A DNA stretch of 64,000 bases, taken from the IMG/VR virus record IMGVR_UViG_3300037418_000840, one strand, 5' to 3'. The translations under genes and the position numbers were made by a program. Position 1 is the stretch's first letter; every line of letters starts with the position of its first letter. Below, one piece after another: positions 1 to 64,000 of the stretch. The stretch is from a virus (Duplodnaviria; Caudoviricetes). The notes below the pieces were generated by a model that was not told the DNA's origin, made no database searches, and worked only from the letters and a program-made list of their open reading frames with translations.

Positions 1-264
1 TACTAACTTCCGGAAGCTTGGGGAGCTTGTTCGCCATCGACAAGAAGGGCACCAGGGCGATGACGGGTCCTGCGGATGGATTTTCGGGGTGCATCATCAG
101 GACAAGCTCGACGGGATCGAGGAGAGTAATCGATGCCCCGTCTTTTTCTTTTACACGCCCGACGACGTTCTGTCCACTGATAAGATGGAACATAGCGACT
201 GAACCGGGGGTGACCTGCGTGATGTCCATTTGAATGGTCCTATTGGGGAGAAGGTTGACGAATG

Positions 265-735
265 CTACTCAGTGAAGTGCTTTGCATAGAGGGCGCGAAG
301 CGCAAGGTCCACAATGGACTCCCGACTCTTCAGTGTCGGGTACACACGTTTGAGTCTGTCGAACATCAACTGCTGGTCGTTCGACAGGCCCATGATCAGC
401 ATGATCTTTCGATTGGGATCATTCTTGACCAATTCAAAAGCGTTGTACGCTTGGATGGCGAGCCACATAACACGCTGCGTCGTCTCCGGCGTTTCGCCGA
501 TCAGCAGATCGTGGTAGGGTCGCTTCCGTTTTGACGAGAGGCGAAGCGCAATCTTGTGCAGGATTGCATGATGACGATCGCATATAGTGACCGTCGGTCC
601 ATCTGCGCCACCGGCTTTCCGGGGTATGATGTGATGGACTTCTTTGTTGGCAGGTCCTGGGGGGTTTGAATCCGTGAATCGGTCGTGGCATACCCAACAG
701 TGAGGGAGCACGATTGACTTGATCACGGTTTCCAC
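265..735 (-). CDS. HNH endonuclease
   Basis: CWVC...EVHHIIPRKAGG...TICDRHH: zinc-binding HNH pattern. Confidence 0.75.
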   Translation of the reverse strand: METVIKSIVLPHCWVCHDRFTDSNPPGPANKEVHHIIPRKAGGADGPTVTICDRHHAILHKIALRLSSKRKRPYHDLLIGETPETTQRVMWLAIQAYNAFELVKNDPNRKIMLIMGLSNDQQLMFDRLKRVYPTLKSRESIVDLALRALYAKHFTE

Positions 736-893
736 GATGAGCTCCTGGACAAGCGATTGAATTCTGGGAGTGCTGTGTGCGTCAGCAGAAGATCGACGCG
801 AAGAACTACAGGACAGCCCTTTCGTTAGGCTATGACATCAGTATTACTACAGTGGGTGGAAATCGGTGACCCGGAGGCCACCGGCGCTACCAT

Positions 894-1463
894 TTATTTA
901 CGCACGTTCCGCGGGTCCATCCAATGGACCAAACCGGGTTCAGCCTTGGATCGACTGCCAGACTTGTCGGCAACCATCGTCGCGTAGTAGTCGGCTTGCG
1001 GGATTGCGTGGAACTCTTGTTGCACGATGAACTCACCTTCGAAGAGAAGAGGGTGATCTTCGGTAGTCGCCAACGTGTTGGACACGCTGTTGACGAAGGC
1101 GCGCAGCGATGGATATCGCGGAGGCATGTGTGTCTTGACGATCATGTGCGGGAAGTAGTGATCGCCATAGAACGCGGATGGGGCACCACGCATCCGCACG
1201 TCATGCGCGCGCTCGACTAACGGTTGACAGTCGAGTGGCAGTATGAGCGCACTCGATTGCGAAGCAGTGTCGAAGTACTCTTTCATCGTTCCTGCATGAG
1301 CACGATATAGCCGTGCTGGCTCGGGCTCCATCTCGTACTGCGACGAGTTGATCTCGACGTAGCACTTGGTGAGATCGAGATCGAACGGGCATCCACCGAA
1401 GACTCGTGACAGATAGGCCAGCGTGTCAGTCGACGGCAGGACCAGTAGTTGATTGATCAGCAT
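894..1463 (-). CDS. hypothetical protein
   Basis: ORF; start trimmed to MLINQ at 1463. Confidence 0.6.
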   Translation of the reverse strand: MLINQLLVLPSTDTLAYLSRVFGGCPFDLDLTKCYVEINSSQYEMEPEPARLYRAHAGTMKEYFDTASQSSALILPLDCQPLVERAHDVRMRGAPSAFYGDHYFPHMIVKTHMPPRYPSLRAFVNSVSNTLATTEDHPLLFEGEFIVQQEFHAIPQADYYATMVADKSGSRSKAEPGLVHWMDPRNVRK

Positions 1464-1683
1464 CTTGAACCTCAGCCCACGTTTTGTGTATGAAACCGCT
1501 ATATCCGACCCACTTGAATAGTTCACGGTGATCGTGTTGGTCGTACGAGAATCCACGAAGGACGCTGATTGCCTGCTTACGGGTCAAGCCGTGCTGACCG
1601 GCCCACAAATCTACTTGAGTGAGCCACGTCTGGCGACGTTGTTCTTCGTAGTCCTCTGGAGACATAACTTTCGTTTCAGCCAT
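1426..1683 (-). CDS. hypothetical protein
   Basis: ORF MAETKV..., abuts upstream gene. Confidence 0.5.
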   Translation of the reverse strand: MAETKVMSPEDYEEQRRQTWLTQVDLWAGQHGLTRKQAISVLRGFSYDQHDHRELFKWVGYSGFIHKTWAEVQDADQSTTGPAVD

Positions 1684-1685
1684 GA

Positions 1686-2699
1686 TCAGAAGGCGAAGCC
1701 CCATTGCTTAACGTTGATAGCCCGACCGGGGAACGCGTTCTTGAGCAGCGAGGCCTCACGCTCAGGCATGAGCCAGAACCAGGCCCCACCGCCACCGCCA
1801 TAAGGCCGATCGACCACGAACGTGAGCTTGATCTTCTGCTGACGCTCGATCAACTTCTTGACGCGATCGGCAGCTTCCAGCCATTTCTCACGCGGGATTT
1901 CTTTTCCCTGCTCGCGCTGTCCCTTGTTGAGCTTGATCAACTCTTTCGGGTTGATGCCCAACACCAGCTGATTGTGGATCACCGCATAGCCGCCGACGCT
2001 ATCGGCCTTGAATCCGGATTGCGAGAGGGCTTCCGTATTGAGGAACCCCTTGCTCGGGATCACAACGATAGGCACACGTGCGATGGCGAACGCCTTGTCC
2101 TTGATGACGGGCAGTGCCTTACCTTCTTTCTTCGTCTGCTCCAGGATTTGCTCGATCTCATCACCGTTCTGGAACAAGGGATCGCTCGATCCACCTTCGA
2201 CTTCTTGCTTGTGCGCTTGAAGCTTGACTCGTGTCGAGTCGATCGCCGATTGGACTTCGGTCACCGCGTTCGTACACGAAAGAATGGCCAGACTTTTCTT
2301 GGTCACGGCTGCGCCAACGAACACGCCTTCACGCAACGACGTGAGCTCGTTGAGCGCGGCACGCAGTGCCTTCGACACTCCGATAGGAGGTCGGTCTTCG
2401 ATGATGGCCTTGATCTTCTTGCGTGCGGCAGTCAGCCGCTTGAGGCGCGTCTGCTCGTCCAGCGAATACAGGTCGGACAGACGGACCACAATCTTGTTGA
2501 GATTGGCCTTCAGTTCCTTGAGGGCCGCGATGCGCGCCTCCATCTTCATCTGGACAGTCGCGTCGTCGGGTCCTTTCTTGGACCCCATCTGCAGAATTGG
2601 AATCAGCTTGGTGAGCTGAGATTGATTCTTCGCGGTCAATCCGCGACGAGCTTGCATACGGTCGAAGTTCGAGTCCACGACCCGCATAGCGTTCTTCAT
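1686..2699 (-). CDS. hypothetical protein (helical N-terminus)
   Basis: 337-aa ORF co-oriented with neighbours. Confidence 0.75.
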   Translation of the reverse strand: MKNAMRVVDSNFDRMQARRGLTAKNQSQLTKLIPILQMGSKKGPDDATVQMKMEARIAALKELKANLNKIVVRLSDLYSLDEQTRLKRLTAARKKIKAIIEDRPPIGVSKALRAALNELTSLREGVFVGAAVTKKSLAILSCTNAVTEVQSAIDSTRVKLQAHKQEVEGGSSDPLFQNGDEIEQILEQTKKEGKALPVIKDKAFAIARVPIVVIPSKGFLNTEALSQSGFKADSVGGYAVIHNQLVLGINPKELIKLNKGQREQGKEIPREKWLEAADRVKKLIERQQKIKLTFVVDRPYGGGGGAWFWLMPEREASLLKNAFPGRAINVKQWGFAF

Positions 2700-2821
2700 T
2701 CGGTTCTCCGTTTGTGTGACTTGTTGGAATCAAATTCACACGGACGTGGCCGGAAAAGCACAGAAGGGAATCCACCTTCTGATGGATTCCCTTCATGATC
2801 AACTACATTGTGCGCCGATGC

Positions 2822-3253
2822 TTACAGGAGGAAGTCGTTCTTCTTCGACTTCTTCGCAGCCGGACCGGCCTTCTCGCCCTTCACCTTCTTGACGACCTTC
2901 GTCGGCTTGGCCGCTGCCTTGCCCGCTTTTGCCTTGACACCGGCCTTCGCCTTGGGACCAGCCTTCTTGGCGGCGACCTTCTTCGTGCGACGAGCGGCCG
3001 GAGCGGCGTCTTCGTCTTCGTCTTCGGCGGCCTTCGCGCGAGCCGGACGAGCCTTGCCGTTGACCTTCGCGTTCTTCGCTGCGCCACGAGCCGGACCCGC
3101 CTTCTTCGCACCGGCACCAGCCTTTCCGCCTTCGAGGCGAGCCTTCAGGCGTTCGTTCTGCGTCGTGAGTTGCTTGACTTGACGCGTGAGTTTGCCGATC
3201 ACTTGAGCGACTTGACGAGCTTGTGCGACGTGGTTGACTTGTTGCGTTGCCAT
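2822..3253 (-). CDS. Lys/Ala-rich histone H1-like protein with N-terminal coiled coil
   Basis: KAGAKKA-type low complexity after a heptad segment; GTAAATA motif upstream (3349-3355). Confidence 0.7.
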   Translation of the reverse strand: MATQQVNHVAQARQVAQVIGKLTRQVKQLTTQNERLKARLEGGKAGAGAKKAGPARGAAKNAKVNGKARPARAKAAEDEDEDAAPAARRTKKVAAKKAGPKAKAGVKAKAGKAAAKPTKVVKKVKGEKAGPAAKKSKKNDFLL

Positions 3254-3487
3254 GATGATTCCTTGTGAAAGAAGGGTTTTAGACTTTGGATGAGTGCGTG
3301 TGATTCGATCTTTTCTGGTTGGAATCTCACCACAACATGCACGCACCATATTTACACTAACGAGTGGAACTTCAAATTGGCGATTGGGGAACTGCGTCGC
3401 CAACTTTCAGCACTGCTGCGAGAGCGCGCTCCCTGTTCCCCGGTTACGTTGCTGCATACTACAATTGGGGAACGCGCTCAGACCGCT

Positions 3488-5332
3488 TTACTGCTTTGCG
3501 CTGACCGGCAATCCCGGATATGGAACTACACGATCAGATTTCTTGAAGCGCTGGATTGACGACGCAGCGATCTTCGTTGCGGGAGTTGCCAGCATGGCGA
3601 ACGGTTCGTCAGCCGAGCCGTTGATCACCACCGGAATCCCATTCGACTTCGACACCTTGACGAACGTTCGATCTTTGGCTATGAATCCAGCAAAGATGTT
3701 GATGTCCTCGAACGGAATCTTCCGCGTCTTCTTGGCGGCTGCTCGTCCGGCTTTGCGACCTTCGCGTTCCTGCTCGTCTGCAGATTGGACCAGCGTCAAC
3801 TCATCCTGATGAACTTCATGCGGTTGAGCTTCGACAGGAGTGCCAACGAATTGGACACCATACACACCATCGGTTTTCGTCTGCGTCACGATGACACCAC
3901 GACCATGAGTCGGATGCTCGACTTGATCACCCTTCTTGAACTTCGGACGCGGTGCCGCCTTGACAAGCTTCAGTTCATCTTGATGAATCTCATCACCTTC
4001 GTACTGACTAGCGTCGTCACCCTCAGCAAGATCGAAGTTGACTTCGAATACGCCCTCGGTCTTGGTTGGGCCGCATACCAAACCTTGACCATGTGCAGGA
4101 TGCATGACCAGATCATTGGTCGCAAATTTCGGTTCGGTTCCCTTCTTCAACTTCGCTTTCCGCGCAGCGATCAGCTTGAGGTTGCTCACATGCTTTGCCT
4201 GCGGCAATTCACCGGCGTCATCGAATCGAACATCCACATATGTATTGCCTTCGGCTCCAGAGTGCCCGACGATGGTGCCCTTCCTACGTTCGCCGTTGAG
4301 TTCTTGGACTTCGGCACCAATCTTGTACTTCTTCGCAATCTTGGCGTAGCTCTTGTGTTGCTCGGCCGCGGTCCCGATCTTCGATTCGTTCGGCGACGAC
4401 CACAAGACCAGGTCGCGAATCTTGATCGTTTCGTGGCCCTTGCCTTCGATCGCAACGTCTACCTCGTCATCACGAATGTCGCCGACCCAACCGATGAGCT
4501 TGCTGGGCTTGGACGCACGAGCAACCCAGACCAGGGTCTCCTCTTTGGCATTACGAGCGGTGGTCCACGCGTGTCTGATGTGATCGGCCGCGCTCGGCTT
4601 GCGATACAGCATCAGTTCGTGCAAAGGATAGGTGGCAGTCACCTCCTCGTCTCCTACGTACGCGACTTTGACGCCGCCCGTGTTTGGGATTTCCATCACA
4701 CGACCACGCAGAGGGATGATCGGAACGCCGACGTCGGCCACGCGATCGCCGACGCGGATGGCACGCGCGGGCTTATGCTTCTTGACCAGGACCAACCGCG
4801 ATTCCTCGTAGACGTTGAAGAACGGATCACGGCCCACACGATACATCTGAGTACCGAGGGGTCCGGACACGCCGTCGCCGACGAATGTATAGACGACAGG
4901 TGCCGGCGCATATCTCTTCTGCCCCTTCTCCGCCTTCAGTGTGTTCAGTGTGACGAGATCACCAACTGCGAACTTCGGCTTCGCCACTGAAACCTTCTTC
5001 CATCCGTCGATGGACACCATGTTGCTCTTCTGGCCATTGGTGAATTCGATGTTCATCGTGCCATCACTGTTCCACGACTTGACTGTTGCTTGAGGCACGT
5101 CACCAAAACCGAGTCCCTGATGGTGGATGAGAGCACCGACTGCGAATTTATGCTTCGCATCTTTCCCGCGAAGCGCTTCCTTCGTAGTGTTGAACCCTTG
5201 AGAGGAGGTTCCAACTACACGCTTGTCCAACTTCTTCGCGGAAGACTTGGAGGACTTCTTTGCCGAAGCCGTGTTCTTGACGTTCTTGGTGGTCTTGACC
5301 GACTTGCGTGCGTTCTTAGCTGCGTTTGCCAT
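3488..5332 (-). CDS. tandem SH3/KOW/Tudor-like repeat protein
   Basis: about six K(F/Y)xxGDxV-type units, e.g. KFKKGDQVEHPTHGRGVIV; sigma70 promoter upstream. Confidence 0.7.
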   Translation of the reverse strand: MANAAKNARKSVKTTKNVKNTASAKKSSKSSAKKLDKRVVGTSSQGFNTTKEALRGKDAKHKFAVGALIHHQGLGFGDVPQATVKSWNSDGTMNIEFTNGQKSNMVSIDGWKKVSVAKPKFAVGDLVTLNTLKAEKGQKRYAPAPVVYTFVGDGVSGPLGTQMYRVGRDPFFNVYEESRLVLVKKHKPARAIRVGDRVADVGVPIIPLRGRVMEIPNTGGVKVAYVGDEEVTATYPLHELMLYRKPSAADHIRHAWTTARNAKEETLVWVARASKPSKLIGWVGDIRDDEVDVAIEGKGHETIKIRDLVLWSSPNESKIGTAAEQHKSYAKIAKKYKIGAEVQELNGERRKGTIVGHSGAEGNTYVDVRFDDAGELPQAKHVSNLKLIAARKAKLKKGTEPKFATNDLVMHPAHGQGLVCGPTKTEGVFEVNFDLAEGDDASQYEGDEIHQDELKLVKAAPRPKFKKGDQVEHPTHGRGVIVTQTKTDGVYGVQFVGTPVEAQPHEVHQDELTLVQSADEQEREGRKAGRAAAKKTRKIPFEDINIFAGFIAKDRTFVKVSKSNGIPVVINGSADEPFAMLATPATKIAASSIQRFKKSDRVVPYPGLPVSAKQ

Positions 5333-5418
5333 TCTGGTTTCCTCAATGGAAAAATGCCGGACGTTAAGAGGGGAGCCCGGCAAGCCCCTGTGGACAACCG
5401 CGCGAGCGCGGTTTAGCC

Positions 5419-5447
5419 ATTATACCACGCGGGCGCGCACCCTACAA
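5419..5447 (-). promoter_or_regulatory. sigma70-type promoter
   Basis: TTGTAG-17 nt-TATAAT with extended -10 TG on the minus strand. Confidence 0.65.
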
Positions 5448-5518
5448 CCCGAGATTGCCGAGTGTTGTGTTTTTACAACACCCGGTTAGGTCACGAAATG
5501 GGGCGCACACGGACGCGT

Positions 5519-7027
5519 TTACACCATCTTCAGCTTCTTGGTTTCGACGTCGTGCTTGAACTTGCGGTCCTTGGTCACTGCATCCATGATAGCTGACAGA
5601 TCAGTAGCAATCTTGGCGCGCGGCCGTTTGGCCCACGACTCCAATTGCTTGAGGAACTGCTGTTGTTCCTTGAGCTTGGTCTTCAACGCGTCCTGATCCA
5701 ACTTCGACAACTGGCGGACACGCAGTTCCAGGATTTGTCGCGCTTGTTCCTCGGTGATCTTCAGTGCTTTGACCAAATACGCATCGGCGTCTTTGGCGCG
5801 CAATGCCTTGAAGATCACGTCCAACTTATCGCAGGCGAAGATCAGCAGTTTGGAATACGCGATTGCCGCCTCTTGCTTGCGCTTGCGATAGGCAAGACTG
5901 CGAAGCTCTAGTTGGACACGCTCACGCAACCACGCGATGATTAGATCGGGGACCGACATGGCCTCGACCTTGTTCTCGTAGGTCGTGCGTCCGTCTTCGA
6001 CTTTGGCGCTGCGTCGAGTGACGTTGATCTTGAAGGCCACCGATTGCTGAGTCAGCCGCTGAATGCGCTTGACCCATGCTTGGTACTGCGGGAGATTGTA
6101 GGCAGGCCGGCACACGATGGTCAGTGTTGAACTGCCCTTCGTGTTCTCGCAGCGCAGCGTCTCCTTCATCGCTCGGACCTTCTCGATGAATTTCTGCAAG
6201 TTGGTGCCCTGAGGCCAGTCCGCGATGACGATCCGCTTCTTGTCGGGCTCCATCTGGATGTCGGACTCAAACTTGACGTTGGCCTCCGAATCAGTGAACA
6301 TCCGCAACCACTGCGCGCGGTTCTCCGGCGTGTTGATGAGCGTGCCACCCCACTTATGAGCGTACTTCAGAGTACGTGCGAAGTCCTTGGACGTCAACTT
6401 CTCGCCCTTGAGCAATCGCGTCAGCACTTCGATCAGAGATTCGGCAGTGAAGGCCGGTAACTTGCCAGTGATGCCGACACCAACCCCTTCGTTGGCCGTC
6501 ATCAGCACGTAGGGCAATTGAGCCGGAAGCGTAACCGGCTCGATCTCCTTGTCGTCGAAGTTCGGTACGAACGACGTGACCTCTTTGTTGAAGTAGTCAC
6601 TGTCGAAGAACGTGTAGCCGAAGTTGGACAACCGAGCGTTGGTGTACCGATAGGCTGCGGCCCCGTCGGTCATGTTCCCCCAATTCCCCTTGCCGATCAG
6701 AACTGGCGTCGGCATATGGTTCATGGTGATCATGGCACCATAGACGGACGAGTCGCCGTGCGGGTGATACTTGCCGAGTGCATCACCAACGGTACGTGCG
6801 GCCTTGACGAACTCGTTGCGCGTGTGCTGCGCCATCGCCCACATGATACGCCGTTGAACCGGCTTTAGCCCATCGAAGATGTCAGGTAGCGCCCGCTCCT
6901 CGTTGGTCTCGGTCGCATACTTCTTCATGTTGCGCAAGCCGAAGTCGCGGAGGGCTTCCTTCACGACTTGCTTGTCGGCCGTGGGCACCAGTCCCCCGAC
7001 GGTCTTTGCCTTCTTTCTTGTTGCCAT
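5519..7027 (-). CDS. gyrA: type IIA topoisomerase subunit A (GyrA/ParC-like, no beta-pinwheel CTD)
   Basis: RALPDIFDGLKPVQRRI, GKYHPHGDSSVYGAM, catalytic AAYRYT; 502 aa. Confidence 0.93.
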   Translation of the reverse strand: MATRKKAKTVGGLVPTADKQVVKEALRDFGLRNMKKYATETNEERALPDIFDGLKPVQRRIMWAMAQHTRNEFVKAARTVGDALGKYHPHGDSSVYGAMITMNHMPTPVLIGKGNWGNMTDGAAAYRYTNARLSNFGYTFFDSDYFNKEVTSFVPNFDDKEIEPVTLPAQLPYVLMTANEGVGVGITGKLPAFTAESLIEVLTRLLKGEKLTSKDFARTLKYAHKWGGTLINTPENRAQWLRMFTDSEANVKFESDIQMEPDKKRIVIADWPQGTNLQKFIEKVRAMKETLRCENTKGSSTLTIVCRPAYNLPQYQAWVKRIQRLTQQSVAFKINVTRRSAKVEDGRTTYENKVEAMSVPDLIIAWLRERVQLELRSLAYRKRKQEAAIAYSKLLIFACDKLDVIFKALRAKDADAYLVKALKITEEQARQILELRVRQLSKLDQDALKTKLKEQQQFLKQLESWAKRPRAKIATDLSAIMDAVTKDRKFKHDVETKKLKMV

Positions 7028-7029
7028 GT

Positions 7030-9732
7030 TCAGGCCTCAATGTTACGGACACGTCGCTTCGTGGCAGCGACTTCCCTGATCGCATCAGACAGCGGACCAA
7101 GTCTCGAGATGTTGCGCTTCTTCTCAGCGACTTTGGACGCTACCTTCTTGGTCTCTGTGGTTCGTGTGCTAACTTTCCGCGCAGGAACCTTCTTGGCAGC
7201 TACCCGGCCTTTCTTTTTACTGCCCTCGCCGTCGTCCTCCTCTTCGCCACCGACAGCGTTCTCCGGGAGACCGAAGGCTTTGCGGCGATACTGCACGTCC
7301 TCGTTCATCAGACGGACAAAGTCCACGTGGTCATCTTGCTCCAACGCCTTGATCTGAATCAGACGACGGGTCTGCGGATCCATCGCCATGATGCGCATCA
7401 GACTGGCGTCAAGCTCACCCCAACCCTTGACGTGGTTGATGGTGGTCGATGCCGGAGCCTTGAGCTTCTTCAGCTTGGCTTGGACCTCGGACAGCGTGGA
7501 CCCGGTGACCAGTGATTCCTTGTACTCGGCGTAGAACTCTGGGCTATCCGCCACGTAGACCATGCCACGTTCGAACAGGCCGGGCACATGCTTGTAGATC
7601 AAGGACAGACACAGACTGTTGATGTGACAGTTACTGGATACGACACCTGACGGCAAAACGAAGTGATGGTAGCGCGGGACCGTCAGACAGTAGACGGGCA
7701 CCGGTTGATCCAACTGCTGGATCCGCATCTTCGATACGGGGGCAAAGCCCAGACGCGTGCGATAATCACACGATGACCGGTCCTTGGTCCCACTAGCCGC
7801 CGGACAGTACACTCGGTCCCCAACCTTCAGGTCCTTGGCCTTGACGTACACCAGATCGTCACTGCCCGGGAATTCCGTCGTGTCCCGACCGTACATAGCT
7901 TCGGTCTTAAGACAGACCCAACGATGTTCCAGGCTCACCTTGTATTTGGCCTTGCCCAAGTCAAGAGCCACCAACTGATCGACGTTGCGTTCGAGGCGCG
8001 CCGTCGCATCGGCCCAGATCTCCTTGCCGTCGTGGAACACGGGCACACGGAACTGTTGATCCAACAGTTCGTCAATTCGAGTGGGGCTCATTTCGTGCCA
8101 GGACACGCCGTCCATGCTGCGTTGCTGCATGATGCGGATCTTCGTCTCACCAATGAACGGGCCGTCCGGGTCCGGGTCAGCCAGCAGGATGAGCTTGCCC
8201 ATCGTCAGTTTGGAGTACGCGTCGGCGGCCTTCGGATCAAAGCCCATCGCCGCCAAGATGTAGATGATTTCATCCGACGACGTGGCCGTACCCTTCGGGT
8301 CCTTGAGCGCGTTCTTGATCTTCCCCTTCAGCGGGAGGATCGCCTGATACGGGAACCGTGCTTCTTTGGCCGTGCCACCCGCCGAGTCACCTTCGACCAG
8401 GAACAGTTCGCGATCGCTGATCTTGACTCGGGGATCGAACGATGCGTACTTGGCAGGCAGACCACCGCGTTTCACCGCGTTGAGCTTGGACGCCGCAGCC
8501 TTACTGATCGTGAACTTGTTCTTCAGTTCAGCGATCTTGGTGGCCTTGTCGCAAATGCGCTGCGCCATCGCCTTGTTCTCTTTGAAGAACTTGGTCGTGG
8601 CCGCCACCAGCTTCTTGCGCAGGTCGGTGCCCATCCGCTCGTCCGAGAGATAGACCTTGTCCTGCGAGTTGAACTTCGCCTTGTGTAATTTGGCGTTGAC
8701 GATACCGACCAGACCCTCTTTCAGATCAGCGGCAGAGAACGCCAGTATGTCTTTCTTCTTGACCTTGCGTGTCTTGATGAACGGCCGCAGACCATCGTAC
8801 AGTGCAGCGATCACCGAGTCGACGTGTTTACCACCCTTGCTGTTGTGGCTGCCGTTGGTGAACCCGCGCAGATCGCACTCGGTGTAGCCGGAGAAGGCAA
8901 CTACCACGTCACAAGCGTTGGGATCTCCGTGTTCCGACTTGTATTCGAACATCACGCGCTCGGCACCTACACCAAACTTCTCGAGTCGCTTATGCACGTA
9001 CTCGACAACACCGGTCTTCGACAGGAACTGGCGCTTACCCTTCGGCGTCGAGATCAGAATGGCGACGCCGGGATTGAAGTACGACATGATCTCCGCCCAC
9101 TCGACTGCCAGTTGGCCTGGGAACTTGTCGGTGCTGAAGATCGACAGATCGGGTTTGACATGGATCAGCGTCCCACGCTTCGCCACCTGACCGTTCGGTC
9201 CCTTCGGAGCCTTACACTTGGCAACCGGAGTGACGAGCTTGCCCTTCTTGAAGCCGACGGTGTACCATTGGCCTTCGTAGCAAGTCCACACCGTGAAGAA
9301 TTCGGCAGTCGCATTCGTGCCCTTGGCACCGATACCGTGAGTCCCGATCGAGACTTCGTACGCCGTGTTGTCGTACTTGCCCGACGTGTGTAGCGCACCG
9401 AACACCGACTGCATGGTCGGCATCTTGTTCACCACGTCCTTGCCGTTGACATGGATCGTGGTCTTGGTGATACCCTGCGGAATCCCGTGGCCCGCGTCTT
9501 GTACCCAGAAACTGCCATCCTTGTCTACGTGGAGAAGGACTGCCGTGTTGCGACCGGCTAGAGCTTCGTCCAGGCCGTTGTCAAGCAGTTCCTTGACCAC
9601 CATCCATAGACCGTAGCTGTCCGTGCCCCCGATGTACTGACTGGCGTTACGCCGGACGCTGTCAGGAAAGACCAGCGTCTTGATGTTCGCGGCCGTATAG
9701 TTGACCTTGGCCTTAGTCGATTTGGTTGCCAT
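7030..9732 (-). CDS. gyrB: type IIA topoisomerase subunit B (GyrB/ParE-like) with intein
   Basis: ELLDNGLDEA, DAGHGIP, GTHGIG (GHKL ATPase); LVEGDSAGG, PLKGKI, DPDPDG..HI, KGWGE (TOPRIM). Confidence 0.93.
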   Translation of the reverse strand: MATKSTKAKVNYTAANIKTLVFPDSVRRNASQYIGGTDSYGLWMVVKELLDNGLDEALAGRNTAVLLHVDKDGSFWVQDAGHGIPQGITKTTIHVNGKDVVNKMPTMQSVFGALHTSGKYDNTAYEVSIGTHGIGAKGTNATAEFFTVWTCYEGQWYTVGFKKGKLVTPVAKCKAPKGPNGQVAKRGTLIHVKPDLSIFSTDKFPGQLAVEWAEIMSYFNPGVAILISTPKGKRQFLSKTGVVEYVHKRLEKFGVGAERVMFEYKSEHGDPNACDVVVAFSGYTECDLRGFTNGSHNSKGGKHVDSVIAALYDGLRPFIKTRKVKKKDILAFSAADLKEGLVGIVNAKLHKAKFNSQDKVYLSDERMGTDLRKKLVAATTKFFKENKAMAQRICDKATKIAELKNKFTISKAAASKLNAVKRGGLPAKYASFDPRVKISDRELFLVEGDSAGGTAKEARFPYQAILPLKGKIKNALKDPKGTATSSDEIIYILAAMGFDPKAADAYSKLTMGKLILLADPDPDGPFIGETKIRIMQQRSMDGVSWHEMSPTRIDELLDQQFRVPVFHDGKEIWADATARLERNVDQLVALDLGKAKYKVSLEHRWVCLKTEAMYGRDTTEFPGSDDLVYVKAKDLKVGDRVYCPAASGTKDRSSCDYRTRLGFAPVSKMRIQQLDQPVPVYCLTVPRYHHFVLPSGVVSSNCHINSLCLSLIYKHVPGLFERGMVYVADSPEFYAEYKESLVTGSTLSEVQAKLKKLKAPASTTINHVKGWGELDASLMRIMAMDPQTRRLIQIKALEQDDHVDFVRLMNEDVQYRRKAFGLPENAVGGEEEDDGEGSKKKGRVAAKKVPARKVSTRTTETKKVASKVAEKKRNISRLGPLSDAIREVAATKRRVRNIEA
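7630..8160 (-). mobile_element. class 3 mini-intein (177 aa, Pro1, no homing endonuclease)
   Basis: PFIGETKI...SLEHRW...VYCLTV...GVVSSN|C interrupts DPDPDG|CHI. Confidence 0.85.
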
Positions 9733-9734
9733 CC

Positions 9735-10598
9735 TTAGTCCGGAAGGTTGTCGAAGTTATGGGGATCCATCGCCGGAACGTTCATCAACGAAGTGATCAA
9801 CGGCAAGACCGACGATATTTCAGTGTAAGTACATTTACCACTATGGGCGGGAGTCCACTTCCCACCCTGGGCGATCTCCACCAAGTAATGGACATAGCCG
9901 ATCTTGTGATGGAGGTCGCCGAATACTTCGATCACACGATCTTCGCCGGTCTCCCGATCCTTCTGGATGGTGACCGTCTTGTCACGATAGGACTTACCGT
10001 GATAGTTGTCGAACGACAGGGTGAACCGGGTACGGCCGAGCTTGAGTTGGACTGGTTTCAGGTCCTCGGCAGCTTCTTCGAGAACAACGACCGGCAGCTT
10101 GTTCACGTCGTGCCAATACTCGACATTGAGTTTGACACGGCCGTTCTTCTCGCTGTAGTCGAATGTTGAGGAAAAGCCCCAACGACTGAAGAACTTCTCG
10201 AGCAGGTCTTGCAAGATGGGAATCGCTTCGGTCGCAGCTTTGTGCGCCTCGGGCTTGAGCGACTCGAACTTCATGGTTCGACCGCCGATGCTGCACCGAC
10301 AGTGCAGCTTCTTGTTCCACGAGACGCCGATCTTTTCAAAGAACGGATCCATGATCTCGTCCTTGAACTTGACCTCAAGTGCGCGGATGCCGTGCTTCTT
10401 GGTGATGAGCGCGACAGTAGGGAGGAAGTCTTGATGGATGCGCGTCAGTGGCACCCCCGCATCCTTGAGTGCCAAGTACGAATCGGCATCCACGGGAATG
10501 AACCACTGTTTGATACGCGTAAGACGAATGAGGACCTTGTCGGCCTTCGCCTTTTTCTTGTTGGGTGAGGATTTCGGTGCCTCGGTATCTTTGCTCAC
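9735..10598 (-). CDS. hypothetical protein
   Basis: 287-aa ORF directly upstream of gyrB. Confidence 0.75.
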   Translation of the reverse strand: MSKDTEAPKSSPNKKKAKADKVLIRLTRIKQWFIPVDADSYLALKDAGVPLTRIHQDFLPTVALITKKHGIRALEVKFKDEIMDPFFEKIGVSWNKKLHCRCSIGGRTMKFESLKPEAHKAATEAIPILQDLLEKFFSRWGFSSTFDYSEKNGRVKLNVEYWHDVNKLPVVVLEEAAEDLKPVQLKLGRTRFTLSFDNYHGKSYRDKTVTIQKDRETGEDRVIEVFGDLHHKIGYVHYLVEIAQGGKWTPAHSGKCTYTEISSVLPLITSLMNVPAMDPHNFDNLPD

Positions 10599-10912
10599 TT
10601 GCTAATCTCCGGTGGAGTTTCCAATGCTGTGTAGAAGCGCTCACGGAACGCTTCGGTCTCTTTGGCTACCAAAGCCATGACGCGTGCTTCTTTCTCTGCG
10701 TCACGCTTCTGTCGTGCCCTTCGCACTTGCTCGGCAAGACGATAGGCTCGGCCCACGACTACTATCTGAACGCCACGCGCAGGACAGTACCGATTGCCCT
10801 TGCTGAAGTGACAGTTGACGAACGCCGTCTTCTCAGCAGGGTCCAGATGCTGGCACTTCTTGCACTTGGTCGAGTACAAAGCTAGGTAATCTCGATTGTC
10901 ACGCTTGGACAT
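10595..10912 (-). CDS. small Cys-rich (putative Zn-binding) protein
   Basis: CKKC...CHF...C; 4-nt overlap with next gene. Confidence 0.65.
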   Translation of the reverse strand: MSKRDNRDYLALYSTKCKKCQHLDPAEKTAFVNCHFSKGNRYCPARGVQIVVVGRAYRLAEQVRRARQKRDAEKEARVMALVAKETEAFRERFYTALETPPEISK

Positions 10913-10942
10913 CGAGGCCCTCCTAAGATAAAAGCAGAGATA

Positions 10943-10971
10943 GGGCCAGAACCTTCATCTGGCTCTGGCCC
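10943..10971 (-). terminator. probable intrinsic terminator
   Basis: GGGCCAGA/TCTGGCCC stem, T-rich after it on the minus strand. Confidence 0.45.
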
Positions 10972-11033
10972 CATCCGAGTCAACTACAGGGCGATCCCCT
11001 TAACTGACGGGGACGCCCGCCGCCGTCGTTGGA

Positions 11034-11948
11034 TTAGAACAGGACTTCGTCGTCGTCCGACTCTTCGTCGTCTTCGTCTTCGTCCTCGTCTTCTTCCTCT
11101 TCCTCTTCTTCGTCTTCTTCGACCTTGCGCTTACCCTTCTTGCCCTTGGCCGGCTTGCCCTTGCCCTTGCCGCGACGGGGAGCTTCTTCCTCTTCTTCTT
11201 CCTCCTCGTCTTCCTCTTCCTCTTCCTCCTCTTCTTCGTCTTCGTCGTCTTCGTCCTCGTCTTCCTCGGACTCGTCGTCTTCCTCTTCTTCGTCCTCGTC
11301 CTCGTCGTCCTCGGACTCGTCGTCCTCTTCCTCTTCGTCTTCGTCGTCTTCCGACTCTTCTTCGTCCTCGTCTTCCTCGGACTCGTCGTCTTCCGACTCC
11401 ACCGCATCACCGGCGCTGCCAGCCGACACCAGGACCGATGCCGGGTCGAGGGCGATGACCGGGCCGTTCTCCGTGATGTAGATGACCACACCCTTCTGCT
11501 CCGTCACTTCCTGGACGGTGCCCACGGGGATCAGCACCTCGTGGTAGATGGTCTCGCCGACGACGGCCTTGACCTTTTGACGCGGAATGATTTCGCCGTT
11601 GATGCCGAAGTACGCAGCGGGAGTCGGCTTCTTGTCCGTGTCGGCACGCGTCGTCGTCACGATACGGAGGAACACCATCGAGCCGGCGGCAGTGGACTTC
11701 GCTTTCGGCGTTGCCTTGGCTTTGGCGGTCTTGCCGCGCGCAGGCTTCTTCGCGGTCTTCGCAGCGACGGCAGCCTTCTTCTTGGCGGCGAGCGCCGCGC
11801 GCTTCTTCGCAGCGAGGGCCTCGGCCTTCTTCGCGTTCGCAGCGGCTGCGCCACGAGCGCCAGCGCGTTTCGCTGCTACCTTCTTGGCGACGGGTTTCTT
11901 CGCTGCGACACCTTTCTTCGCGCCTGCCTTCTTCGTGGAGATTGCCAT
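11034..11948 (-). CDS. bipartite protein: Lys/Ala-rich N-terminus, very long Asp/Glu-rich C-terminus
   Basis: about 60 near-continuous D/E residues, then a basic patch, then more D/E. Confidence 0.8.
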   Translation of the reverse strand: MAISTKKAGAKKGVAAKKPVAKKVAAKRAGARGAAAANAKKAEALAAKKRAALAAKKKAAVAAKTAKKPARGKTAKAKATPKAKSTAAGSMVFLRIVTTTRADTDKKPTPAAYFGINGEIIPRQKVKAVVGETIYHEVLIPVGTVQEVTEQKGVVIYITENGPVIALDPASVLVSAGSAGDAVESEDDESEEDEDEEESEDDEDEEEEDDESEDDEDEDEEEEDDESEEDEDEDDEDEEEEEEEEEDEEEEEEEEAPRRGKGKGKPAKGKKGKRKVEEDEEEEEEEDEDEDEDDEESDDDEVLF

Positions 11949-12151
11949 CTTTCGATCCTTGTTGAGAAATGTGGTTGTGATACGTTAGCTAACGCTCGAT
12001 GTTTGGGACGGCCATCGTGCAGTGCCGTTACTACCTATTTACTGCGGGTCCTGAACTACGTCCGGAAACGTGGCCCGGCGGAGTTTAGCACAGGCACGCC
12101 TGGAACGCAAATATCAGTGTTGTTTTTGCGCAACACCGATGCGCCGGATCC

Positions 12152-12937
12152 TTACTCCTCGTCAGCCTCGACTTTGCGGCCGCGTGTGCGCTTCGGCGGC
12201 TGGAGCACGTTCTTGAACGCCGGAGGCAAGATCTTCGCTGCGCGCGAAATGGCGCGGAACACCGGATCCTTGTTGTCCAGCATCATGAGCTTGAGGTTGC
12301 CCGTCTTGGCCGACTTGACGACTTGATAGATCTTGCGACGGACGACCGAAATCGAACCATCGTTCTTGCGCTTGTTGACGCGCAACACAACACGGAACTG
12401 CGTGAGAGCCGGCAGACGATGGGCCGTACGGAACACGAGTCGTTGGCGCTTCTCACCGCTGGCTTCGTGCTTATAGGTTTCCGTGGCATTGCGTGCCTTG
12501 ACGTCGGCCGGGAACTTCTTCTCGGCGTTCGAGCGATACAAGACAGCCGACAGACGACCCTGGATGCCGAGCACCGTCGGCACGTCGTAACCCGACATGT
12601 CGAACTTCTTGCGCTCGTCGATGTTGGTCGGATCGTCGAACGGATACGTGCCGTTGACGCGAACTGCCTTGAACTGCGAACCGATCAGGCCATCCTTCTC
12701 GGTCTTGAACGAGACCTCGACGTTGTGGGGTTTGAAATCGGCCGGAGCTTCGTAAGTCGGCAGGGGCTTGCGCGCCGGACGTGCGGCCACTCGCTTACCC
12801 GTTTTGGCCGGGAACTTGCCCTTGACCGCCGGACCCTTCTTTGCGGGGACCGCTTTTGTCTTGGCTCCAACTCGGGTGGATTTCTTGGAAGCTGGCGCTT
12901 CCTTCGCGGTCGTCTTGACCTTTTTCTTGATTGCCAT
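12152..12937 (-). CDS. basic hypothetical protein
   Basis: 261-aa ORF with K/A-rich N-terminus. Confidence 0.75.
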   Translation of the reverse strand: MAIKKKVKTTAKEAPASKKSTRVGAKTKAVPAKKGPAVKGKFPAKTGKRVAARPARKPLPTYEAPADFKPHNVEVSFKTEKDGLIGSQFKAVRVNGTYPFDDPTNIDERKKFDMSGYDVPTVLGIQGRLSAVLYRSNAEKKFPADVKARNATETYKHEASGEKRQRLVFRTAHRLPALTQFRVVLRVNKRKNDGSISVVRRKIYQVVKSAKTGNLKLMMLDNKDPVFRAISRAAKILPPAFKNVLQPPKRTRGRKVEADEE

Positions 12938-13694
12938 GCTCTGCTCCAGTAGGAGAAGGGTTTAAGGGATCGTGCTTTGTTTGAATCCACATCAATTCCC
13001 GGGTGAGCACGATCACCAGTTCTTTGATGCGCATGTGAGCCTCGTGCCGAGCATTGAGCGCACGTCCTGTCATGACAAGGCGGGCTATCCCGAATTCCGG
13101 CGTTGATTGAAGCAATCGCAGGCTCACTTGCGGTCGCTCAATTTCTTGGCGCAGGTAATCACGCGCTTCCTGCGAACAACGCCAGAAGACATTGTCCTTG
13201 GTCAGCGATATGAAGAGCTCCTGCAAAAACGTCAAGTCCCGTAGGTGGTACGCAGCATTTACCAGCTGGAACAGCGTTGTGTCGCCGCCCATCCGATCGG
13301 GGTGAACGAGGCTAACAACTTGCCGGTAGGCTGAGGACACGAACTGGGACTGCGCGTTATACAATTGCTCGGTCCCGAACGAGACGTAGCCAGCGGCCGT
13401 AACTGCGTCAACTGCTTGAGTGACTGGCGTTCCTTTCGTCGAAAGACGGATCTCACGACGAAGACGAACCACCGTCTCTGCTTCTTTGTACTCGCTGAAC
13501 AAACGATTGACTACGTCGAGGACTTGCCGATACAGCTTAAAGTAGCGAGCGCGAGCCAAGGTCACCTGCTTGAGCAGCAGCTGATACTCGAACAAACGCC
13601 CCAGATCGACGCGAGCTTGTGCGTACAGAGCAAGCTCAGTCGCGCTTTTGTCCTTCTTGGACGAAGACTGCATAATAGTGCTCCGATAGTTCAT
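12795..13694 (-). CDS. J-domain (DnaJ-like) protein
   Basis: AYRQVVSLVHPDRMGGDTTLFQLVNAAY = helix II-HPD-helix III. Confidence 0.65.
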   Translation of the reverse strand: MNYRSTIMQSSSKKDKSATELALYAQARVDLGRLFEYQLLLKQVTLARARYFKLYRQVLDVVNRLFSEYKEAETVVRLRREIRLSTKGTPVTQAVDAVTAAGYVSFGTEQLYNAQSQFVSSAYRQVVSLVHPDRMGGDTTLFQLVNAAYHLRDLTFLQELFISLTKDNVFWRCSQEARDYLRQEIERPQVSLRLLQSTPEFGIARLVMTGRALNARHEAHMRIKELVIVLTRELMWIQTKHDPLNPSPTGAEHGNQEKGQDDREGSASFQEIHPSWSQDKSGPRKEGSGGQGQVPGQNG

Positions 13695-13700
13695 CGTCCT

Positions 13701-14105
13701 TCATACCGGATGCTCATCCGAACCTCCGTCTGCGTCAACAGGCGCGCAGTCGGGGTCACCGTAGGCTCCACGGCCTGTCGGTTGAATGGCGGTCACGCGT
13801 ATGACGTTGTCCCCCGCTTCGGGCTTCGAGTTGAGGAAGACGAACATGCCGATACGGCGACTCTTGGTGAGAGACACCCACTTTTTGAAGTGGGCATTCC
13901 ATCGCGAGGCGATAATCCATTTCTCAGCGTCCTCATCGTAGGTGATGCGGCACACGTAGTTCACGCCGTCGGCAGACAACGTGACATCTTCGGGCTGGAA
14001 ATGAATTACTGTCCCCACGACTGGAATCATGCTTCGCTGAGCTTTGATTGTCATGGCTGAGGTGAATCGAAGTTGATGGTTAAACTCGATCGAGATACAC
14101 TGCAT
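13701..14105 (-). CDS. hypothetical protein
   Basis: ORF; GTAAATA immediately upstream. Confidence 0.55.
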   Translation of the reverse strand: MQCISIEFNHQLRFTSAMTIKAQRSMIPVVGTVIHFQPEDVTLSADGVNYVCRITYDEDAEKWIIASRWNAHFKKWVSLTKSRRIGMFVFLNSKPEAGDNVIRVTAIQPTGRGAYGDPDCAPVDADGGSDEHPV

Positions 14106-14146
14106 TATTTACCCTCCCTGAGCAAAATGCCTGTCGATCGAACCGG

Positions 14147-14533
14147 TTAGCTTACCGTCGCGTAGGGCTTGCTCGCGTGCGGGTCTCGCATATGGATCAA
14201 AGTACCGCCACTTTCTCCTCGGAGCTTGCGCCCGAAGTCCTCCATTTCTGCCGCAGATCTGGCGATCGGTGCGATGGTCGGCATGTTGTCCCGCACCCAG
14301 TCCAGAGCCTCGGTCATGTTCTTGAACGACTCAATGGCCGGACGCTTCGACACTTCCTCGCCGAACTCGTCGTAGGTACGAATGAACTTGGTCTTAGACC
14401 GAAGGGCGGCCCACGATTTCTGGCCGGGATTCCGAATGACGATGATCCAGTGCGGAGCGTAATACTCGATAGCAACCTCGGTCGTCTTCGTCGACTTGCT
14501 TCCGGCAAGCAGCTTCAGCGGGTTGAACGTCAT
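14147..14533 (-). CDS. hypothetical protein
   Basis: ORF in tightly packed run. Confidence 0.6.
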   Translation of the reverse strand: MTFNPLKLLAGSKSTKTTEVAIEYYAPHWIIVIRNPGQKSWAALRSKTKFIRTYDEFGEEVSKRPAIESFKNMTEALDWVRDNMPTIAPIARSAAEMEDFGRKLRGESGGTLIHMRDPHASKPYATVS

Positions 14534-14544
14534 GACGTTGTTCC

Positions 14545-14727
14545 TCAGATAGAAAAGAGTTTCGAAAGTGCGAAGGTCACGAACATAACCTGAATGACCA
14601 TCGAGATGGTGGCAAAGGTCTTGGTCGGACGGTCCGGTAACTGTGGATACACCTGGAAGTCGATAAAGAAACGAAACGACTCCCAGACGATGATAGCGAT
14701 CAGAAACGCGTAAGGGACTCGAATCAT
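14545..14727 (-). CDS. small membrane protein
   Basis: two hydrophobic segments in 60 aa. Confidence 0.5.
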   Translation of the reverse strand: MIRVPYAFLIAIIVWESFRFFIDFQVYPQLPDRPTKTFATISMVIQVMFVTFALSKLFSI

Positions 14728-15191
14728 GAACGACGTCCGAACTTAGCGGTCAAGTCGGCCAGCGCCTGAGGACTAGCCTTCACGTGCTGCTGGAGCGTGG
14801 TCACAGACCGATCTGAGGCCATGACTTGAATCCGGCCACCCAGGGTTCCGTCGTCGACGAAGGCGATGGGTGTCGCCGTCTTGCGCGCGGACAGAAGACG
14901 AAGACGCTGATCTTGACGCCCAGCCTCATCGTATTCGGCGCGCCATTTGCGAATGATCGAAATCGCGGACCGCAGTTTCTTGATGGCGAAATCGGTACGT
15001 GTCACGTCGAGGCGATACCAGCCACGACCGCGATAGTAGAGACGAACGCCGTTCGGGAAACCGATGTTCTTGTGGTAGTCGGGGGTTTTCATCCACCAGC
15101 GCAGATTATCCCATTCTTGACGATTGAGACGAACTGCGACCGTTGCCGTGTCATCGCGACGGAGGTTGGACGTAAAGATGAACTTCTTCAT
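14724..15191 (-). CDS. hypothetical protein
   Basis: start MKKFIF after AAGGAG. Confidence 0.6.
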   Translation of the reverse strand: MKKFIFTSNLRRDDTATVAVRLNRQEWDNLRWWMKTPDYHKNIGFPNGVRLYYRGRGWYRLDVTRTDFAIKKLRSAISIIRKWRAEYDEAGRQDQRLRLLSARKTATPIAFVDDGTLGGRIQVMASDRSVTTLQQHVKASPQALADLTAKFGRRS

Positions 15192-15257
15192 GGAGACTCC
15201 TTTTCGGTAGGAGAAGATAACAGGAACTGCACACACTACACTGTCTATTTACTGCAG

Positions 15258-15770
15258 TCAGCAGAGTGCTAAAACCGAGTCCAAAACACGAGATGGATAA
15301 TCGTAGCACGCCGCCTTATAATTCTTGTAAAGAATAATAGTCAGATTCGGATCATCCTCCTCCGTCTCATGGACAACGGCGAGGAATCCTCCATTGTCTA
15401 ATCCGTAGAGGGCGTCCAAGTCACCGTTGGTCACACCGGTTACGAAAGCGTCCTCATCGTCACGAACACGAATACCATCCGTCTTCGTGAGTTCTTCATC
15501 GTCTTCGAAGTGTCGCCATTGATTCATGATCTTCATGAATTTCTGAGACGAGATGTTCTTGACTTCGATCCGAAGAATGCGAGCCGCGTTGAGACCACCA
15601 TCCTTAAGCGGAGGAGCCGTTTCAGACGCCCGAACGTCGACACGAAGAACGCGCTTCTTGGCTTTCTTGAGACCCAGCGCCTTGAAGAACTTGATCACGC
15701 GTTTGACCAACAGTGGACCCGCATCTTCATAGTCCTCACAGATGTCGTCGAACATTTTACGCTTTTTCAT
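15258..15770 (-). CDS. hypothetical protein
   Basis: start trimmed to MKKRK. Confidence 0.6.
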   Translation of the reverse strand: MKKRKMFDDICEDYEDAGPLLVKRVIKFFKALGLKKAKKRVLRVDVRASETAPPLKDGGLNAARILRIEVKNISSQKFMKIMNQWRHFEDDEELTKTDGIRVRDDEDAFVTGVTNGDLDALYGLDNGGFLAVVHETEEDDPNLTIILYKNYKAACYDYPSRVLDSVLALC

Positions 15771-16179
15771 GGCCGGCCTTCTTGGATTTGGTTGACGAAG
15801 CCGTCTTCTTGGCACGAGGGACCTTGCGCAAATAACGCTGGAGCTCAAGATCAAGGAACTTTCCGTAGTTCTCTTTCAGATCGGCCACCACTTCCTGAAT
15901 CGACGACCGATACTCGGAAACGAAAACATCACGCTGTGGGCAGAAGGAACGTATGCATCCGCCGAACACAACATCAAGCTTTTCGTCCAGGTCGTGATGG
16001 ATGATAAACGACACGTCTTCGGTGCGGAAGATCAGGGCACCACCCTCCTCGTCGTGCTCGACGTAGCGTGAGTGTGCGGCGGCAAAAGCGGCAATAGCGT
16101 TCGCGCCGTCACGAACTTCGAGGGGCAATTCCATGAACTCGGCGAGGTCATTGGCATGACTGAGTTTCAGTTGAGACAT
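15757..16179 (-). CDS. hypothetical protein
   Basis: ORF in packed run. Confidence 0.6.
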   Translation of the reverse strand: MSQLKLSHANDLAEFMELPLEVRDGANAIAAFAAAHSRYVEHDEEGGALIFRTEDVSFIIHHDLDEKLDVVFGGCIRSFCPQRDVFVSEYRSSIQEVVADLKENYGKFLDLELQRYLRKVPRAKKTASSTKSKKAGHEKA

Positions 16180-16187
16180 GATCTACC

Positions 16188-16619
16188 TCAGAGAGAAAGT
16201 TCTGCTACGAAGTGAAGTCCGAATTGGCCCTTCGAGAAGTCAATGGATCGACTGAGAAGTTCAGCGTCGAGAGCCGCTCGTAGCGTGCCCAAACCGCCAA
16301 CAATTTCTTCCAAATGTTTGCTGGTCAACGAGGCACGCGCCGAGTGATAGTCATGCTGCGATTTGACCGATGTCCCGATGAAGATCGTTTCGGTGGTGTC
16401 GCGTGTCCAGCCCGTGATTCGGACTTGGAAGATCCCTAACTTGTCCTCGTCGTCGACGAGTCGTGTACTCGACTCGAGCCACATGGGCTTTCCGCACTCG
16501 GGACAGAAGTTGGCGCGCTGTTCACTGTGACCGCAGCCACGATCACGAAGCTTTTGATAAAGCTCCGATCCAGGAATCTTGTATCCGACCATGATTACTG
16601 ATGTAAGACTTGCGCTCAT
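16188..16619 (-). CDS. zinc-ribbon protein
   Basis: CGH...NFCPECGKP. Confidence 0.6.
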   Translation of the reverse strand: MSASLTSVIMVGYKIPGSELYQKLRDRGCGHSEQRANFCPECGKPMWLESSTRLVDDEDKLGIFQVRITGWTRDTTETIFIGTSVKSQHDYHSARASLTSKHLEEIVGGLGTLRAALDAELLSRSIDFSKGQFGLHFVAELSL

Positions 16620-16653
16620 GATTGAGCTCCTCTACGTGAATGAATGATAAATG

Positions 16654-16980
16654 TCACTGGAAGTGACGGCCTCGCATGTAGACCTCGACACGAGCGCGTG
16701 CCGGATAGTGGACGGCCGCCCTTGCTTCGGCTTCACGCTCCTGTTCACGCTTGTGATACGCGCGAAGCCCGAGGTAGAAGCCAACAACAATCGAAAGGAG
16801 GGCCGACAGCACGAAGATGAGGATCGCGGCCAGCGCCTGAGCCGTGTTCTTTGACGTACCAAGCAAGAGGCACGCAGCGCCAACGCTTATCAACAGCCCG
16901 TAGAAGATGGTGCGCATCATGATGCGAAACGGCGAATTAGGGTTCTTCATTGTGGTCTCGGATACTTGTTGTCCAACCAT
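16654..16980 (-). CDS. membrane protein
   Basis: two predicted TM helices. Confidence 0.55.
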   Translation of the reverse strand: MVGQQVSETTMKNPNSPFRIMMRTIFYGLLISVGAACLLLGTSKNTAQALAAILIFVLSALLSIVVGFYLGLRAYHKREQEREAEARAAVHYPARARVEVYMRGRHFQ

Positions 16981-17150
16981 TGTTGAAATGCTACACGCGA
17001 CTGACGACGGCTCGGGGCGCTGATAACGTGTGTCTTGTACACGCCATGATGGTCAGACTCCCGGATCTCGTACAGATCACAGTCTAGCGGATACAGTTCG
17101 ATCAAGTGATCAGGGGCAATGCGCCTGAGCTTGATCCGGCGACAATCCAT
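16947..17150 (-). CDS. hypothetical protein
   Basis: ORF with GGAGG RBS. Confidence 0.5.
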   Translation of the reverse strand: MDCRRIKLRRIAPDHLIELYPLDCDLYEIRESDHHGVYKTHVISAPSRRQSRVAFQQWLDNKYPRPQ

Positions 17151-17161
17151 ACTGTCCTCCT

Positions 17162-17773
17162 TCAGTATGCATCGACATTTACTACCTTCGCAGGCTTACG
17201 ATCAAAGGGTGGAGCATTAGGATCCCAAGTGATGTCAGCTATCAAGTAATGATCACGGTCATCGCTATCGCTATCCTGCCATAGGCGAATGGGAGACACG
17301 AGGAAGCCCAGACCCTCTAATCGCTGGACGACCAAGACAGCGACACCCATCGCCCAGGTGTAGCCTACTTCATCCTCAGGAGCTAAGGTGTCGTCCGTGG
17401 TCTCAACTTTGCCGAGATTCACATTGGCAAGAAGCTGCCGGGTCGGCGCCGTGCTAACAATCAGCCGCTTGATTTCGGTCAAGCGATGATTGGCTTCGCG
17501 TTCGACCTTGTCCATTACCTTGAGACAATACATGGAACGCGCGCTGTCGGCCGTCAATTCGACAACCGGATCAGTCATCGACTTGTTCCACCATCGCATG
17601 TAGGGTTTGACCCAGAGACGAGCAGCACCTATCGTGAACCCAGCGACGATTAGCGCCGCAAAGAACGGTGGTACATTGTAGATGTACAGTCCCCGAAGGA
17701 TCAGGATCAGGATCGGCAGGATGCCGAGGGCGGCCACAAGTGCAGCCAGGAGCGGACGTTTATTGTTGTTCAT
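17162..17773 (-). CDS. membrane-anchored protein
   Basis: two N-terminal TM segments. Confidence 0.6.
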   Translation of the reverse strand: MNNNKRPLLAALVAALGILPILILILRGLYIYNVPPFFAALIVAGFTIGAARLWVKPYMRWWNKSMTDPVVELTADSARSMYCLKVMDKVEREANHRLTEIKRLIVSTAPTRQLLANVNLGKVETTDDTLAPEDEVGYTWAMGVAVLVVQRLEGLGFLVSPIRLWQDSDSDDRDHYLIADITWDPNAPPFDRKPAKVVNVDAY

Positions 17774-17781
17774 GTCGATCC

Positions 17782-18111
17782 TCACTCGGCAACGTAGGAG
17801 ATGCGTGTCGTGTACCACTCCGACCGCTTCAAGGGTACGCGCTTGCCTTGCCGAGCGTAGAAGCGGCGGACTGCGTCGTCATTCACGTCCTCGCGTTCGT
17901 GATGGACCCATTCGAGTTGTTGGAGGTAGCCATCGTCGCCATTGAACTGGAACGATTCGCCACGGGAAGTTTTGAAGAGGAGAGTTTGCAGAGCCTGCTT
18001 CTCAGCCTTGAGGGTTCGAGCCTCATGGCGGAGTTTACGGAGTTTGCGATTGACTTCGCGCAAGGCATTAGCCTGATCCGTCGGCTTCTTTGCGGAGATG
18101 AACTTCGTCAT
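17782..18111 (-). CDS. hypothetical coiled-coil protein
   Basis: AAAGGA RBS. Confidence 0.55.
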   Translation of the reverse strand: MTKFISAKKPTDQANALREVNRKLRKLRHEARTLKAEKQALQTLLFKTSRGESFQFNGDDGYLQQLEWVHHEREDVNDDAVRRFYARQGKRVPLKRSEWYTTRISYVAE

Positions 18112-18146
18112 GATGATGTCCTTTCGGTAGACAGTGAAATCAGGTA

Positions 18147-18458
18147 CTACAGAGCAGTCCAGCCTTTAATGTTTCGCCGGGACTTCGCTCGTTGAGCGTT
18201 ACGTGTGGCGAGGGCATCGAGTGACACGTCCTCGCGCATAGAGCGAACGACTTGACGCGCTTCGGCCCACGCCGCGGTTGAATCAATGACTGACCAGCAG
18301 AGTGAATGGTCTGCACCACCGCTCTCATACTGATCAACTGCTTCGGGTGAAGGGAAGACCATCCACTCGGTGGAATACTGGCCCTTGAAACGGATGCAGA
18401 CGGCATTGGGCATTACTTGCTTCACCACTTCCCGTGCCGACAGCGGTTTGTTACCCAT
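18147..18458 (-). CDS. hypothetical protein
   Basis: ORF in packed run. Confidence 0.55.
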   Translation of the reverse strand: MGNKPLSAREVVKQVMPNAVCIRFKGQYSTEWMVFPSPEAVDQYESGGADHSLCWSVIDSTAAWAEARQVVRSMREDVSLDALATRNAQRAKSRRNIKGWTAL

Positions 18459-18477
18459 CTTGGCCTCACATGAGAAA

Positions 18478-18503
18478 GGGAGAGCCCCAAGGAGGACTCT
18501 CCC
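18478..18503 (-). terminator. probable intrinsic terminator
   Basis: GGGAGAG/CTCTCCC stem in intergenic gap. Confidence 0.45.
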
Positions 18504-18537
18504 AAAACCCTAGTTGTCGCTAGCGAACCGCGCCTTG

Positions 18538-18861
18538 TTAGTTGAGGTGCTCGATCGTCGAGTGACGATCACCTTTCCAAACCGCGCCGAGAAAGTCGGT
18601 CTTGGTGACGGACAGGTGTTTCATGGCCGTATGCTGGACTAGGGCCAGTTCACGGGGCGATTCGGCTTCACGGACCTGCTTCGCATACGATTGATAGCAG
18701 GCAACGGCGTACGAATGGAGACGCCGCCGCGAGATACGCTTCGTAATGCGACCGCGACGCAGGAGCCGATCTTGTTGAGCGCGGAAATGCGCTTCGATGG
18801 TCTCCGGCGTAACGAGATGGAGCAGTTCACGGGCCGTGATTGCGACTTTGAGTTTCTTCAT
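18538..18861 (-). CDS. hypothetical protein
   Basis: ORF with GGAG RBS. Confidence 0.55.
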   Translation of the reverse strand: MKKLKVAITARELLHLVTPETIEAHFRAQQDRLLRRGRITKRISRRRLHSYAVACYQSYAKQVREAESPRELALVQHTAMKHLSVTKTDFLGAVWKGDRHSTIEHLN

Positions 18862-18946
18862 GATGAGACACTCCGAAGATAGTCATTAGACAAAAGGAGA
18901 AGGGGTTTATAAAGGTTCGCGACAGCTAGGGGTTGAAACAAACTGC

Positions 18947-19492
18947 TTAACGGAAAATGTAGGCACCGTCCACGTAGGCCACGGGCTGACCCGCAGGGCG
19001 ATCATCGGGTGGCTCCGGCGGTCCTTCGACCTCGGGTCCCATGCACTCTTCTTGAGTCTGCACCTGGACCGGACCGTAGTCCTCGGGCTCTTCGTCGTCA
19101 TACGAATCGTCGTATCGCGGGTTGCAATCGCTGCTGTGATCATCCTCATCACCAGCAGAGAAGGCATCGTACATCCGCTTACGACAAGCGGCGCACCGAT
19201 AATACAGAGGGCCAGCCATTCCCTCATCAGGATCGCGCACGGGCCGCACGTCTTTCTGCTCGGTGTTGCATCCTTCGCAGAACTGTAGGGTCTCCCTTTC
19301 CTCGGCAAGAGCCTTCTTGTGCTCGTCGTAGCATTCGCTACACATGTCGTGTAGTTCAGCACCGAACGAATCGGTCTCACCTTGAACACGATGCGTAGCC
19401 GGACGATCAGGGTGATCATCGCACATGATGCCTTCGGGCACTTTGTGTACCGCACCCGGAAGGGTGGAGCACGGGCCTACGGAGTCAGCCAT
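18947..19492 (-). CDS. Cys-rich Zn-binding protein with acidic tail
   Basis: CDDH, CSEC, CEGC, CAAC pairs. Confidence 0.6.
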   Translation of the reverse strand: MADSVGPCSTLPGAVHKVPEGIMCDDHPDRPATHRVQGETDSFGAELHDMCSECYDEHKKALAEERETLQFCEGCNTEQKDVRPVRDPDEGMAGPLYYRCAACRKRMYDAFSAGDEDDHSSDCNPRYDDSYDDEEPEDYGPVQVQTQEECMGPEVEGPPEPPDDRPAGQPVAYVDGAYIFR

Positions 19493-19527
19493 TGTTTGAA
19501 TCTCCTTTCGGTAGAGAGAGCCTACGT

Positions 19528-19833
19528 TCAGCACATGAGGTCATAGCCCACGTCACCAGGACGGGGCTGCCAGAATGGGGCACGACGGGGCGGCGAATGC
19601 CCAACGATCTTGACCGCGACCACGAGTCCATAGTAGGTGGTCCCGACCTGCGTCGGATCAAACGCACCTTGGCCCGTCGCCATCATACCTTCGACGCTGC
19701 GACCTGCGTAGGTCACGCATCCGCATCCGTTGTAGTTGACGAGCGTCACATACGCGGCGCGGACTTCTTCCCCACGCTTGCCACGCGAGGTGATCTCGAG
19801 CAGATCACCCGGCTTGAAATCTTCGAGTTTCAT
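19528..19833 (-). CDS. hypothetical protein
   Basis: start MKLEDF. Confidence 0.55.
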   Translation of the reverse strand: MKLEDFKPGDLLEITSRGKRGEEVRAAYVTLVNYNGCGCVTYAGRSVEGMMATGQGAFDPTQVGTTYYGLVVAVKIVGHSPPRRAPFWQPRPGDVGYDLMC

Positions 19834-19843
19834 GGCTGATCCC

Positions 19844-20155
19844 TTAGTGCAGATCGCCGAAATTCCACGTGCTGAACAGCGCACGCAGTTCCGAGTACGA
19901 CGTGACTACGGCCCAGGCTTGAACGCCCTTCTTGGTAGCGATCCGCACCTTGAAGGCACCGAGTTCGTAGTCACACACCAAACTAGCGCGAAACTTACCT
20001 TGACCGCGGATTTCGATCGAGTCTCGAAACACTCGATCGTTCTCTTCGTTTACCATTGATACGCGGATGGCCCGTTTGACGCGGATGCCGGCCTCGTGCA
20101 ACGATTGGGCAAAGACGGCGGTCGACTTACGGACGTTGGAAGCGATGGTCAACAT
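19844..20155 (-). CDS. hypothetical protein
   Basis: start MLTIA after AAAGGGA. Confidence 0.55.
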   Translation of the reverse strand: MLTIASNVRKSTAVFAQSLHEAGIRVKRAIRVSMVNEENDRVFRDSIEIRGQGKFRASLVCDYELGAFKVRIATKKGVQAWAVVTSYSELRALFSTWNFGDLH

Positions 20156-20241
20156 GATGGATCCCTTTCGGTAGGATAGGAAACAGAAACGACGAGAGCG
20201 ACCCGAAGGCCGCTCGATTGCGAAACGAAACAAACGAAACG

Positions 20242-20556
20242 TTAGTGCGCCAGTTCGATACCGAACTCGTTGCTGAGAACGCGCTCGAACTGCTTGAACG
20301 ACTTGACGACGCGCGAACCGCAGTTCTGCACTTCATCGCCCGACACCGTGAGACCGGTGATGCGCATCGTGCGCGCGTCGCGATCGACGTCGACGACGAG
20401 GAGGTCACGACGCTTTCCTGTGCGATTGGCGATGATCTCGAAGCGCGGACCCGACGCAGAACGAAACGCAGGAGTCACCTTGAGTTTCGTCGACTTGCGG
20501 ATCGCATCGGCGAAGGCGTTGACTTTCGGAGCGGAGATGGCTTTGGCGTTGAACAT
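20242..20556 (-). CDS. hypothetical protein
   Basis: first gene after a sigma70 promoter. Confidence 0.6.
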   Translation of the reverse strand: MFNAKAISAPKVNAFADAIRKSTKLKVTPAFRSASGPRFEIIANRTGKRRDLLVVDVDRDARTMRITGLTVSGDEVQNCGSRVVKSFKQFERVLSNEFGIELAH

Positions 20557-20644
20557 GGCGTTACCTTTTCGGTGGGTTAGTTAAACAGTAGGGGCGGGCC
20601 GCGTTGCGCACGCTGCGCTTTGCATCTACTCCCGTCCACGCCTT

Positions 20645-20673
20645 ATTGTACCACGGGCCGCCGGCGACCGCAA
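20645..20673 (-). promoter_or_regulatory. sigma70-type (early) promoter
   Basis: TTGCGG-17 nt-TACAAT with extended TG; shares CGTGGTAYAAT with the 5419 promoter. Confidence 0.6.
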
Positions 20674-20791
20674 TACCCCCTTGTTGCAGAAACGCAACGC
20701 TGCGCCCAGGGGTGGAGATTCAGCATATCAATGAAAAGGCCCGCACGGGGATCCTTATGTGCAGGACTGGAGTCCTGTACGTCCAAAACAA

Positions 20792-20823
20792 AGGGACGGG
20801 TCCCTAAACAAGGACCCGTCCCT
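20792..20823 (-). terminator. intrinsic terminator
   Basis: perfect 12-bp stem AGGGACGGGTCC/GGACCCGTCCCT followed by TTGTTTTG on the minus strand. Confidence 0.7.
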
Positions 20824-21048
20824 CTGTGTGCGGTAACGCACTAAGCGTCTCAACTCGTAGACTACGGGCCAAGGACTAGGTCAGACAGCGATCTCTCCCC
20901 GATTCAATGATCAGCATGAGACTGGCCTCTGATTGCCTCCTTGAAAACCATCGCGTCTTGTGTTGTCTGCAATCCGGCGGATGCAGAACTTCAGGTCAGT
21001 CAAAGTAGCGCGCATCGTGTATGCACCATCTGCCAACAGGCGACTCGG

Positions 21049-21324
21049 CTACGACGCGTTACGTGGAGTGAAAGTGGCCCGAATCATCGGTCCGGTCAAA
21101 GGACCACAATCGAGAGGCTTTCCGTGTCCGATCCACGGAGCCTTCCCCGATCGGGGACCTAATACGCGAACAGATCTAACCGACAATGAGTCGCGCACCC
21201 ATGTCGGGGACCGATGATCGTATCGTCGTAGACAAGACCATGAAGATGGCAACCACCAAAGGTTGTGCATCCACTTGAGAATTGTCCACCAACGACGGGC
21301 CGCTCCGAAGAGCGAACCAAACAT
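21049..21324 (-). CDS. possible small Trp-rich protein
   Basis: AAGGA RBS then MFGSLFG; composition atypical. Confidence 0.3.
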   Translation of the reverse strand: MFGSLFGAARRWWTILKWMHNLWWLPSSWSCLRRYDHRSPTWVRDSLSVRSVRVLGPRSGKAPWIGHGKPLDCGPLTGPMIRATFTPRNAS

Positions 21325-21335
21325 AGAGTCCTTGT

Positions 21336-21548
21336 CTATCGTTCGACTGGCGTTTTGGGCTTGATCGTAACCTCCACCCAATTCGCCATGTCGGTCAATG
21401 CGTCCAGGAAACGCTGAGGCAAATCTACTGGACCCTCAGCAATTGTCTTGAGGCGGTCGAGTGTCAGCAAGAATTCCTTAGCATCGGCCTTGCGTTCGGC
21501 GCGTTGCTTGTTTGCTTCGAACTCGTACGCACTATCATAGTGTCCCAC
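21336..21548 (-). CDS. hypothetical protein
   Basis: GAGGAG RBS, GTG start. Confidence 0.55.
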   Translation of the reverse strand: MGHYDSAYEFEANKQRAERKADAKEFLLTLDRLKTIAEGPVDLPQRFLDALTDMANWVEVTIKPKTPVER

Positions 21549-21584
21549 GTGACTCTCCTCAGCGCTTCCGTTGTCGACTGTTGA

Positions 21585-22085
21585 TCAGACGACGATGTTG
21601 TCGATCAGGAACTGTACACGAAGTGCCGCGCGGTCCACCTCGTTGACCGCGCTGTTGATCGAGTTGACGGTCGAGCTTGCTTGACTCGAGTAGTCCGGCA
21701 CTCGCGATGGCGATCCTTCCGCCTTTTCGTTGTCGGTGTCATCGAACAGTCGGCGCGGCAGATGGGGCTCCATCTTGTTGTTCAGGTCAACCAGCAACGA
21801 ATGCAGATCGCTGATTGCTTGATTGAGGGTCGTCGTCGCAGCTTCGACTTGCGACTGCTCGGGCAATGTGCCGATCACGCGTTTCGTCTGCATGGGTCCT
21901 TCATCGTCCTGGACCAACTTGGTCGAAGGCGCGAGTTCGAGGCGAACCATCGACGCGAGATCGGACAACGAGACCGGGCAACCGTCGACGAGAACTTGTG
22001 GCGGCAACTTGGCCTTGAGCGACGACGCCGCTTGACGGCCTGGAACACGCTTCGCCTGCGACTTGCTTGCGCTGATACTGGACAT
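21585..22085 (-). CDS. hypothetical protein
   Basis: AAAGGAG RBS. Confidence 0.65.
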   Translation of the reverse strand: MSSISASKSQAKRVPGRQAASSLKAKLPPQVLVDGCPVSLSDLASMVRLELAPSTKLVQDDEGPMQTKRVIGTLPEQSQVEAATTTLNQAISDLHSLLVDLNNKMEPHLPRRLFDDTDNEKAEGSPSRVPDYSSQASSTVNSINSAVNEVDRAALRVQFLIDNIVV

Positions 22086-22176
22086 GGTCTCTCCTTTGGA
22101 TAGTGCTCATTGGGTATTGGGAACCTCTAGAGCGGTTAGAACGTCTAGAACGTAACCGGAATGCCGACCCGTCGTG

Positions 22177-22929
22177 TTAGACGAGAAGCGGCTTTTTCTT
22201 GCGCTTCAACTCAACAAGTTTCTCCTTGATGGCCCGCACCGTTTCGGGATGCTTGTGCAGGTTGTCACGGAGGTGACGCAGTTCCTTACGCGAGAACTTG
22301 CCGCGCGTACGGATCGCATTGAGGGCCGCCATGTCGGTGCCGTTGCGGATCTTGTCCACGAACATGATGAACGACGGCTTGAACCCATCGTCGGTTTCCT
22401 CGACACCGGCCTTTGCCAGCTTCGCCACGTTGTCCACTTCGTCCGGACCGTACATATCGACCTTGAGGTCGTTGCTGTCGTCGTCATCGTCGTCCTTGAC
22501 GGGACGGCCGTGCTCGTCAGCGATGTACATGTCGACGTTCGATTGGGCGATGGTGCGTGCGGCACCAGCCTTGCGCACGTGACGCTCGGTATCATCGAGG
22601 CGTGCTTGTTCTTCACGCGCACCCGGACGCGCTTGAATTTCTTTGGCGGCTTCCGGTGTGATGATGGTCAGCACGCCACTTGCAACTGCGGTACGGAACT
22701 GCGAGGACTGGAGCAGACGCTCACGGCCAAACATCGCGGCCGCGTCTTGCGGCAACCATGTTTCTTTGATGACCAACGCGTCGGCGTCGCGGCCGTGAAG
22801 GCCCGGGATCGCCATAACGATCTCGGCCGACGTATCGAGTTTCGACGTTGCAACGCTGTTCAAGATCCACACGGGACCACGTGGACCCTGCTCTTCGAGA
22901 TCAGCGATGGTAAGCGTTTTGATTCCCAT
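22177..22929 (-). CDS. hypothetical protein
   Basis: 250-aa ORF; its N-terminal part resembles the C-terminal part of 25868-27052. Confidence 0.7.
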   Translation of the reverse strand: MGIKTLTIADLEEQGPRGPVWILNSVATSKLDTSAEIVMAIPGLHGRDADALVIKETWLPQDAAAMFGRERLLQSSQFRTAVASGVLTIITPEAAKEIQARPGAREEQARLDDTERHVRKAGAARTIAQSNVDMYIADEHGRPVKDDDDDDSNDLKVDMYGPDEVDNVAKLAKAGVEETDDGFKPSFIMFVDKIRNGTDMAALNAIRTRGKFSRKELRHLRDNLHKHPETVRAIKEKLVELKRKKKPLLV

Positions 22930-23040
22930 GATGTTGCTCCAAAATATGATTCAAGATAAACTACATGCTTGCGATGTGGGAATTGGGTTGCATGTGATGA
23001 GGGGCACGTCTAACGCATGCCCTCTACGCAAAACTATTTA

Positions 23041-23388
23041 CTACACGACAATGATAATCTCCGCCAGATCACGAAGCTCATCGTCAACACGAATAAACGG
23101 CGCGACTCTCAGTACGCCCCCTGCAGATTGTACGCGCGCATTCCAATTAGCGTAAGTTGCGTAGTAGGTGGCTTTTTCGTTTTTAAGAAACTCGCTGACC
23201 GCAGTTTTGAACACGTCCTCATATGGCACGTTATTGATCAGAGCTACTATGTGGCGTATCACTGAACGGACTGTACGATCAGTAGCCATGACTCCGACTA
23301 CGTTACCTTCTTCGGCAAGACTTATGGCCTTCCGTAGTCGACGTTCGAGTCGCTCCAAGTCTATCTGCATGGGCGTCATTGTGGTCAT
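23041..23388 (-). CDS. hypothetical protein
   Basis: ORF in packed run. Confidence 0.55.
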   Translation of the reverse strand: MTTMTPMQIDLERLERRLRKAISLAEEGNVVGVMATDRTVRSVIRHIVALINNVPYEDVFKTAVSEFLKNEKATYYATYANWNARVQSAGGVLRVAPFIRVDDELRDLAEIIIVV

Positions 23389-23687
23389 GACGTGATATCC
23401 TTGCGAATGTTGTGCAAGACTGTGCTCTTCAAGAGACTGAGCAGCGGTCCTTCGATCGGCGGCAGGCCCACGCGCTTCGCATAGTCGTTGGCCGAGAATT
23501 CGTGTTGACCCGTCTTCTCGTTGTAGGTGCCGAACGTGTCACTGTACATGCAACGTCCGTGGATGCGATGCTTCCACATACACGAACCCTTGGGCAACGG
23601 ACACGACTGAACGACCAACTGCTTCTGAATCACAACACAGTAGGTTCCGCGTTGCGATGTCGTTGGGTCTTCAACTACGTTGCTCAT
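23385..23687 (-). CDS. Cys-containing hypothetical protein
   Basis: C...CP..CMW...C motif. Confidence 0.55.
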   Translation of the reverse strand: MSNVVEDPTTSQRGTYCVVIQKQLVVQSCPLPKGSCMWKHRIHGRCMYSDTFGTYNEKTGQHEFSANDYAKRVGLPPIEGPLLSLLKSTVLHNIRKDITS

Positions 23688-24214
23688 CGTGTGATCCTCC
23701 AATAAAGAGCATCGATAGCCCGTCGATCGTTGGCCCACATTTGATCAGGGAGATGACACATGTGATGCCACGAAAGACTGTAGCACTTGTCGGGCTCCAT
23801 GTTGCGCTCCGTGCCGCGATCCTTAAACTGGATCGCATAGTAGAGCATGAGATATGGATCCCCGTTGGGCTGCACGTCGTGGGCAATCCATAGGGGTTCC
23901 ATCTTGTGAGGCAGTAGTTCAAGGCCGAGCTCCTCTCGGACCTCGCGAAGGGCCGCATCCACAGGATTGGGTTCTTCGATCTTGCCCCCGGTCAAGACAT
24001 GAAGTCCGTGTCCGAAGTCTTTGCGACGATGTTGAAGCAGCACGTCGAATCCATTGTAGAGGGCGACGGCGACTCCCACGTGATGGCGAGGCTCATCCTG
24101 TTCCGTTATCTGGGTCGCACGCGCGCGATTCCACACAAGCTGATGATCATGCCATGCACTGCTGTTGGGCTGGACGTGAAGATCGTCCATCAGTTGTTCA
24201 AACTTGGTCATCAT
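23684..24214 (-). CDS. Nudix hydrolase
   Basis: GGKIEEPNPVDAALREVREELG Nudix box. Confidence 0.85.
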   Translation of the reverse strand: MMTKFEQLMDDLHVQPNSSAWHDHQLVWNRARATQITEQDEPRHHVGVAVALYNGFDVLLQHRRKDFGHGLHVLTGGKIEEPNPVDAALREVREELGLELLPHKMEPLWIAHDVQPNGDPYLMLYYAIQFKDRGTERNMEPDKCYSLSWHHMCHLPDQMWANDRRAIDALYWRITR

Positions 24215-24218
24215 AACC

Positions 24219-24602
24219 TCAAGGTAGGACGATGACTCGGCGCGCAGGATAACCACGCTCCTTGTCTTGGTCGTATCCAGCGCGATCGGTGCGGCTCCAC
24301 AGCGTCCCAGAGTCGGTGTATGCGGATTCGTAGTGCAGTTCGCACTTTTCCAAATCAACGGGTTCGTCATCATCACTGATGTATGACCAAGCAACTAGAC
24401 GATGGTCGTCCGGTGCGTAGTAGACGCCGTCGTCTCGAAGCCAACCGACGTTACCTCCGGCCCCGTACACAAGACATCCAGTTACGATCGTACCGTTCGC
24501 TAGCTTGAGATTGACTTGGACATCAACTGGCGGCCACACCGGTTTTGTGGACGTCCACTTACTCAACTTGTTCACGTGTCTCTCCAAGGACTTGACCATC
24601 AT
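24219..24602 (-). CDS. hypothetical protein
   Basis: ORF in packed run. Confidence 0.5.
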   Translation of the reverse strand: MMVKSLERHVNKLSKWTSTKPVWPPVDVQVNLKLANGTIVTGCLVYGAGGNVGWLRDDGVYYAPDDHRLVAWSYISDDDEPVDLEKCELHYESAYTDSGTLWSRTDRAGYDQDKERGYPARRVIVLP

Positions 24603-24825
24603 AAACCACGCCGAGAAATTCGGCCCATGTATGAGCTTCGCTCAGCGCATTGGCACGAACTGTAGTCTTCATTGGATATATGATTCCCTGTTCGTCAAAG
24701 ATCTTTGACTTGGCCGGTCTCTGCGATAGGTTGGTTAGCTTGACCCACCACGAAGGACCACATGATTCGCGCATGAGTGCCACTTCGACTTTGAAGTGCG
24801 GGACTTGAAGTGCTGGGATGGTCAT
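24559..24825 (-). CDS. hypothetical protein
   Basis: ATGA overlap with the nuclease stop. Confidence 0.5.
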   Translation of the reverse strand: MTIPALQVPHFKVEVALMRESCGPSWWVKLTNLSQRPAKSKIFDEQGIIYPMKTTVRANALSEAHTWAEFLGVVYDGQVLGETREQVE

Positions 24826-25868
24826 GCGGCCCTCTTGTAGCGTTGACGTGGATCTTGCACAGAGTTGATGATACGACGACGGATGGACCTCACGCGCTTG
24901 CGCATCTGTTCCTCGACATCCAGCGACGCAATCCATTCACGGAAGAAATCATCGGTACGAATCACAAGCTGAGTTCCTTCCTTGATGTCTTCGGTCAGGA
25001 CTGCAGCAAGATCGGCTTTGGTCTTAAAGTTCTTCAGTACCACAATGTTCTTGCGGTGAGCGTAATCTTCGGCAGACACGTCACACCCGTCCTGGATAAC
25101 GAGCTTCACCAGATCAGTTCTGCGCGTCGGTATGTTTGCCAAGTCATCGCGCGTCTGTAGAACGACCGTGTGCAACTTGTACTTCGGATCGTTCTTAATG
25201 AGACGCACGTCGTGTTCGTCCGGCGAATCGAAGGTCACGTGTGCGAAATACTTGGGCAGCTTCTCACCAAAGTTGCTCTGGTAGAGAGTGCCCATGAACG
25301 TCGTGTTCCGTACACGATGCGCGGTATGTAGGTGACCGCCCAAAGCCACGGCCTTGGACTTGCTGAGTTGCTCGTCCTTGTTGATGCGACCACTATCACC
25401 TTGCGAACCGTAGACCTCGTTGTGAAACAGGTTGAGGGCCGTAACGTCAAACGACGTGTGTGGATAGGGCAGGATACGCAACGGTGTCCCATCGATTTCG
25501 ATGGTCTTCGGCTTGGTGAAGAACTTGACGTGGCGGCCGCGATAGATACGGGCCAGCAACTGGAGCGAATGACCAGCCGATGCGTCCTCACCGTACATGT
25601 CGTGATTCCCCAAGAAGACGAGGAACTTCCGATCCGTGTAAGCGTCAAAGAAATCGACCAACGACATCATTGCCTCGTACGACATGCGGGGTCCGTCACA
25701 CACGTCGCCCATCAAAGCTATGGTCTCCACGTCTTTGCGCCGCGCATAGTCGGCAGCTTTTCCTAGCTCTCCAATGACAAACAGGTCCGGGTCCTCGATG
25801 TACTTTGCGAGGCCACCCGAACCTGTACTGTCCGTGAGATGCAGGTCACCAACAGTAACCAAGTCCAT
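24822..25868 (-). CDS. SbcD/Mre11/gp47-like metallophosphoesterase nuclease
   Basis: GDLH, GDVCD, GNHD, GGHLH calcineurin-like motifs. Confidence 0.85.
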   Translation of the reverse strand: MDLVTVGDLHLTDSTGSGGLAKYIEDPDLFVIGELGKAADYARRKDVETIALMGDVCDGPRMSYEAMMSLVDFFDAYTDRKFLVFLGNHDMYGEDASAGHSLQLLARIYRGRHVKFFTKPKTIEIDGTPLRILPYPHTSFDVTALNLFHNEVYGSQGDSGRINKDEQLSKSKAVALGGHLHTAHRVRNTTFMGTLYQSNFGEKLPKYFAHVTFDSPDEHDVRLIKNDPKYKLHTVVLQTRDDLANIPTRRTDLVKLVIQDGCDVSAEDYAHRKNIVVLKNFKTKADLAAVLTEDIKEGTQLVIRTDDFFREWIASLDVEEQMRKRVRSIRRRIINSVQDPRQRYKRAA

Positions 25869-27052
25869 CAGTCACCCTTCTCATCAGGATACATCAAGTC
25901 GTAGGGGTTTACGATCTCGACCTTCGATTCAGCGATTGTACGCGGAGCACCCACGGTCCTGATCTTTGCTTCGAAGTCTTCGAGTCGTTTAACTTCCGCT
26001 GCGACTTTCGCTTTATCGGCCAGGAGCTTGCGCGCGTAGCTCGGGCTCACGATCGTCAGTGACTTTGACGCAATCGCACGTTGGAAGGTATCCGACGAGA
26101 AGATCGCCAGCCGATCAACGTTGGGGACGCAGTGTGGGATCCACGTTGTCTTGAGGTGGAACAACCGTTCACGATCGCTAGCTTCGTAGACAAACAGTAC
26201 GTCGCTACGGCGGCCAACCGGCGATTCTTCTGTGGTGTTGATGACCCACACTTCGTCACGAAGAAGAGCCTCGTCAAGGGACAGACCGCGCTTAGGCACG
26301 AACCAGTCTTCGAGGCGCACCATCGTACGAGTCCACCACGATGGACGTTCGACCTTACGCAGTAGCTCCGCGTTCTTCCTCTTGAGGGACTTGATCTCCC
26401 GTTCAAGATAATGAACTTGATTTTTGGACTGCTCGTAGTTTTCCCTGAGTGCGGTGTATGACAGACCAGTTTGCTCTTCGCATTCGAGATCGGCCAAGAA
26501 CTGGTCGACGTCGATCCCAGCGGCGGCCATCCACATACGCAACGGGATACTGATTCGATCGTTTTCGGCCTTACCCTCGACCACCGACGCGGTATCCCGG
26601 ACCTCGTGAGGCAAGACATAGACTGCAGTCATGGCCGATGGGTCAGCCACACACGACTCATGGTAGAGATCGACCTTGGTTCCACGTTCTTCGGCCACGG
26701 TGTCGGGCTCGTTGGGTGTGGACAAGCGCTCCAATGCTTGATGATCGATGTAGCCGACGTGTAGCAGTTCGATTTCGACCGGCTGGTCTTCACCGTTCTG
26801 TGCACCGAATTCATCACGCTTGCGCAAGATCTCAGCGATCTGCTCGGCGTTGAGTTTGGGCATCATCACCGGCTCAGCCACCTTGGTTCCAGGAATAGCC
26901 CAACGAAGGAGAAGGTCCGACTGCTCGACCGTTTGTCGATCTTCGTTGACTTTGGGTTCCGGCGACGGAGGCGGTGCCGCAGGACGTTCGGTACGGATGG
27001 GGCGACGCGGTCGCTTCTTCTTCTTCGGCTTGCTACTATCTTGTTCGTTCAT
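25868..27052 (-). CDS. hypothetical protein with coiled coil
   Basis: 394-aa ORF; GTAAATA upstream (27133-27139). Confidence 0.7.
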   Translation of the reverse strand: MNEQDSSKPKKKKRPRRPIRTERPAAPPPSPEPKVNEDRQTVEQSDLLLRWAIPGTKVAEPVMMPKLNAEQIAEILRKRDEFGAQNGEDQPVEIELLHVGYIDHQALERLSTPNEPDTVAEERGTKVDLYHESCVADPSAMTAVYVLPHEVRDTASVVEGKAENDRISIPLRMWMAAAGIDVDQFLADLECEEQTGLSYTALRENYEQSKNQVHYLEREIKSLKRKNAELLRKVERPSWWTRTMVRLEDWFVPKRGLSLDEALLRDEVWVINTTEESPVGRRSDVLFVYEASDRERLFHLKTTWIPHCVPNVDRLAIFSSDTFQRAIASKSLTIVSPSYARKLLADKAKVAAEVKRLEDFEAKIRTVGAPRTIAESKVEIVNPYDLMYPDEKGD

Positions 27053-27135
27053 AAGGTACTCCAGTTAGGAGTGGGAAACGGGTTCCAACTAGGGGCCAAT
27101 CTCTTAATGGAATGAGGCCCGGCGCTGTGCCATAT

Positions 27136-27915
27136 TTACGCTCCGTTCTGGACTGCGTCGAGCGCGGCCAAGACCCAGAAGCGATCAGCAGCCAGTGGGA
27201 ACTTGACGTCAGCCCGCAAGACGAAGCGCGGTACGTGGAGCAACTCACGTACCCTGATTTCCTCAACCCATTCGGTAAGCGGCCGGTTGAAGACTCGACC
27301 GTGGATGTTTCGGTACACTACTTCGCAGTGACCATCGGCTTCGCATTGAGATAGGGTGATCACCTTGTAGTAGTCACCCGCCTTATAATGGGCAAAGACT
27401 TGACCGGGCTGAATCTTGTGGTCGACGTACTGGTAGTCGAATGATGGGTCGTCCATCGACAGGTAGCGTTCGAGAGGGATGGGCATTAGCTTCTCCTTGA
27501 GTGGTTGACTTTTGGCTTGGGCTTGAGCTTGTCGTGCTTTGGTGATTATATGATTGAGGACCGGCCACAGGTCAGGATGGACCAGGAAGTACGGCTTCTG
27601 CCCAGCGAATTGAGATGCGCCTGTTGGCCTTACGTCAGTGATCTTGGATGGATCGATGAGGTAGAGACTTGGCTTGCGCTCCATTCCATGTTCGGCGTTG
27701 AGCCGGCGTTGTTGTCGATCGTGGTACATCACGGTGTGCCACCAACGCTTTCGGTGCTGGACCTTGGGACCTATGACTCGGGTAGCGAGTACCGATTGAT
27801 GGACATGAATCGTTGTCAGATCAACATCTTGGTTTCGACGCAAACATTCGTGACCGATCAGGTCGATAACTTCCAGTTCTTGGTCTGTCATGAGGGCACC
27901 TTCTTGGTTGACCAC
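27136..27915 (-). CDS. protein with C-terminal DUF1653-like domain
   Basis: FAHYKAGDYYKVITL...EVVYR...VFNRPLTEW. Confidence 0.6.
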   Translation of the reverse strand: MVNQEGALMTDQELEVIDLIGHECLRRNQDVDLTTIHVHQSVLATRVIGPKVQHRKRWWHTVMYHDRQQRRLNAEHGMERKPSLYLIDPSKITDVRPTGASQFAGQKPYFLVHPDLWPVLNHIITKARQAQAQAKSQPLKEKLMPIPLERYLSMDDPSFDYQYVDHKIQPGQVFAHYKAGDYYKVITLSQCEADGHCEVVYRNIHGRVFNRPLTEWVEEIRVRELLHVPRFVLRADVKFPLAADRFWVLAALDAVQNGA

Positions 27916-29744
27916 TTCTTCTGTTCATCACGCTCTTTGATCAGAGCTTGAATGCTCGATTCCAATTCTTGAATCCGCGCTTCGTTACCTGCTTTCTTGG
28001 CAGTGGACCGCATACTTCGAAGTGAGTTGAGCTGGCTTGCTATTGGATCACTCCGAATCTTCTGCCACTCTTTTCGTTTGGCCGCCGCCCGACGTTCCTT
28101 TTTGGTCCCGTTAAGCGCGGCCTCCTCGGCTCGACTCAAGTTAGTTGTCCACGTGACATAGTTCCCGAGTTTCTTGGTGATGTCACGACGTATGATTGGT
28201 GCATGATTCATCTGACGAGCGATCGATTCAGCCATCTTCATGGTGGATACGATGGCCAACATCTTCTCATCGCTATCGTGGTTTCGTATGTTACCGCGCC
28301 CAATACACTGGACAGCCTTGTCGATCACGTAGTCCTCATCAGCATCGTATTCTGGTATGATAGCGTTCAGAATCGTAGATGTCTGTGGAGTCGGGTTGAC
28401 CGCTGCCAGGAAGACCACGAGGTTGCTACTCTGATACCCGTTGTTTCCTTCAGCCTTACCTAAGCTGACTTTCGTGAACAATCGCTTGCTGGTCGATACG
28501 TCTTCGTCGTTCTTGTTGAGGAACAACAATCCTTTGTGCGGTTGCCCATACTTGGAGAACCATTGGCGAGCCAGTCGTTCGGCGGTCCGTAGCTGCCAGT
28601 CGAGGATACTGGTCTGCGCGCGAAGCTCACCAAACTTGATCACGAGCTTTCGATGATTGTCCTTGAGTATGCCTGCGTTGAATACGGGGTCTTTCAGATG
28701 CGCAACGACATCGCGCATGTCACCAGTTGCAATTCCAAGTTCGTTCTTCGTTTTGGTCAGGGCCAACACGTTTTTCTTTGGTAACACAACTCCTGAGCTG
28801 AGTTGATATTTGGAGGGTACTCCAGTATCAGCTAACAGCGGTACGAGTTCAAGTTTAGACTGACGCTCACCGATGGCATCCAATGCCATACCGTATCCCT
28901 GATCCAGATACGTGTTCATGAAGGGACGAGTCACATTTTGGAGGATGATGTTCTCGCTACGGAACAAGTGGTACATCTGGCTACGCTCAAAGGCCGCCGA
29001 AAGAATATGGACATCTTTGAATCCAACGAACGGATGACTCGGTAGCATAATCTGTAGCATGACCTTGCCATTTGTGACCGCATAGACACGGAGTCGAACC
29101 GGACCCGCCCCACTCGAAAGGCTAGTGTGTAACATGTCTAACTTCTTGAATTCACGAGCGCTGTGCTTAGTGGAGATCAGATGACGCTTTTGGTTTTCGG
29201 GCACTGCACGCGCGACGAGCTCGTTGATTCCGGCATAGTCTTTGAGTGGACGAACGACGAACAGCGCATTGAACAAGTCCTTGACTCCAGGCTCGTCCAT
29301 GCGAAGTGTCTGTTGAACTACCCACTTGCGACTCTCATCGAATATAACCCGTGTCTGTCCAAACTTCTTATGACGTTTCAGTTTGAGAAACGTTGCGTGG
29401 GTCAAGAATAGGATGGATCCATGAACGAAGGGCTCGATGTCCAACTTCGAATCGTGACGTCCGTTCAACAGAGCATAAACTTGATGTTCGGTACGATCAC
29501 GGCCCATAGTCTGTTCGGAGCCACGAACGGCGCGAATGAACGAATGTAGCTTTCGTGGTAGTCGTTCGTGCAGTCCAGCAATAGTCTGTCTCAATAAATC
29601 GAGAGTTGGTGCCACGTAGAAGATGTAGCCAACCGGATCACCGGAGGCACCAGACTTGACGTGACGACGCATGAGTTCGAGGCACGCTCGAGTCTTGCCT
29701 GTTCCGGGAGGTGCGTCAACATAATTGACAACGAGGTCTTTCAT
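27888..29744 (-). CDS. SF2 helicase-like / origin-binding-like protein
   Basis: Walker A APPGTGKT, Walker B IFDES, motif VI QCIGRGNIR. Confidence 0.7.
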   Translation of the reverse strand: MKDLVVNYVDAPPGTGKTRACLELMRRHVKSGASGDPVGYIFYVAPTLDLLRQTIAGLHERLPRKLHSFIRAVRGSEQTMGRDRTEHQVYALLNGRHDSKLDIEPFVHGSILFLTHATFLKLKRHKKFGQTRVIFDESRKWVVQQTLRMDEPGVKDLFNALFVVRPLKDYAGINELVARAVPENQKRHLISTKHSAREFKKLDMLHTSLSSGAGPVRLRVYAVTNGKVMLQIMLPSHPFVGFKDVHILSAAFERSQMYHLFRSENIILQNVTRPFMNTYLDQGYGMALDAIGERQSKLELVPLLADTGVPSKYQLSSGVVLPKKNVLALTKTKNELGIATGDMRDVVAHLKDPVFNAGILKDNHRKLVIKFGELRAQTSILDWQLRTAERLARQWFSKYGQPHKGLLFLNKNDEDVSTSKRLFTKVSLGKAEGNNGYQSSNLVVFLAAVNPTPQTSTILNAIIPEYDADEDYVIDKAVQCIGRGNIRNHDSDEKMLAIVSTMKMAESIARQMNHAPIIRRDITKKLGNYVTWTTNLSRAEEAALNGTKKERRAAAKRKEWQKIRSDPIASQLNSLRSMRSTAKKAGNEARIQELESSIQALIKERDEQKKWSTKKVPS

Positions 29745-30258
29745 ACGAAATCCTTAGCTCACTGACATCCTCTATTTACGCACCTGTTAATTGTTGCTCG
29801 CCCTTACTATATGTAAAGGGGTCACGACTGTTAAGTTGGTCAGTGTCTACAAAGGGTGCGTCTACGATTTATATAAGCAAGCATACCCCTTAACTTGCAA
29901 GCAAGAAAAAGGACACAGCGCAAGGTTCATCCCAATTCATCCTCTAAATAACAAATCAAAACACGCAGGCCGAAGGCCGAAGTGTTTTGCTATCCCACGG
30001 AGCGCAGCGGAGGGGGATTACAGACAACCCAGAACGCGCGCATTGTGCGCTTGGTCAGCATAGGTCGCCGCGCCTGACGGCTTGCGACCAAAGCACTCGC
30101 CGCCTAGCGGCGGGCTCGTGTTGATTTTGATTGAGGAACCAGCGATTGACACCCGGCCCTCAGGTTGATCCTCTCCTTGACCCGACATGCCAACAGGTTA
30201 CAGCGTTTTCGCTTATCAATCGTAGGCCCGTAAATATCAACGTTAGACGGAGGTCCAA
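29745..30258. other. gene-free strand-switch region with divergent GTAAATA motifs (candidate origin)
   Basis: genes left are minus and genes right are plus; AT-rich part then GC hairpins; motifs at 29773 (-) and 30230 (+). Confidence 0.55.
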
Positions 30259-30618
30259 ATGGCAAGCGCACGGAACATGCCCAATCCTTTGATCGACCCA
30301 GTGAAACCGCAGAACACGCGTGAACTACGCGAGCAGGTGGCGCGCGCCGCCCGCCTCGACGAAGCAGTTGCTGCATCGTCAGGCGCTGGCTATGCCGTGA
30401 TCAACACGCAGCCGACAGGACCCGACGTGATTCCGGAACCGACGGTGAAGAACATCTCAATCAGTCCCGGACAGAAGTTGGCGCTCCCCTTCGATGAAGT
30501 GACGCCGCCTCAAGTTAGTGCTTCGTCGTGGTCGATCGATGGTCAGCGCGAGCATCAGTCAGCCAGCGCTGAGTTCAATCCAAGCGATGCGAATTCGTTC
30601 TATGGCCTGAAGGGCTAG
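30259..30618 (+). CDS. hypothetical protein
   Basis: GGAGG RBS, GTAAATA upstream. Confidence 0.65.
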   Translation: MASARNMPNPLIDPVKPQNTRELREQVARAARLDEAVAASSGAGYAVINTQPTGPDVIPEPTVKNISISPGQKLALPFDEVTPPQVSASSWSIDGQREHQSASAEFNPSDANSFYGLKG

Positions 30619-30626
30619 TCAAGGAG

Positions 30627-30905
30627 TTGACCATGAGTAAGAGCAGCAAGAACAAACGTGCTTCGTTGAAGACCGCCGAAGTCAAAGACGACACGAAAGA
30701 AATCGACGTGATGGCCATCGTCGAAGAACAGCAACGTCGCAGCGATCTCCAGCGACGTGGGCTCTCCAGCCAAGGACAACCGGACAACGGAGCGCCGGTG
30801 GTCAGCAATGGCGAACGCGAAGCGCTGGCAACACAAAACAGTCAGCGCGGATACTACAACCTCCCGGAAGATATGCTTCCCAACTCCAGCAAGGACGAAG
30901 ACTAA
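30627..30905 (+). CDS. hypothetical protein
   Basis: AAGGAG RBS. Confidence 0.6.
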   Translation: MTMSKSSKNKRASLKTAEVKDDTKEIDVMAIVEEQQRRSDLQRRGLSSQGQPDNGAPVVSNGEREALATQNSQRGYYNLPEDMLPNSSKDED

Positions 30906-31942
30906 TGGACGACCTGAACGAAGTCAAGAAACAGATGGCTACCCTTCAATCTCAAATCGATCGCATGACGAACGCGAAGCGCAGCGACGAGGCAGCGACT
31001 GCAGCGCCTGCGGTCAAGGCCCACCGCATTATCCACGTGCGAGTCGCCGGCAGTCCCACGATCGACGTGTTGAAACAGGTGGCTGACATCTTCAATCGTG
31101 CGATCGCTTCCAACACCGACGTGGTGGTCCCCACCAACCTCCAAGTCGATGCTCGAGTCCTGGCCGTCGATCCTCAGAATCCGATTCAAGGACTTGTCGT
31201 CAAAGCCGTGGCCGACATCGGATCGGTCATCGGTGCGGCCTACGCAGCTTATGCCGCACTTCCGCCCAAGAAGGCATTGTCGTGGACCGAACTCCCGGCT
31301 CGTCATCAAGAAGCGTTCGCCGAGGACGTGCTCAACTACCTGAGCTTCAACGACGTGAGTCCGGCTTGGGAAGATCGTGCTTCGGTCACAACGGCAGTCA
31401 TCGATGCATTGCGTCCCTTGTTGCCCGAAGCTGATCCGCACCCCATGCCTGTCGACGTGGCACTGGCCGAAGTCGTTTCGGGTGGCGAAACGTTCATGCA
31501 GTGGGAGACGCGTGATCTGCGTGAGCTCAAGGTCAACGACATCTTCCGTGCAACTGGATCGACCGAGCCGGTGTACATCGTACGTCGTGCGCCCTACACA
31601 AACTATGTGGCAGCCGAAGGGGCAGTCACGTCGGTCAAGGCCGATCCTCTGGACGAGACGCAGTGGCCGCGTCATCCGGATCTGCCGCCCGAAGACCGGG
31701 TGGACGCAGCCGAAGTCAAGAGCGCGGCGAACGAGCCGTCGGCCGAGGAACTACATGCGGCTGGCGTTGCTCGTGCCGAAGCAGAAGGCGATGCAGAGGT
31801 AGATCATCCGGAGACCGAAGTCGTGTGCTACACAAATCCGGCCGATGACAGCCGTCCTGTGTCTATTCTTGACGGCGATCGTTCGAGCGTCGGATTGGAC
31901 ACTGGTCATCCGCACGATCAGCGTGGCTGGCAACCCGACTGA
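30905..31942 (+). CDS. hypothetical protein
   Basis: 345-aa ORF, TAATG coupling. Confidence 0.7.
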   Translation: MDDLNEVKKQMATLQSQIDRMTNAKRSDEAATAAPAVKAHRIIHVRVAGSPTIDVLKQVADIFNRAIASNTDVVVPTNLQVDARVLAVDPQNPIQGLVVKAVADIGSVIGAAYAAYAALPPKKALSWTELPARHQEAFAEDVLNYLSFNDVSPAWEDRASVTTAVIDALRPLLPEADPHPMPVDVALAEVVSGGETFMQWETRDLRELKVNDIFRATGSTEPVYIVRRAPYTNYVAAEGAVTSVKADPLDETQWPRHPDLPPEDRVDAAEVKSAANEPSAEELHAAGVARAEAEGDAEVDHPETEVVCYTNPADDSRPVSILDGDRSSVGLDTGHPHDQRGWQPD

Positions 31943-32295
31943 TGTATATCAAGCCTGATTGGGTTAACGGAGGGTTCGAAGGCGCTGGATCAATTCTACT
32001 TTGGTTCAACGTGCGGACCCTCTATCAGGCGAAGAAGGTCGAAGGCGTTCATTGGGGTGCCTCGGCCTTTTTCACATTGTGGGGAATATGGAACCTCTAC
32101 TATTTCCCCTCGCTAGGTCAGTGGTGCTCGTTCGCTGGCGGCTGCTCGATAGCCGCTGCGAATGCGACATGGGTAACGCTGGCCCTCTACTATGGGAAAC
32201 GAAATCGTGACGTCAAAGATAATCAACACCGAGGAAGGACCGTGGGTCGAGCCGAAGCCGGTTCCCCATACGAACGGCATAGTCAGAGCTCCTGA
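31942..32295 (+). CDS. small 3-TM protein, PQ-loop/SemiSWEET-like
   Basis: KKVEGVHW..SAFFTLWGIWNLYYF..LGQW.SF pattern. Confidence 0.5.
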   Translation: MYIKPDWVNGGFEGAGSILLWFNVRTLYQAKKVEGVHWGASAFFTLWGIWNLYYFPSLGQWCSFAGGCSIAAANATWVTLALYYGKRNRDVKDNQHRGRTVGRAEAGSPYERHSQSS

Positions 32296-33070
32296 ATGTG
32301 AGCGAGAATGCCAATATGCTAAGGACGTGGACTGCACGGCCTATGCCTGTGCCCCGACTTGCGAATATCTGTTGAGGCGTGAGCCGCTCGAACGCGATCT
32401 TGTCTTGGACCTGGGCATCACTGGTTCGAATGCGAATCCGTGGTCTTCTGCCGAAGTGGCGGCCAAGCACTATGGGCCGAAGACTTTTCCCGACGTGTTC
32501 GACATCTCATTTGAACCCGACGGCAGTGTCGCCACCAAGTCTGCGTTCGACCGCCTGTACGACAGCATCAAAGAATCGATGGCGATCCCTAAGTCAATGC
32601 TTTTTGAACCCACTCCTGAGTTTGGATCTTCGACCCACTCGGTGATCAATGGCTACTTGAAGGGCTTGTCCGAACGTCGGGTCATCGGCAAGACCTGGGA
32701 CACAAAGTTTGCTGGTCGTTGGCGTTGTGTCGACATCACGGTCGACAAGCGCACTCGCACCTTGATCAAGAATGAGAACCGGATCGACGAAGTTGGTGTT
32801 CGTGTGACCCAGATCCATAACTTCTGGTGGCATGGCCGCTATCGTCGGATCACCAAGAAGATGCCGGCCCGAATGTTCAAGCGCGCAATCGCCAGTGCCC
32901 GCCAAGAGATCGGCCACGTAGTGGACGACTGGGACCTAACGGTCCAGCCTGTGGAACCCGTTCGTTACTTTGCTCTTTCATTGTTTATAGACCGCGATGG
33001 ACACGTCGATTATCGCGCGGCGTCTGAACTACAGCCACCAGACGACCGCACTGCTGGACCGAGCGCTTGA
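32192..33070 (+). CDS. hypothetical protein
   Basis: 292-aa ORF; start uncertain. Confidence 0.55.
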   Translation: MGNEIVTSKIINTEEGPWVEPKPVPHTNGIVRAPECERECQYAKDVDCTAYACAPTCEYLLRREPLERDLVLDLGITGSNANPWSSAEVAAKHYGPKTFPDVFDISFEPDGSVATKSAFDRLYDSIKESMAIPKSMLFEPTPEFGSSTHSVINGYLKGLSERRVIGKTWDTKFAGRWRCVDITVDKRTRTLIKNENRIDEVGVRVTQIHNFWWHGRYRRITKKMPARMFKRAIASARQEIGHVVDDWDLTVQPVEPVRYFALSLFIDRDGHVDYRAASELQPPDDRTAGPSA

Positions 33071-33117
33071 CAAGGCTGCCCATATTGCACGACTCTGTAT
33101 CCCACCGGAGATCTATA

Positions 33118-33852
33118 ATGACCAACAACGTAAATCGTGTAACCGAAGCCCTGATGACCAACATCGTTCGAGGCCAGTACAAGGACGGACTCCCTTCGCA
33201 GGAAGTCTTGGCCCTTGATTTCAACGTGAGTCGCACCGTGTTGCGTGAGGCTGTGTCACGTCTTGAATACAACGGAATCCTCGTAGTCCAGCCGAAGATC
33301 GGCACTCGTGTTCGTCCCATCGAACAATGGCAATTGATGAACACCGAGCTCTTGTCCTATGTGTTCGACCGGAAGGACATCGCTCATCGAGTCGTTTATG
33401 AGGCACTCATCGCTTGGCTTTACATTGGACCCGTGGCTGCATCTTTGGCGGCCTGTCACGGCAAACTGCCGGTGGCCCTGACCGTGCCTCATGTCACACA
33501 GGCATCGGCACACACGGCGGACTCACTAGTCGAACCCCTTCTCGACTTCCATCGCACGATCTTCAGTGCGACGAACAACATGTTCGTCAGCACTTTTGTT
33601 GGAGTCGTGGACTTGGTGATCCAGAAGCTGGTCCCCCTTCTCGACAGTGAGGACCGGCTGAACTTGTTGGACTGCCATCTTGTCCTGTCGTTGCTGCTCA
33701 GCAGTCAGTCTGAACCTTTGACCATGAACGACCTCAAGTCGGTGTACACGGATATCGTACACATATTGCGACGCGCAATGACGGACACTGCGTTCCCAAT
33801 GTCAACGCCAACTCCAGTGTCGACACCGGCTGAGCTTCATCATGACTGCTGA
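33118..33852 (+). CDS. GntR/FadR-family transcriptional regulator (DgoR-like)
   Basis: LPSQEVLALDFNVSRTVLREAVSRLEYNGILVVQPKIGTRV wHTH, then W..L...L linker and FCD-like domain. Confidence 0.85.
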   Translation: MTNNVNRVTEALMTNIVRGQYKDGLPSQEVLALDFNVSRTVLREAVSRLEYNGILVVQPKIGTRVRPIEQWQLMNTELLSYVFDRKDIAHRVVYEALIAWLYIGPVAASLAACHGKLPVALTVPHVTQASAHTADSLVEPLLDFHRTIFSATNNMFVSTFVGVVDLVIQKLVPLLDSEDRLNLLDCHLVLSLLLSSQSEPLTMNDLKSVYTDIVHILRRAMTDTAFPMSTPTPVSTPAELHHDC

Positions 33853-34072
33853 CGTAATCAATCTGAGCACCAAGCAGCCGCCCGTCCGCTACTCAGTACA
33901 CGTAGAGCACTACTACGATGGAAGCATGACCTTGTGCTTCGAAGGCATAAGTGAAGTGCCAACGCTGCGTGACAAGGAGTCACTGTTGACCGCACTGAAA
34001 GAGGCGGTGGCTATTGTCGAGAACGAAATCGCAAGACATAAGGAACAGGAAGATGGACAACGAAGTACGTGA
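33842..34072 (+). CDS. hypothetical protein
   Basis: packed ORF. Confidence 0.55.
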   Translation: MTADVINLSTKQPPVRYSVHVEHYYDGSMTLCFEGISEVPTLRDKESLLTALKEAVAIVENEIARHKEQEDGQRST

Positions 34073-34568
34073 CGAACTGATCGACCTCATGAACGATGCG
34101 AGTCGTTGGCCTAAGTCAGAGGTCGAAGCATTGACCTATCTGCTGCTTCTTCAATGGATCGAACGCGACTTCTACGCAGTGGAGCGGCCGAAGCCTAAGA
34201 TAACCGAGCGGAAGCTCTATCTAGGGCGACTGCGCAACCGTGTCGAAGCCGTTCGCCTCGAAGTGGTCAGGCGACATCCGCAGTTCGAATCGCCGAAGGA
34301 CTACACGTTGATGCTCAAGACCTGGAAAGACGTGCAGACGATTGCGGCTTCCGTAGTCCCCGGATCGAACGGCATTCACTCAGATGTAGCGCCGCCCATA
34401 CTGGCCGACGCGGTTACCGAACTGCTCGCCAATCACATGAACTTCAGTCGTGGCTACCCTGCTCTCTCGTGGGTAAAGAACGCGGCGCTGCTCAACATCA
34501 ACACCGTTGTCGCACCAAATCCTTCGGAGCCTCAAGATGGCCAAGACGAAGAAGACCCACACGCGTAA
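34053..34568 (+). CDS. hypothetical protein
   Basis: start MDNEVR. Confidence 0.6.
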   Translation: MDNEVRDELIDLMNDASRWPKSEVEALTYLLLLQWIERDFYAVERPKPKITERKLYLGRLRNRVEAVRLEVVRRHPQFESPKDYTLMLKTWKDVQTIAASVVPGSNGIHSDVAPPILADAVTELLANHMNFSRGYPALSWVKNAALLNINTVVAPNPSEPQDGQDEEDPHA

Positions 34569-35319
34569 CAAAGTTCAAGCCGGCCAGAAGCCCGATCCGA
34601 AAGACGGCAATGCCAAGGCTCGATACATCATGCACTACCGCATGAGCATCATGGCAGTGTTCCGGGCTATTCGTGAAGGACGCGTGTCCGAAGAAGAGCT
34701 CGATCGATTGCAGAATTTCTGTCAGTTCTCCCTCAACGCAATGCAGCGTTTGCCTATGACTGACATCCAAGGTGCTTGGCGTGATACCGAGATCTTCGGC
34801 CATATCCATGATGAAGAAGGTGCGACGTTCGTCGATCATCAGATCATCTTGGATCCAGCCAAGCAAGGACAGTCGGTGACCGCTGTCCAGTCGGAGACCA
34901 CGGCCAGCACCCCGTCTCAGCTACCGGGCCGCATCCGTGATTCGATCGACAAGTGGATCGATGAGGAATTCACTGCATACGAAAAGCTCGATGAAGTGGA
35001 GAAGGCGATGGTCCGCAACGCGGCGACTATGGCGTCTGGCCTTCAGGGTGACGTGACTCCCGATCAAATACTGGCGGGCAACACGCACAATACGACGGAG
35101 CTCTCTTTACTGCACGCTGATCTTGTGCAGACAATGCCTGCGGCCAGCACTCGTTTCACTGATGACCAGATGGAGTACAAACTATTCGGCTTCCTCTGGC
35201 ACGGTCGTAAGATTATTCTGTGCGATGACGGGATCGGTGTGTTCGTCAGTCGTTCAACAGCCCGCGAAGTGTATCGCACATACGGGCCAGCGCAATCAGC
35301 GACTGTGGTCGGTGCGTAA
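34537..35319 (+). CDS. hypothetical protein
   Basis: start MAKTKK. Confidence 0.65.
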   Translation: MAKTKKTHTRNKVQAGQKPDPKDGNAKARYIMHYRMSIMAVFRAIREGRVSEEELDRLQNFCQFSLNAMQRLPMTDIQGAWRDTEIFGHIHDEEGATFVDHQIILDPAKQGQSVTAVQSETTASTPSQLPGRIRDSIDKWIDEEFTAYEKLDEVEKAMVRNAATMASGLQGDVTPDQILAGNTHNTTELSLLHADLVQTMPAASTRFTDDQMEYKLFGFLWHGRKIILCDDGIGVFVSRSTAREVYRTYGPAQSATVVGA

Positions 35320-35322
35320 ATA
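35316..35322 (+). promoter_or_regulatory. GTAAATA late-type promoter ahead of ncRNAs
   Basis: recurrent motif placed a few nt before a structured RNA. Confidence 0.6.
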
Positions 35323-35324
35323 GG

Positions 35325-35441
35325 TAGGTCGAGATAGACAGTGATCGGTCCTTTCAACTAGCAGTACGTTAAAGCAACGAATCGGGTCGCAACTCACACG
35401 CCGGGTGAGATCTGGTTTTATCCCAGATCACTGCTTGACTA
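35325..35441 (+). ncRNA. Y-RNA-like structured RNA
   Basis: GTCGAG-(ATAGA bulge)-CAGTGATC pairs with GATCACTG-CTTGAC; internal hairpins. Confidence 0.5.
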
Positions 35442-35442
35442 A

Positions 35443-35519
35443 GATGGGGATAGTAGATCGGAGTAGACGCTCGCGCAACGCCTAGCACGAGAGAGGGGGT
35501 TCGACTCCCCACCCCATCC
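35443..35519 (+). ncRNA. tRNA-like RNA, aberrant D/anticodon arms, no CCA
   Basis: GATGGGG/CCCCATC acceptor, GGGGG-TTCGACT-CCCC T arm. Confidence 0.55.
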
Positions 35520-35539
35520 GATTAACCTAAGAGGTTCCT

Positions 35540-35854
35540 ATGAACATAAGTGAAGCATTTGTTGATGCCGATGCGTATCATGAAATCGGCAAGGCTATGG
35601 CAGCCTTTATTATGGAATCCGCACAGCGTCCGGGGTTCATGCGCACGTTGGAATTCCATCGAACCAATCACACGGTCGAGGAATTCACCAAGCAAGAACA
35701 GATCCAGGTCGATCGTATCAAACGGAAGCACCGTCACCTGACGTTGGTCGACGATCGCTACTTGGTACGCGCTCTCCGCCGCCAAGCCTATGCTGGTCCC
35801 AAGAGCACACGCCGTCGATACACCGCAGACCTCCGTCCGTACACTTCGGACTAA
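35540..35854 (+). CDS. hypothetical protein
   Basis: GAGG RBS. Confidence 0.6.
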   Translation: MNISEAFVDADAYHEIGKAMAAFIMESAQRPGFMRTLEFHRTNHTVEEFTKQEQIQVDRIKRKHRHLTLVDDRYLVRALRRQAYAGPKSTRRRYTADLRPYTSD

Positions 35855-35870
35855 CCAACAGTTCACTGCC

Positions 35871-36287
35871 ATGATCCCTGTCGATCAGGAGTTCATCCAT
35901 CGGCCAGATGAAGGACAGCACGGAGATTGCTTCCGTGCTGTCCTTGCGTCGCTTATGGAGCTCCCTCTTCAAGATGTTCCCCACTTTTTGCACGACGGCT
36001 GCTCGTCCGACACGTTTCATCGCCGGATCAACGCCTTTCTCGACCAGTTCAACATGACGCTCCTGGTGTTCGACGCGTCGACGTTCAACATTAGTGCGTG
36101 GATTGACCAGTCCGGAGTCCGTGATCTGTGGCACGAAGTGTCCGGCATGACCGAACGCGGGGTTCTTCATTCATGTGTGGGCCACAATGGTCACGTGGTC
36201 CACGATCCGCATCCTAGCAAGGCTGGTCTGATCGACGTCCAGTACTACAGCCTGCTCGTATCCATCAACCCTAAAGTTCAACGGTGA
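35871..36287 (+). CDS. hypothetical protein
   Basis: GDCFRAVLASL...HSCV pattern; possibly a papain-like fold. Confidence 0.6.
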   Translation: MIPVDQEFIHRPDEGQHGDCFRAVLASLMELPLQDVPHFLHDGCSSDTFHRRINAFLDQFNMTLLVFDASTFNISAWIDQSGVRDLWHEVSGMTERGVLHSCVGHNGHVVHDPHPSKAGLIDVQYYSLLVSINPKVQR

Positions 36288-37252
36288 CTCTCATGTTCAA
36301 TGTACTTGGCTTGGACAGCATCCATATGAATTCGGCAATGATTGGCCATCAAATATCGCTGGTCCATAACATGGAAGAAGCGAAGCCCGGCACCTTTGTC
36401 TATACGTTCATTGCCATTATGAGCGCTGGACGCTTCGGCCTCGATGGTGTGGCCGCCATCTCACATGGAGCGTCTCCCGAATTGGCGATCCATAATGTCA
36501 TCGACTACTACAAGCTGAAGAACAACAAAGAAGCACTGCTTCCGAAAGAGCTTCACGAGCTCGAAGAACACGAAGTCCAGTCCAAAGAGGCGCAGCGCCT
36601 CTTGACGTCCACGGCTCTTCCGTGGGAGACAGCCGGTACACCAAGCGCACGCCTACACTATCTGTTCGACGAGCTCGATCAACGGTTCCCTAACGCAGTT
36701 AGTCCGGTCAGCAGCGAGCCACCCGAGCCAAAGTATTTGGCGGCTATCGACAAACTCATGAAGACAGTCGACATGCTGACTGACGTGTCGGAGCAGTCTG
36801 ACGCAGATGACCTGAATACCTTTGGTCCGTGGATCGACCACGTGACTGACACTACAGCGGACGAGCCACGAGACTTGCAGACAGTCATGGGCCGTGCTCT
36901 AGAAGAGATGGTCGAAGGCTGTCTTTCGGCGGGCCTTACCTATGGAAAGATCATGGGACACGTGGCTGACGCGTGGCACAACCAATGTCTCAAGGAAAGT
37001 CGAAAGGCTGATCGCACTGTCTGGCCGTCGCAACTCCAGGACACGAGCGGATCCATCGACGAACTGGCGGGTGAGCTCGCTGACATACGACTGACCTTGG
37101 TTGACGTCATGTGGCTGGCTCGCGTCTCCGAAGCTAGGGTCCAGGCGTTGATGCATAAGAAGTATGCCAAACTCAAGGACGCGTGGTCCAACGGTCGACT
37201 CCGTATCACCGAGAGCAAGACCTTCTATCTTGTGAAGGACCACGTGAAATGA
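36284..37252 (+). CDS. protein with C-terminal MazG-like (all-alpha NTP pyrophosphatase) domain
   Basis: RALEEMVE...GELADIRLTLVDV. Confidence 0.6.
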   Translation: MTLMFNVLGLDSIHMNSAMIGHQISLVHNMEEAKPGTFVYTFIAIMSAGRFGLDGVAAISHGASPELAIHNVIDYYKLKNNKEALLPKELHELEEHEVQSKEAQRLLTSTALPWETAGTPSARLHYLFDELDQRFPNAVSPVSSEPPEPKYLAAIDKLMKTVDMLTDVSEQSDADDLNTFGPWIDHVTDTTADEPRDLQTVMGRALEEMVEGCLSAGLTYGKIMGHVADAWHNQCLKESRKADRTVWPSQLQDTSGSIDELAGELADIRLTLVDVMWLARVSEARVQALMHKKYAKLKDAWSNGRLRITESKTFYLVKDHVK

Positions 37253-37629
37253 ACGCCCCCACGTATTACATGCCCGTCCAGGTTGGTGACTACTACAAGT
37301 TGACGATCAACCGTTCGTTGAATCAACTGCGATGGGCATTCGACGGCCAATCAAGTAAGGGCTTAGACTACGTGGTTATCCGGGATGATCAACTGAAGTT
37401 CAGTCTTCGTTGGATGCATCCTGATGTCGACCACGTTCGGTGTACGGCCCTTGCCACGTTCGATAGTCCTTGGTCCGGTGCGTTCAACGATTACTGTCGA
37501 TTGTGTGTCGCTCGGTTCACAGTCGACGTCGAAGGACGCGAGCTCAAGCCATCAATTGTCTTCCTGGGACAGACATTCGTACCAGTTGCCAAGGTGCCCC
37601 TCACCTTAATCAAGGACATGTTCAAATGA
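37249..37629 (+). CDS. hypothetical protein
   Basis: ATGA coupling. Confidence 0.55.
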   Translation: MNAPTYYMPVQVGDYYKLTINRSLNQLRWAFDGQSSKGLDYVVIRDDQLKFSLRWMHPDVDHVRCTALATFDSPWSGAFNDYCRLCVARFTVDVEGRELKPSIVFLGQTFVPVAKVPLTLIKDMFK

Positions 37630-38606
37630 AACCCGTGTTTGCCGTACAGGTCACCAATCGTGATGACGAAGATCTTCATCAGACAGTGCGGGCCATCACC
37701 GGCGCTGGCTATGAATGGATCAACTTCGGAGTCGTTCCCTTCGAAGACTCGGTGACCAACGTCGAGGAGTTCCCAGCTGATCGTCCGGTGATCGTGTTAG
37801 GTGGGACGTTGGCACTTCGTCTTTATCAAGAGAACAAGTTGCCTCCGAACTGGTATATGTTCTATAGCTACTGGCTGTTCGATCAGCACTCGACCCAGCT
37901 GTCGCCGCTGAAGACCTACATGGTCAACGAAGATCCAGAGTTCTACACGTTCGATGACGTGCGTGACCGGGTTTTCAAGCACGACGTGTTTATCAAGCCG
38001 TCGTCAGACATGAAGGCTTTCGCAGGCACTCTGGTGTCGAAGGGTACGACACTCGAAGATCATCTTAAGACAGTGAATCACGCGCTGATCAAGCCCCATG
38101 AAATCATTATGGTGGCGTCGCCCATCCAACTCGGCTACGAATATCGTGTGTTCATTGTCAACAATAAGATCGTGGACTGTTCACAATATCGTAGTCCGCG
38201 TGGAGTCGAACATCGAGCAGTTGGGGTCGATACCGCAGTCAAGCTCAGCGAGTTCTTTGATGAGGTGAAGTCCTACATCGAGAGCACACCGCTGACCGGC
38301 ACCTACTGCATGGACGTGGCCGAGACCAAGAACGGCTATCGCATCGTCGAATTCAACTGCTTCAACTGCTGTGGCATGTACAGAGCCGATCGCGTGCTTG
38401 TCCTGAGTGAATTGGGGGGCCGTAGTCGAGGCAACGAAATGGGACTGACGTCGTACACCAAAAAGATGGTGGCCCATATAACGCTCTTCTCGATCTTGAC
38501 CATCATTGCCAAGTTTGACTCGACGCTGGCCCTCATCATTGCCTGTGTCTGGTTCTGCCCTTCTCCCAAAGCTGAAGAGACCAACAATGCCAAACGTAAA
38601 GAGTGA
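37626..38606 (+). CDS. ATP-grasp protein (R2K/DUF4343-like)
   Basis: VFIKPS..MKAFAG, EYRVFIV, MDVA...IVEFNCFN. Confidence 0.75.
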   Translation: MKPVFAVQVTNRDDEDLHQTVRAITGAGYEWINFGVVPFEDSVTNVEEFPADRPVIVLGGTLALRLYQENKLPPNWYMFYSYWLFDQHSTQLSPLKTYMVNEDPEFYTFDDVRDRVFKHDVFIKPSSDMKAFAGTLVSKGTTLEDHLKTVNHALIKPHEIIMVASPIQLGYEYRVFIVNNKIVDCSQYRSPRGVEHRAVGVDTAVKLSEFFDEVKSYIESTPLTGTYCMDVAETKNGYRIVEFNCFNCCGMYRADRVLVLSELGGRSRGNEMGLTSYTKKMVAHITLFSILTIIAKFDSTLALIIACVWFCPSPKAEETNNAKRKE

Positions 38607-39138
38607 AGTTCGCCGCGCTATCAACCTTCTCAAGAAGTCTGCGCATCTGACTTCCGATGATCTCTCGGAAGAGGCACGATACAACGCCACGATGGACTCG
38701 TCCTGGAATGGCAACCATTCAGCTACTAGCAATGCTATAGCCGCCTTGCGTAAGTCGATGGTCAACGATGCGCAACAGATTCTGCGCACGGTCCACGCTG
38801 TACTACCTGATGACCTCGAGCTCGATCCGCCAGTGCCTCAGACGTTCGCCAATCAATGGGCGGCCTACGTCAAGCTGGCGAAGAAGCCACACAGCGATTA
38901 CGTGGTCAAGTCACTCGACGAATTCCGTCTCGTGTTCTTGAAGCCGACGGACTACGATGCGTTTGCCATCGACACGAAGTTCCGCGAACGACTGCGTCAA
39001 CCCTCGGTCATCGATCAGGCCAAAGGTTTCATGGGGGTCTACACAGGCCCGGACCGTGAAGATACCGAGATCTACGTCGATGTCGGCGCATCCCCCACTT
39101 TGACGCACAGTGTTGGTATCTTGAAGGACAAGGAGTGA
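38587..39138 (+). CDS. hypothetical protein
   Basis: packed ORF. Confidence 0.6.
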   Translation: MPNVKSEVRRAINLLKKSAHLTSDDLSEEARYNATMDSSWNGNHSATSNAIAALRKSMVNDAQQILRTVHAVLPDDLELDPPVPQTFANQWAAYVKLAKKPHSDYVVKSLDEFRLVFLKPTDYDAFAIDTKFRERLRQPSVIDQAKGFMGVYTGPDREDTEIYVDVGASPTLTHSVGILKDKE

Positions 39139-39231
39139 TCATGAACTACTTAGATCAACATCATCCGGTGTTCATGCCGCGCGTTCAGGCAGTTGGACCT
39201 CCGTCCAACGGCGTGCGGCGGAGCACCGACT

Positions 39232-39534
39232 ATGGAACGCTTCAATCGTGCAGTTCGTCGTCATCATGTAGCACGTCTTAAGCACAAGCGTCGCAACTAT
39301 TGGGGGTGGGACCGTAGGCAGAGCACCCCGTTTGATCAAGTCCCACAAGCACCTGAGCCGATGCCGGTCGCACTTCTCGGCAAGATCGTGGCCACGCCTC
39401 AAATGTGCTCGTGTCTCGGTTGCGGAAATCAACGTCACAACACGGCTGGCTGGACACCGACGGTGCAAGAGCGCCGCTGGCTTGACCAGTATCGTGAACA
39501 ACTTGAAGAGGTAGAAGAAGATGCGAAATCTTGA
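39232..39534 (+). CDS. small basic Cys-containing phage protein
   Basis: RRHH..RLKHKR..YWG...TP..CSC..CGN. Confidence 0.6.
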   Translation: MERFNRAVRRHHVARLKHKRRNYWGWDRRQSTPFDQVPQAPEPMPVALLGKIVATPQMCSCLGCGNQRHNTAGWTPTVQERRWLDQYREQLEEVEEDAKS

Positions 39535-40051
39535 CAAGACTCGGAAGTACGAAGTATTGGACGTGACTACCACTTCGTGGGTGCCTGCTCACTGGGAGCA
39601 GCTTGACGAAGGAGACGTGGTTCGCAGTTGCGACTCAACGACTTACGATGGTCCTATGACCGAAGAGTACGTAGTGGCGCACCATCCGGCTCTCATGGTC
39701 GATGTAGTGAAGGGCCAATGTCGTAGACCAACCACCAAGTACAAGACGGTAGCCGGCGACACATTGAAAGCGTTGGCCGCCCGTCACGACGTGTCAACAC
39801 ACTTCATTCGCTACACAAACTGGATGCGTGATGAAGATGATGCGTCGCTCACAGAAGGGATCGAGCTCGAGCTTCCTGTCCCGACTCCGCGTCCGAAGTC
39901 AGAGCTAGATCTCAAGGTTGAACGTCTGCGCACAACTGCTCAAGCTATGATCGATGCCTTCGCACCCTACGTTGATCCCTCTTGGCCGTCCACCATTGAG
40001 TGGCAGAACTTCAAAGCTGCGTTGGATGCCTTTGGTACCGATCATGCGTGA
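39521..40051 (+). CDS. LysM-domain protein
   Basis: YKTVAGDTLKALAARHDVS....N......L..G.EL.LP. Confidence 0.7.
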   Translation: MRNLDKTRKYEVLDVTTTSWVPAHWEQLDEGDVVRSCDSTTYDGPMTEEYVVAHHPALMVDVVKGQCRRPTTKYKTVAGDTLKALAARHDVSTHFIRYTNWMRDEDDASLTEGIELELPVPTPRPKSELDLKVERLRTTAQAMIDAFAPYVDPSWPSTIEWQNFKAALDAFGTDHA

Positions 40052-40129
40052 GACTCGGTGATCGAATGTTGGTCCTCGTGTCTGAGAAGGCCCCAATTGT
40101 ATGAGGCAGCAGTAAATAGGTGAGCCAGT

Positions 40130-40207
40130 GCCCCGTTAGCTCTTAATTGGCAGAGCAGCGGATTTGTAATCCGAGGGTTGGGAGTTCGAGTCTCTCACGG
40201 GGCACCA
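40130..40207 (+). tRNA. tRNA-Thr(UGU)
   Basis: cloverleaf, loop TTTGTAA, ends ACCA. Confidence 0.92.
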
Positions 40208-40224
40208 TTCATCTAGAGGACATC

Positions 40225-40560
40225 ATGGCCAAGGTCAGCGTCAAAGGCACGTTTCACAAACAGGTCGAGGTCACACTCCCCGAATCGGAACTAGTCGATC
40301 ACGTGAAGGCCATCGTACGGCGACATCATAACATTCGTGAGGGCGATTTCCTTCGCGGAAACACGGTAGTCTACGATGATCCCGATCACCGACATGGTTC
40401 GATCCGAGAACTAGAACGTGGTCCAGCGTCTGAACTCCAGCTTCTCGGATTCCAGATCCTGGACTATCTTGGAAAGTTGAATCTCGTTCTCACGTCGGAA
40501 GAAAACCGGTCGATCATGGACTACGTACCGGGCCTACGCCGCCCCCAGTCCCCAATTTAA
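40225..40560 (+). CDS. hypothetical protein
   Basis: GAGGA RBS. Confidence 0.6.
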   Translation: MAKVSVKGTFHKQVEVTLPESELVDHVKAIVRRHHNIREGDFLRGNTVVYDDPDHRHGSIRELERGPASELQLLGFQILDYLGKLNLVLTSEENRSIMDYVPGLRRPQSPI

Positions 40561-40600
40561 CGTTCCTGTCGTTGCAGTAAATAGCACGGTAAGTCACGAA

Positions 40601-40676
40601 GCGAGCATACGTCAGTTGGTTAGACCACCGTCCTTCCAAGTCGGGAACCCGAGTTCGAATCTCGGTGCTCGCTCCA
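40601..40676 (+). tRNA. tRNA-Gly(UCC)
   Basis: loop CTTCCAA, ends TCCA. Confidence 0.9.
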
Positions 40677-40695
40677 TCCTTTCCGGGAGCTTTAA

Positions 40696-40950
40696 ATGCC
40701 CATCTTGGGATCGACTCCGTGTTGCGACAATCATCTGTGTGTCTGGCTTGAGAACGAGAACGAAGTACTCGGTAAGTGGTACAAACACCAGTGCGAACAC
40801 TGTGGAACTTGGATCTTCACGCTTCTGTCGAATCTGAGTCCGGTGTCGTACACTGAGGAAGCGTTCAAGGCTGAATACGAAATCGATGAAGCAACGAAGC
40901 AGATCAAGAAGCGCGAATCATCCGAAGGACAAGTCACAAGCGTGCCGTAA
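40696..40950 (+). CDS. small Zn-finger-like protein
   Basis: CC...CEHC. Confidence 0.55.
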   Translation: MPILGSTPCCDNHLCVWLENENEVLGKWYKHQCEHCGTWIFTLLSNLSPVSYTEEAFKAEYEIDEATKQIKKRESSEGQVTSVP

Positions 40951-40966
40951 ATACGGTAAGCACAGC

Positions 40967-41041
40967 GCGGGCGTAGTTCAGTGGTAGAATTCTTGCTTGC
41001 CAAGCAAGAGGTCACGGGTTCGACCCCCGTCGCCCGCTCCA
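40967..41041 (+). tRNA. tRNA-Gly(GCC)
   Basis: loop TTGCCAA, ends TCCA. Confidence 0.93.
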
Positions 41042-41120
41042 AGTTTCACGAACGTTCGTTCTGTCGTTTCGACTTGTAAGGTCCCCGTCTGAATTGACGA
41101 ACGTTCCCTTTGTCTTCTGT

Positions 41121-41196
41121 TCCGCTTAACGCACAACGGTGTGCGGCCGGACTGTTAATCCGTGTGAGTCAGGTTCGATTCCTGAAGGCGGAGCCA
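41121..41196 (+). tRNA. tRNA-Asn(GUU)
   Basis: loop CTGTTAA, ends GCCA; A at position 8. Confidence 0.88.
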
Positions 41197-41222
41197 CCAA
41201 TTCCATCGTCAACGAGAACAAG

Positions 41223-41507
41223 ATGAAACTCCTCCCACTGTATGACCGAGTCCTTGTCAAGCCCCTCGACAAGAAAACCGAATCGGGTATCGTGATTGCC
41301 GGTTCGTCTGACCGAAACGATCAAGGCGAAGTCGTTGCCGTTGGTCCGGGTCCGATCCTCAACGACGGGACACAGAAGCCTCTGGCTGTCCAGGTCGGCG
41401 ACACCGTGATGTTCGTCCCTGGAACCGGTCATCCAGTGAAGATCGACGGCGAAGACATGCGTGTCTTCCCCGAGTTCGAACTCGTTGGCATCCTCCGCGA
41501 GGACTAG
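41223..41507 (+). CDS. groES: co-chaperonin GroES
   Basis: LLPLYDRVLVK...TESGIVI...GEVVAVGPG...VQVGDTV. Confidence 0.93.
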   Translation: MKLLPLYDRVLVKPLDKKTESGIVIAGSSDRNDQGEVVAVGPGPILNDGTQKPLAVQVGDTVMFVPGTGHPVKIDGEDMRVFPEFELVGILRED

Positions 41508-41509
41508 AC

Positions 41510-41947
41510 ATGAGCGGACGCCCGGTCAAGATTCTTCACCTAATGGTGGGTTCGGACAATTGGAAGCCGACACACGAGGAGTTGATTCAAGTAATTGAAT
41601 GCTTCGAATCAGCGTGCGAAGGCGGGAAGAAGTCGTTGTCTGCCGACGCAGCGGCCAAAGAAACAATGGTCGCAGTGGCAACGAATCACGAAGTGAAATC
41701 GGAAGTCCTTTCCATAACGGAAGACGATCCGATTTATGTTCTCGCCAACTTTGAATCACTTCGCGAGACAATTGCCCGTCGACTCCTCAACGAATTCTTG
41801 ATCGACTCGGCAACGCATCAACCGTTACCGCTCGATGCCTCGAAGGACACGGTGAATGGCTTCCATCTTTGCCTCAGCAATTTGAAGAAGCGAATTGAAG
41901 AACTCCTCGCAGAGGAGACGAAGGTTAGCGACAACAGACAGGCTTAA
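41510..41947 (+). CDS. hypothetical protein
   Basis: packed after groES. Confidence 0.6.
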   Translation: MSGRPVKILHLMVGSDNWKPTHEELIQVIECFESACEGGKKSLSADAAAKETMVAVATNHEVKSEVLSITEDDPIYVLANFESLRETIARRLLNEFLIDSATHQPLPLDASKDTVNGFHLCLSNLKKRIEELLAEETKVSDNRQA

Positions 41948-42018
41948 CCAGATACCGAAATTTCTGGTCTGTCCTGGGTCGTCAAAACCGGGAACCGCGT
42001 CTAGACGCGACCCGGCCT

Positions 42019-42095
42019 CGGAGCGTAGCGCAGCCCGGTAGCGCATCTGATTTGGGATCAGAGGGTCGCAGGTTCGAATCCTGTCGCTCCGACCA
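42019..42095 (+). tRNA. tRNA-Pro(UGG)
   Basis: loop TTTGGGA, ends ACCA. Confidence 0.93.
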
Positions 42096-42109
42096 GTTTT
42101 GTTTCACTT

Positions 42110-42271
42110 GTCCAGGATGCCAGAGTGGTTTAATGGTAGCTGAGTGGCCGAGTGGTGTGCGAGTTCCTGAAAGGAGCCGTAGTTCTAGACTGCGAGCCTT
42201 TAAACGGGGACGGCGGTGTCTCAGGCTGCCAGTCAAACACCCACGTAGGTTCGAATCCTACCCTGGACGCC
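42110..42271 (+). ncRNA. oversized tRNA-like RNA (about 160 nt)
   Basis: GTCCAGG/CCTGGAC acceptor, D arm and T arm enclose 107 nt; ends GCCT, no CCA. Confidence 0.7.
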
Positions 42272-42508
42272 TTATGAACGACGATTTGGTATTTGGATAA
42301 AGGGCACAAACTTGAATGCCGTGTGCGGCGAGAAGTGTGGTCCTCCAGCCTAGAATCGTCGTCCATAAGGCTTGACTTCTTAGGTGTGCGGGTTCGAGTC
42401 CCGATCGCTGGCCGAGACTATGGTAGACACAGCGGGCGGTAGCCACTCCGTCCGTGGAGCGCGCGGCCGGTGGGCCGTCCCTAAAAGACGGAACACCTAA
42501 GAGGTTAA
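42269..42508 (+). ncRNA. two long-stem RNA domains, the second with a T-arm-first tRNA-like core
   Basis: 17-bp and 16-bp closing helices, back to back. Confidence 0.6.
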
Positions 42509-42509
42509 G

Positions 42510-42716
42510 ATGAACAGTCCAAGTGCAGAGCAGGTTAGACTCTCACGAGTCCGAGCAGGTCTCACTCAGAAGCAAGCTGCTTCAGTTGTCTACGTCGGCG
42601 AACGTATGTGGCAGCGGTATGAAGCTGGGACATATGAAATGCATCCAGGACTGTGGGAACTGTTTCGTTACAAGGTCTTCCACGTTAGACCAGACCCAAT
42701 CACGGCTGGAGACTAG
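42510..42716 (+). CDS. XRE-type HTH protein
   Basis: RLSRVRAGLTQKQAASVVYVGERMWQRYEAG. Confidence 0.75.
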   Translation: MNSPSAEQVRLSRVRAGLTQKQAASVVYVGERMWQRYEAGTYEMHPGLWELFRYKVFHVRPDPITAGD

Positions 42717-42717
42717 C

Positions 42718-42972
42718 ATGACGACCATGAACGTACGAGACTTGATCTACGAGACTAAGGAATACGAAGGTCCTCTCAACCTTCCAGGAAAATCCATTGA
42801 ATGCCCCGAATGCAAGATTTTCTACGAGGCTAGTAAATGGAGTGCATGGGATTGCCCATGCGATTCATGCGGATCGCATCCAATCTTACTGTGTCCTGAG
42901 CGCCATACATTTGATCCGTATGGTGGAGATGACTTAGACTTGCAGGTCAAAGACGATGGCGTTGATCAGTAA
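42718..42972 (+). CDS. Cys-rich Zn-binding protein
   Basis: CPEC, CDSC, CP..H. Confidence 0.55.
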   Translation: MTTMNVRDLIYETKEYEGPLNLPGKSIECPECKIFYEASKWSAWDCPCDSCGSHPILLCPERHTFDPYGGDDLDLQVKDDGVDQ

Positions 42973-43138
42973 TCGAGAATTCTTCGATCCGGAATTCTAC
43001 CGGTTCATGCAGCAAGATTTCGAGGACATACGACGCAGACGTAAGCAACTGAAAGGACGACCCGATTCTGAACAGATGGCCGTCCTTGAATGTGAGCGTC
43101 AGTTCGAAGCCTTCTACAAGAAGTTCCTCGATTTGTAG
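42956..43138 (+). CDS. hypothetical protein
   Basis: packed ORF. Confidence 0.5.
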   Translation: MALISNREFFDPEFYRFMQQDFEDIRRRRKQLKGRPDSEQMAVLECERQFEAFYKKFLDL

Positions 43139-43142
43139 ATTT

Positions 43143-43230
43143 GGAAATGTGGCTGAGTGGGTTAAGGCAGCGGCGTGCTAAGCCGTCGAGTCGCGAGGCT
43201 CCGTTGGTTCGAATCCAACCATTTCCGCCA
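43143..43230 (+). tRNA. tRNA-Ser(GCU)
   Basis: long V arm, loop GTGCTAA, ends GCCA. Confidence 0.9.
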
Positions 43231-43327
43231 AGTAGTTCGTCTCTGAGGCGTTGGGTCAGCACCAACCGGCTCTCTCGTGGATACGAGGGGGCTGTGGTCT
43301 AGCGGTAAGGGCGCAGGGACGAACGCT
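43231..43327 (+). ncRNA. circularly permuted tRNA mimic (YrlA-like topology)
   Basis: order: closing stem, T-like arm, loop-closed acceptor-like stem, D arm, closing stem. Confidence 0.7.
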
Positions 43328-43333
43328 CGTTGA

Positions 43334-43421
43334 GGAAGCGTGGCTGAGTGGGTTAAGGCAGCGGTCTTGAAAACCGTCGTCGGGAAACCGGCCGTGAGTT
43401 CGAATCTCACCGCTTCCGCCA
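43334..43421 (+). tRNA. tRNA-Ser(UGA)
   Basis: loop CTTGAAA, long V arm, ends GCCA. Confidence 0.93.
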
Positions 43422-43492
43422 TTGTCGCAGTCTTCGTGTCACGCGTGGATAACAGGCATCCTGTGCTTGCCAAGTCGGACACGGAAATTCAC

Positions 43493-43560
43493 GGACCACT
43501 AACTCAGTGGTAGAGCGCCTCGTTAGAGGTTGGTCACGGGTTCGATTCCCGTGTGGTCCG
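43493..43560 (+). ncRNA. tRNA-like RNA with 4-nt anticodon loop, no CCA
   Basis: canonical D and T arms; GCCTC-GTTA-GAGGT. Confidence 0.7.
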
Positions 43561-43603
43561 TGTCACCGATTCAAGATGGTGTAGTAAATACTAAGGTAAC
43601 GTC

Positions 43604-43689
43604 GGACGTGTAGTGTAAGTGGTCAAAACCAGTGGACTGTAAATCCGCCGCCTCGTGCTTCGTAGGTTCGAATCCTACCGCGTCCACCA
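43604..43689 (+). tRNA. tRNA-Tyr(GUA)
   Basis: loop CTGTAAA, ends ACCA. Confidence 0.9.
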
Positions 43690-43718
43690 CTTCCTTAGAC
43701 TAGTTAGAAATCTTAGAT

Positions 43719-43792
43719 GCGGCCGTATCTCAATGGTAGAGACCCGGATTGTGATTCCGGTTACGTGAGTTCGATTCTCACCGGTCGCCCCA
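43719..43792 (+). tRNA. tRNA-His(GUG)
   Basis: loop TTGTGAT, C73-CCA; T rather than G at -1. Confidence 0.9.
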
Positions 43793-43827
43793 TAGGCCAC
43801 GAAGGCGGTCGCATCTAAGATTTCTGT

Positions 43828-43904
43828 AGCGGGATAGAGCAGCTAGGTAGCTCGTCGGGCTCATAATCCGAAGGTCGGAGGTTCAAATCCTTCTCCCGCA
43901 ACCA
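43828..43904 (+). tRNA. tRNA-fMet(CAU)
   Basis: 1:72 mismatch, loop CTCATAA, initiator-like D arm. Confidence 0.88.
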
Positions 43905-43913
43905 CCGTGTTGT

Positions 43914-44037
43914 GATCGCACTAAGGTCGTAGGAATGGACTAATCATCCGGACCCCAATTTCCATGGCCGCGCAGTAACCTCGTTACTGAGCCGTCTGGT
44001 GGTGTAGACCTGTCGGGAACGTGTTCCCGACGCGATC
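43914..44037 (+). ncRNA. unassigned multibranch structured RNA
   Basis: GATCGC/GCGATC closing stem plus several perfect hairpins. Confidence 0.4.
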
Positions 44038-44066
44038 AGCCTTTAGCTGTAGATTGTGAGGTCTTC

Positions 44067-44258
44067 ATGGACGCTCAACAGTACAAAAGCGCTATAGACG
44101 CGCTCCAGGACGGACCTCAATTGGTGCCTCGTACAGTAATCTACGACGGAGTTCTTTACGAACGTCGTCCTACGATAAGTGTGTGCTGGACCCCGAATGA
44201 TGGTTGGTCTGTCAAAGAGTACGACAAGATCGAGACTCAAAGTTTGAAGGCGTCATAG
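44067..44258 (+). CDS. hypothetical protein
   Basis: GAGG RBS; stop overlaps tRNA-Asp 5' end. Confidence 0.5.
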   Translation: MDAQQYKSAIDALQDGPQLVPRTVIYDGVLYERRPTISVCWTPNDGWSVKEYDKIETQSLKAS

Positions 44259-44325
44259 AACAATTGGTTAGTTCACCGGCCTGTCACGCCGGAGGTTACG
44301 GGTTCGAGTCCCGTTGACGTCGCCA
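44249..44325 (+). tRNA. tRNA-Asp(GUC)
   Basis: loop CTGTCAC, ends GCCA. Confidence 0.93.
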
Positions 44326-44384
44326 GTTAAACGGCGCGCGAATGGACATGCCAGTCCATGGTTTGAAACTTCGCTCGGCGTTTC

Positions 44385-44472
44385 GGGTGAGTAGTTCAGT
44401 GGTTAGAACACGGGCGACGCCTTCTCCGGTAGAAATCGCCTGAGGTCGTAGGTTCGAATCCTATCTCACCCA
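44385..44472 (+). ncRNA. tRNA-like RNA with elongated anticodon arm, no CCA
   Basis: GGGTGAG/CTCACCC acceptor; 7-bp stem around an 18-nt insert. Confidence 0.7.
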
Positions 44473-44563
44473 TCTTGTTTCAATGGGACAGCATTCTGAT
44501 TGGTCAGCCATCGGCGTCTGTGTTGACGCAACGTGCGGACACAAGAGGAGTGCGGTCCCGCCC

Positions 44564-44641
44564 GGGACCGTAGCTCAACGGATTTAGAGTAGTGGCCTAC
44601 GAAGCCATTGGTTGGGGGTTCGAATCCCTCCGGTCCCACCA
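44564..44641 (+). tRNA. tRNA-Arg(ACG)
   Basis: loop CTACGAA, ends ACCA. Confidence 0.92.
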
Positions 44642-44653
44642 TTCATGCAGTAC

Positions 44654-44730
44654 AGTGGGGTAGCTCAGACGGTTAGAGCGTTCGCTTGATAAGCGAGAGG
44701 TCGGAGGTTCGACTCCTCTCCTCACTACCA
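44654..44730 (+). tRNA. tRNA-Ile(GAU)
   Basis: loop TTGATAA, ends ACCA. Confidence 0.92.
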
Positions 44731-44738
44731 AGAAGTCC

Positions 44739-44814
44739 GGACAGGTAACTCAGTTGGTAGAGTGCTAGACTGAAAATCTAGTGGTCGCTGGTTCGATTCC
44801 AGTCCTGTCCACCA
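44739..44814 (+). tRNA. tRNA-Phe(GAA)
   Basis: loop CTGAAAA, ends ACCA. Confidence 0.93.
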
Positions 44815-44853
44815 AGTTGTTTCAGTACCGTGTAGTAAATAGGTTGTGTCTGT

Positions 44854-44932
44854 TGGGGGTTAGCCAAGTCCGGTCCAAGGCAGTTGGTTTTGATCCAACC
44901 ATTCACAGGTTCGAATCCTGTACCCCCTGCCA
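44854..44932 (+). tRNA. tRNA-Gln(UUG)
   Basis: loop TTTTGAT, ends GCCA. Confidence 0.88.
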
Positions 44933-44943
44933 CTCACTCCTGT

Positions 44944-45018
44944 GTGTGATTCGTCTAGCGGTTAGGACACTGCCCTTTCACGGCGGTAACACGAGTTCGA
45001 ATCTCGTATCGCACGCCA
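44944..45018 (+). tRNA. tRNA-Glu(UUC)
   Basis: loop CTTTCAC, ends GCCA. Confidence 0.92.
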
Positions 45019-45042
45019 TTCATTGATTCATCGTTTCATGCA

Positions 45043-45118
45043 GGGGCTTTAGTTCAGCTGGTAGAACAGCGGTCTCCAAAGCCGCGTGTCGGGAGTTCGA
45101 GTCTCTCAGGCCCCGCCA
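45043..45118 (+). tRNA. tRNA-Trp(CCA)
   Basis: loop CTCCAAA, ends GCCA. Confidence 0.92.
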
Positions 45119-45128
45119 CCGTTTTTAT

Positions 45129-45191
45129 AGGGCGTCCCAGTCGTAGTAGTGTCGAACCCCCGTCGGCGCTGCTCGGGGACGCCCTCTTTTA
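45129..45191 (+). terminator. long hairpin with U-tract ending the tRNA run
   Basis: AGGGCGTCCC/GGGACGCCCT followed by CTTTT. Confidence 0.55.
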
Positions 45192-45209
45192 TACCCATAG
45201 AGGTTCCAA

Positions 45210-45524
45210 ATGTCCGCCCAAGACGTGAACGTGCGTGAAGTGCCCGGCAACATCTCGATCCCTGACCTGAGTGATTATCATGGAACAGTCGCTGAACTGG
45301 AGCTCAGGGTAAATGCGCTAGCTCACGTATATGGTGGCGACTCAATCATCTCGTTCGACGCCGGACACAACAACATCGAAGCAGTGCTCGTAACTCGGGC
45401 CAGTATCGACGCTCACACGAAGGCCGTTCAAACCAAGGCCGAACGTCGCTCGTCCAAGAGGCGCGAGAAGCTGCAACGGCGCATCGCCGAACTTCAACAG
45501 GAACTGGAAGACCTCCATGACTGA
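45210..45524 (+). CDS. hypothetical protein
   Basis: GAGG RBS. Confidence 0.6.
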   Translation: MSAQDVNVREVPGNISIPDLSDYHGTVAELELRVNALAHVYGGDSIISFDAGHNNIEAVLVTRASIDAHTKAVQTKAERRSSKRREKLQRRIAELQQELEDLHD

Positions 45525-45717
45525 TGAAGTCTTGGTGTTAGAGGCGGCACTAAAGGCTCTGACCCGTAGATTCGACGAATTCGTGGGTCAGTGCATGGAC
45601 GATGCGGGAAAGCCGCGTGCGCCGTCGCCGAAGGCACTGGCCCAGGCTCGTGCCTGCCTTCCGCCTGAAACCACAAAGAACGGATACGCGTCTAAGTTCA
45701 AACCGGCGGCGATGTGA
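45517..45717 (+). CDS. hypothetical protein
   Basis: stop overlaps tRNA-Cys 5' end. Confidence 0.55.
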   Translation: MTDEVLVLEAALKALTRRFDEFVGQCMDDAGKPRAPSPKALAQARACLPPETTKNGYASKFKPAAM

Positions 45718-45784
45718 CTGAGTGGTCTAAGGTCCGGGTCTGCAAAACCTTGGTTCGTGGGTTCGAATCCCACCATCGCCTCCA
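45708..45784 (+). tRNA. tRNA-Cys(GCA)
   Basis: loop CTGCAAA, ends TCCA. Confidence 0.9.
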
Positions 45785-45792
45785 TACGTTGT

Positions 45793-45868
45793 GGGCCGTT
45801 AGCTCATTGGTCAAGAGCCGTGGACTCATAATCCACTGGTGACGGTTCGATTCCGTCACGGCCCACCA
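45793..45868 (+). tRNA. tRNA(CAU), probably Ile2 (lysidine type)
   Basis: loop CTCATAA; GGGCC acceptor with C4-G69 and C5-G68. Confidence 0.85.
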
Positions 45869-45885
45869 TTCATTAAGGATCTAGC

Positions 45886-46104
45886 ATGTCTAACAACACG
45901 TTGCAAAGATCGCAATCAGCAATCAAGACACTGAGCGAAACCGTACAGCGTGCTTATGCTCACGCTAGGTCACTGGGCTACACAGGATCATCGCTTGAGT
46001 ACGCGATGCTGATCCTACCGGAGGACACGCTTGTTACGGACAACACTGGATACTCGGGCACGCTGCGAGACACTCCTTCGATTAGTGAACTGTTGAACAT
46101 CTAG
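45886..46104 (+). CDS. hypothetical protein
   Basis: AAGGA RBS. Confidence 0.5.
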   Translation: MSNNTLQRSQSAIKTLSETVQRAYAHARSLGYTGSSLEYAMLILPEDTLVTDNTGYSGTLRDTPSISELLNI

Positions 46105-46241
46105 TTTTGAGCAGCACCAAGTCCTGCACGAGCGCAGGCGATTGACAGCGGTCAACGGTGAAGCCCGCGCGTTGCGAAGTCACCGGATACACAAAGGAGG
46201 CTATCATGCGTACACATTAGGTGATCTAATGGAGGACCAGC

Positions 46242-46415
46242 ATGAAAGCAAAACGTTTCGCTCATCGAGTTCCCAACCTCGGTCCCGGTGGTTGGCGCTG
46301 TCCCTGCTGTGGCCCATCGCCACGTCATCGTCGTAAGACGCGTCAGCAGCAGCGGCGTATCTTCAGCCGATTGATCGATAAGATCGAACGCCTGGAGGCC
46401 AGCGAGGAACTCTGA
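46242..46415 (+). CDS. 57-aa basic Cys-motif protein (below ORF-track cutoff)
   Basis: GGAGG RBS; MKAKRFAHRVPNLGPGGWRCPCCG... Confidence 0.6.
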   Translation: MKAKRFAHRVPNLGPGGWRCPCCGPSPRHRRKTRQQQRRIFSRLIDKIERLEASEEL

Positions 46416-46442
46416 TCGAGTGAACCAGACAAGGAGTCCTAA

Positions 46443-46601
46443 GTGTCGACCAAGCGTGATCGTCTTTTGTCAGGTCTGTTCTTTGGCCTGTTGACTGCTG
46501 TTGGTCTTGCCCTCGTAGTCTTCCTTTCGATGGTCAATATCCTTCGTTGGGAAGATTGTCGCGCGCACTACAGCTTCAGCTACTGCTTGTTCATGCGTTA
46601 G
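46443..46601 (+). CDS. 52-aa membrane protein (below ORF-track cutoff)
   Basis: AAGGAG RBS, GTG start, one TM helix. Confidence 0.55.
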   Translation: MSTKRDRLLSGLFFGLLTAVGLALVVFLSMVNILRWEDCRAHYSFSYCLFMR

Positions 46602-46980
46602 GACCCGATCGATATTGGGCACGGGACTGTGTGTTACCCTACTTGGCCGTCGCAATGCTGCCCGTGGCGCGACGAGAAGTGCCGGTTCTTTAAATGATCG
46701 GAAGTTAGAATGTTCTAGTATCCGCCTCGCCTCGTCGAGCGCGGCGGCGTCGCCCTTCGGGTTCGTCGCCGCCGCGCCACAGCCGCTAGTCTCGCGTAGT
46801 GCGTCGTCGACGCGCTCAGTCACAACGACAGCGGCATCCAGGCATTTCGGCAGCGGCCGACCCGGCGGACCTAGCGTCTAGCCTCCTGCGCGGACCCCGC
46901 CGTCGCAGGGGAGTGGACGTTATCTAGTTGCATCAATCATTAGGTGTATAGACGTATAGACAACCAAGACGGGTACCATC

Positions 46981-47814
46981 ATGGCACGACTCCCACGGCT
47001 CTACATTCCTGGTCAGGCACAGTACGTCATCCTGCAAACGATAGACGAACGTCCCGCATTCGTGAACGATTCCGACTACGAATTCTTCCTCGAATGTGTT
47101 CGAGACGCTGTGCCGGTGGCAGACATAGCAATTCATGCGTATGCTCTTCTGCCAAACGCCGTTCATATGATGGTCACACCTTCGACTGAGACGTGTCTGC
47201 CGCTATTCATGCAGACTGTAGGTCGTCGTTACGTGGCGCGTTTCAATCGCGAACACGGTCGGAGAGGCACCATCTGGGCAGGTCGTTATCGTGCGACGGC
47301 CATCGAGGGATCTTCGTGGGGTATCTTCGCCTATCAGTACATCGACAAGCTAGTGCCTCGTTCCGAGGCCACAGCCTTGAAGTCGACCCTTGGTCTTCAC
47401 ATAGGGATCGAAGGATCAACGTTCGTAGTTCATCGTCCAGAATATTGGGCGCTTGGAAATACGCCGTTCGATCGTCAACACGTATATCGCCTTATGTGCG
47501 ATCAGGAACTCGATCCGACTCGCATCGAACTGCTGATCGATGCGGCTACACGCGGCTGGGCTCTTGGTAGTCCTGAGTATCTAGCCTGGGCCGCCACGGT
47601 CGCCAATCGTCGAATCGGCAAGATGAAGCGCGGTCGCCCACGCAAAGATGGAACTCCGCGACAAGTTGACGTTCGTACAGTAGCGAAATCCAACGCTCCG
47701 GCTGTGTCAACGGTTAATCCGTCAACAACAGAGCAAGCACCCCGCGTTTTGAGCGTTCCAACTGTGTGGCCCACTTTCCCTTCTCTCCATGGACAATCAA
47801 ATGACGATCAGTAA
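46981..47814 (+). CDS. RAYT/Y1-type transposase homologue with degenerate HUH motif
   Basis: MARLPRL, HAY.L.PNAVH, MQTVGRRYV..FN, G..W.GRY, YWALGNTPF, RGRPRK. Confidence 0.8.
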   Translation: MARLPRLYIPGQAQYVILQTIDERPAFVNDSDYEFFLECVRDAVPVADIAIHAYALLPNAVHMMVTPSTETCLPLFMQTVGRRYVARFNREHGRRGTIWAGRYRATAIEGSSWGIFAYQYIDKLVPRSEATALKSTLGLHIGIEGSTFVVHRPEYWALGNTPFDRQHVYRLMCDQELDPTRIELLIDAATRGWALGSPEYLAWAATVANRRIGKMKRGRPRKDGTPRQVDVRTVAKSNAPAVSTVNPSTTEQAPRVLSVPTVWPTFPSLHGQSNDDQ

Positions 47815-48142
47815 AGACGAAGCCGAATTCGAACTTGAGGTTCAGAATCGTGGACTCAACGCACCGCGACTGACCCCCGAAGCGATCGACGCCATGATCG
47901 TAGGCGAGAAGTATTTCGTCGACGAAACGTTCGTCATCTGCGTTCTTACGTTGCAAAACGGTCACAAGGTTGTGGGGACCAGCCGTCCGGTTTCCGACGC
48001 CAACTTCCGAGAAGATCTCGGTCGTGCCAATGCCCGCAAGAAGGCACGAGAAGATATCTGGGAACTCGCCGGCTACGGATTGCGATTGCAGTTGCAGCAC
48101 GCCAAAGAAGTGGACGCGTTGATCGCACGTGGTCCGCGTTGA
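47801..48142 (+). CDS. N4 Gp49/Sf6 gp66-family protein
   Basis: APRLTPE.ID...ICVLTLQNG..VVG.S..VS..NF...LG...A...IW.L.GY.L. Confidence 0.75.
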   Translation: MTISKDEAEFELEVQNRGLNAPRLTPEAIDAMIVGEKYFVDETFVICVLTLQNGHKVVGTSRPVSDANFREDLGRANARKKAREDIWELAGYGLRLQLQHAKEVDALIARGPR

Positions 48143-48192
48143 TCGCACGTGGCCCTGGCGGCTAACGACCCCTGTTCAAGTAGTAAATAGTG

Positions 48193-48228
48193 AGCGCCAC
48201 GCCCGTTTGGGTCTGGCGCTTTCTTTTT
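48193..48228 (+). terminator. intrinsic terminator
   Basis: AGCGCCA/TGGCGCT stem + TTCTTTTT. Confidence 0.65.
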
Positions 48229-48250
48229 GACTTTCCTTGAGAGGTCGTAC

Positions 48251-49360
48251 ATGGGTTGGACTGATAAGGTGTACAAGACACGTGACGAAGAGTTCGTCGA
48301 CGAACTCTCCCTTCTGTACGAAATCATCGCAAAGACGGAGGATCCCGCTGCGAAGTCGATCCTTCATCGAATCAGCAGCCGCATCACTCGATTGAAGATG
48401 CGCTACGCACGAACGACACCGGGCCGTCGTGCTGATCCGCGTGACGATCTTACAATGCCCGAAGGATTTCTTCCCAATGAAGATGGAACATTCCGTGGTG
48501 TTCCTCCGTGGGCGATGCGTGAAGCAAACATGCTGTGCGCATCATTGACCGGCAATCGTTCCTATGACGTGCCTCTTGTTGGCGAAACATTGGCCGACGT
48601 GTTTGACGCACGCATGAACGAAATCCTCAACAGCGTGCGCGAATCGTTGACCGGCGTCTTCGTCGAGCAACGCAAAGAACGAATGGTGACCCACGAGCAG
48701 CTGAACACGCCGCTCGACGCAGCGGCTCGTCTTCAATCAGGTGAGTTCAACACCAAGAAATTTGTCGACGAATTCAAGGCTGCGGCACGCCCTACGAAGG
48801 GTCTTAACTTCCCATGTCCGATCTGCAACGGCGTCGAAGGTTGTGATCACTCGGTGCCAGAACGTCTACGTGCCGTAGTCCAACTCGAAGTATCTGCCGA
48901 AGTGGCTGACAAGATCAAAGACGGACGGCTTCCTGAGGTCAGCATCGGTGCCGTAGTCAGTAATGAGGCCGATCCGCATAAGCAAGATGCGAAACGCCTG
49001 TCATCTGATGACAAAGACCTGCTAGGTTTCTTCCTGTCGGTCAAAGACGTGAACATGCTTCAAGTTGGAACTGTTCTGAAGACGATTGACCAGGCGAAGA
49101 CTGCGCATCACACGGACATCAAGCTACGGATCGACGGCGCTGACTACTTCCAAGAAGGCGACTGGGTCAAACATCTGAAACCCGTGCGTACTGATCGAGC
49201 GATGGCCGACGAAGCTACACTGGCGTTTCTCAAGCGATCATCCAAATTGCCTGACGATTTGGAGGTCGATTGGACTGCCACTCGTTCGTATCGATTCTCT
49301 GAATGGCGAACGCACGTAGTCAACGCCATTTCGGTCTTTTTGGGAGTAACCAAGCGATGA
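48251..49360 (+). CDS. hypothetical protein
   Basis: about 370 aa; contains CPICNGVEGCDH. Confidence 0.65.
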   Translation: MGWTDKVYKTRDEEFVDELSLLYEIIAKTEDPAAKSILHRISSRITRLKMRYARTTPGRRADPRDDLTMPEGFLPNEDGTFRGVPPWAMREANMLCASLTGNRSYDVPLVGETLADVFDARMNEILNSVRESLTGVFVEQRKERMVTHEQLNTPLDAAARLQSGEFNTKKFVDEFKAAARPTKGLNFPCPICNGVEGCDHSVPERLRAVVQLEVSAEVADKIKDGRLPEVSIGAVVSNEADPHKQDAKRLSSDDKDLLGFFLSVKDVNMLQVGTVLKTIDQAKTAHHTDIKLRIDGADYFQEGDWVKHLKPVRTDRAMADEATLAFLKRSSKLPDDLEVDWTATRSYRFSEWRTHVVNAISVFLGVTKR

Positions 49361-49554
49361 CCTTCGAAACCACAAAGGCTGATGAAGCCCTTCGCGAAGC
49401 CAAGCAGCATATCGATACGGCGATCAAGCTCATGTCTGGTATCGTCGTCGATCAAGTACCGGGGACCAGCAACTGGACTTCGGTGTACCGCAGTCGTATC
49501 CGGAACGGCATGAACAAGCTGATTGACGTCCGGGAAGAGCTCAACAACCCCTGA
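49357..49554 (+). CDS. hypothetical protein
   Basis: ATGA coupling. Confidence 0.5.
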   Translation: MTFETTKADEALREAKQHIDTAIKLMSGIVVDQVPGTSNWTSVYRSRIRNGMNKLIDVREELNNP

Positions 49555-49565
49555 GGAACTGACAA

Positions 49566-49871
49566 ATGGCATTTACCGCAAAATTCAAGAAGTTCGTGGC
49601 CCTACTCGCCGTGACGGGTGGCGTATGCTACGGAGTCTACTACATGAAGACTCACAAGAAGCCGATCGACGCCGAAGCGCAGACGGCGACAGCATCCCAA
49701 GCGGACACGGCGGCGCAATCGGTGGTTCCTACACCATCGCCAGTTCCCCAATCGTCAGCCGTGCATGAGGCTGAGCCGGCTCCTACACAATCGACACCGG
49801 TGCAGCAGTCCCAGAGTGATCCGTCGCAAGATCGTGGAATGAAGTTCTTGCTCGACCAGGGAAAGAAGTGA
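49566..49871 (+). CDS. membrane-anchored Pro/Gln-rich protein
   Basis: N-terminal TM then low-complexity linker. Confidence 0.6.
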   Translation: MAFTAKFKKFVALLAVTGGVCYGVYYMKTHKKPIDAEAQTATASQADTAAQSVVPTPSPVPQSSAVHEAEPAPTQSTPVQQSQSDPSQDRGMKFLLDQGKK

Positions 49872-50518
49872 TGGCTACCCTGTACCAACACATGACGGCC
49901 CACGCACGAATCATCGACTATGCGGCCCAGCGCAGGCACGAAATCGACAAGCAGATCGAACAGCTCAAGCTGGAACGCGAGATGTTCGACGAGGTAAGTC
50001 GCGTCTATTCGTCGATGGTGTGCCCCACTTGCAATGGGCAAGGCAACATCATGAAGGCGATCGATGGTTGCGAATGCGACGGGCCGCGCCAACACGTCTG
50101 TCCATCGTGTAATGGTTGCCGCACCCGAACGGCTTTCGATGCGCTCAAGTCCAATCCCAGCATGAAGGAATTCCTGAAGGACGTAGTGGGTGTTGTCGAA
50201 GCCACGTCTTACGAGAAATTATGTCTATGGAGTGAATGGACTACGGAAAAGAAGAAGTCCTGGATTCAAGGCTCCAGTGGCTACCTGCCGACTATCGGTA
50301 AGCTAGATGGCCGCCCAATAGTACTGAGTTTACTGATTCACATAGTGGACGGCTATCCAATCCTTTTCATGGAGCCTACCAGTCAAGTGATAGACCACAA
50401 GATGGTCGAAGACTGGTTAAAACTTCATCTGCCAAAGACAGCCTTTCAGTCGAATGGTGAGTACGTCAACAAGGTTGACGCGATGAATTTCCACAACGTT
50501 TTTCCTTCAAGGGGTTGA
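49868..50518 (+). CDS. protein with DnaJ-type CxxCxGxG zinc motifs
   Basis: CPTCNGQG, CPSCNG. Confidence 0.6.
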   Translation: MMATLYQHMTAHARIIDYAAQRRHEIDKQIEQLKLEREMFDEVSRVYSSMVCPTCNGQGNIMKAIDGCECDGPRQHVCPSCNGCRTRTAFDALKSNPSMKEFLKDVVGVVEATSYEKLCLWSEWTTEKKKSWIQGSSGYLPTIGKLDGRPIVLSLLIHIVDGYPILFMEPTSQVIDHKMVEDWLKLHLPKTAFQSNGEYVNKVDAMNFHNVFPSRG

Positions 50519-50521
50519 ACA

Positions 50522-51436
50522 ATGAATTTCACATTCTGCTGGGGTAAGCGTTTCACACAGGCCGCGTTCATAGCATGGATGGCTCACACGTCAGCGATCG
50601 CGGCACCTGTCGGCATCGCATCGGGCCAGCCTTCTGGTACGAACTATCCGATGGCGGCTGACATTGCGCGCGTGTGCTCGACTCCGCAGTCGCCGATTCA
50701 CAACGTTGTTAGCGACGGTTCGCTCGACAATCTCGCCAAGGTCTACGGCGATAAGAACGTCCAGTACGGTATCGTCCAGACCGATGCCCTGATGTACCAA
50801 CAGGGTGTCGATCCGAAGATGATGGACCGCATTCAAATGGTATTTCCCTTCTTCTCGTCGGAGATCCATTTGATTGTCCGTGCGAATTCGTCCATCCAGT
50901 CCTTGAACGATTTGGCAGGCAAACGCGTGGACGAAGACGTGGAGGGCAGTGGTTCTTGGGTCAGTGTCCAGGTCATCAAGTCATTGACCAGTCTACATTG
51001 GAACGCGGTCAACATGCAGCAGGCTGACGGCCTTCGCGCAGTTGAATCGGGTGCGGTCGACGCTATGTTCGTCAACGCGGGCCGCCCGATCAGCATGTTG
51101 ACCAGCGCGTCAGGTGTCCGCCTCGTATCGATCAGCAATCCGAAGCTCGACGCGTTTGGCCTCTATACGAGATCGGTGATTCCGAGCGGCAGCTATCCGT
51201 TTCAGACACAGTCGATCACCACGTACAAGACGGGTAACGTCCTGGTCACATACGCGTTCAAGAATCAGTATCAGAAGGAGATCGGCGAGCTCGTGTCGTG
51301 TGTGATGCACAAACTACCTGAGCTCCAACAGACGGGGCACCAGAAGTGGAAGAACGTGGACCCGACGGATATCGAACGCATCAAGTGGCAAGTGCATCCG
51401 GCAGCATTGGCAGCCATCAGACGAGGATCCAAATGA
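50522..51436 (+). CDS. TAXI-family TRAP solute-binding protein
   Basis: signal-like N-terminus, IASGQPSGTNY, DGSLDN, GIVQTDAL, EIHLIVR. Confidence 0.8.
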   Translation: MNFTFCWGKRFTQAAFIAWMAHTSAIAAPVGIASGQPSGTNYPMAADIARVCSTPQSPIHNVVSDGSLDNLAKVYGDKNVQYGIVQTDALMYQQGVDPKMMDRIQMVFPFFSSEIHLIVRANSSIQSLNDLAGKRVDEDVEGSGSWVSVQVIKSLTSLHWNAVNMQQADGLRAVESGAVDAMFVNAGRPISMLTSASGVRLVSISNPKLDAFGLYTRSVIPSGSYPFQTQSITTYKTGNVLVTYAFKNQYQKEIGELVSCVMHKLPELQQTGHQKWKNVDPTDIERIKWQVHPAALAAIRRGSK

Positions 51437-51663
51437 GACAACGCCTGACGTACACAGCGCATGACCGTCGCGAGTACGATCAGGTGTCTCGTGCAGTGTC
51501 CAAACTTGTGTCCCAGACACTTAGCAAGGAACCGGCCAAGCTCTTGCTCGGCCCCTGCATTGCCCTCGTCAATGTGAAGGTTGTCAACGTAGTCCTTGAC
51601 CACACGATGCTGACCCTCACTCTCGAATTCGTCGAAACCCCTGTCATTCACAATGGGAGCTAA
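51433..51663 (+). CDS. hypothetical protein
   Basis: ATGA coupling. Confidence 0.45.
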   Translation: MRQRLTYTAHDRREYDQVSRAVSKLVSQTLSKEPAKLLLGPCIALVNVKVVNVVLDHTMLTLTLEFVETPVIHNGS

Positions 51664-51759
51664 CATGGGTCCTGCCATGATTCTGTTCAACATCCTTGCC
51701 GGGATAATTCGCACCATCCTGGCCCCGTTCTTTGGTGTATTTCCTGTCTAGGTGAAGCC

Positions 51760-52077
51760 ATGGAACCTAAGATCGTAGCCGCTAAGGAAAAGGTACGACG
51801 GGCTGAAGCTGAACTACGAAGCATCATACGTGAGACGGTTCTGGCCTGTGCTCACCCGCAGATAGCTGACGATGACGGTAGTCCTCCGATGCGCATCTGC
51901 CTGAACTGTGGCCTTACCGACGAAGGGTGGGGCTGCGGTTTCCAGCGACTGACCAATGATCCGAAGTTCGTCGGCCGTATATCCCATGATGAACTGCTCA
52001 AGCTTCGTACTGTGTCAATCTGGCAGCGGAACTATGGGACACCGCTGACCGAACAGATCGATCGCTTTCCCTTCTAG
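51760..52077 (+). CDS. Cys-containing hypothetical protein
   Basis: C.H...CLNCG. Confidence 0.55.
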   Translation: MEPKIVAAKEKVRRAEAELRSIIRETVLACAHPQIADDDGSPPMRICLNCGLTDEGWGCGFQRLTNDPKFVGRISHDELLKLRTVSIWQRNYGTPLTEQIDRFPF

Positions 52078-52150
52078 GGTAGCCAGTAAATAGGCTGCGA
52101 CAGTAATCCGGCGGGATCTAAATTAGGCCGCCATCTTTAACAGGATCATC

Positions 52151-52651
52151 ATGACTAAAGTGAAGCTGGAAACCACGTCTGGTGCCATCGTTCTCGAACT
52201 GAACGACAAGGAATCGCCGAAGACCGTGGAGAACTTTCTCAACTACGTCAAGCGGGGCCATTATGACAACACACTGTTTCATCGTGCCATCCTTGGGTTC
52301 GTCATTCAGGGCGGCGGCTTCGAGCCGGGCATGGTCCAGAAGCAAACCAACTCCGCGATCCACAACGAAGCCAACAACGGGCTCAAGAACAAGAAGTTCA
52401 CTGTGGCGATGGCCCGAACGAATGATCCACATTCGGCCACGGCGCAGTTCTTCATCAATCTGAACGACAACGATTACCTGGACTTCAATGGGGAATGGCC
52501 GAGTGGCTGGGGCTACGCCGTGTTTGGCCGTGTTGTTGAAGGTGAAGACGTGGTGGAAGCGATCGGTCGATGCAAGACTGGCAGCCGTGGGTTTCATCAA
52601 GATGTTCCGGTCGACGACGTCGTAATCACCAAGGCTTCAGTCGTGGCCTAG
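52151..52651 (+). CDS. ppiB: cyclophilin-type peptidyl-prolyl isomerase
   Basis: [49 protein letters not shown]. Confidence 0.95.
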
Positions 52652-52880
52652 TCTACAGACCGACTCCGTGTCTACTAGTAAATAGTAGGCACGGTGGTAG
52701 TGTGATTCTAGTCCATTCCTCTACGTCAAGCGCTCTGTCGTATGAAGTCCGCTCGCGTTCACGGCGCGGGGCACCACGGGGCGCGATGCGCACTTCGGTG
52801 CAAGGGTTTGACGTCTGACCTCTCACATTGCGTATCATCTGGAGCATTTCCAAGTTTGGCTCCAGAGTATGGCAGAGTGC

Positions 52881-52909
52881 TTGACGTAGGGGTTGCAAAT
52901 GAATAGACT
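52881..52909 (+). promoter_or_regulatory. sigma70-type promoter
   Basis: TTGACG-17 nt-TAGACT. Confidence 0.6.
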
Positions 52910-52915
52910 GAATTT

Positions 52916-52951
52916 AAGGGAGCGTAGGCCAGTAGGTCGCGCTCCCTTTTT
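52916..52951 (+). terminator. intrinsic terminator
   Basis: AAGGGAGCG/CGCTCCCTT + TTT. Confidence 0.65.
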
Positions 52952-52995
52952 CGTATTGTAGACGGAACGCCGTGTTCCATTAACCTAGAGAGGGA

Positions 52996-53736
52996 ATGAT
53001 GTCTGACCTAGTTCTTGCCCCGTTGTCCGTTTATCAAAAGTCGCTTGCTCTCCGCACTATGAGTGCCTGGGCCTTCTATTACATCGTCGGCGATGCATTG
53101 ATCAACCAGAAACCGTTGTCAACAGTTCGTATGGGTGACGGTGAACGGATGCTCATTAACGAGTGCAAGCAACATCAGGCATTTGACGGTGGTCATTCGC
53201 TAATCGAGTTGTTTGATGAAGCGAAGCGGAAGAACATGGGGATCAACGGCATTACCCATAACGAACTGTACCGTCGTCTCCAACGGGCTGGTAACGAATG
53301 CACGTACTTCTGCCCGTCGGTATCTGGTCTGACTCAGAGTGGATACGCGCTACACCAATTCTTTGCCTATCGTGATACCTATGTCGACAACTTCTTCGTC
53401 AACATTTGGGACACTGCGTCAAAGATCGCGCTCTACCGCGCGGCCGGCAAGATCCTGCTCATCCACCGCAATGCAGAAACTGCGGACGCATTACAGATCA
53501 ACTGTCGCCGACATCTAGGCGTCGACGTGTCCTTTATTCAGATGGACGACTGGCGACAATCCGAACGCGTGGTCGAACGCGCGTGCGCGTCGGATGCCCG
53601 ACTCGTTCTCTTTGCAGCAGGACCCGCATCGAAATACATCTCGGCCGACATCGTGAACAACAGTAACAAGGTGGCACTCGATCTCGGGAACACCACCGAT
53701 CAGTGGACGCTAGCTGACTTGAACAGCCCTCGCTAG
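52996..53736 (+). CDS. GT-D-fold (DUF1792-like) glycosyltransferase
   Basis: VRMGDGE, LVLFAAGPASK, ALDLGN. Confidence 0.6.
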   Translation: MMSDLVLAPLSVYQKSLALRTMSAWAFYYIVGDALINQKPLSTVRMGDGERMLINECKQHQAFDGGHSLIELFDEAKRKNMGINGITHNELYRRLQRAGNECTYFCPSVSGLTQSGYALHQFFAYRDTYVDNFFVNIWDTASKIALYRAAGKILLIHRNAETADALQINCRRHLGVDVSFIQMDDWRQSERVVERACASDARLVLFAAGPASKYISADIVNNSNKVALDLGNTTDQWTLADLNSPR

Positions 53737-53792
53737 ACCGCGACCTGCGTCTAAATCAATCATGTAGTCTATCTTAGATTCTGGAGCATTGA

Positions 53793-54896
53793 ATGTTTCC
53801 CCTTCCGCGTGTGTTGTTTGTTCTCAAGCATATAGAGGACCCATATGGAGGATACGGCTGTGAGCCAGTTGGTCCTCCTCCAGGCCAGCCGGCCAAAAAG
53901 CCGATGTCGAGCGGTCTCTATAATAGCGCTCGCCTAGTGGCCGACATGCTTAGTCGACGCGACGTAGAGACTAAGGTCGTAACCGTAGCTGACAATTCGG
54001 AGATCCACCGTGAGCTCGTAGCCTTTGGCGCTCACGTTGTGGTCATCGAAGGTTTCTGGGTTGTGCCCGATAAGTTCGATGAACTTCGTGCTGTGTGTCC
54101 CAACGTCACGTTCGTGGTCCGCAATCACTCCGAGACTCCGTTCCTGGCCTCAGATGGTATTGCCTTTGACTGGCTCCTGCGATATGCGTCGAAACCCAAC
54201 GTTGTCGTAGCCTCGAACTCACAGCACATGCACGACGATACGCGGGCTCTCGTCGCCCAAGCGTTTCCTCAGTGGTCTGCGCTAGAACTCAACCAACGCG
54301 TGGCCTTGCTTCCGAATTACTACCCGACGGATGGTGAACACGCTTCGTGGAAGCTCAGCAATGAGTTTCTGGACATTGGGTGCTTCGGTGCCATTCGTCC
54401 TCTCAAGAACCACATGACGCAGGCTGTGGCGGCATTGCGTATGGCCGCCAAGATGGGGAAGAGCCTTCGATTCCATATCAACGCGCGTATCGAATCTGTT
54501 GCCACTGATCCCATCTTGAAGAATCTGGTCCGCCTCTTCTCTCACTATCCGAAGCACGAGCTTGTGTGCCATCCATGGGTAGACCATGCGGCCTTCCGTG
54601 ATCTGCTGAAACAGATGGACGTGGTGACTCAGGTGTCGTTCAGTGAAACGTTCAACATCGTTGCTGCTGACGCGGTGGTCCTTGGCGTGGCGACCATCAC
54701 TTCGAGTGAGGTCACGTGGGCCAGCCGTTGTTTTTATGCTGACCCAACGGATTCACTGAACATCGCAGAGATGATGGAGAAAGCACACTACCTCAAGCGT
54801 AAGGCTGGAGTGTTCAATCCAAGTCTTCGCGGTCTTCGTCATTATAACAAAGATTCGGCCCACAACTGGATAACCTTCTTGCGCCAACACGGGTAA
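53793..54896 (+). CDS. GT-B (GT4-like) glycosyltransferase
   Basis: IGCFGAIRPLKN, DVVTQVSFSETFNIVAADAVVLG. Confidence 0.75.
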   Translation: MFPLPRVLFVLKHIEDPYGGYGCEPVGPPPGQPAKKPMSSGLYNSARLVADMLSRRDVETKVVTVADNSEIHRELVAFGAHVVVIEGFWVVPDKFDELRAVCPNVTFVVRNHSETPFLASDGIAFDWLLRYASKPNVVVASNSQHMHDDTRALVAQAFPQWSALELNQRVALLPNYYPTDGEHASWKLSNEFLDIGCFGAIRPLKNHMTQAVAALRMAAKMGKSLRFHINARIESVATDPILKNLVRLFSHYPKHELVCHPWVDHAAFRDLLKQMDVVTQVSFSETFNIVAADAVVLGVATITSSEVTWASRCFYADPTDSLNIAEMMEKAHYLKRKAGVFNPSLRGLRHYNKDSAHNWITFLRQHG

Positions 54897-54954
54897 GCCT
54901 CGGGGTCCTCACTGCGTAAATAGACGGGTGAGGACCCTTTCTTTTGGAGCACCT

Positions 54955-55416
54955 ATGAATCTCGTTCCTCGTAAGTCACGCGATCTAGTCGTGTCCGATG
55001 CGGCCGACACGCCCGAGCCAAGCCGAGAACTGAGCTTACGACTTGGTTCTAACGACTATCAGGTAGAGATCGTGCGTCGTGGAACTTTCTACGAAGGCTA
55101 CGTGTCCCAACTCCAGCCGGGTGATGCGTTTCAGTTCATGGAAGGACCCGGCAAGGGCCGTTGGTTTGGGGTCATCAATCCGATCAAGATGCTGCCCGGC
55201 CTTCACACTCGTTATGGAGAGGAACCACCGCCGATCTTTCAATTCGATGGATTAGAGATCATGCAGGCAGCACCTACGATCGAACGTCGTGCGCAAGCAC
55301 CAGCACTTCCGGCACCGGATGTTGACGACACGAAGCGATTGCCGACCACAAAGCGTCCAGCATTGCCTGCCCCAGGAGACATAGATGACGTGGACTTTAC
55401 AGAAGAAGATCTATAG
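54955..55416 (+). CDS. hypothetical protein
   Basis: GTAAATA upstream; GGAG RBS. Confidence 0.6.
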   Translation: MNLVPRKSRDLVVSDAADTPEPSRELSLRLGSNDYQVEIVRRGTFYEGYVSQLQPGDAFQFMEGPGKGRWFGVINPIKMLPGLHTRYGEEPPPIFQFDGLEIMQAAPTIERRAQAPALPAPDVDDTKRLPTTKRPALPAPGDIDDVDFTEEDL

Positions 55417-55870
55417 GCCGACAGGTGAACGTTATTCCTACGATCTGGCTACGCCAACGATCACGGGCTTCTTTGGCGACAATCGAGTCCTGAGCAACTT
55501 CTATCCACGAGAGCTCGTATTATACAACATACCGTTCAAGACAGCCGAACACGCGTATGTATGGCACAAGTCTAATGACCTTGCTTTTCGACGCATGGTC
55601 CTGGCCGCACGATCTCCCGTAGAAGCCAAACGCATAGGTCGTAAGGTTCAGCTACGTGCTGATTGGGAACAGGTCAAACTCCAGACGATGCGCATCGTTC
55701 TGGACGCCAAGTTTCGAGACCCTCAGCTACGCGATTTCCTGTTGAACACCGGTTTCCGTTATCTCGAAGAGCTCAACACGTGGGACGATCGTTATTGGGG
55801 CGTATGTGGAGGCCTTGGCAAGAACCATCTTGGACGCCAACTGATGGTCGTCAGGGAAAGCTACCGATAA
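55385..55870 (+). CDS. NADAR (YbiA/DUF1768) family protein
   Basis: LSNFYP, TAEHAY, DWEQVK, AKF, DRYWG, GKNHLG..LM. Confidence 0.9.
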   Translation: MTWTLQKKIYRPTGERYSYDLATPTITGFFGDNRVLSNFYPRELVLYNIPFKTAEHAYVWHKSNDLAFRRMVLAARSPVEAKRIGRKVQLRADWEQVKLQTMRIVLDAKFRDPQLRDFLLNTGFRYLEELNTWDDRYWGVCGGLGKNHLGRQLMVVRESYR

Positions 55871-55904
55871 ATTTGATGGTAAACGCCCTTACTATGAGGA
55901 CCCT

Positions 55905-56909
55905 ATGAGCGCCATCACTTTGCGGGCTGCCACACGTCTCCACGCGCTTGAAACAAGCGAATGGTGGGACAACCTGCCTGTTGACCAGAAGAAGCAGTAT
56001 CTCGAAGAACATCCGCACAGCAAATATGCGGACCAGACACTACACGAACACGAAGAACGCAAGGCCAAGGAAGGTCACAGTGAAGAACGGCCAGCTACGG
56101 CCATGACTCCTGGAAGTCCACAACGTCGCAAGATGGCCGAAGGGATTCGCAAGCATGCGCCAACCATCGCGAAGACGTTGCACCACACGTTTCCGAGGAT
56201 CAGTAGTGCAGTGTCGGCCCTTCATCATCTGGCGACAGGCAAACCACTGGACCACAAGCACAAAGAAGTTCTGCACGAATTGGGTGGCATTGCGCTGAAG
56301 ACCGCGGTGAGCAGCGCCCTAGGTCCTCACGCAGCAAAAGCGGTTGGTCAGGTGAGTGTGACCGCCGTTGCATACGGGATCGAGAAGTTCAAAGAACACA
56401 AAGAAAAGAAGAAGGGTGGTGACGATCTGGAGACCTTTGTCGAAGCAGTAGCTGACGGGGTCGAACACGCAGAAGTCGCTAAGGTGCCCAAGGAACACGC
56501 ACAGCCTAAATCTTCGTACCGATCGGCCATCGGCCAGCATATCAAGAAGAGCGCCAGTCACATTGTATCAGTGATTGACCGCTCGTTCAAGGACATCAAA
56601 CCGGCATCCCAGGGCTTAGCCGCGTTCGTTCAGCGCAAGCCGATGACCGATGAACAGCAGCACGCAATGAAGAACCTCGGGAAATTCGCGCTCGCTACCT
56701 CGATCGCCACATTACCGGGTGGACTGGCCGCACACTTGGCCGCAGGAGCCGGTGCCGCAGCGCTAACCCATGCCTACAAAGTAATCCGCTCCCATGAGGG
56801 CCACGGGTCGCTGGTCCATCGACTTGTGGAAGCTATTGGAGAGGGTCTGGAAGATGCAATCATCGAAGAAGGAGGCGGTGGTGAAGGACATCACGGCGGT
56901 CACGGATGA
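55905..56909 (+). CDS. His-rich protein with internal duplication
   Basis: two similar helical units of about 130 aa. Confidence 0.7.
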   Translation: MSAITLRAATRLHALETSEWWDNLPVDQKKQYLEEHPHSKYADQTLHEHEERKAKEGHSEERPATAMTPGSPQRRKMAEGIRKHAPTIAKTLHHTFPRISSAVSALHHLATGKPLDHKHKEVLHELGGIALKTAVSSALGPHAAKAVGQVSVTAVAYGIEKFKEHKEKKKGGDDLETFVEAVADGVEHAEVAKVPKEHAQPKSSYRSAIGQHIKKSASHIVSVIDRSFKDIKPASQGLAAFVQRKPMTDEQQHAMKNLGKFALATSIATLPGGLAAHLAAGAGAAALTHAYKVIRSHEGHGSLVHRLVEAIGEGLEDAIIEEGGGGEGHHGGHG

Positions 56910-56945
56910 CGGCCTTCATTTGAGTTTTTATACATAGGTGGTCTG

Positions 56946-57488
56946 ATGAGCGCTTCTCACCAAGAAGTTGATGAAATCATTATCCTCGTTGATCTTGAGG
57001 ATCCAATGACTTACGACACCGAGTTCCAGAATCGTATCCAATACGGAGGCTTCGTAAAGGATTGGTCGGAATTCACTGCTGATACTCGCGAAACCATTCG
57101 CAAGAATCAAGACGATGACGAGCTTACGAACAGCAAGTTCTTCATCGAGGTCTACACTGACCGACTTGCTGACTTTGTGCAGGCGGTCCTCTGTAACCAT
57201 GATTGGCAGCGTGCCCTCATCTTCCGCGAAGAGCGTGTGATAGGCCCAGATCTTGACGAAGCTGCTGAGATGAGTGGCTCTGATCTGGAGGAATCCTGTA
57301 CGATTCACCATTACTACGAGCTACAGACCATAGCCCGTATGCCGTTTGCCAGCCTCGACATCGATGAAGAAGACGAGGAAGACGAAGACGCTGACAGCGA
57401 AGAGGAGGAAGAAGTCGATACCAAGATGGCGGCGGAGTTCGACAAGTATCCGTCACTCTTTGTCTGTCGGAACAAGACTGTGCACTGA
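56946..57488 (+). CDS. acidic hypothetical protein
   Basis: 180-aa ORF. Confidence 0.65.
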   Translation: MSASHQEVDEIIILVDLEDPMTYDTEFQNRIQYGGFVKDWSEFTADTRETIRKNQDDDELTNSKFFIEVYTDRLADFVQAVLCNHDWQRALIFREERVIGPDLDEAAEMSGSDLEESCTIHHYYELQTIARMPFASLDIDEEDEEDEDADSEEEEEVDTKMAAEFDKYPSLFVCRNKTVH

Positions 57489-57533
57489 CCGTGCCGTAAA
57501 TAGAGGGCCTAAGGGAATCCTGGGCTCATACCA

Positions 57534-59270
57534 ATGCAAACATCCCGCATTCGCAACGCCGTTCGTGCGTTGTGTCGAGAAGCCTCTGCTCGGCTTCGGC
57601 TCCAACCTATGGAGCTCTTACGCTTGCAGCGCGCAACGACTGTTACGCAGTTCATCGCCTGCTGCTTGCATCTTGAAGTGGAACGGTCAAAGAACAACCC
57701 CTTGCGTAAAGCCATTCGTGGTCTGAAGCGCAAGGGGTCGTTGCCCGTTTTCCAAAATGCTAATGATCCCCGTTGGTCCCTGCTGTACTTTATGATTCAG
57801 GACTTGCTACGCAACGACACAGCCAAGTTCTTTGACACACCGTCCGACGTCCAGACGGTAGGCAATCCATTGGAAGACCCACTTCAAGCATCTGAGTGGG
57901 TGGATCCCTTCAGTATAGATGCGATGATTGAGGGTGCCGCACCTAAGCCTATGGCTGCCCCGATTGATAGCGAAGATGACGAACACGATGCTGAACCTCT
58001 CGTCGATCACCTAGCTTTATTCGGAACCCTACCTCCTACGCGCGTGCATGTGCCGGCTGAACGGCCGTCAATCAACTGGAATACTCAGCAGGATCGCGCG
58101 TTCAAGGCCGTTTTTACATGGCTCAAAAGCTCAAATCGTAAGCCAGTGTTCCGTCTCTTTGGTTATGCCGGGACGGGCAAGACGACGATGGCCAAGGAGA
58201 TCGCGTGGAACGTTGAGCACGGTGAAAGCGGTCTCTCGGCTGGCGATGTTATGTTCGCAGCCTTCACCGGTAAAGCCGCGTCGGTCCTCCGGTCAAAGGG
58301 ATGCCTTGGAGCACAGACAATCCACAGCTTGATCTACCGTCCGCTTATCGACCCGGTGACCGGTGTCTTGATTGGGACAAAGATCAATGACGAGTCACCA
58401 CTCAAATACGCGAAGCTGCTGATCGTCGACGAAGTGTCTATGGTCAACGAAGAGATGGCCCGCGACCTCATGTCGTTTGGTGTTCCTATTCTGGTTCTTG
58501 GCGACCCCGGACAGTTGGATCCTATCAAGGGCGAGGGCTATTTCACTCAGGCTCGACCCGATGTTATGCTGACCAAGGTCGAACGTCAAGCCGCCGAGAG
58601 CCCAATCATCTGGCTAGCGACCCGTGTACGTCTGAAGAAGAGCTTGAGCGTTGGCAACTATGGCACGTCACGAGTCACACGCAAGGACATCACTGATACG
58701 CACATCGAGTGGGCGGACATGATACTGACGGGCATGCGCAACACACGCGCGGCCTATAACAGACGTGTTCGTCGTGTCAATGGTTTGTACGACATTGACA
58801 CACAGTTCCCGGTCAAAGGCGACACCTTAATGTGCTTAAGGAACAACAAGAACAACGGGTTGCTCAACGGAACACTGTGGACCGCGTCTCAGCCAGAGCT
58901 CAAGACTATCCAACGCCTGAAGGACTTCAAGCGGCCGCTCCTAGGATACGAACCGACCAATATCGAGGGTCTGCATTTCCGTGCACGATCCAACGATATC
59001 TTCGATGCTGACGGACAACCTCTCATAGTCAATACGGTGTGCTCGACCCATCATTTCGATGAATCGTTGCCAGAGCCTAATTGGCGTGAGATTGCGGGCA
59101 CCGACGAATGGGGGTTTGGCTACGCGTCAACGACACACAAAGCTCAGGGCAGTCAGTGGGCGAAAGGTATCGTCATTGATGAGTCGTTCGTTTTCAGTGA
59201 TCAGGCAGAGAAACATCTGTACACGGCTATCACCCGTTTTGCCGACGCGGTGCGTATCAAGCGTTCCTAG
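57534..59270 (+). CDS. RecD/Dda-like SF1B helicase
   Basis: GYAGTGKT, TIHSLIY, DEVSM, GDPGQL, ERQA, GYASTTHKAQGSQW, YTAITR. Confidence 0.9.
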   Translation: MQTSRIRNAVRALCREASARLRLQPMELLRLQRATTVTQFIACCLHLEVERSKNNPLRKAIRGLKRKGSLPVFQNANDPRWSLLYFMIQDLLRNDTAKFFDTPSDVQTVGNPLEDPLQASEWVDPFSIDAMIEGAAPKPMAAPIDSEDDEHDAEPLVDHLALFGTLPPTRVHVPAERPSINWNTQQDRAFKAVFTWLKSSNRKPVFRLFGYAGTGKTTMAKEIAWNVEHGESGLSAGDVMFAAFTGKAASVLRSKGCLGAQTIHSLIYRPLIDPVTGVLIGTKINDESPLKYAKLLIVDEVSMVNEEMARDLMSFGVPILVLGDPGQLDPIKGEGYFTQARPDVMLTKVERQAAESPIIWLATRVRLKKSLSVGNYGTSRVTRKDITDTHIEWADMILTGMRNTRAAYNRRVRRVNGLYDIDTQFPVKGDTLMCLRNNKNNGLLNGTLWTASQPELKTIQRLKDFKRPLLGYEPTNIEGLHFRARSNDIFDADGQPLIVNTVCSTHHFDESLPEPNWREIAGTDEWGFGYASTTHKAQGSQWAKGIVIDESFVFSDQAEKHLYTAITRFADAVRIKRS

Positions 59271-59279
59271 GAGAACACG

Positions 59280-59633
59280 ATGGACAGCAAAAGTTGGATT
59301 GGAGTCGATTTCGACGGCACCCTCGCTCACTATGATCGATGGCGCGGACCTACCCATTTAGGCAAGCCCATTCCTAAGATGGTCAAGCTCGTACAGCAGA
59401 TGCTTGCCAAGGGCAAGACGGTCAAAATCTTTACGTCTCGTGTTGCTGAGGGAGAGGGCCGTGATCCTGAACTGAGTCGGCGTCTTATCGGTGATTGGAC
59501 CGAGAAGCATGTTGGTCAGCGCCTTGAAGTGACCAACATCAAGGACCCTCACATGATCGAATGCTATGACGATCGAGCCATCCAGGTGTTGACCAATACT
59601 GGTCGACGCGTTGTCTTAAAGAACAAGGAGTGA
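59280..59633 (+). CDS. HAD-superfamily phosphatase (PNKP-phosphatase-like)
   Basis: WIGVDFDGTL, IFTSR, YDDRA. Confidence 0.75.
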   Translation: MDSKSWIGVDFDGTLAHYDRWRGPTHLGKPIPKMVKLVQQMLAKGKTVKIFTSRVAEGEGRDPELSRRLIGDWTEKHVGQRLEVTNIKDPHMIECYDDRAIQVLTNTGRRVVLKNKE

Positions 59634-60454
59634 CCATGCTTAACGAAACGTACGAACTCGTACCGAGTGAGGAAGGACTGGCTTTGTTCAGGGCTATAGT
59701 GCCTGATGCTGACTTCTATCTGCGAGTGGCCCACACGGGTACGCATCATCTGAATCCATATCACAATCTTACGCATGAGCTCGCTACGTGCTATTGGGCC
59801 TATTCGTGTTATGTGAACAGTCATTCGGATTCACGTTCAGTGCCGTTGACTTCGGATATCTCGACAGAAGCTCGTGTTATTCTGATAGCCTCGCTGTTCC
59901 ACGATCACAATCATAGTGGTGGCCGCCTGACCGACGATCAGAACGTGAAACGAGCTCAGCATTTTGTACACTACACCATAGGTCAGGAGCGAGTGACATC
60001 CGATATGGGTGGATTTGGCTTCTCAACTCTTAAAGATGCGATCTCGTGCACGCGATTTGTCGACGGCCGTTTTCCTGAAGAGCCTACTTCGTTGGAAGCC
60101 AAGTGTCTGCGAGATGCTGACTTGATGAGCATCTACTCGAACGAGGGCCGTCACCTGCTGCTCGGCCTACTCCAAGAGCTTGGCTGGACTCGTGATACTT
60201 TGGCTGACGTGGCAATCATTATGGAACGACAGACCAAATTCCTGACCGAAGCCAAGATGTACACGTCGTTCGGCACATTCATGAAGGACCATTATCTGAA
60301 GGACGCGCTTGATGCCTTTGCGTACTTACTTCGGTCGCAGTTGAAGACCGACAGTCGACCGTGGCCCACGCCGGGTCTCATAATGACCAACGCAGGTGCC
60401 AAGATGATGGCCGACGCGGCAAGCGCTGCGTCCAACCCTCAAGACGGTAAATAA
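59630..60454 (+). CDS. HD-domain phosphohydrolase
   Basis: NPYHNLTH, LFHDHNH, LRDADL. Confidence 0.8.
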   Translation: MTMLNETYELVPSEEGLALFRAIVPDADFYLRVAHTGTHHLNPYHNLTHELATCYWAYSCYVNSHSDSRSVPLTSDISTEARVILIASLFHDHNHSGGRLTDDQNVKRAQHFVHYTIGQERVTSDMGGFGFSTLKDAISCTRFVDGRFPEEPTSLEAKCLRDADLMSIYSNEGRHLLLGLLQELGWTRDTLADVAIIMERQTKFLTEAKMYTSFGTFMKDHYLKDALDAFAYLLRSQLKTDSRPWPTPGLIMTNAGAKMMADAASAASNPQDGK

Positions 60455-60478
60455 GGGGGCTACCCTTAAGAGGTTCAT

Positions 60479-63400
60479 ATGCTTGACGCTGTCTTTCAAT
60501 TCGATCCCGAGCACGAAGTGTTCGAGAAACGCGAGCCCTACAAGCTCGTGCTCAAACGCTGTAGTGATTGGCAGCGGGCCGGTCGCCGTGTGATGATCAT
60601 CATGCAGACGGTGGACGCCCGTGACCTCACCGCTGGTGAGATCATGGGTGACAAGGGCACCGATCAGGTGGTCCAGAACGCGATACGGTATAGTCGTAAG
60701 ATCGCTGGCCGCTATGCTAAGAAGGGGGTTCCCGCCGCATCCTACGCGGTGGTCAACTTCAATGCGGCCAAGCACTTACATCTGGCGAAGATACAGCGCC
60801 GTGAGATGGAGCAGGTGTTCGCATGGCGTATTCGGAAGATGATCGCCAAGCTGAAGCCCACTCATATACTGGTCAGTGGCGACGAAGCAATGCACGCTCT
60901 GTTCCCAAAGATCGACCACCCACAGTTCAAGCGTGGATGGATCCACACCATGAAGTCCAAGGCGGGACCTATCAAGGTTACGAACACCCTGGACTTCTAT
61001 CGTTTGCTGGAAAAAGATGGGGCTAAGGCCAATCTCCTTGGCTTCTGGTGTCGTCACTTGGCATGGCTCATGCTGGGGGCCAACCCGCATGATCTGTCAC
61101 ATATCAAGGCGGAGCCCCGCTACATCAATACGATCGAGAAGTTCGATATGCTGATGCGCCGCTTTGATGCGGCTGAACGCGTCGCGGTCGATACCGAAAC
61201 GAAAAATCTGTCGGTCTTGCACAACAAGATCTACACGATGCAGTTCTGTATGAACCAGAATGAGAGTGCAGGCTACGTTCTGCCCATTGACCATCCACTG
61301 GCCCATTGGAAAAAGAGCGAACGCCTGTACATCAAACGTGAGCTACGGAAACGCTATTCGGCCAAGAAGGGGCCGATGCTCATAACCTTCAACGGCATGT
61401 TCGATCTGCGGATCATACGCCAACAGTTGAAGATCCCCTTCATGTGGCTCAAGGTGTGGGAGATTACGTTCGGTGAGCATGATCTGGACGAGAACTACAC
61501 GGCGCTCAATAGCGTGTGCTTCATGGAGGACACTCAGCTAGGTGGCCCTTCTAAGTTCGGTGGCCTGCGCCCCATCTACTGTTCGTACGGCAACGACTTC
61601 TACATGACGGCCGAATTCGGTAAGGAAGACCGAAACACGTCAGGAACTGTCCAGCCGAACAACCGTGGGTTCCTCATGTACGGTGCGACTGACGTCGTGT
61701 CGATCATGCACATATACCACGAGCAGATTCGTCGTGCGTCCTATATGTCGATTGGGGACCACAACTATAAGCCGTTCTTTGTCCGTCACATGATCAACCA
61801 GATGTCGGACGCGGCTCATCAGTTGTCGCACATGGCTCAGGACGGATCGTTAGTCGATCGTCCATACGTACGGTCTCTGCTTGGGTCTGAGTCACCTCTG
61901 CGTGTAGAATTGAAGAAGGCTCTAGGCGCGCTGTCGATTCACAAGGAAGTGAAGCAGGCCAACGCTGAACTCCTCCAGGAATCTGGATTCAAAGCCAAGT
62001 CGCTATTTGCCCGTCGCGGTCAAGCCAGGACCACGGCTAGTTGGACCTTCAACTTCAACAAGACCGAGCACAAGCGTAAGCTCTTCTTCGATGTTCTTGG
62101 ACTGGAAGCTGTGACCCAGACAAAGAAGGGGGCTGATGCCATCGACAAGAAGTTCATTGCCCATCACAAGGATCGGAACAAGATCGTTAGCCTTTATGGT
62201 GAATACCAACAGGCGACCAAACTCCTGTCCACCTATGTGAAGGGTTGGTACAAGAAGCTGACGTCCAAGCTTGACGAAGCCACGGATTCGTTCTTGCGTG
62301 CATCGTATGGTATTGTTGATACCGGGCGTCTTAAGTCGTACGATCCGAACCTTCAGCAGATCCCATCACGTGGTCGCTTGGTGAAGATCATCAAGAGTAT
62401 GTTCCCGGCACCACGGGGCAAGTTATTGATCCGCTTCGACTATTCGGCACACGAAGTCCGTATCTGGTCGATCGTCAGTGGAGACAAGGTGCTGGCCGAA
62501 TCGTTCCGAGCCGGCCAGAAGCTAAGACAGGCGTTCATCAAGGATCCCTCTGACGAGAACCGCAAGGCCATCAAAGAGAAGGGCGACATTCACATCTTGA
62601 ACGTCTTGCGCTTCTTTGGCAAGCTGGTGGACAAGGACCATCCGCTGCGTGACGCGGTTAAAAAGGTTGTGTTCGGGGTCCTGTATGGTAAGGGTGCAGA
62701 GACGCTTGGTATCGACACGAAGGAAGGCGATCTGACTGCGTTGAAATCCAAGATTGGTGCCCTGTATGAAGAGTCACTGGTGACCAAGGACAATCGACGT
62801 CTTGTCGAAATCAACAAGGCTTTGGAGGAACTGGATTTCAAGCTGACGAAGCTAATGGACGAAGACCGCACGGACTACGCTCAGGACATCGTCAACAAGA
62901 TGTTCCAAGAGTTCAAGGCTGGCGCGCGCTGGACCGAGAAGATGCAACGCATGGCCGAACAAGAGTTCCAGGTCTATGCACCGAATGGTCGTATCCGTCA
63001 CTTGTTTGCCGCGATGACGGGTGATCGCAAGATCGTTGCCCGTCAGGTTCGTCGTGGATCGAATGCGCCAGTTCAGGGCTTTGCCTCGGAGATCGGCATC
63101 AAGGCAGCGCATCGAATCATGGACACGTACTACCGCAACTTGAAGATCTTCAAGCAGAAGCTGGGGATCAACAAGTCGGATTGGGACATGCGAGTGCTGT
63201 TCAACCGTCAGGTCCACGATGCACTGTACTACAGCGTGCCTTACGAGATGGTGGTGCCCTTCATCCATATCCTGCTTCACGAAGCTACGTATGGTGTGAC
63301 CCAAGCCTACCAGAAGGAGTTCAACATCAAGTTCACCGTCGAGCCCGAGATCGAAATGGAATTCGGTATGCGCGACGACAAGAGCCGGAAGTGGGACTTC

Positions 63401-63706
63401 GCAATGCCTAGTGCGATCAACATAATCAAGCAGGCAGTTGCTGATGGTGACGAGCTTGGCCTTCTCGATGGCTCACAGTCGGAAGTCTTGGCCAAGATCT
63501 TCAAGCCGTGGCGTTCCAAGTCTATGCGTGCATCACTGCAAGACCAATGGCCGTTGCTTGGCGTCCGTAACCTAGATCGTCAGATTGCTGACGCAGTGAA
63601 AGACTGCACGAAACCGTACGTCAAGCCTGAAGAGCCGCCGAAAGAAGCCCAGAAGGCAGCGACGCCGGATGTGAAAGCTAAGGCCAAAATCAAGGAGACC
63701 GCCTGA
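60479..63706 (+). CDS. polA: family A DNA polymerase with 3'-5' exonuclease and N-terminal extra domain
   Basis: VAVDTET, TGRLKSYDPNLQQIP, FDYSAHEVR, R..VKKVVFGVLYG, NAPVQG, QVHDAL. Confidence 0.92.
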   Translation: MLDAVFQFDPEHEVFEKREPYKLVLKRCSDWQRAGRRVMIIMQTVDARDLTAGEIMGDKGTDQVVQNAIRYSRKIAGRYAKKGVPAASYAVVNFNAAKHLHLAKIQRREMEQVFAWRIRKMIAKLKPTHILVSGDEAMHALFPKIDHPQFKRGWIHTMKSKAGPIKVTNTLDFYRLLEKDGAKANLLGFWCRHLAWLMLGANPHDLSHIKAEPRYINTIEKFDMLMRRFDAAERVAVDTETKNLSVLHNKIYTMQFCMNQNESAGYVLPIDHPLAHWKKSERLYIKRELRKRYSAKKGPMLITFNGMFDLRIIRQQLKIPFMWLKVWEITFGEHDLDENYTALNSVCFMEDTQLGGPSKFGGLRPIYCSYGNDFYMTAEFGKEDRNTSGTVQPNNRGFLMYGATDVVSIMHIYHEQIRRASYMSIGDHNYKPFFVRHMINQMSDAAHQLSHMAQDGSLVDRPYVRSLLGSESPLRVELKKALGALSIHKEVKQANAELLQESGFKAKSLFARRGQARTTASWTFNFNKTEHKRKLFFDVLGLEAVTQTKKGADAIDKKFIAHHKDRNKIVSLYGEYQQATKLLSTYVKGWYKKLTSKLDEATDSFLRASYGIVDTGRLKSYDPNLQQIPSRGRLVKIIKSMFPAPRGKLLIRFDYSAHEVRIWSIVSGDKVLAESFRAGQKLRQAFIKDPSDENRKAIKEKGDIHILNVLRFFGKLVDKDHPLRDAVKKVVFGVLYGKGAETLGIDTKEGDLTALKSKIGALYEESLVTKDNRRLVEINKALEELDFKLTKLMDEDRTDYAQDIVNKMFQEFKAGARWTEKMQRMAEQEFQVYAPNGRIRHLFAAMTGDRKIVARQVRRGSNAPVQGFASEIGIKAAHRIMDTYYRNLKIFKQKLGINKSDWDMRVLFNRQVHDALYYSVPYEMVVPFIHILLHEATYGVTQAYQKEFNIKFTVEPEIEMEFGMRDDKSRKWDFAMPSAINIIKQAVADGDELGLLDGSQSEVLAKIFKPWRSKSMRASLQDQWPLLGVRNLDRQIADAVKDCTKPYVKPEEPPKEAQKAATPDVKAKAKIKETA

Positions 63707-63993
63707 TGGTCATGCTGTTGCAGTGTCGTCAAGATCGTATGTCCCATCGGCCTGAGGTGTGTCAAACCATTCTCGTATCCTATGTGACGGCCCTCACCCT
63801 GCCTGAGGCGCTACGGCGTCTCAGACAGTGGGAGACGGCGCACGATCAGCTCAAGAACGGCTGTCGTGTTTTCAACTACCTACTGATGGTGTCTAATCTC
63901 GGGGCCTTAACCATCAGCATCGAAGAGTTCGCATCATTATCTCGGGCGTCGTACATCGAAACGCTGCCACAGACATCTGAAGAATTCGAATAA
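63706..63993 (+). CDS. hypothetical protein
   Basis: TGATG coupling with polA. Confidence 0.45.
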   Translation: MVMLLQCRQDRMSHRPEVCQTILVSYVTALTLPEALRRLRQWETAHDQLKNGCRVFNYLLMVSNLGALTISIEEFASLSRASYIETLPQTSEEFE

Positions 63994-64000
63994 GGAGCAA

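What the first reader, a model, noticed from the sequence alone, without database searches (positions are those of the whole stretch)
43231..43327. Circularly permuted tRNA mimic with YrlA topology between the two tRNA-Ser genes
The 5'-3' order is: 11-bp closing helix (GTTCGTCTCTG 43235-45 / CAGGGACGAAC 43314-24); a T-like arm GTTGG-GTCAGCA-CCAAC; an acceptor-like stem closed by a loop (GGCTCTCTCG-TGGATA-CGAGGGGGCT); then TG and a textbook D arm GTCT-AGCGGTA-AGG. T, closed acceptor, then D, with the RNA ends replacing the anticodon arm, is the known architecture of bacterial YrlA Y RNAs. Here the closing helix lacks an obvious GUCGA/UUGAC Ro60 site and the T loop is non-canonical, so it may be a Ro-independent variant.
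Basis: partly seen in the sequence, partly recalled or inferred. Interest (0 to 1): 0.8.

Follow-up and report, generated by a model that had tools for sequence, protein, structure and literature searches.

The report
Permuted tRNA-shaped RNA in phage tRNA array
The 103-base spacer between two serine tRNA genes of a soil jumbo phage encodes a tRNA body whose parts come in rotated order, like bacterial YrlA Y RNAs, but it fails every test of YrlA membership, is confined to this one phage species, and its function is unproven.

Summary
Window 43231-43333, the whole spacer between tRNA-Ser(GCU) and tRNA-Ser(UGA), reads as closing helix, 4-nt variable region, T-like arm, loop-closed 12-bp acceptor-like hairpin, U8-G9, D arm, G26, closing helix. 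Nearly all tRNA core identities are present. A strict descriptor finds it once in the window and never in 20 shuffles. Rotated back in silico, ARAGORN calls it a tRNA 50/50 times (control 0/50).

The YrlA filing does not hold:
- No Rfam YrlA hit at E<=10.
- The GNCGAAN0-1G motif occurs only on the 3' strand, at chance frequency.
- YrlA's conserved T and D stem sequences are absent.
- There is no room for Ro60 within 4 kb, and no TROVE gene in the window's large ORFs or in nine related phage records.

Weak points:
- RNAfold prefers a rod by 4 kcal/mol.
- The T loop has G54/G58.
- The element is invariant in ~99% identical strains and absent from all more distant relatives, so there is no covariation.

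Relatives (phiRSL1 and two metagenomic phages) carry a different, conserved RNA of the same architecture, with compensatory changes and sub-threshold YrlA scores.

Best reading: a non-decoding tRNA-body mimic released by tRNA processing, independent of Ro60. The scan's own notes list sibling tRNA mimics in this array.

The parts
43143..43230 (+). tRNA-Ser(GCU) with encoded CCA. Its 3' end defines the 5' end of the element.
   Evidence: ARAGORN; Rfam tRNA 54.6 bits.
43231..43245 (+). 5' strand of the closing helix (AGU, bulged A, then 11 nt). It stands where the 3' strand of an anticodon stem would be.
   Evidence: Pair probabilities 0.99-1.0 for 43235-45/43314-24; the AGU/GCU extension is in the MFE.
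43246..43249 (+). 4-nt variable-region analogue AGGC (A44, G45, G46, C48).
   Evidence: Read from the sequence in tRNA numbering; ARAGORN accepts it as the variable loop in the de-permuted body.
43250..43266 (+). T-like arm: stem GUUGG/CCAAC (G53-C61 kept) and loop GUCAGCA (U55 and C56 kept; G54/G58 instead of U54/A58).
   Evidence: Sequence; descriptor hit. Probability only 0.003 in the RNAfold ensemble. The stem is identical to the T stem of the upstream tRNA-Ser(GCU).
43267..43294 (+). Acceptor-like hairpin: 12 bp closed by a GGAU tetraloop, stacked directly on the T-like stem. No free 3' end and no CCA.
   Evidence: Pair probabilities 0.99-1.0.
43295..43296 (+). U8-G9 connector.
   Evidence: Sequence; required by the descriptor.
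43297..43312 (+). D-like arm: stem GUCU/GGGC and loop AGCGGUAA carrying A14, G15, G18, G19 and A21.
   Evidence: Constrained fold; ARAGORN drawing of the de-permuted body.
43313..43327 (+). G26, then the 3' strand of the closing helix. It contains GACGAACG (43318-25), a chance-level match to the YrlA motif on the wrong strand.
43328..43333 (+). Unpaired 6-nt tail CGUUGA, ending at the expected RNase P site of the next tRNA.
   Evidence: MFE. The RNase P cut is inferred from general tRNA maturation, not shown.
43334..43421 (+). tRNA-Ser(UGA) with encoded CCA. Its 5' end defines the 3' end of the element.
   Evidence: ARAGORN; Rfam tRNA 58.8 bits.

Best explanation
The spacer encodes a circularly permuted, non-decoding tRNA-shaped RNA of about 97-103 nt. 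It is transcribed on the + strand with the neighbouring genes and the two tRNA-Ser genes. It is set free when the tRNA-processing machinery trims the 3' end of tRNA-Ser(GCU) and RNase P cuts at the 5' end of tRNA-Ser(UGA).

The 11-14 bp terminal helix and the loop-closed 12-bp acceptor leave no free CCA end and no anticodon loop, so the RNA can be neither charged nor decode. What it would present is the tRNA body: the acceptor/T coaxial stack, the D/T elbow and the core triples.

The proposed action is that of a tRNA-body mimic that occupies a factor recognising tRNA shape, such as a host tRNA-targeting defence nuclease or a tRNA-processing or modification enzyme. It would act independently of Ro60.

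Shown: the sequence features, their non-random nature, the position flush with the two tRNAs, and contigs from RNA libraries that bridge the unit. Inferred: folding into the L-shape rather than the rod, release and stability of the RNA, and the decoy function.
For: - Core identities U8, A14, G15, G18, G19, A21, G26, A44, G45, G46, C48, G53, U55, C56 and C61 all sit at the right places of the permuted cloverleaf.
- The strict descriptor hits once in the window and 0 times in 20 shuffles.
- ARAGORN calls the de-permuted body a tRNA 50/50 times, control 0/50.
- Both long helices are longer than a bare relic of two tRNA halves would have (12 and 11-14 bp against 7 and 5) and have no mismatches.
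- The element fills the spacer exactly from CCA to +1.
- It is not an intrinsic terminator.
- The promoter-like motif GYAGTAAATA is absent just upstream, so the element lies inside a longer transcription unit.
- Contigs of three RNA-library runs from one study bridge Ser-element-Ser: 42422-43419, 42408-43680 and 43097-43367.
- The same architecture is conserved with compensatory changes in another RNA of related phages, 8 of 36 pairs. This shows that permuted tRNA-shaped RNAs are maintained in this clade.
- The array holds further CCA-less tRNA-like elements at 43493-43560 and 44385-44472.
- No Ro60 was found.
Against: - RNAfold prefers a rod by 4 kcal/mol, and the T-like stem has probability 0.003, below every genuine tRNA of the array.
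- The T loop lacks the U54-A58 pair.
- There is no covariation. The element is identical in three strain contigs at 99.3-99.5% identity.
- It is absent from every more distant relative examined.
- The RNA-library contigs may derive from contaminating DNA, and they show neither ends nor strand.
- No binding partner is known. The decoy role is an analogy to published phage tRNA counter-defence, recalled from my own knowledge, and was not tested here.
Confidence: 0.4

Rival explanations
1. It is a structured spacer, a rod-like hairpin. It insulates the folding of the two neighbouring tRNAs or serves as a double-strand processing site, and the tRNA-like nucleotides are vestigial.
For: The MFE is a rod at -49.4 kcal/mol against -45.4 for the cloverleaf. 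Other spacers of the same array are also stable hairpins with long closing helices: 41042-41120, 43422-43492, 44326-44384 and 44473-44563.
Against: The inner part of the rod is a chain of 1-4 bp segments broken by bulges. The full set of tRNA core identities, the descriptor uniqueness and the ARAGORN result are not expected of a plain hairpin. 7 of 19 genuine tRNAs here are also misfolded by MFE.
Confidence: 0.25
2. It is a functionless relic of tRNA gene rearrangement: the 3' half of one copy joined to the 5' half of the next after the tandem duplication that also produced the two tRNA-Ser genes.
For: It is confined to one phage species. The syntenic site in the nearest relatives (upstream ORF 80% and 78% identical) has Met-Cys-spacer-Ser(UGA) without it. 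The T loop is degenerate. The T stem is identical to that of the adjacent tRNA-Ser(GCU). The family model R2 also scores ordinary junctions between adjacent tRNAs, which shows how the gene order can arise.
Against: The helices are extended to 12 and 11-14 bp without a mismatch, which a decaying relic would not keep. The loop differs at 5 of 7 positions while the stem is intact. The element was kept in strains from several studies, but at about 99% identity that says little.
Confidence: 0.2
3. It is a true YrlA-type Y RNA that binds a Ro60/Rsr protein, encoded elsewhere in the phage or by the host, and tethers it to an effector.
For: It has the same T / closed acceptor / D order as YrlA (PMC4201824). 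Y RNAs can be co-transcribed with tRNAs (PMC4201824). GACGAACG at 43318-25 fits GNCGAAN0-1G.
Against: There is no RF02553 hit at E<=10. The motif is on the 3' strand, and 85 such matches occur in the window. YrlA's conserved stem sequences are absent (consensus shown). No ORF within 4 kb is large enough for Ro60. No TROVE domain was found in the window's ORFs of 400 aa or more, or in nine related records, two of them at least 97% complete.
Confidence: 0.07
4. It is a two-piece tRNA-like RNA. RNase P cuts inside the acceptor hairpin and CCA is added, as in M. smegmatis YrlA, and the two halves are held together by the closing helix.
For: M. smegmatis YrlA is processed in this way (PMC4201824). 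The acceptor/T stack of 7+5 bp is present.
Against: The helix runs on for 5 more base pairs beyond the seventh with only a tetraloop, so there is no single-stranded leader and no discriminator-CCA. Chen et al. report cleavage only for the YrlA with a 7-bp acceptor stem. All genuine tRNAs of this array encode CCA, and this element does not.
Confidence: 0.05

Closest known systems
YrlA bacterial Y RNAs (Rfam RF02553; Chen et al. 2014, PMC4201824; structure preprint 10.1101/312249)
   Same: Circularly permuted tRNA-like domain in the order T arm, loop-closed acceptor stem, D arm. The RNA ends form a long stem where the anticodon arm would be. There is no free CCA. The tRNA tertiary-contact nucleotides are kept. 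YrlA also occurs in some phages and next to tRNA genes.
   Different: No covariance-model match. No 5'-strand GNCGAAN0-1G. Different T and D stem sequences. A non-canonical T loop (G54/G58). No variable arm with YUAY. No linked Ro60 gene. It sits as a spacer inside a tRNA array.
Unannotated permuted tRNA-like RNA of RSL1-like jumbo phages, called 'RSL1-2 type' here (phiRSL1 AB366653.2 189268-189404 minus strand = L005 3769-3905; L020 6029-6166; L022 11959-12099)
   Same: Identical architecture: 7-bp closing helix, 5-nt variable region, T arm, long closed acceptor, UA, D arm, G, closing helix. It lies in or next to the tRNA cluster of related phages. The D loop AGCGGUA is the same.
   Different: It has a canonical T loop and YrlA-like T and D stems. 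It scores 28-32 bits on the YrlA model. It has a GUCGAAAG motif on the 5' strand in two of three members. It is conserved with 8 compensatory pairs. The window's element is not matched by the family model R2. In reverse, the element's own model R1 matches the family only at E 0.014-0.028. The two are analogues rather than demonstrated homologues.
Circularly permuted tRNA genes of Cyanidioschyzon merolae and some archaea (my own knowledge of Soma et al. 2007 and Chan et al. 2011)
   Same: The 3' half lies upstream of the 5' half, and the acceptor strands face each other across an intervening sequence.
   Different: Those genes regenerate an anticodon loop by circularisation at a bulge-helix-bulge motif and yield a functional tRNA with CCA. 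Here no anticodon loop can be formed, because the ends make an 11-14 bp helix flush with the neighbouring tRNAs, and bacteria lack the splicing endonuclease.
Two-piece (permuted) tmRNA, e.g. Rfam RF01850 beta_tmRNA
   Same: The gene order T arm, acceptor 3' strand, intervening loop, acceptor 5' strand.
   Different: No ACCA, no tag reading frame and no pseudoknots. ARAGORN finds no tmRNA in the window, and there is no RF01850 hit in the spacer. Another phiRSL1 element (L005 4017-4096) does give weak RF01850 hits.
Small stable RNAs of the phage T4 tRNA cluster (species 1 and 2 RNAs; my own knowledge)
   Same: Non-tRNA RNAs encoded within a phage tRNA cluster and released by the tRNA-processing pathway; function unknown.
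   Different: No sequence or structural relation was tested, and I do not know them to be permuted cloverleaves.

Membership tests
YrlA (RF02553) | Match to the Rfam covariance model at or above the gathering score of 69 bits | tested here: not met
   cmscan of 43100-43500 with permissive filters gives no YrlA match at E<=10. The model is in the library and does match phiRSL1 and L020 elements at 32 and 28 bits.
YrlA (RF02553) | Permuted tRNA-like domain (T arm, closed acceptor, D arm) with tRNA tertiary-contact nucleotides | tested here: met
   The exception is the 54-58 pair, which is G/G.
YrlA (RF02553) | GNCGAAN0-1G motif near the 5' end, the presumed Ro60 site (PMC4201824) | tested here: not met
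   The 5' strand AGUAGUUCGUCUCUG has no match. The only match (43318-25) is on the 3' strand. 85 matches occur in the window, so this is chance level.
YrlA (RF02553) | Near-invariant T-stem and D-stem sequences (consensus GCGGG/CCCGC and GCUC/GAGC) | tested here: not met
   The element has GUUGG/CCAAC and GUCU/GGGC. The consensus is shown in the alignment.
YrlA (RF02553) | Encoded within about 4 kb of a Ro60/TROVE gene on the same strand | tested here: not met
   The largest ORF within 39231-47333 is 277 aa. All window ORFs of 400 aa or more lack TROVE. Nine related records have no TROVE match. The remaining 167 kb or so of this phage's genome could not be searched.
YrlA (RF02553) | Binding by Ro60/Rsr | not testable with these tools
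   Needs co-immunoprecipitation or a gel shift.
Canonical tRNA (RF00005) | Standard-order cloverleaf with an anticodon loop and a free acceptor end | tested here: not met
   There is no ARAGORN or Rfam tRNA call in 43231-43333. Only the in-silico de-permuted body with an added anticodon loop and CCA is called a tRNA.
Permuted tRNA gene (functional tRNA after circularisation) | The termini can regenerate a 7-nt anticodon loop, and the acceptor ends are processed to CCA | tested here: not met
   The termini form an 11-14 bp helix with no loop, and the acceptor is a continuous 12-bp hairpin without CCA.
Two-piece tmRNA | ACCA end, tag reading frame, pseudoknots | tested here: not met
   ARAGORN reports no tmRNA, and there is no tmRNA-clan hit in the spacer.
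RSL1-2 type permuted tRNA-like RNA (defined here) | Match to the family model R2 built from three members | tested here: not met
   R2 gives no match at 43231-43333 at E<=5. The reverse search with R1 gives only marginal matches, 15.9-16.9 bits.

The most novel reading that the evidence does not exclude
RSL1-like jumbo phages of soil betaproteobacteria encode a class of Ro60-independent, circularly permuted tRNA-shaped RNAs inside their tRNA arrays. One member is the conserved RSL1-2 type; another is this lineage-specific Ser-Ser spacer element. They would be cut out by the tRNA-processing enzymes and act as uncleavable, unchargeable tRNA-body decoys against host factors that recognise tRNA shape, for instance tRNA-targeting defence nucleases. 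An untested extra: the 7-nt loop GUCAGCA holds UCA and AGC, the codons read by the two flanking tRNA-Ser genes, so it could instead contact their anticodons.
Probability: 0.2. Interest if true: 0.75.

Novelty: new variant of a known kind. Interest (0 to 1): 0.55.

Why it matters
YrlA-type RNAs are so far defined by their partnership with Ro60. A tRNA body with the same rotated topology in phages that show no Ro60 gene would mean one of two things. Either the permuted tRNA module has a use of its own, or it arose more than once.

It sits in a phage tRNA array that also carries several other CCA-less tRNA look-alikes. Such arrays are currently discussed as counter-measures to tRNA-cleaving host defences, so these look-alikes are candidate decoys that can be tested.

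The conserved relative in phiRSL1, an isolated phage with a culturable Ralstonia host, makes the question experimentally reachable.

If the element is only a rearrangement relic, it still documents how permuted tRNA-like genes can arise from tandem tRNA genes.

Tried and rejected
- **Rfam.** The gathering scan of the window found only tRNAs. The permissive scan of the spacer found nothing.
- **Phage and IMG/VR searches.** megablast and blastn of the region against 50,697 phage records found only tRNA-Ser similarity and one 19-nt chance hit. An exact 29-mer was absent from IMG/VR. Two neighbouring proteins found no relatives in IMG/VR.
- **Metagenome pattern scan.** A loop-only IUPAC pattern with free stems gave 0 matches in JGI metagenome contigs. 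The species itself is not in that collection, so the result is uninformative.
- **Own genome.** The whole genome could not be searched because none is held. Records behind the encoding-contig loci could not be searched for TROVE either.
- **Model R1 (single sequence).** It found no homologue in BcepSauron, phiRSL1, five IMG/VR relatives or 15 further loci. The only marginal matches were to the RSL1-2 type RNA.
- **Model R2 (RSL1-2 family).** It does not match the element and found no further members.
- **Local alignment.** The element aligned to the syntenic spacers of L020 and L022 no better than shuffles did.
- **GACGAACG.** It is shared with the spacer at 41096, but it occurs 10 times against 5.7 expected, which is not significant.
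- **RNA-library contigs.** In the bin 43212-43312 the contig word-depth figures equal those of the flanking mRNA region. Contig depth cannot rank parts of a gene, and short structured RNAs are poorly captured, so nothing is concluded about accumulation.
- **Normal-order tRNA reading.** This reading (acceptor GUUCGUC/GACGAAC) was rejected because the D-like arm would be last and the T-like arm first.
- **Anticodon-arm reading.** Reading GUUGG-GUCAGCA-CCAAC as an anticodon arm (CAG) was rejected because positions 32 (G) and 37 (C) are atypical and the surrounding order does not fit.
- **Minus-strand ORFs.** ORFs 43005-43265 and 43162-43482 overlap tRNA genes and were treated as spurious.

Full report
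**Context.** The window comes from a jumbo phage.
- It encodes gyrase/topoisomerase subunits, helicases and a family A DNA polymerase.
- The polymerase is 58% identical to those of Ralstonia phage phiRSL1 and Burkholderia phages BcepSauron and BcepSaruman. It is 51-71% identical to five IMG/VR contigs.
- No whole genome is held. Protein look-ups show the phage on a 231,605-bp contig. Near-identical DNA (share of sampled words up to 0.97) is held by rhizosphere, root and soil metagenome runs.
- Positions 40130-45868 hold 20 ARAGORN tRNAs, all with an encoded CCA. Infernal calls one further tRNA-like element there.

**The observation.** The stretch 43231-43333 is exactly the spacer between tRNA-Ser(GCU) and tRNA-Ser(UGA). 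Its parts, 5' to 3', are:
- AGU, a bulged A, then an 11-nt strand that pairs with 43314-27.
- AGGC.
- The 5-bp stem GUUGG/CCAAC with the 7-nt loop GUCAGCA.
- Directly abutting it, a 12-bp hairpin closed by GGAU.
- UG.
- The stem GUCU/GGGC with the loop AGCGGUAA.
- G.
- The returning strand of the closing helix.
- A 6-nt tail.

In tRNA numbering this places U8, A14, G15, G18, G19, A21, G26, A44, G45, G46, C48, G53, U55, C56 and C61 where a tRNA has them. Only the 54-58 pair deviates (G/G instead of U/A).

Three results show this is not chance:
- The fold energy z-score is -4.09.
- A strict descriptor (T arm with G53-C61 and U55 C56, a closed stem of 7 bp or more, U8, a D arm with A14 and GG) hits once in both strands of the window. 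It hits twice in 5 kb of phiRSL1 and never in 20 shuffled windows.
- I rotated the body back to the normal order in silico: 7 bp of acceptor, 5 bp of the closing helix, and an added anticodon loop and CCA. ARAGORN then calls a 75-nt tRNA in 50 of 50 trials. With the D and T segments shuffled it of 50.

**What weakens the fold.**
- RNAfold prefers a rod (-49.4 kcal/mol) over the best cloverleaf-type structure (-45.4).
- The two long helices are certain (P>0.99), but the T-like stem has P=0.003.
- As a control I folded the 19 genuine tRNAs of the same array. Seven lack the T arm in their MFE, but their lowest T-stem probability is 0.089. The element is thus less tRNA-like in thermodynamic terms than any real tRNA here.
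- Members of the conserved relative family described below fold into the permuted cloverleaf as their MFE.

**Is it a YrlA?** Chen et al. define YrlA RNAs by four features (PMC4201824; preprint 10.1101/312249):
- a GNCGAAN0-1G motif near the 5' end;
- near-invariant T and D stem-loops;
- a closed acceptor stem between them;
- location within 4 kb of a Ro60 gene on the same strand.

Only the topology is met.
- Rfam holds the model (RF02553, gathering score 69 bits). A permissive scan of the spacer gives no match at E<=10.
- The motif occurs only as GACGAACG on the 3' strand. The pattern GNCGAANG has 85 matches in the window.
- The stems are GUUGG/CCAAC and GUCU/GGGC, not the YrlA consensus shown.
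- Within 4 kb the largest ORF is 277 aa.
- The six real window ORFs of 400 aa or more, all scanned, are gyrase, topoisomerase, helicases, polymerase and one other; none is TROVE.
- The TROVE model finds nothing in BcepSauron, phiRSL1, BCSR5 or Motura. It also finds nothing in five IMG/VR relatives, two of them 97-100% complete, while it does ring in the control genomes.
- The rest of this phage's own genome could not be searched.

**Conservation.**
- Three other assemblies of the same species, 99.3-99.5% identical over the region, carry the element unchanged. This is uninformative at that distance.
- The small ORF just upstream (42956-43138) has 24 homologues at 63-80% identity. I fetched twelve contexts.
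- In the nearest (L020, 80%; L022 and L023, 78%) the gene is followed by tRNA-Met, tRNA-Cys, a 185-nt spacer with the promoter-like motif, then tRNA-Ser(UGA) and tRNA-Tyr. Neither tRNA-Ser(GCU) nor the element is present.
- In others protein genes follow.
- A covariance model of the element (R1) finds no copy in any relative.
- The element does not align with the syntenic spacers better than shuffles do.

The element, together with the second tRNA-Ser gene, is therefore a recent acquisition of this lineage, and no covariation test is possible.

**A conserved analogue.** While testing relatives I found that phiRSL1 carries two unannotated permuted tRNA-like elements upstream of its tRNAs.
- One of them (L005 3769-3905, minus strand) has clear homologues in L020 (6029-6166) and L022 (11959-12099).
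- The RNAalifold consensus is a 7-bp closing helix, AAGAC, a canonical T arm, a long closed acceptor, UA, a D arm and G. This is the same architecture as the window's element.
- 8 of 36 pairs are kept through changes on both sides in only three sequences.
- It scores 28-32 bits on the YrlA model, below threshold and mostly over the T/acceptor/D core.
- It shares YrlA-like stem sequences, and in L020 and L022 it has GUCGAAAG on the 5' strand.
- Its family model R2 finds no further member in the nine relatives or in the window, and it does not match the finding.
- R1's best matches in relatives are these RNAs, at E 0.014-0.028.
- R2 also scores plain junctions between adjacent tRNAs: T arm and acceptor 3' strand of one, acceptor 5' strand and D arm of the next. 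That is a caution for pattern searches. It is also a plausible route of origin by tandem duplication and loss of the outer halves.

**Transcription.**
- The motif GYAGTAAATA occurs 10 times against 0.67 expected. On the + strand it lies 21-27 nt upstream of several tRNA genes, but not upstream of tRNA-Ser(GCU) or of the element.
- No terminator-like site lies in the spacer.
- Contigs assembled from three RNA libraries of one root-metagenome study span the upstream ORFs, tRNA-Ser, the element and the second tRNA-Ser. This fits co-transcription. DNA carry-over cannot be excluded, and contigs show no ends.

**Mechanism.** I commit to the following, at 0.4.
- The spacer is a maintained, non-decoding tRNA-shaped RNA. 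It is released by the cuts that mature its two neighbours and protected by its terminal helix.
- It acts through its tRNA body rather than through Ro60.
- It cannot be charged, because the acceptor is closed and there is no CCA. It cannot decode, because there is no anticodon loop.
- The two helices are longer than a bare relic of tRNA halves would have, and they are perfect.
- The array contains other CCA-less tRNA look-alikes (scan notes e1-5409231, e1-5409239, e1-5409240).
- A decoy for a factor that reads tRNA shape is the most economical role, but no partner is shown.

The rivals, in order, are a rod-like processing or insulating spacer (0.25), a functionless rearrangement relic (0.2), a true Ro60-bound Y RNA (0.07) and a two-piece RNA made by RNase P cleavage (0.05).

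**Verdict.** The YrlA label fails the membership tests, while the resemblance in topology stands. I rate it a new variant of a known kind (permuted tRNA mimics). Interest is moderate, held down by the lack of conservation and the ambiguous fold. It is raised by the conserved analogue in phiRSL1-like phages, which has not been annotated and can be tested in a culturable system.

Noticed in passing
L005 3769-3905 (-) = AB366653.2 189268-189404; L020 6029-6166; L022 11959-12099: A conserved, unannotated permuted tRNA-like RNA in phiRSL1 and two metagenomic relatives. It has the same architecture as the finding, 8 of 36 pairs with compensatory changes, and sub-threshold YrlA scores of 28-32 bits. 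No TROVE gene is in phiRSL1.
   Followed up: yes
L005 4017-4096 (-) and L020 5725-5803: A second phiRSL1 element: T arm, closed acceptor, a D arm of Leu/Tyr type, then an anticodon-like hairpin. In L020 the T arm is followed by an acceptor 3' strand plus ACCA. Both give weak hits to the permuted beta_tmRNA model (16-25 bits).
   Followed up: partly
L005 3302-3425 (-) = AB366653.2 188801-188924: A phiRSL1 tRNA with a 62-nt insertion in the anticodon region (Rfam tRNA 41 bits). It is not listed among the annotated features of the stretch I fetched.
   Followed up: no
window 43493-43560: A tRNA-like gene found by Infernal (43 bits) but not by ARAGORN. It has normal acceptor, D and T arms, a 4-nt loop where the anticodon loop should be, and no CCA.
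   Followed up: partly
window 44385-44472: An 88-nt tRNA-like gene, called Gly(gcc) by ARAGORN, with about 18 nt in the anticodon region and no encoded CCA, unlike the other tRNAs of the array.
   Followed up: partly
window 42110-42271: A roughly 160-nt tRNA-like element with a canonical T arm at 42245-61. A 132-nt contig covering 42141-42260 has depth 209 in RNA library X10, where the neighbouring contig has depth 15. A second study (X19) has a contig over 42125-42268. Contig depth is a poor measure, so this is only a hint that the RNA accumulates.
   Followed up: partly
window 42372-42508; L020 about 3040-3100: Another long-helix domain: a 17-bp closing helix enclosing a YrlA-like T arm (GCGGG-UUCGAGU-CCCGA) followed by UCGCUGGCCGAGA and a GGUAGA motif. 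L020 has a similar string (T arm, then TCGCTGGCCGAGATTTGGTAAG). There is no Rfam hit at E<=10.
   Followed up: partly
window 40109, 40574, 43581, 44832, 48180 (+); 12036, 15246, 17176, 23035 (-); 52675 (+): The motif GYAGTAAATA occurs 10 times against 0.67 expected. On the + strand it lies 21-27 nt upstream of tRNA-Thr, Gly, Tyr and Gln and 47 nt upstream of an ORF. It also stands before tRNA-Ser(UGA) in L020 and L022. It is probably a phage promoter element.
   Followed up: partly
window 43255-43261: The 7-nt loop GUCAGCA contains UCA and AGC. These are the serine codons read by the downstream tRNA-Ser(UGA) and the upstream tRNA-Ser(GCU). Each could form 3-4 bp with the corresponding anticodon loop. 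This was noticed post hoc; my rough estimate of the chance is a few percent.
   Followed up: no
window 43911-44053: A strain polymorphism. Contig L006 lacks about 139 nt here (43916-44053), and one RNA-library contig joins 43910 to 54 (skipping 143 nt), so a deletion variant of the Met-Asp spacer circulates.
   Followed up: no
window 41042-41120, 43422-43492, 44326-44384, 44473-44563: Other spacers of the tRNA array fold into stable hairpins with closing helices of 5-11 bp (-18.6 to -39.4 kcal/mol) and no tRNA-like features.
   Followed up: partly
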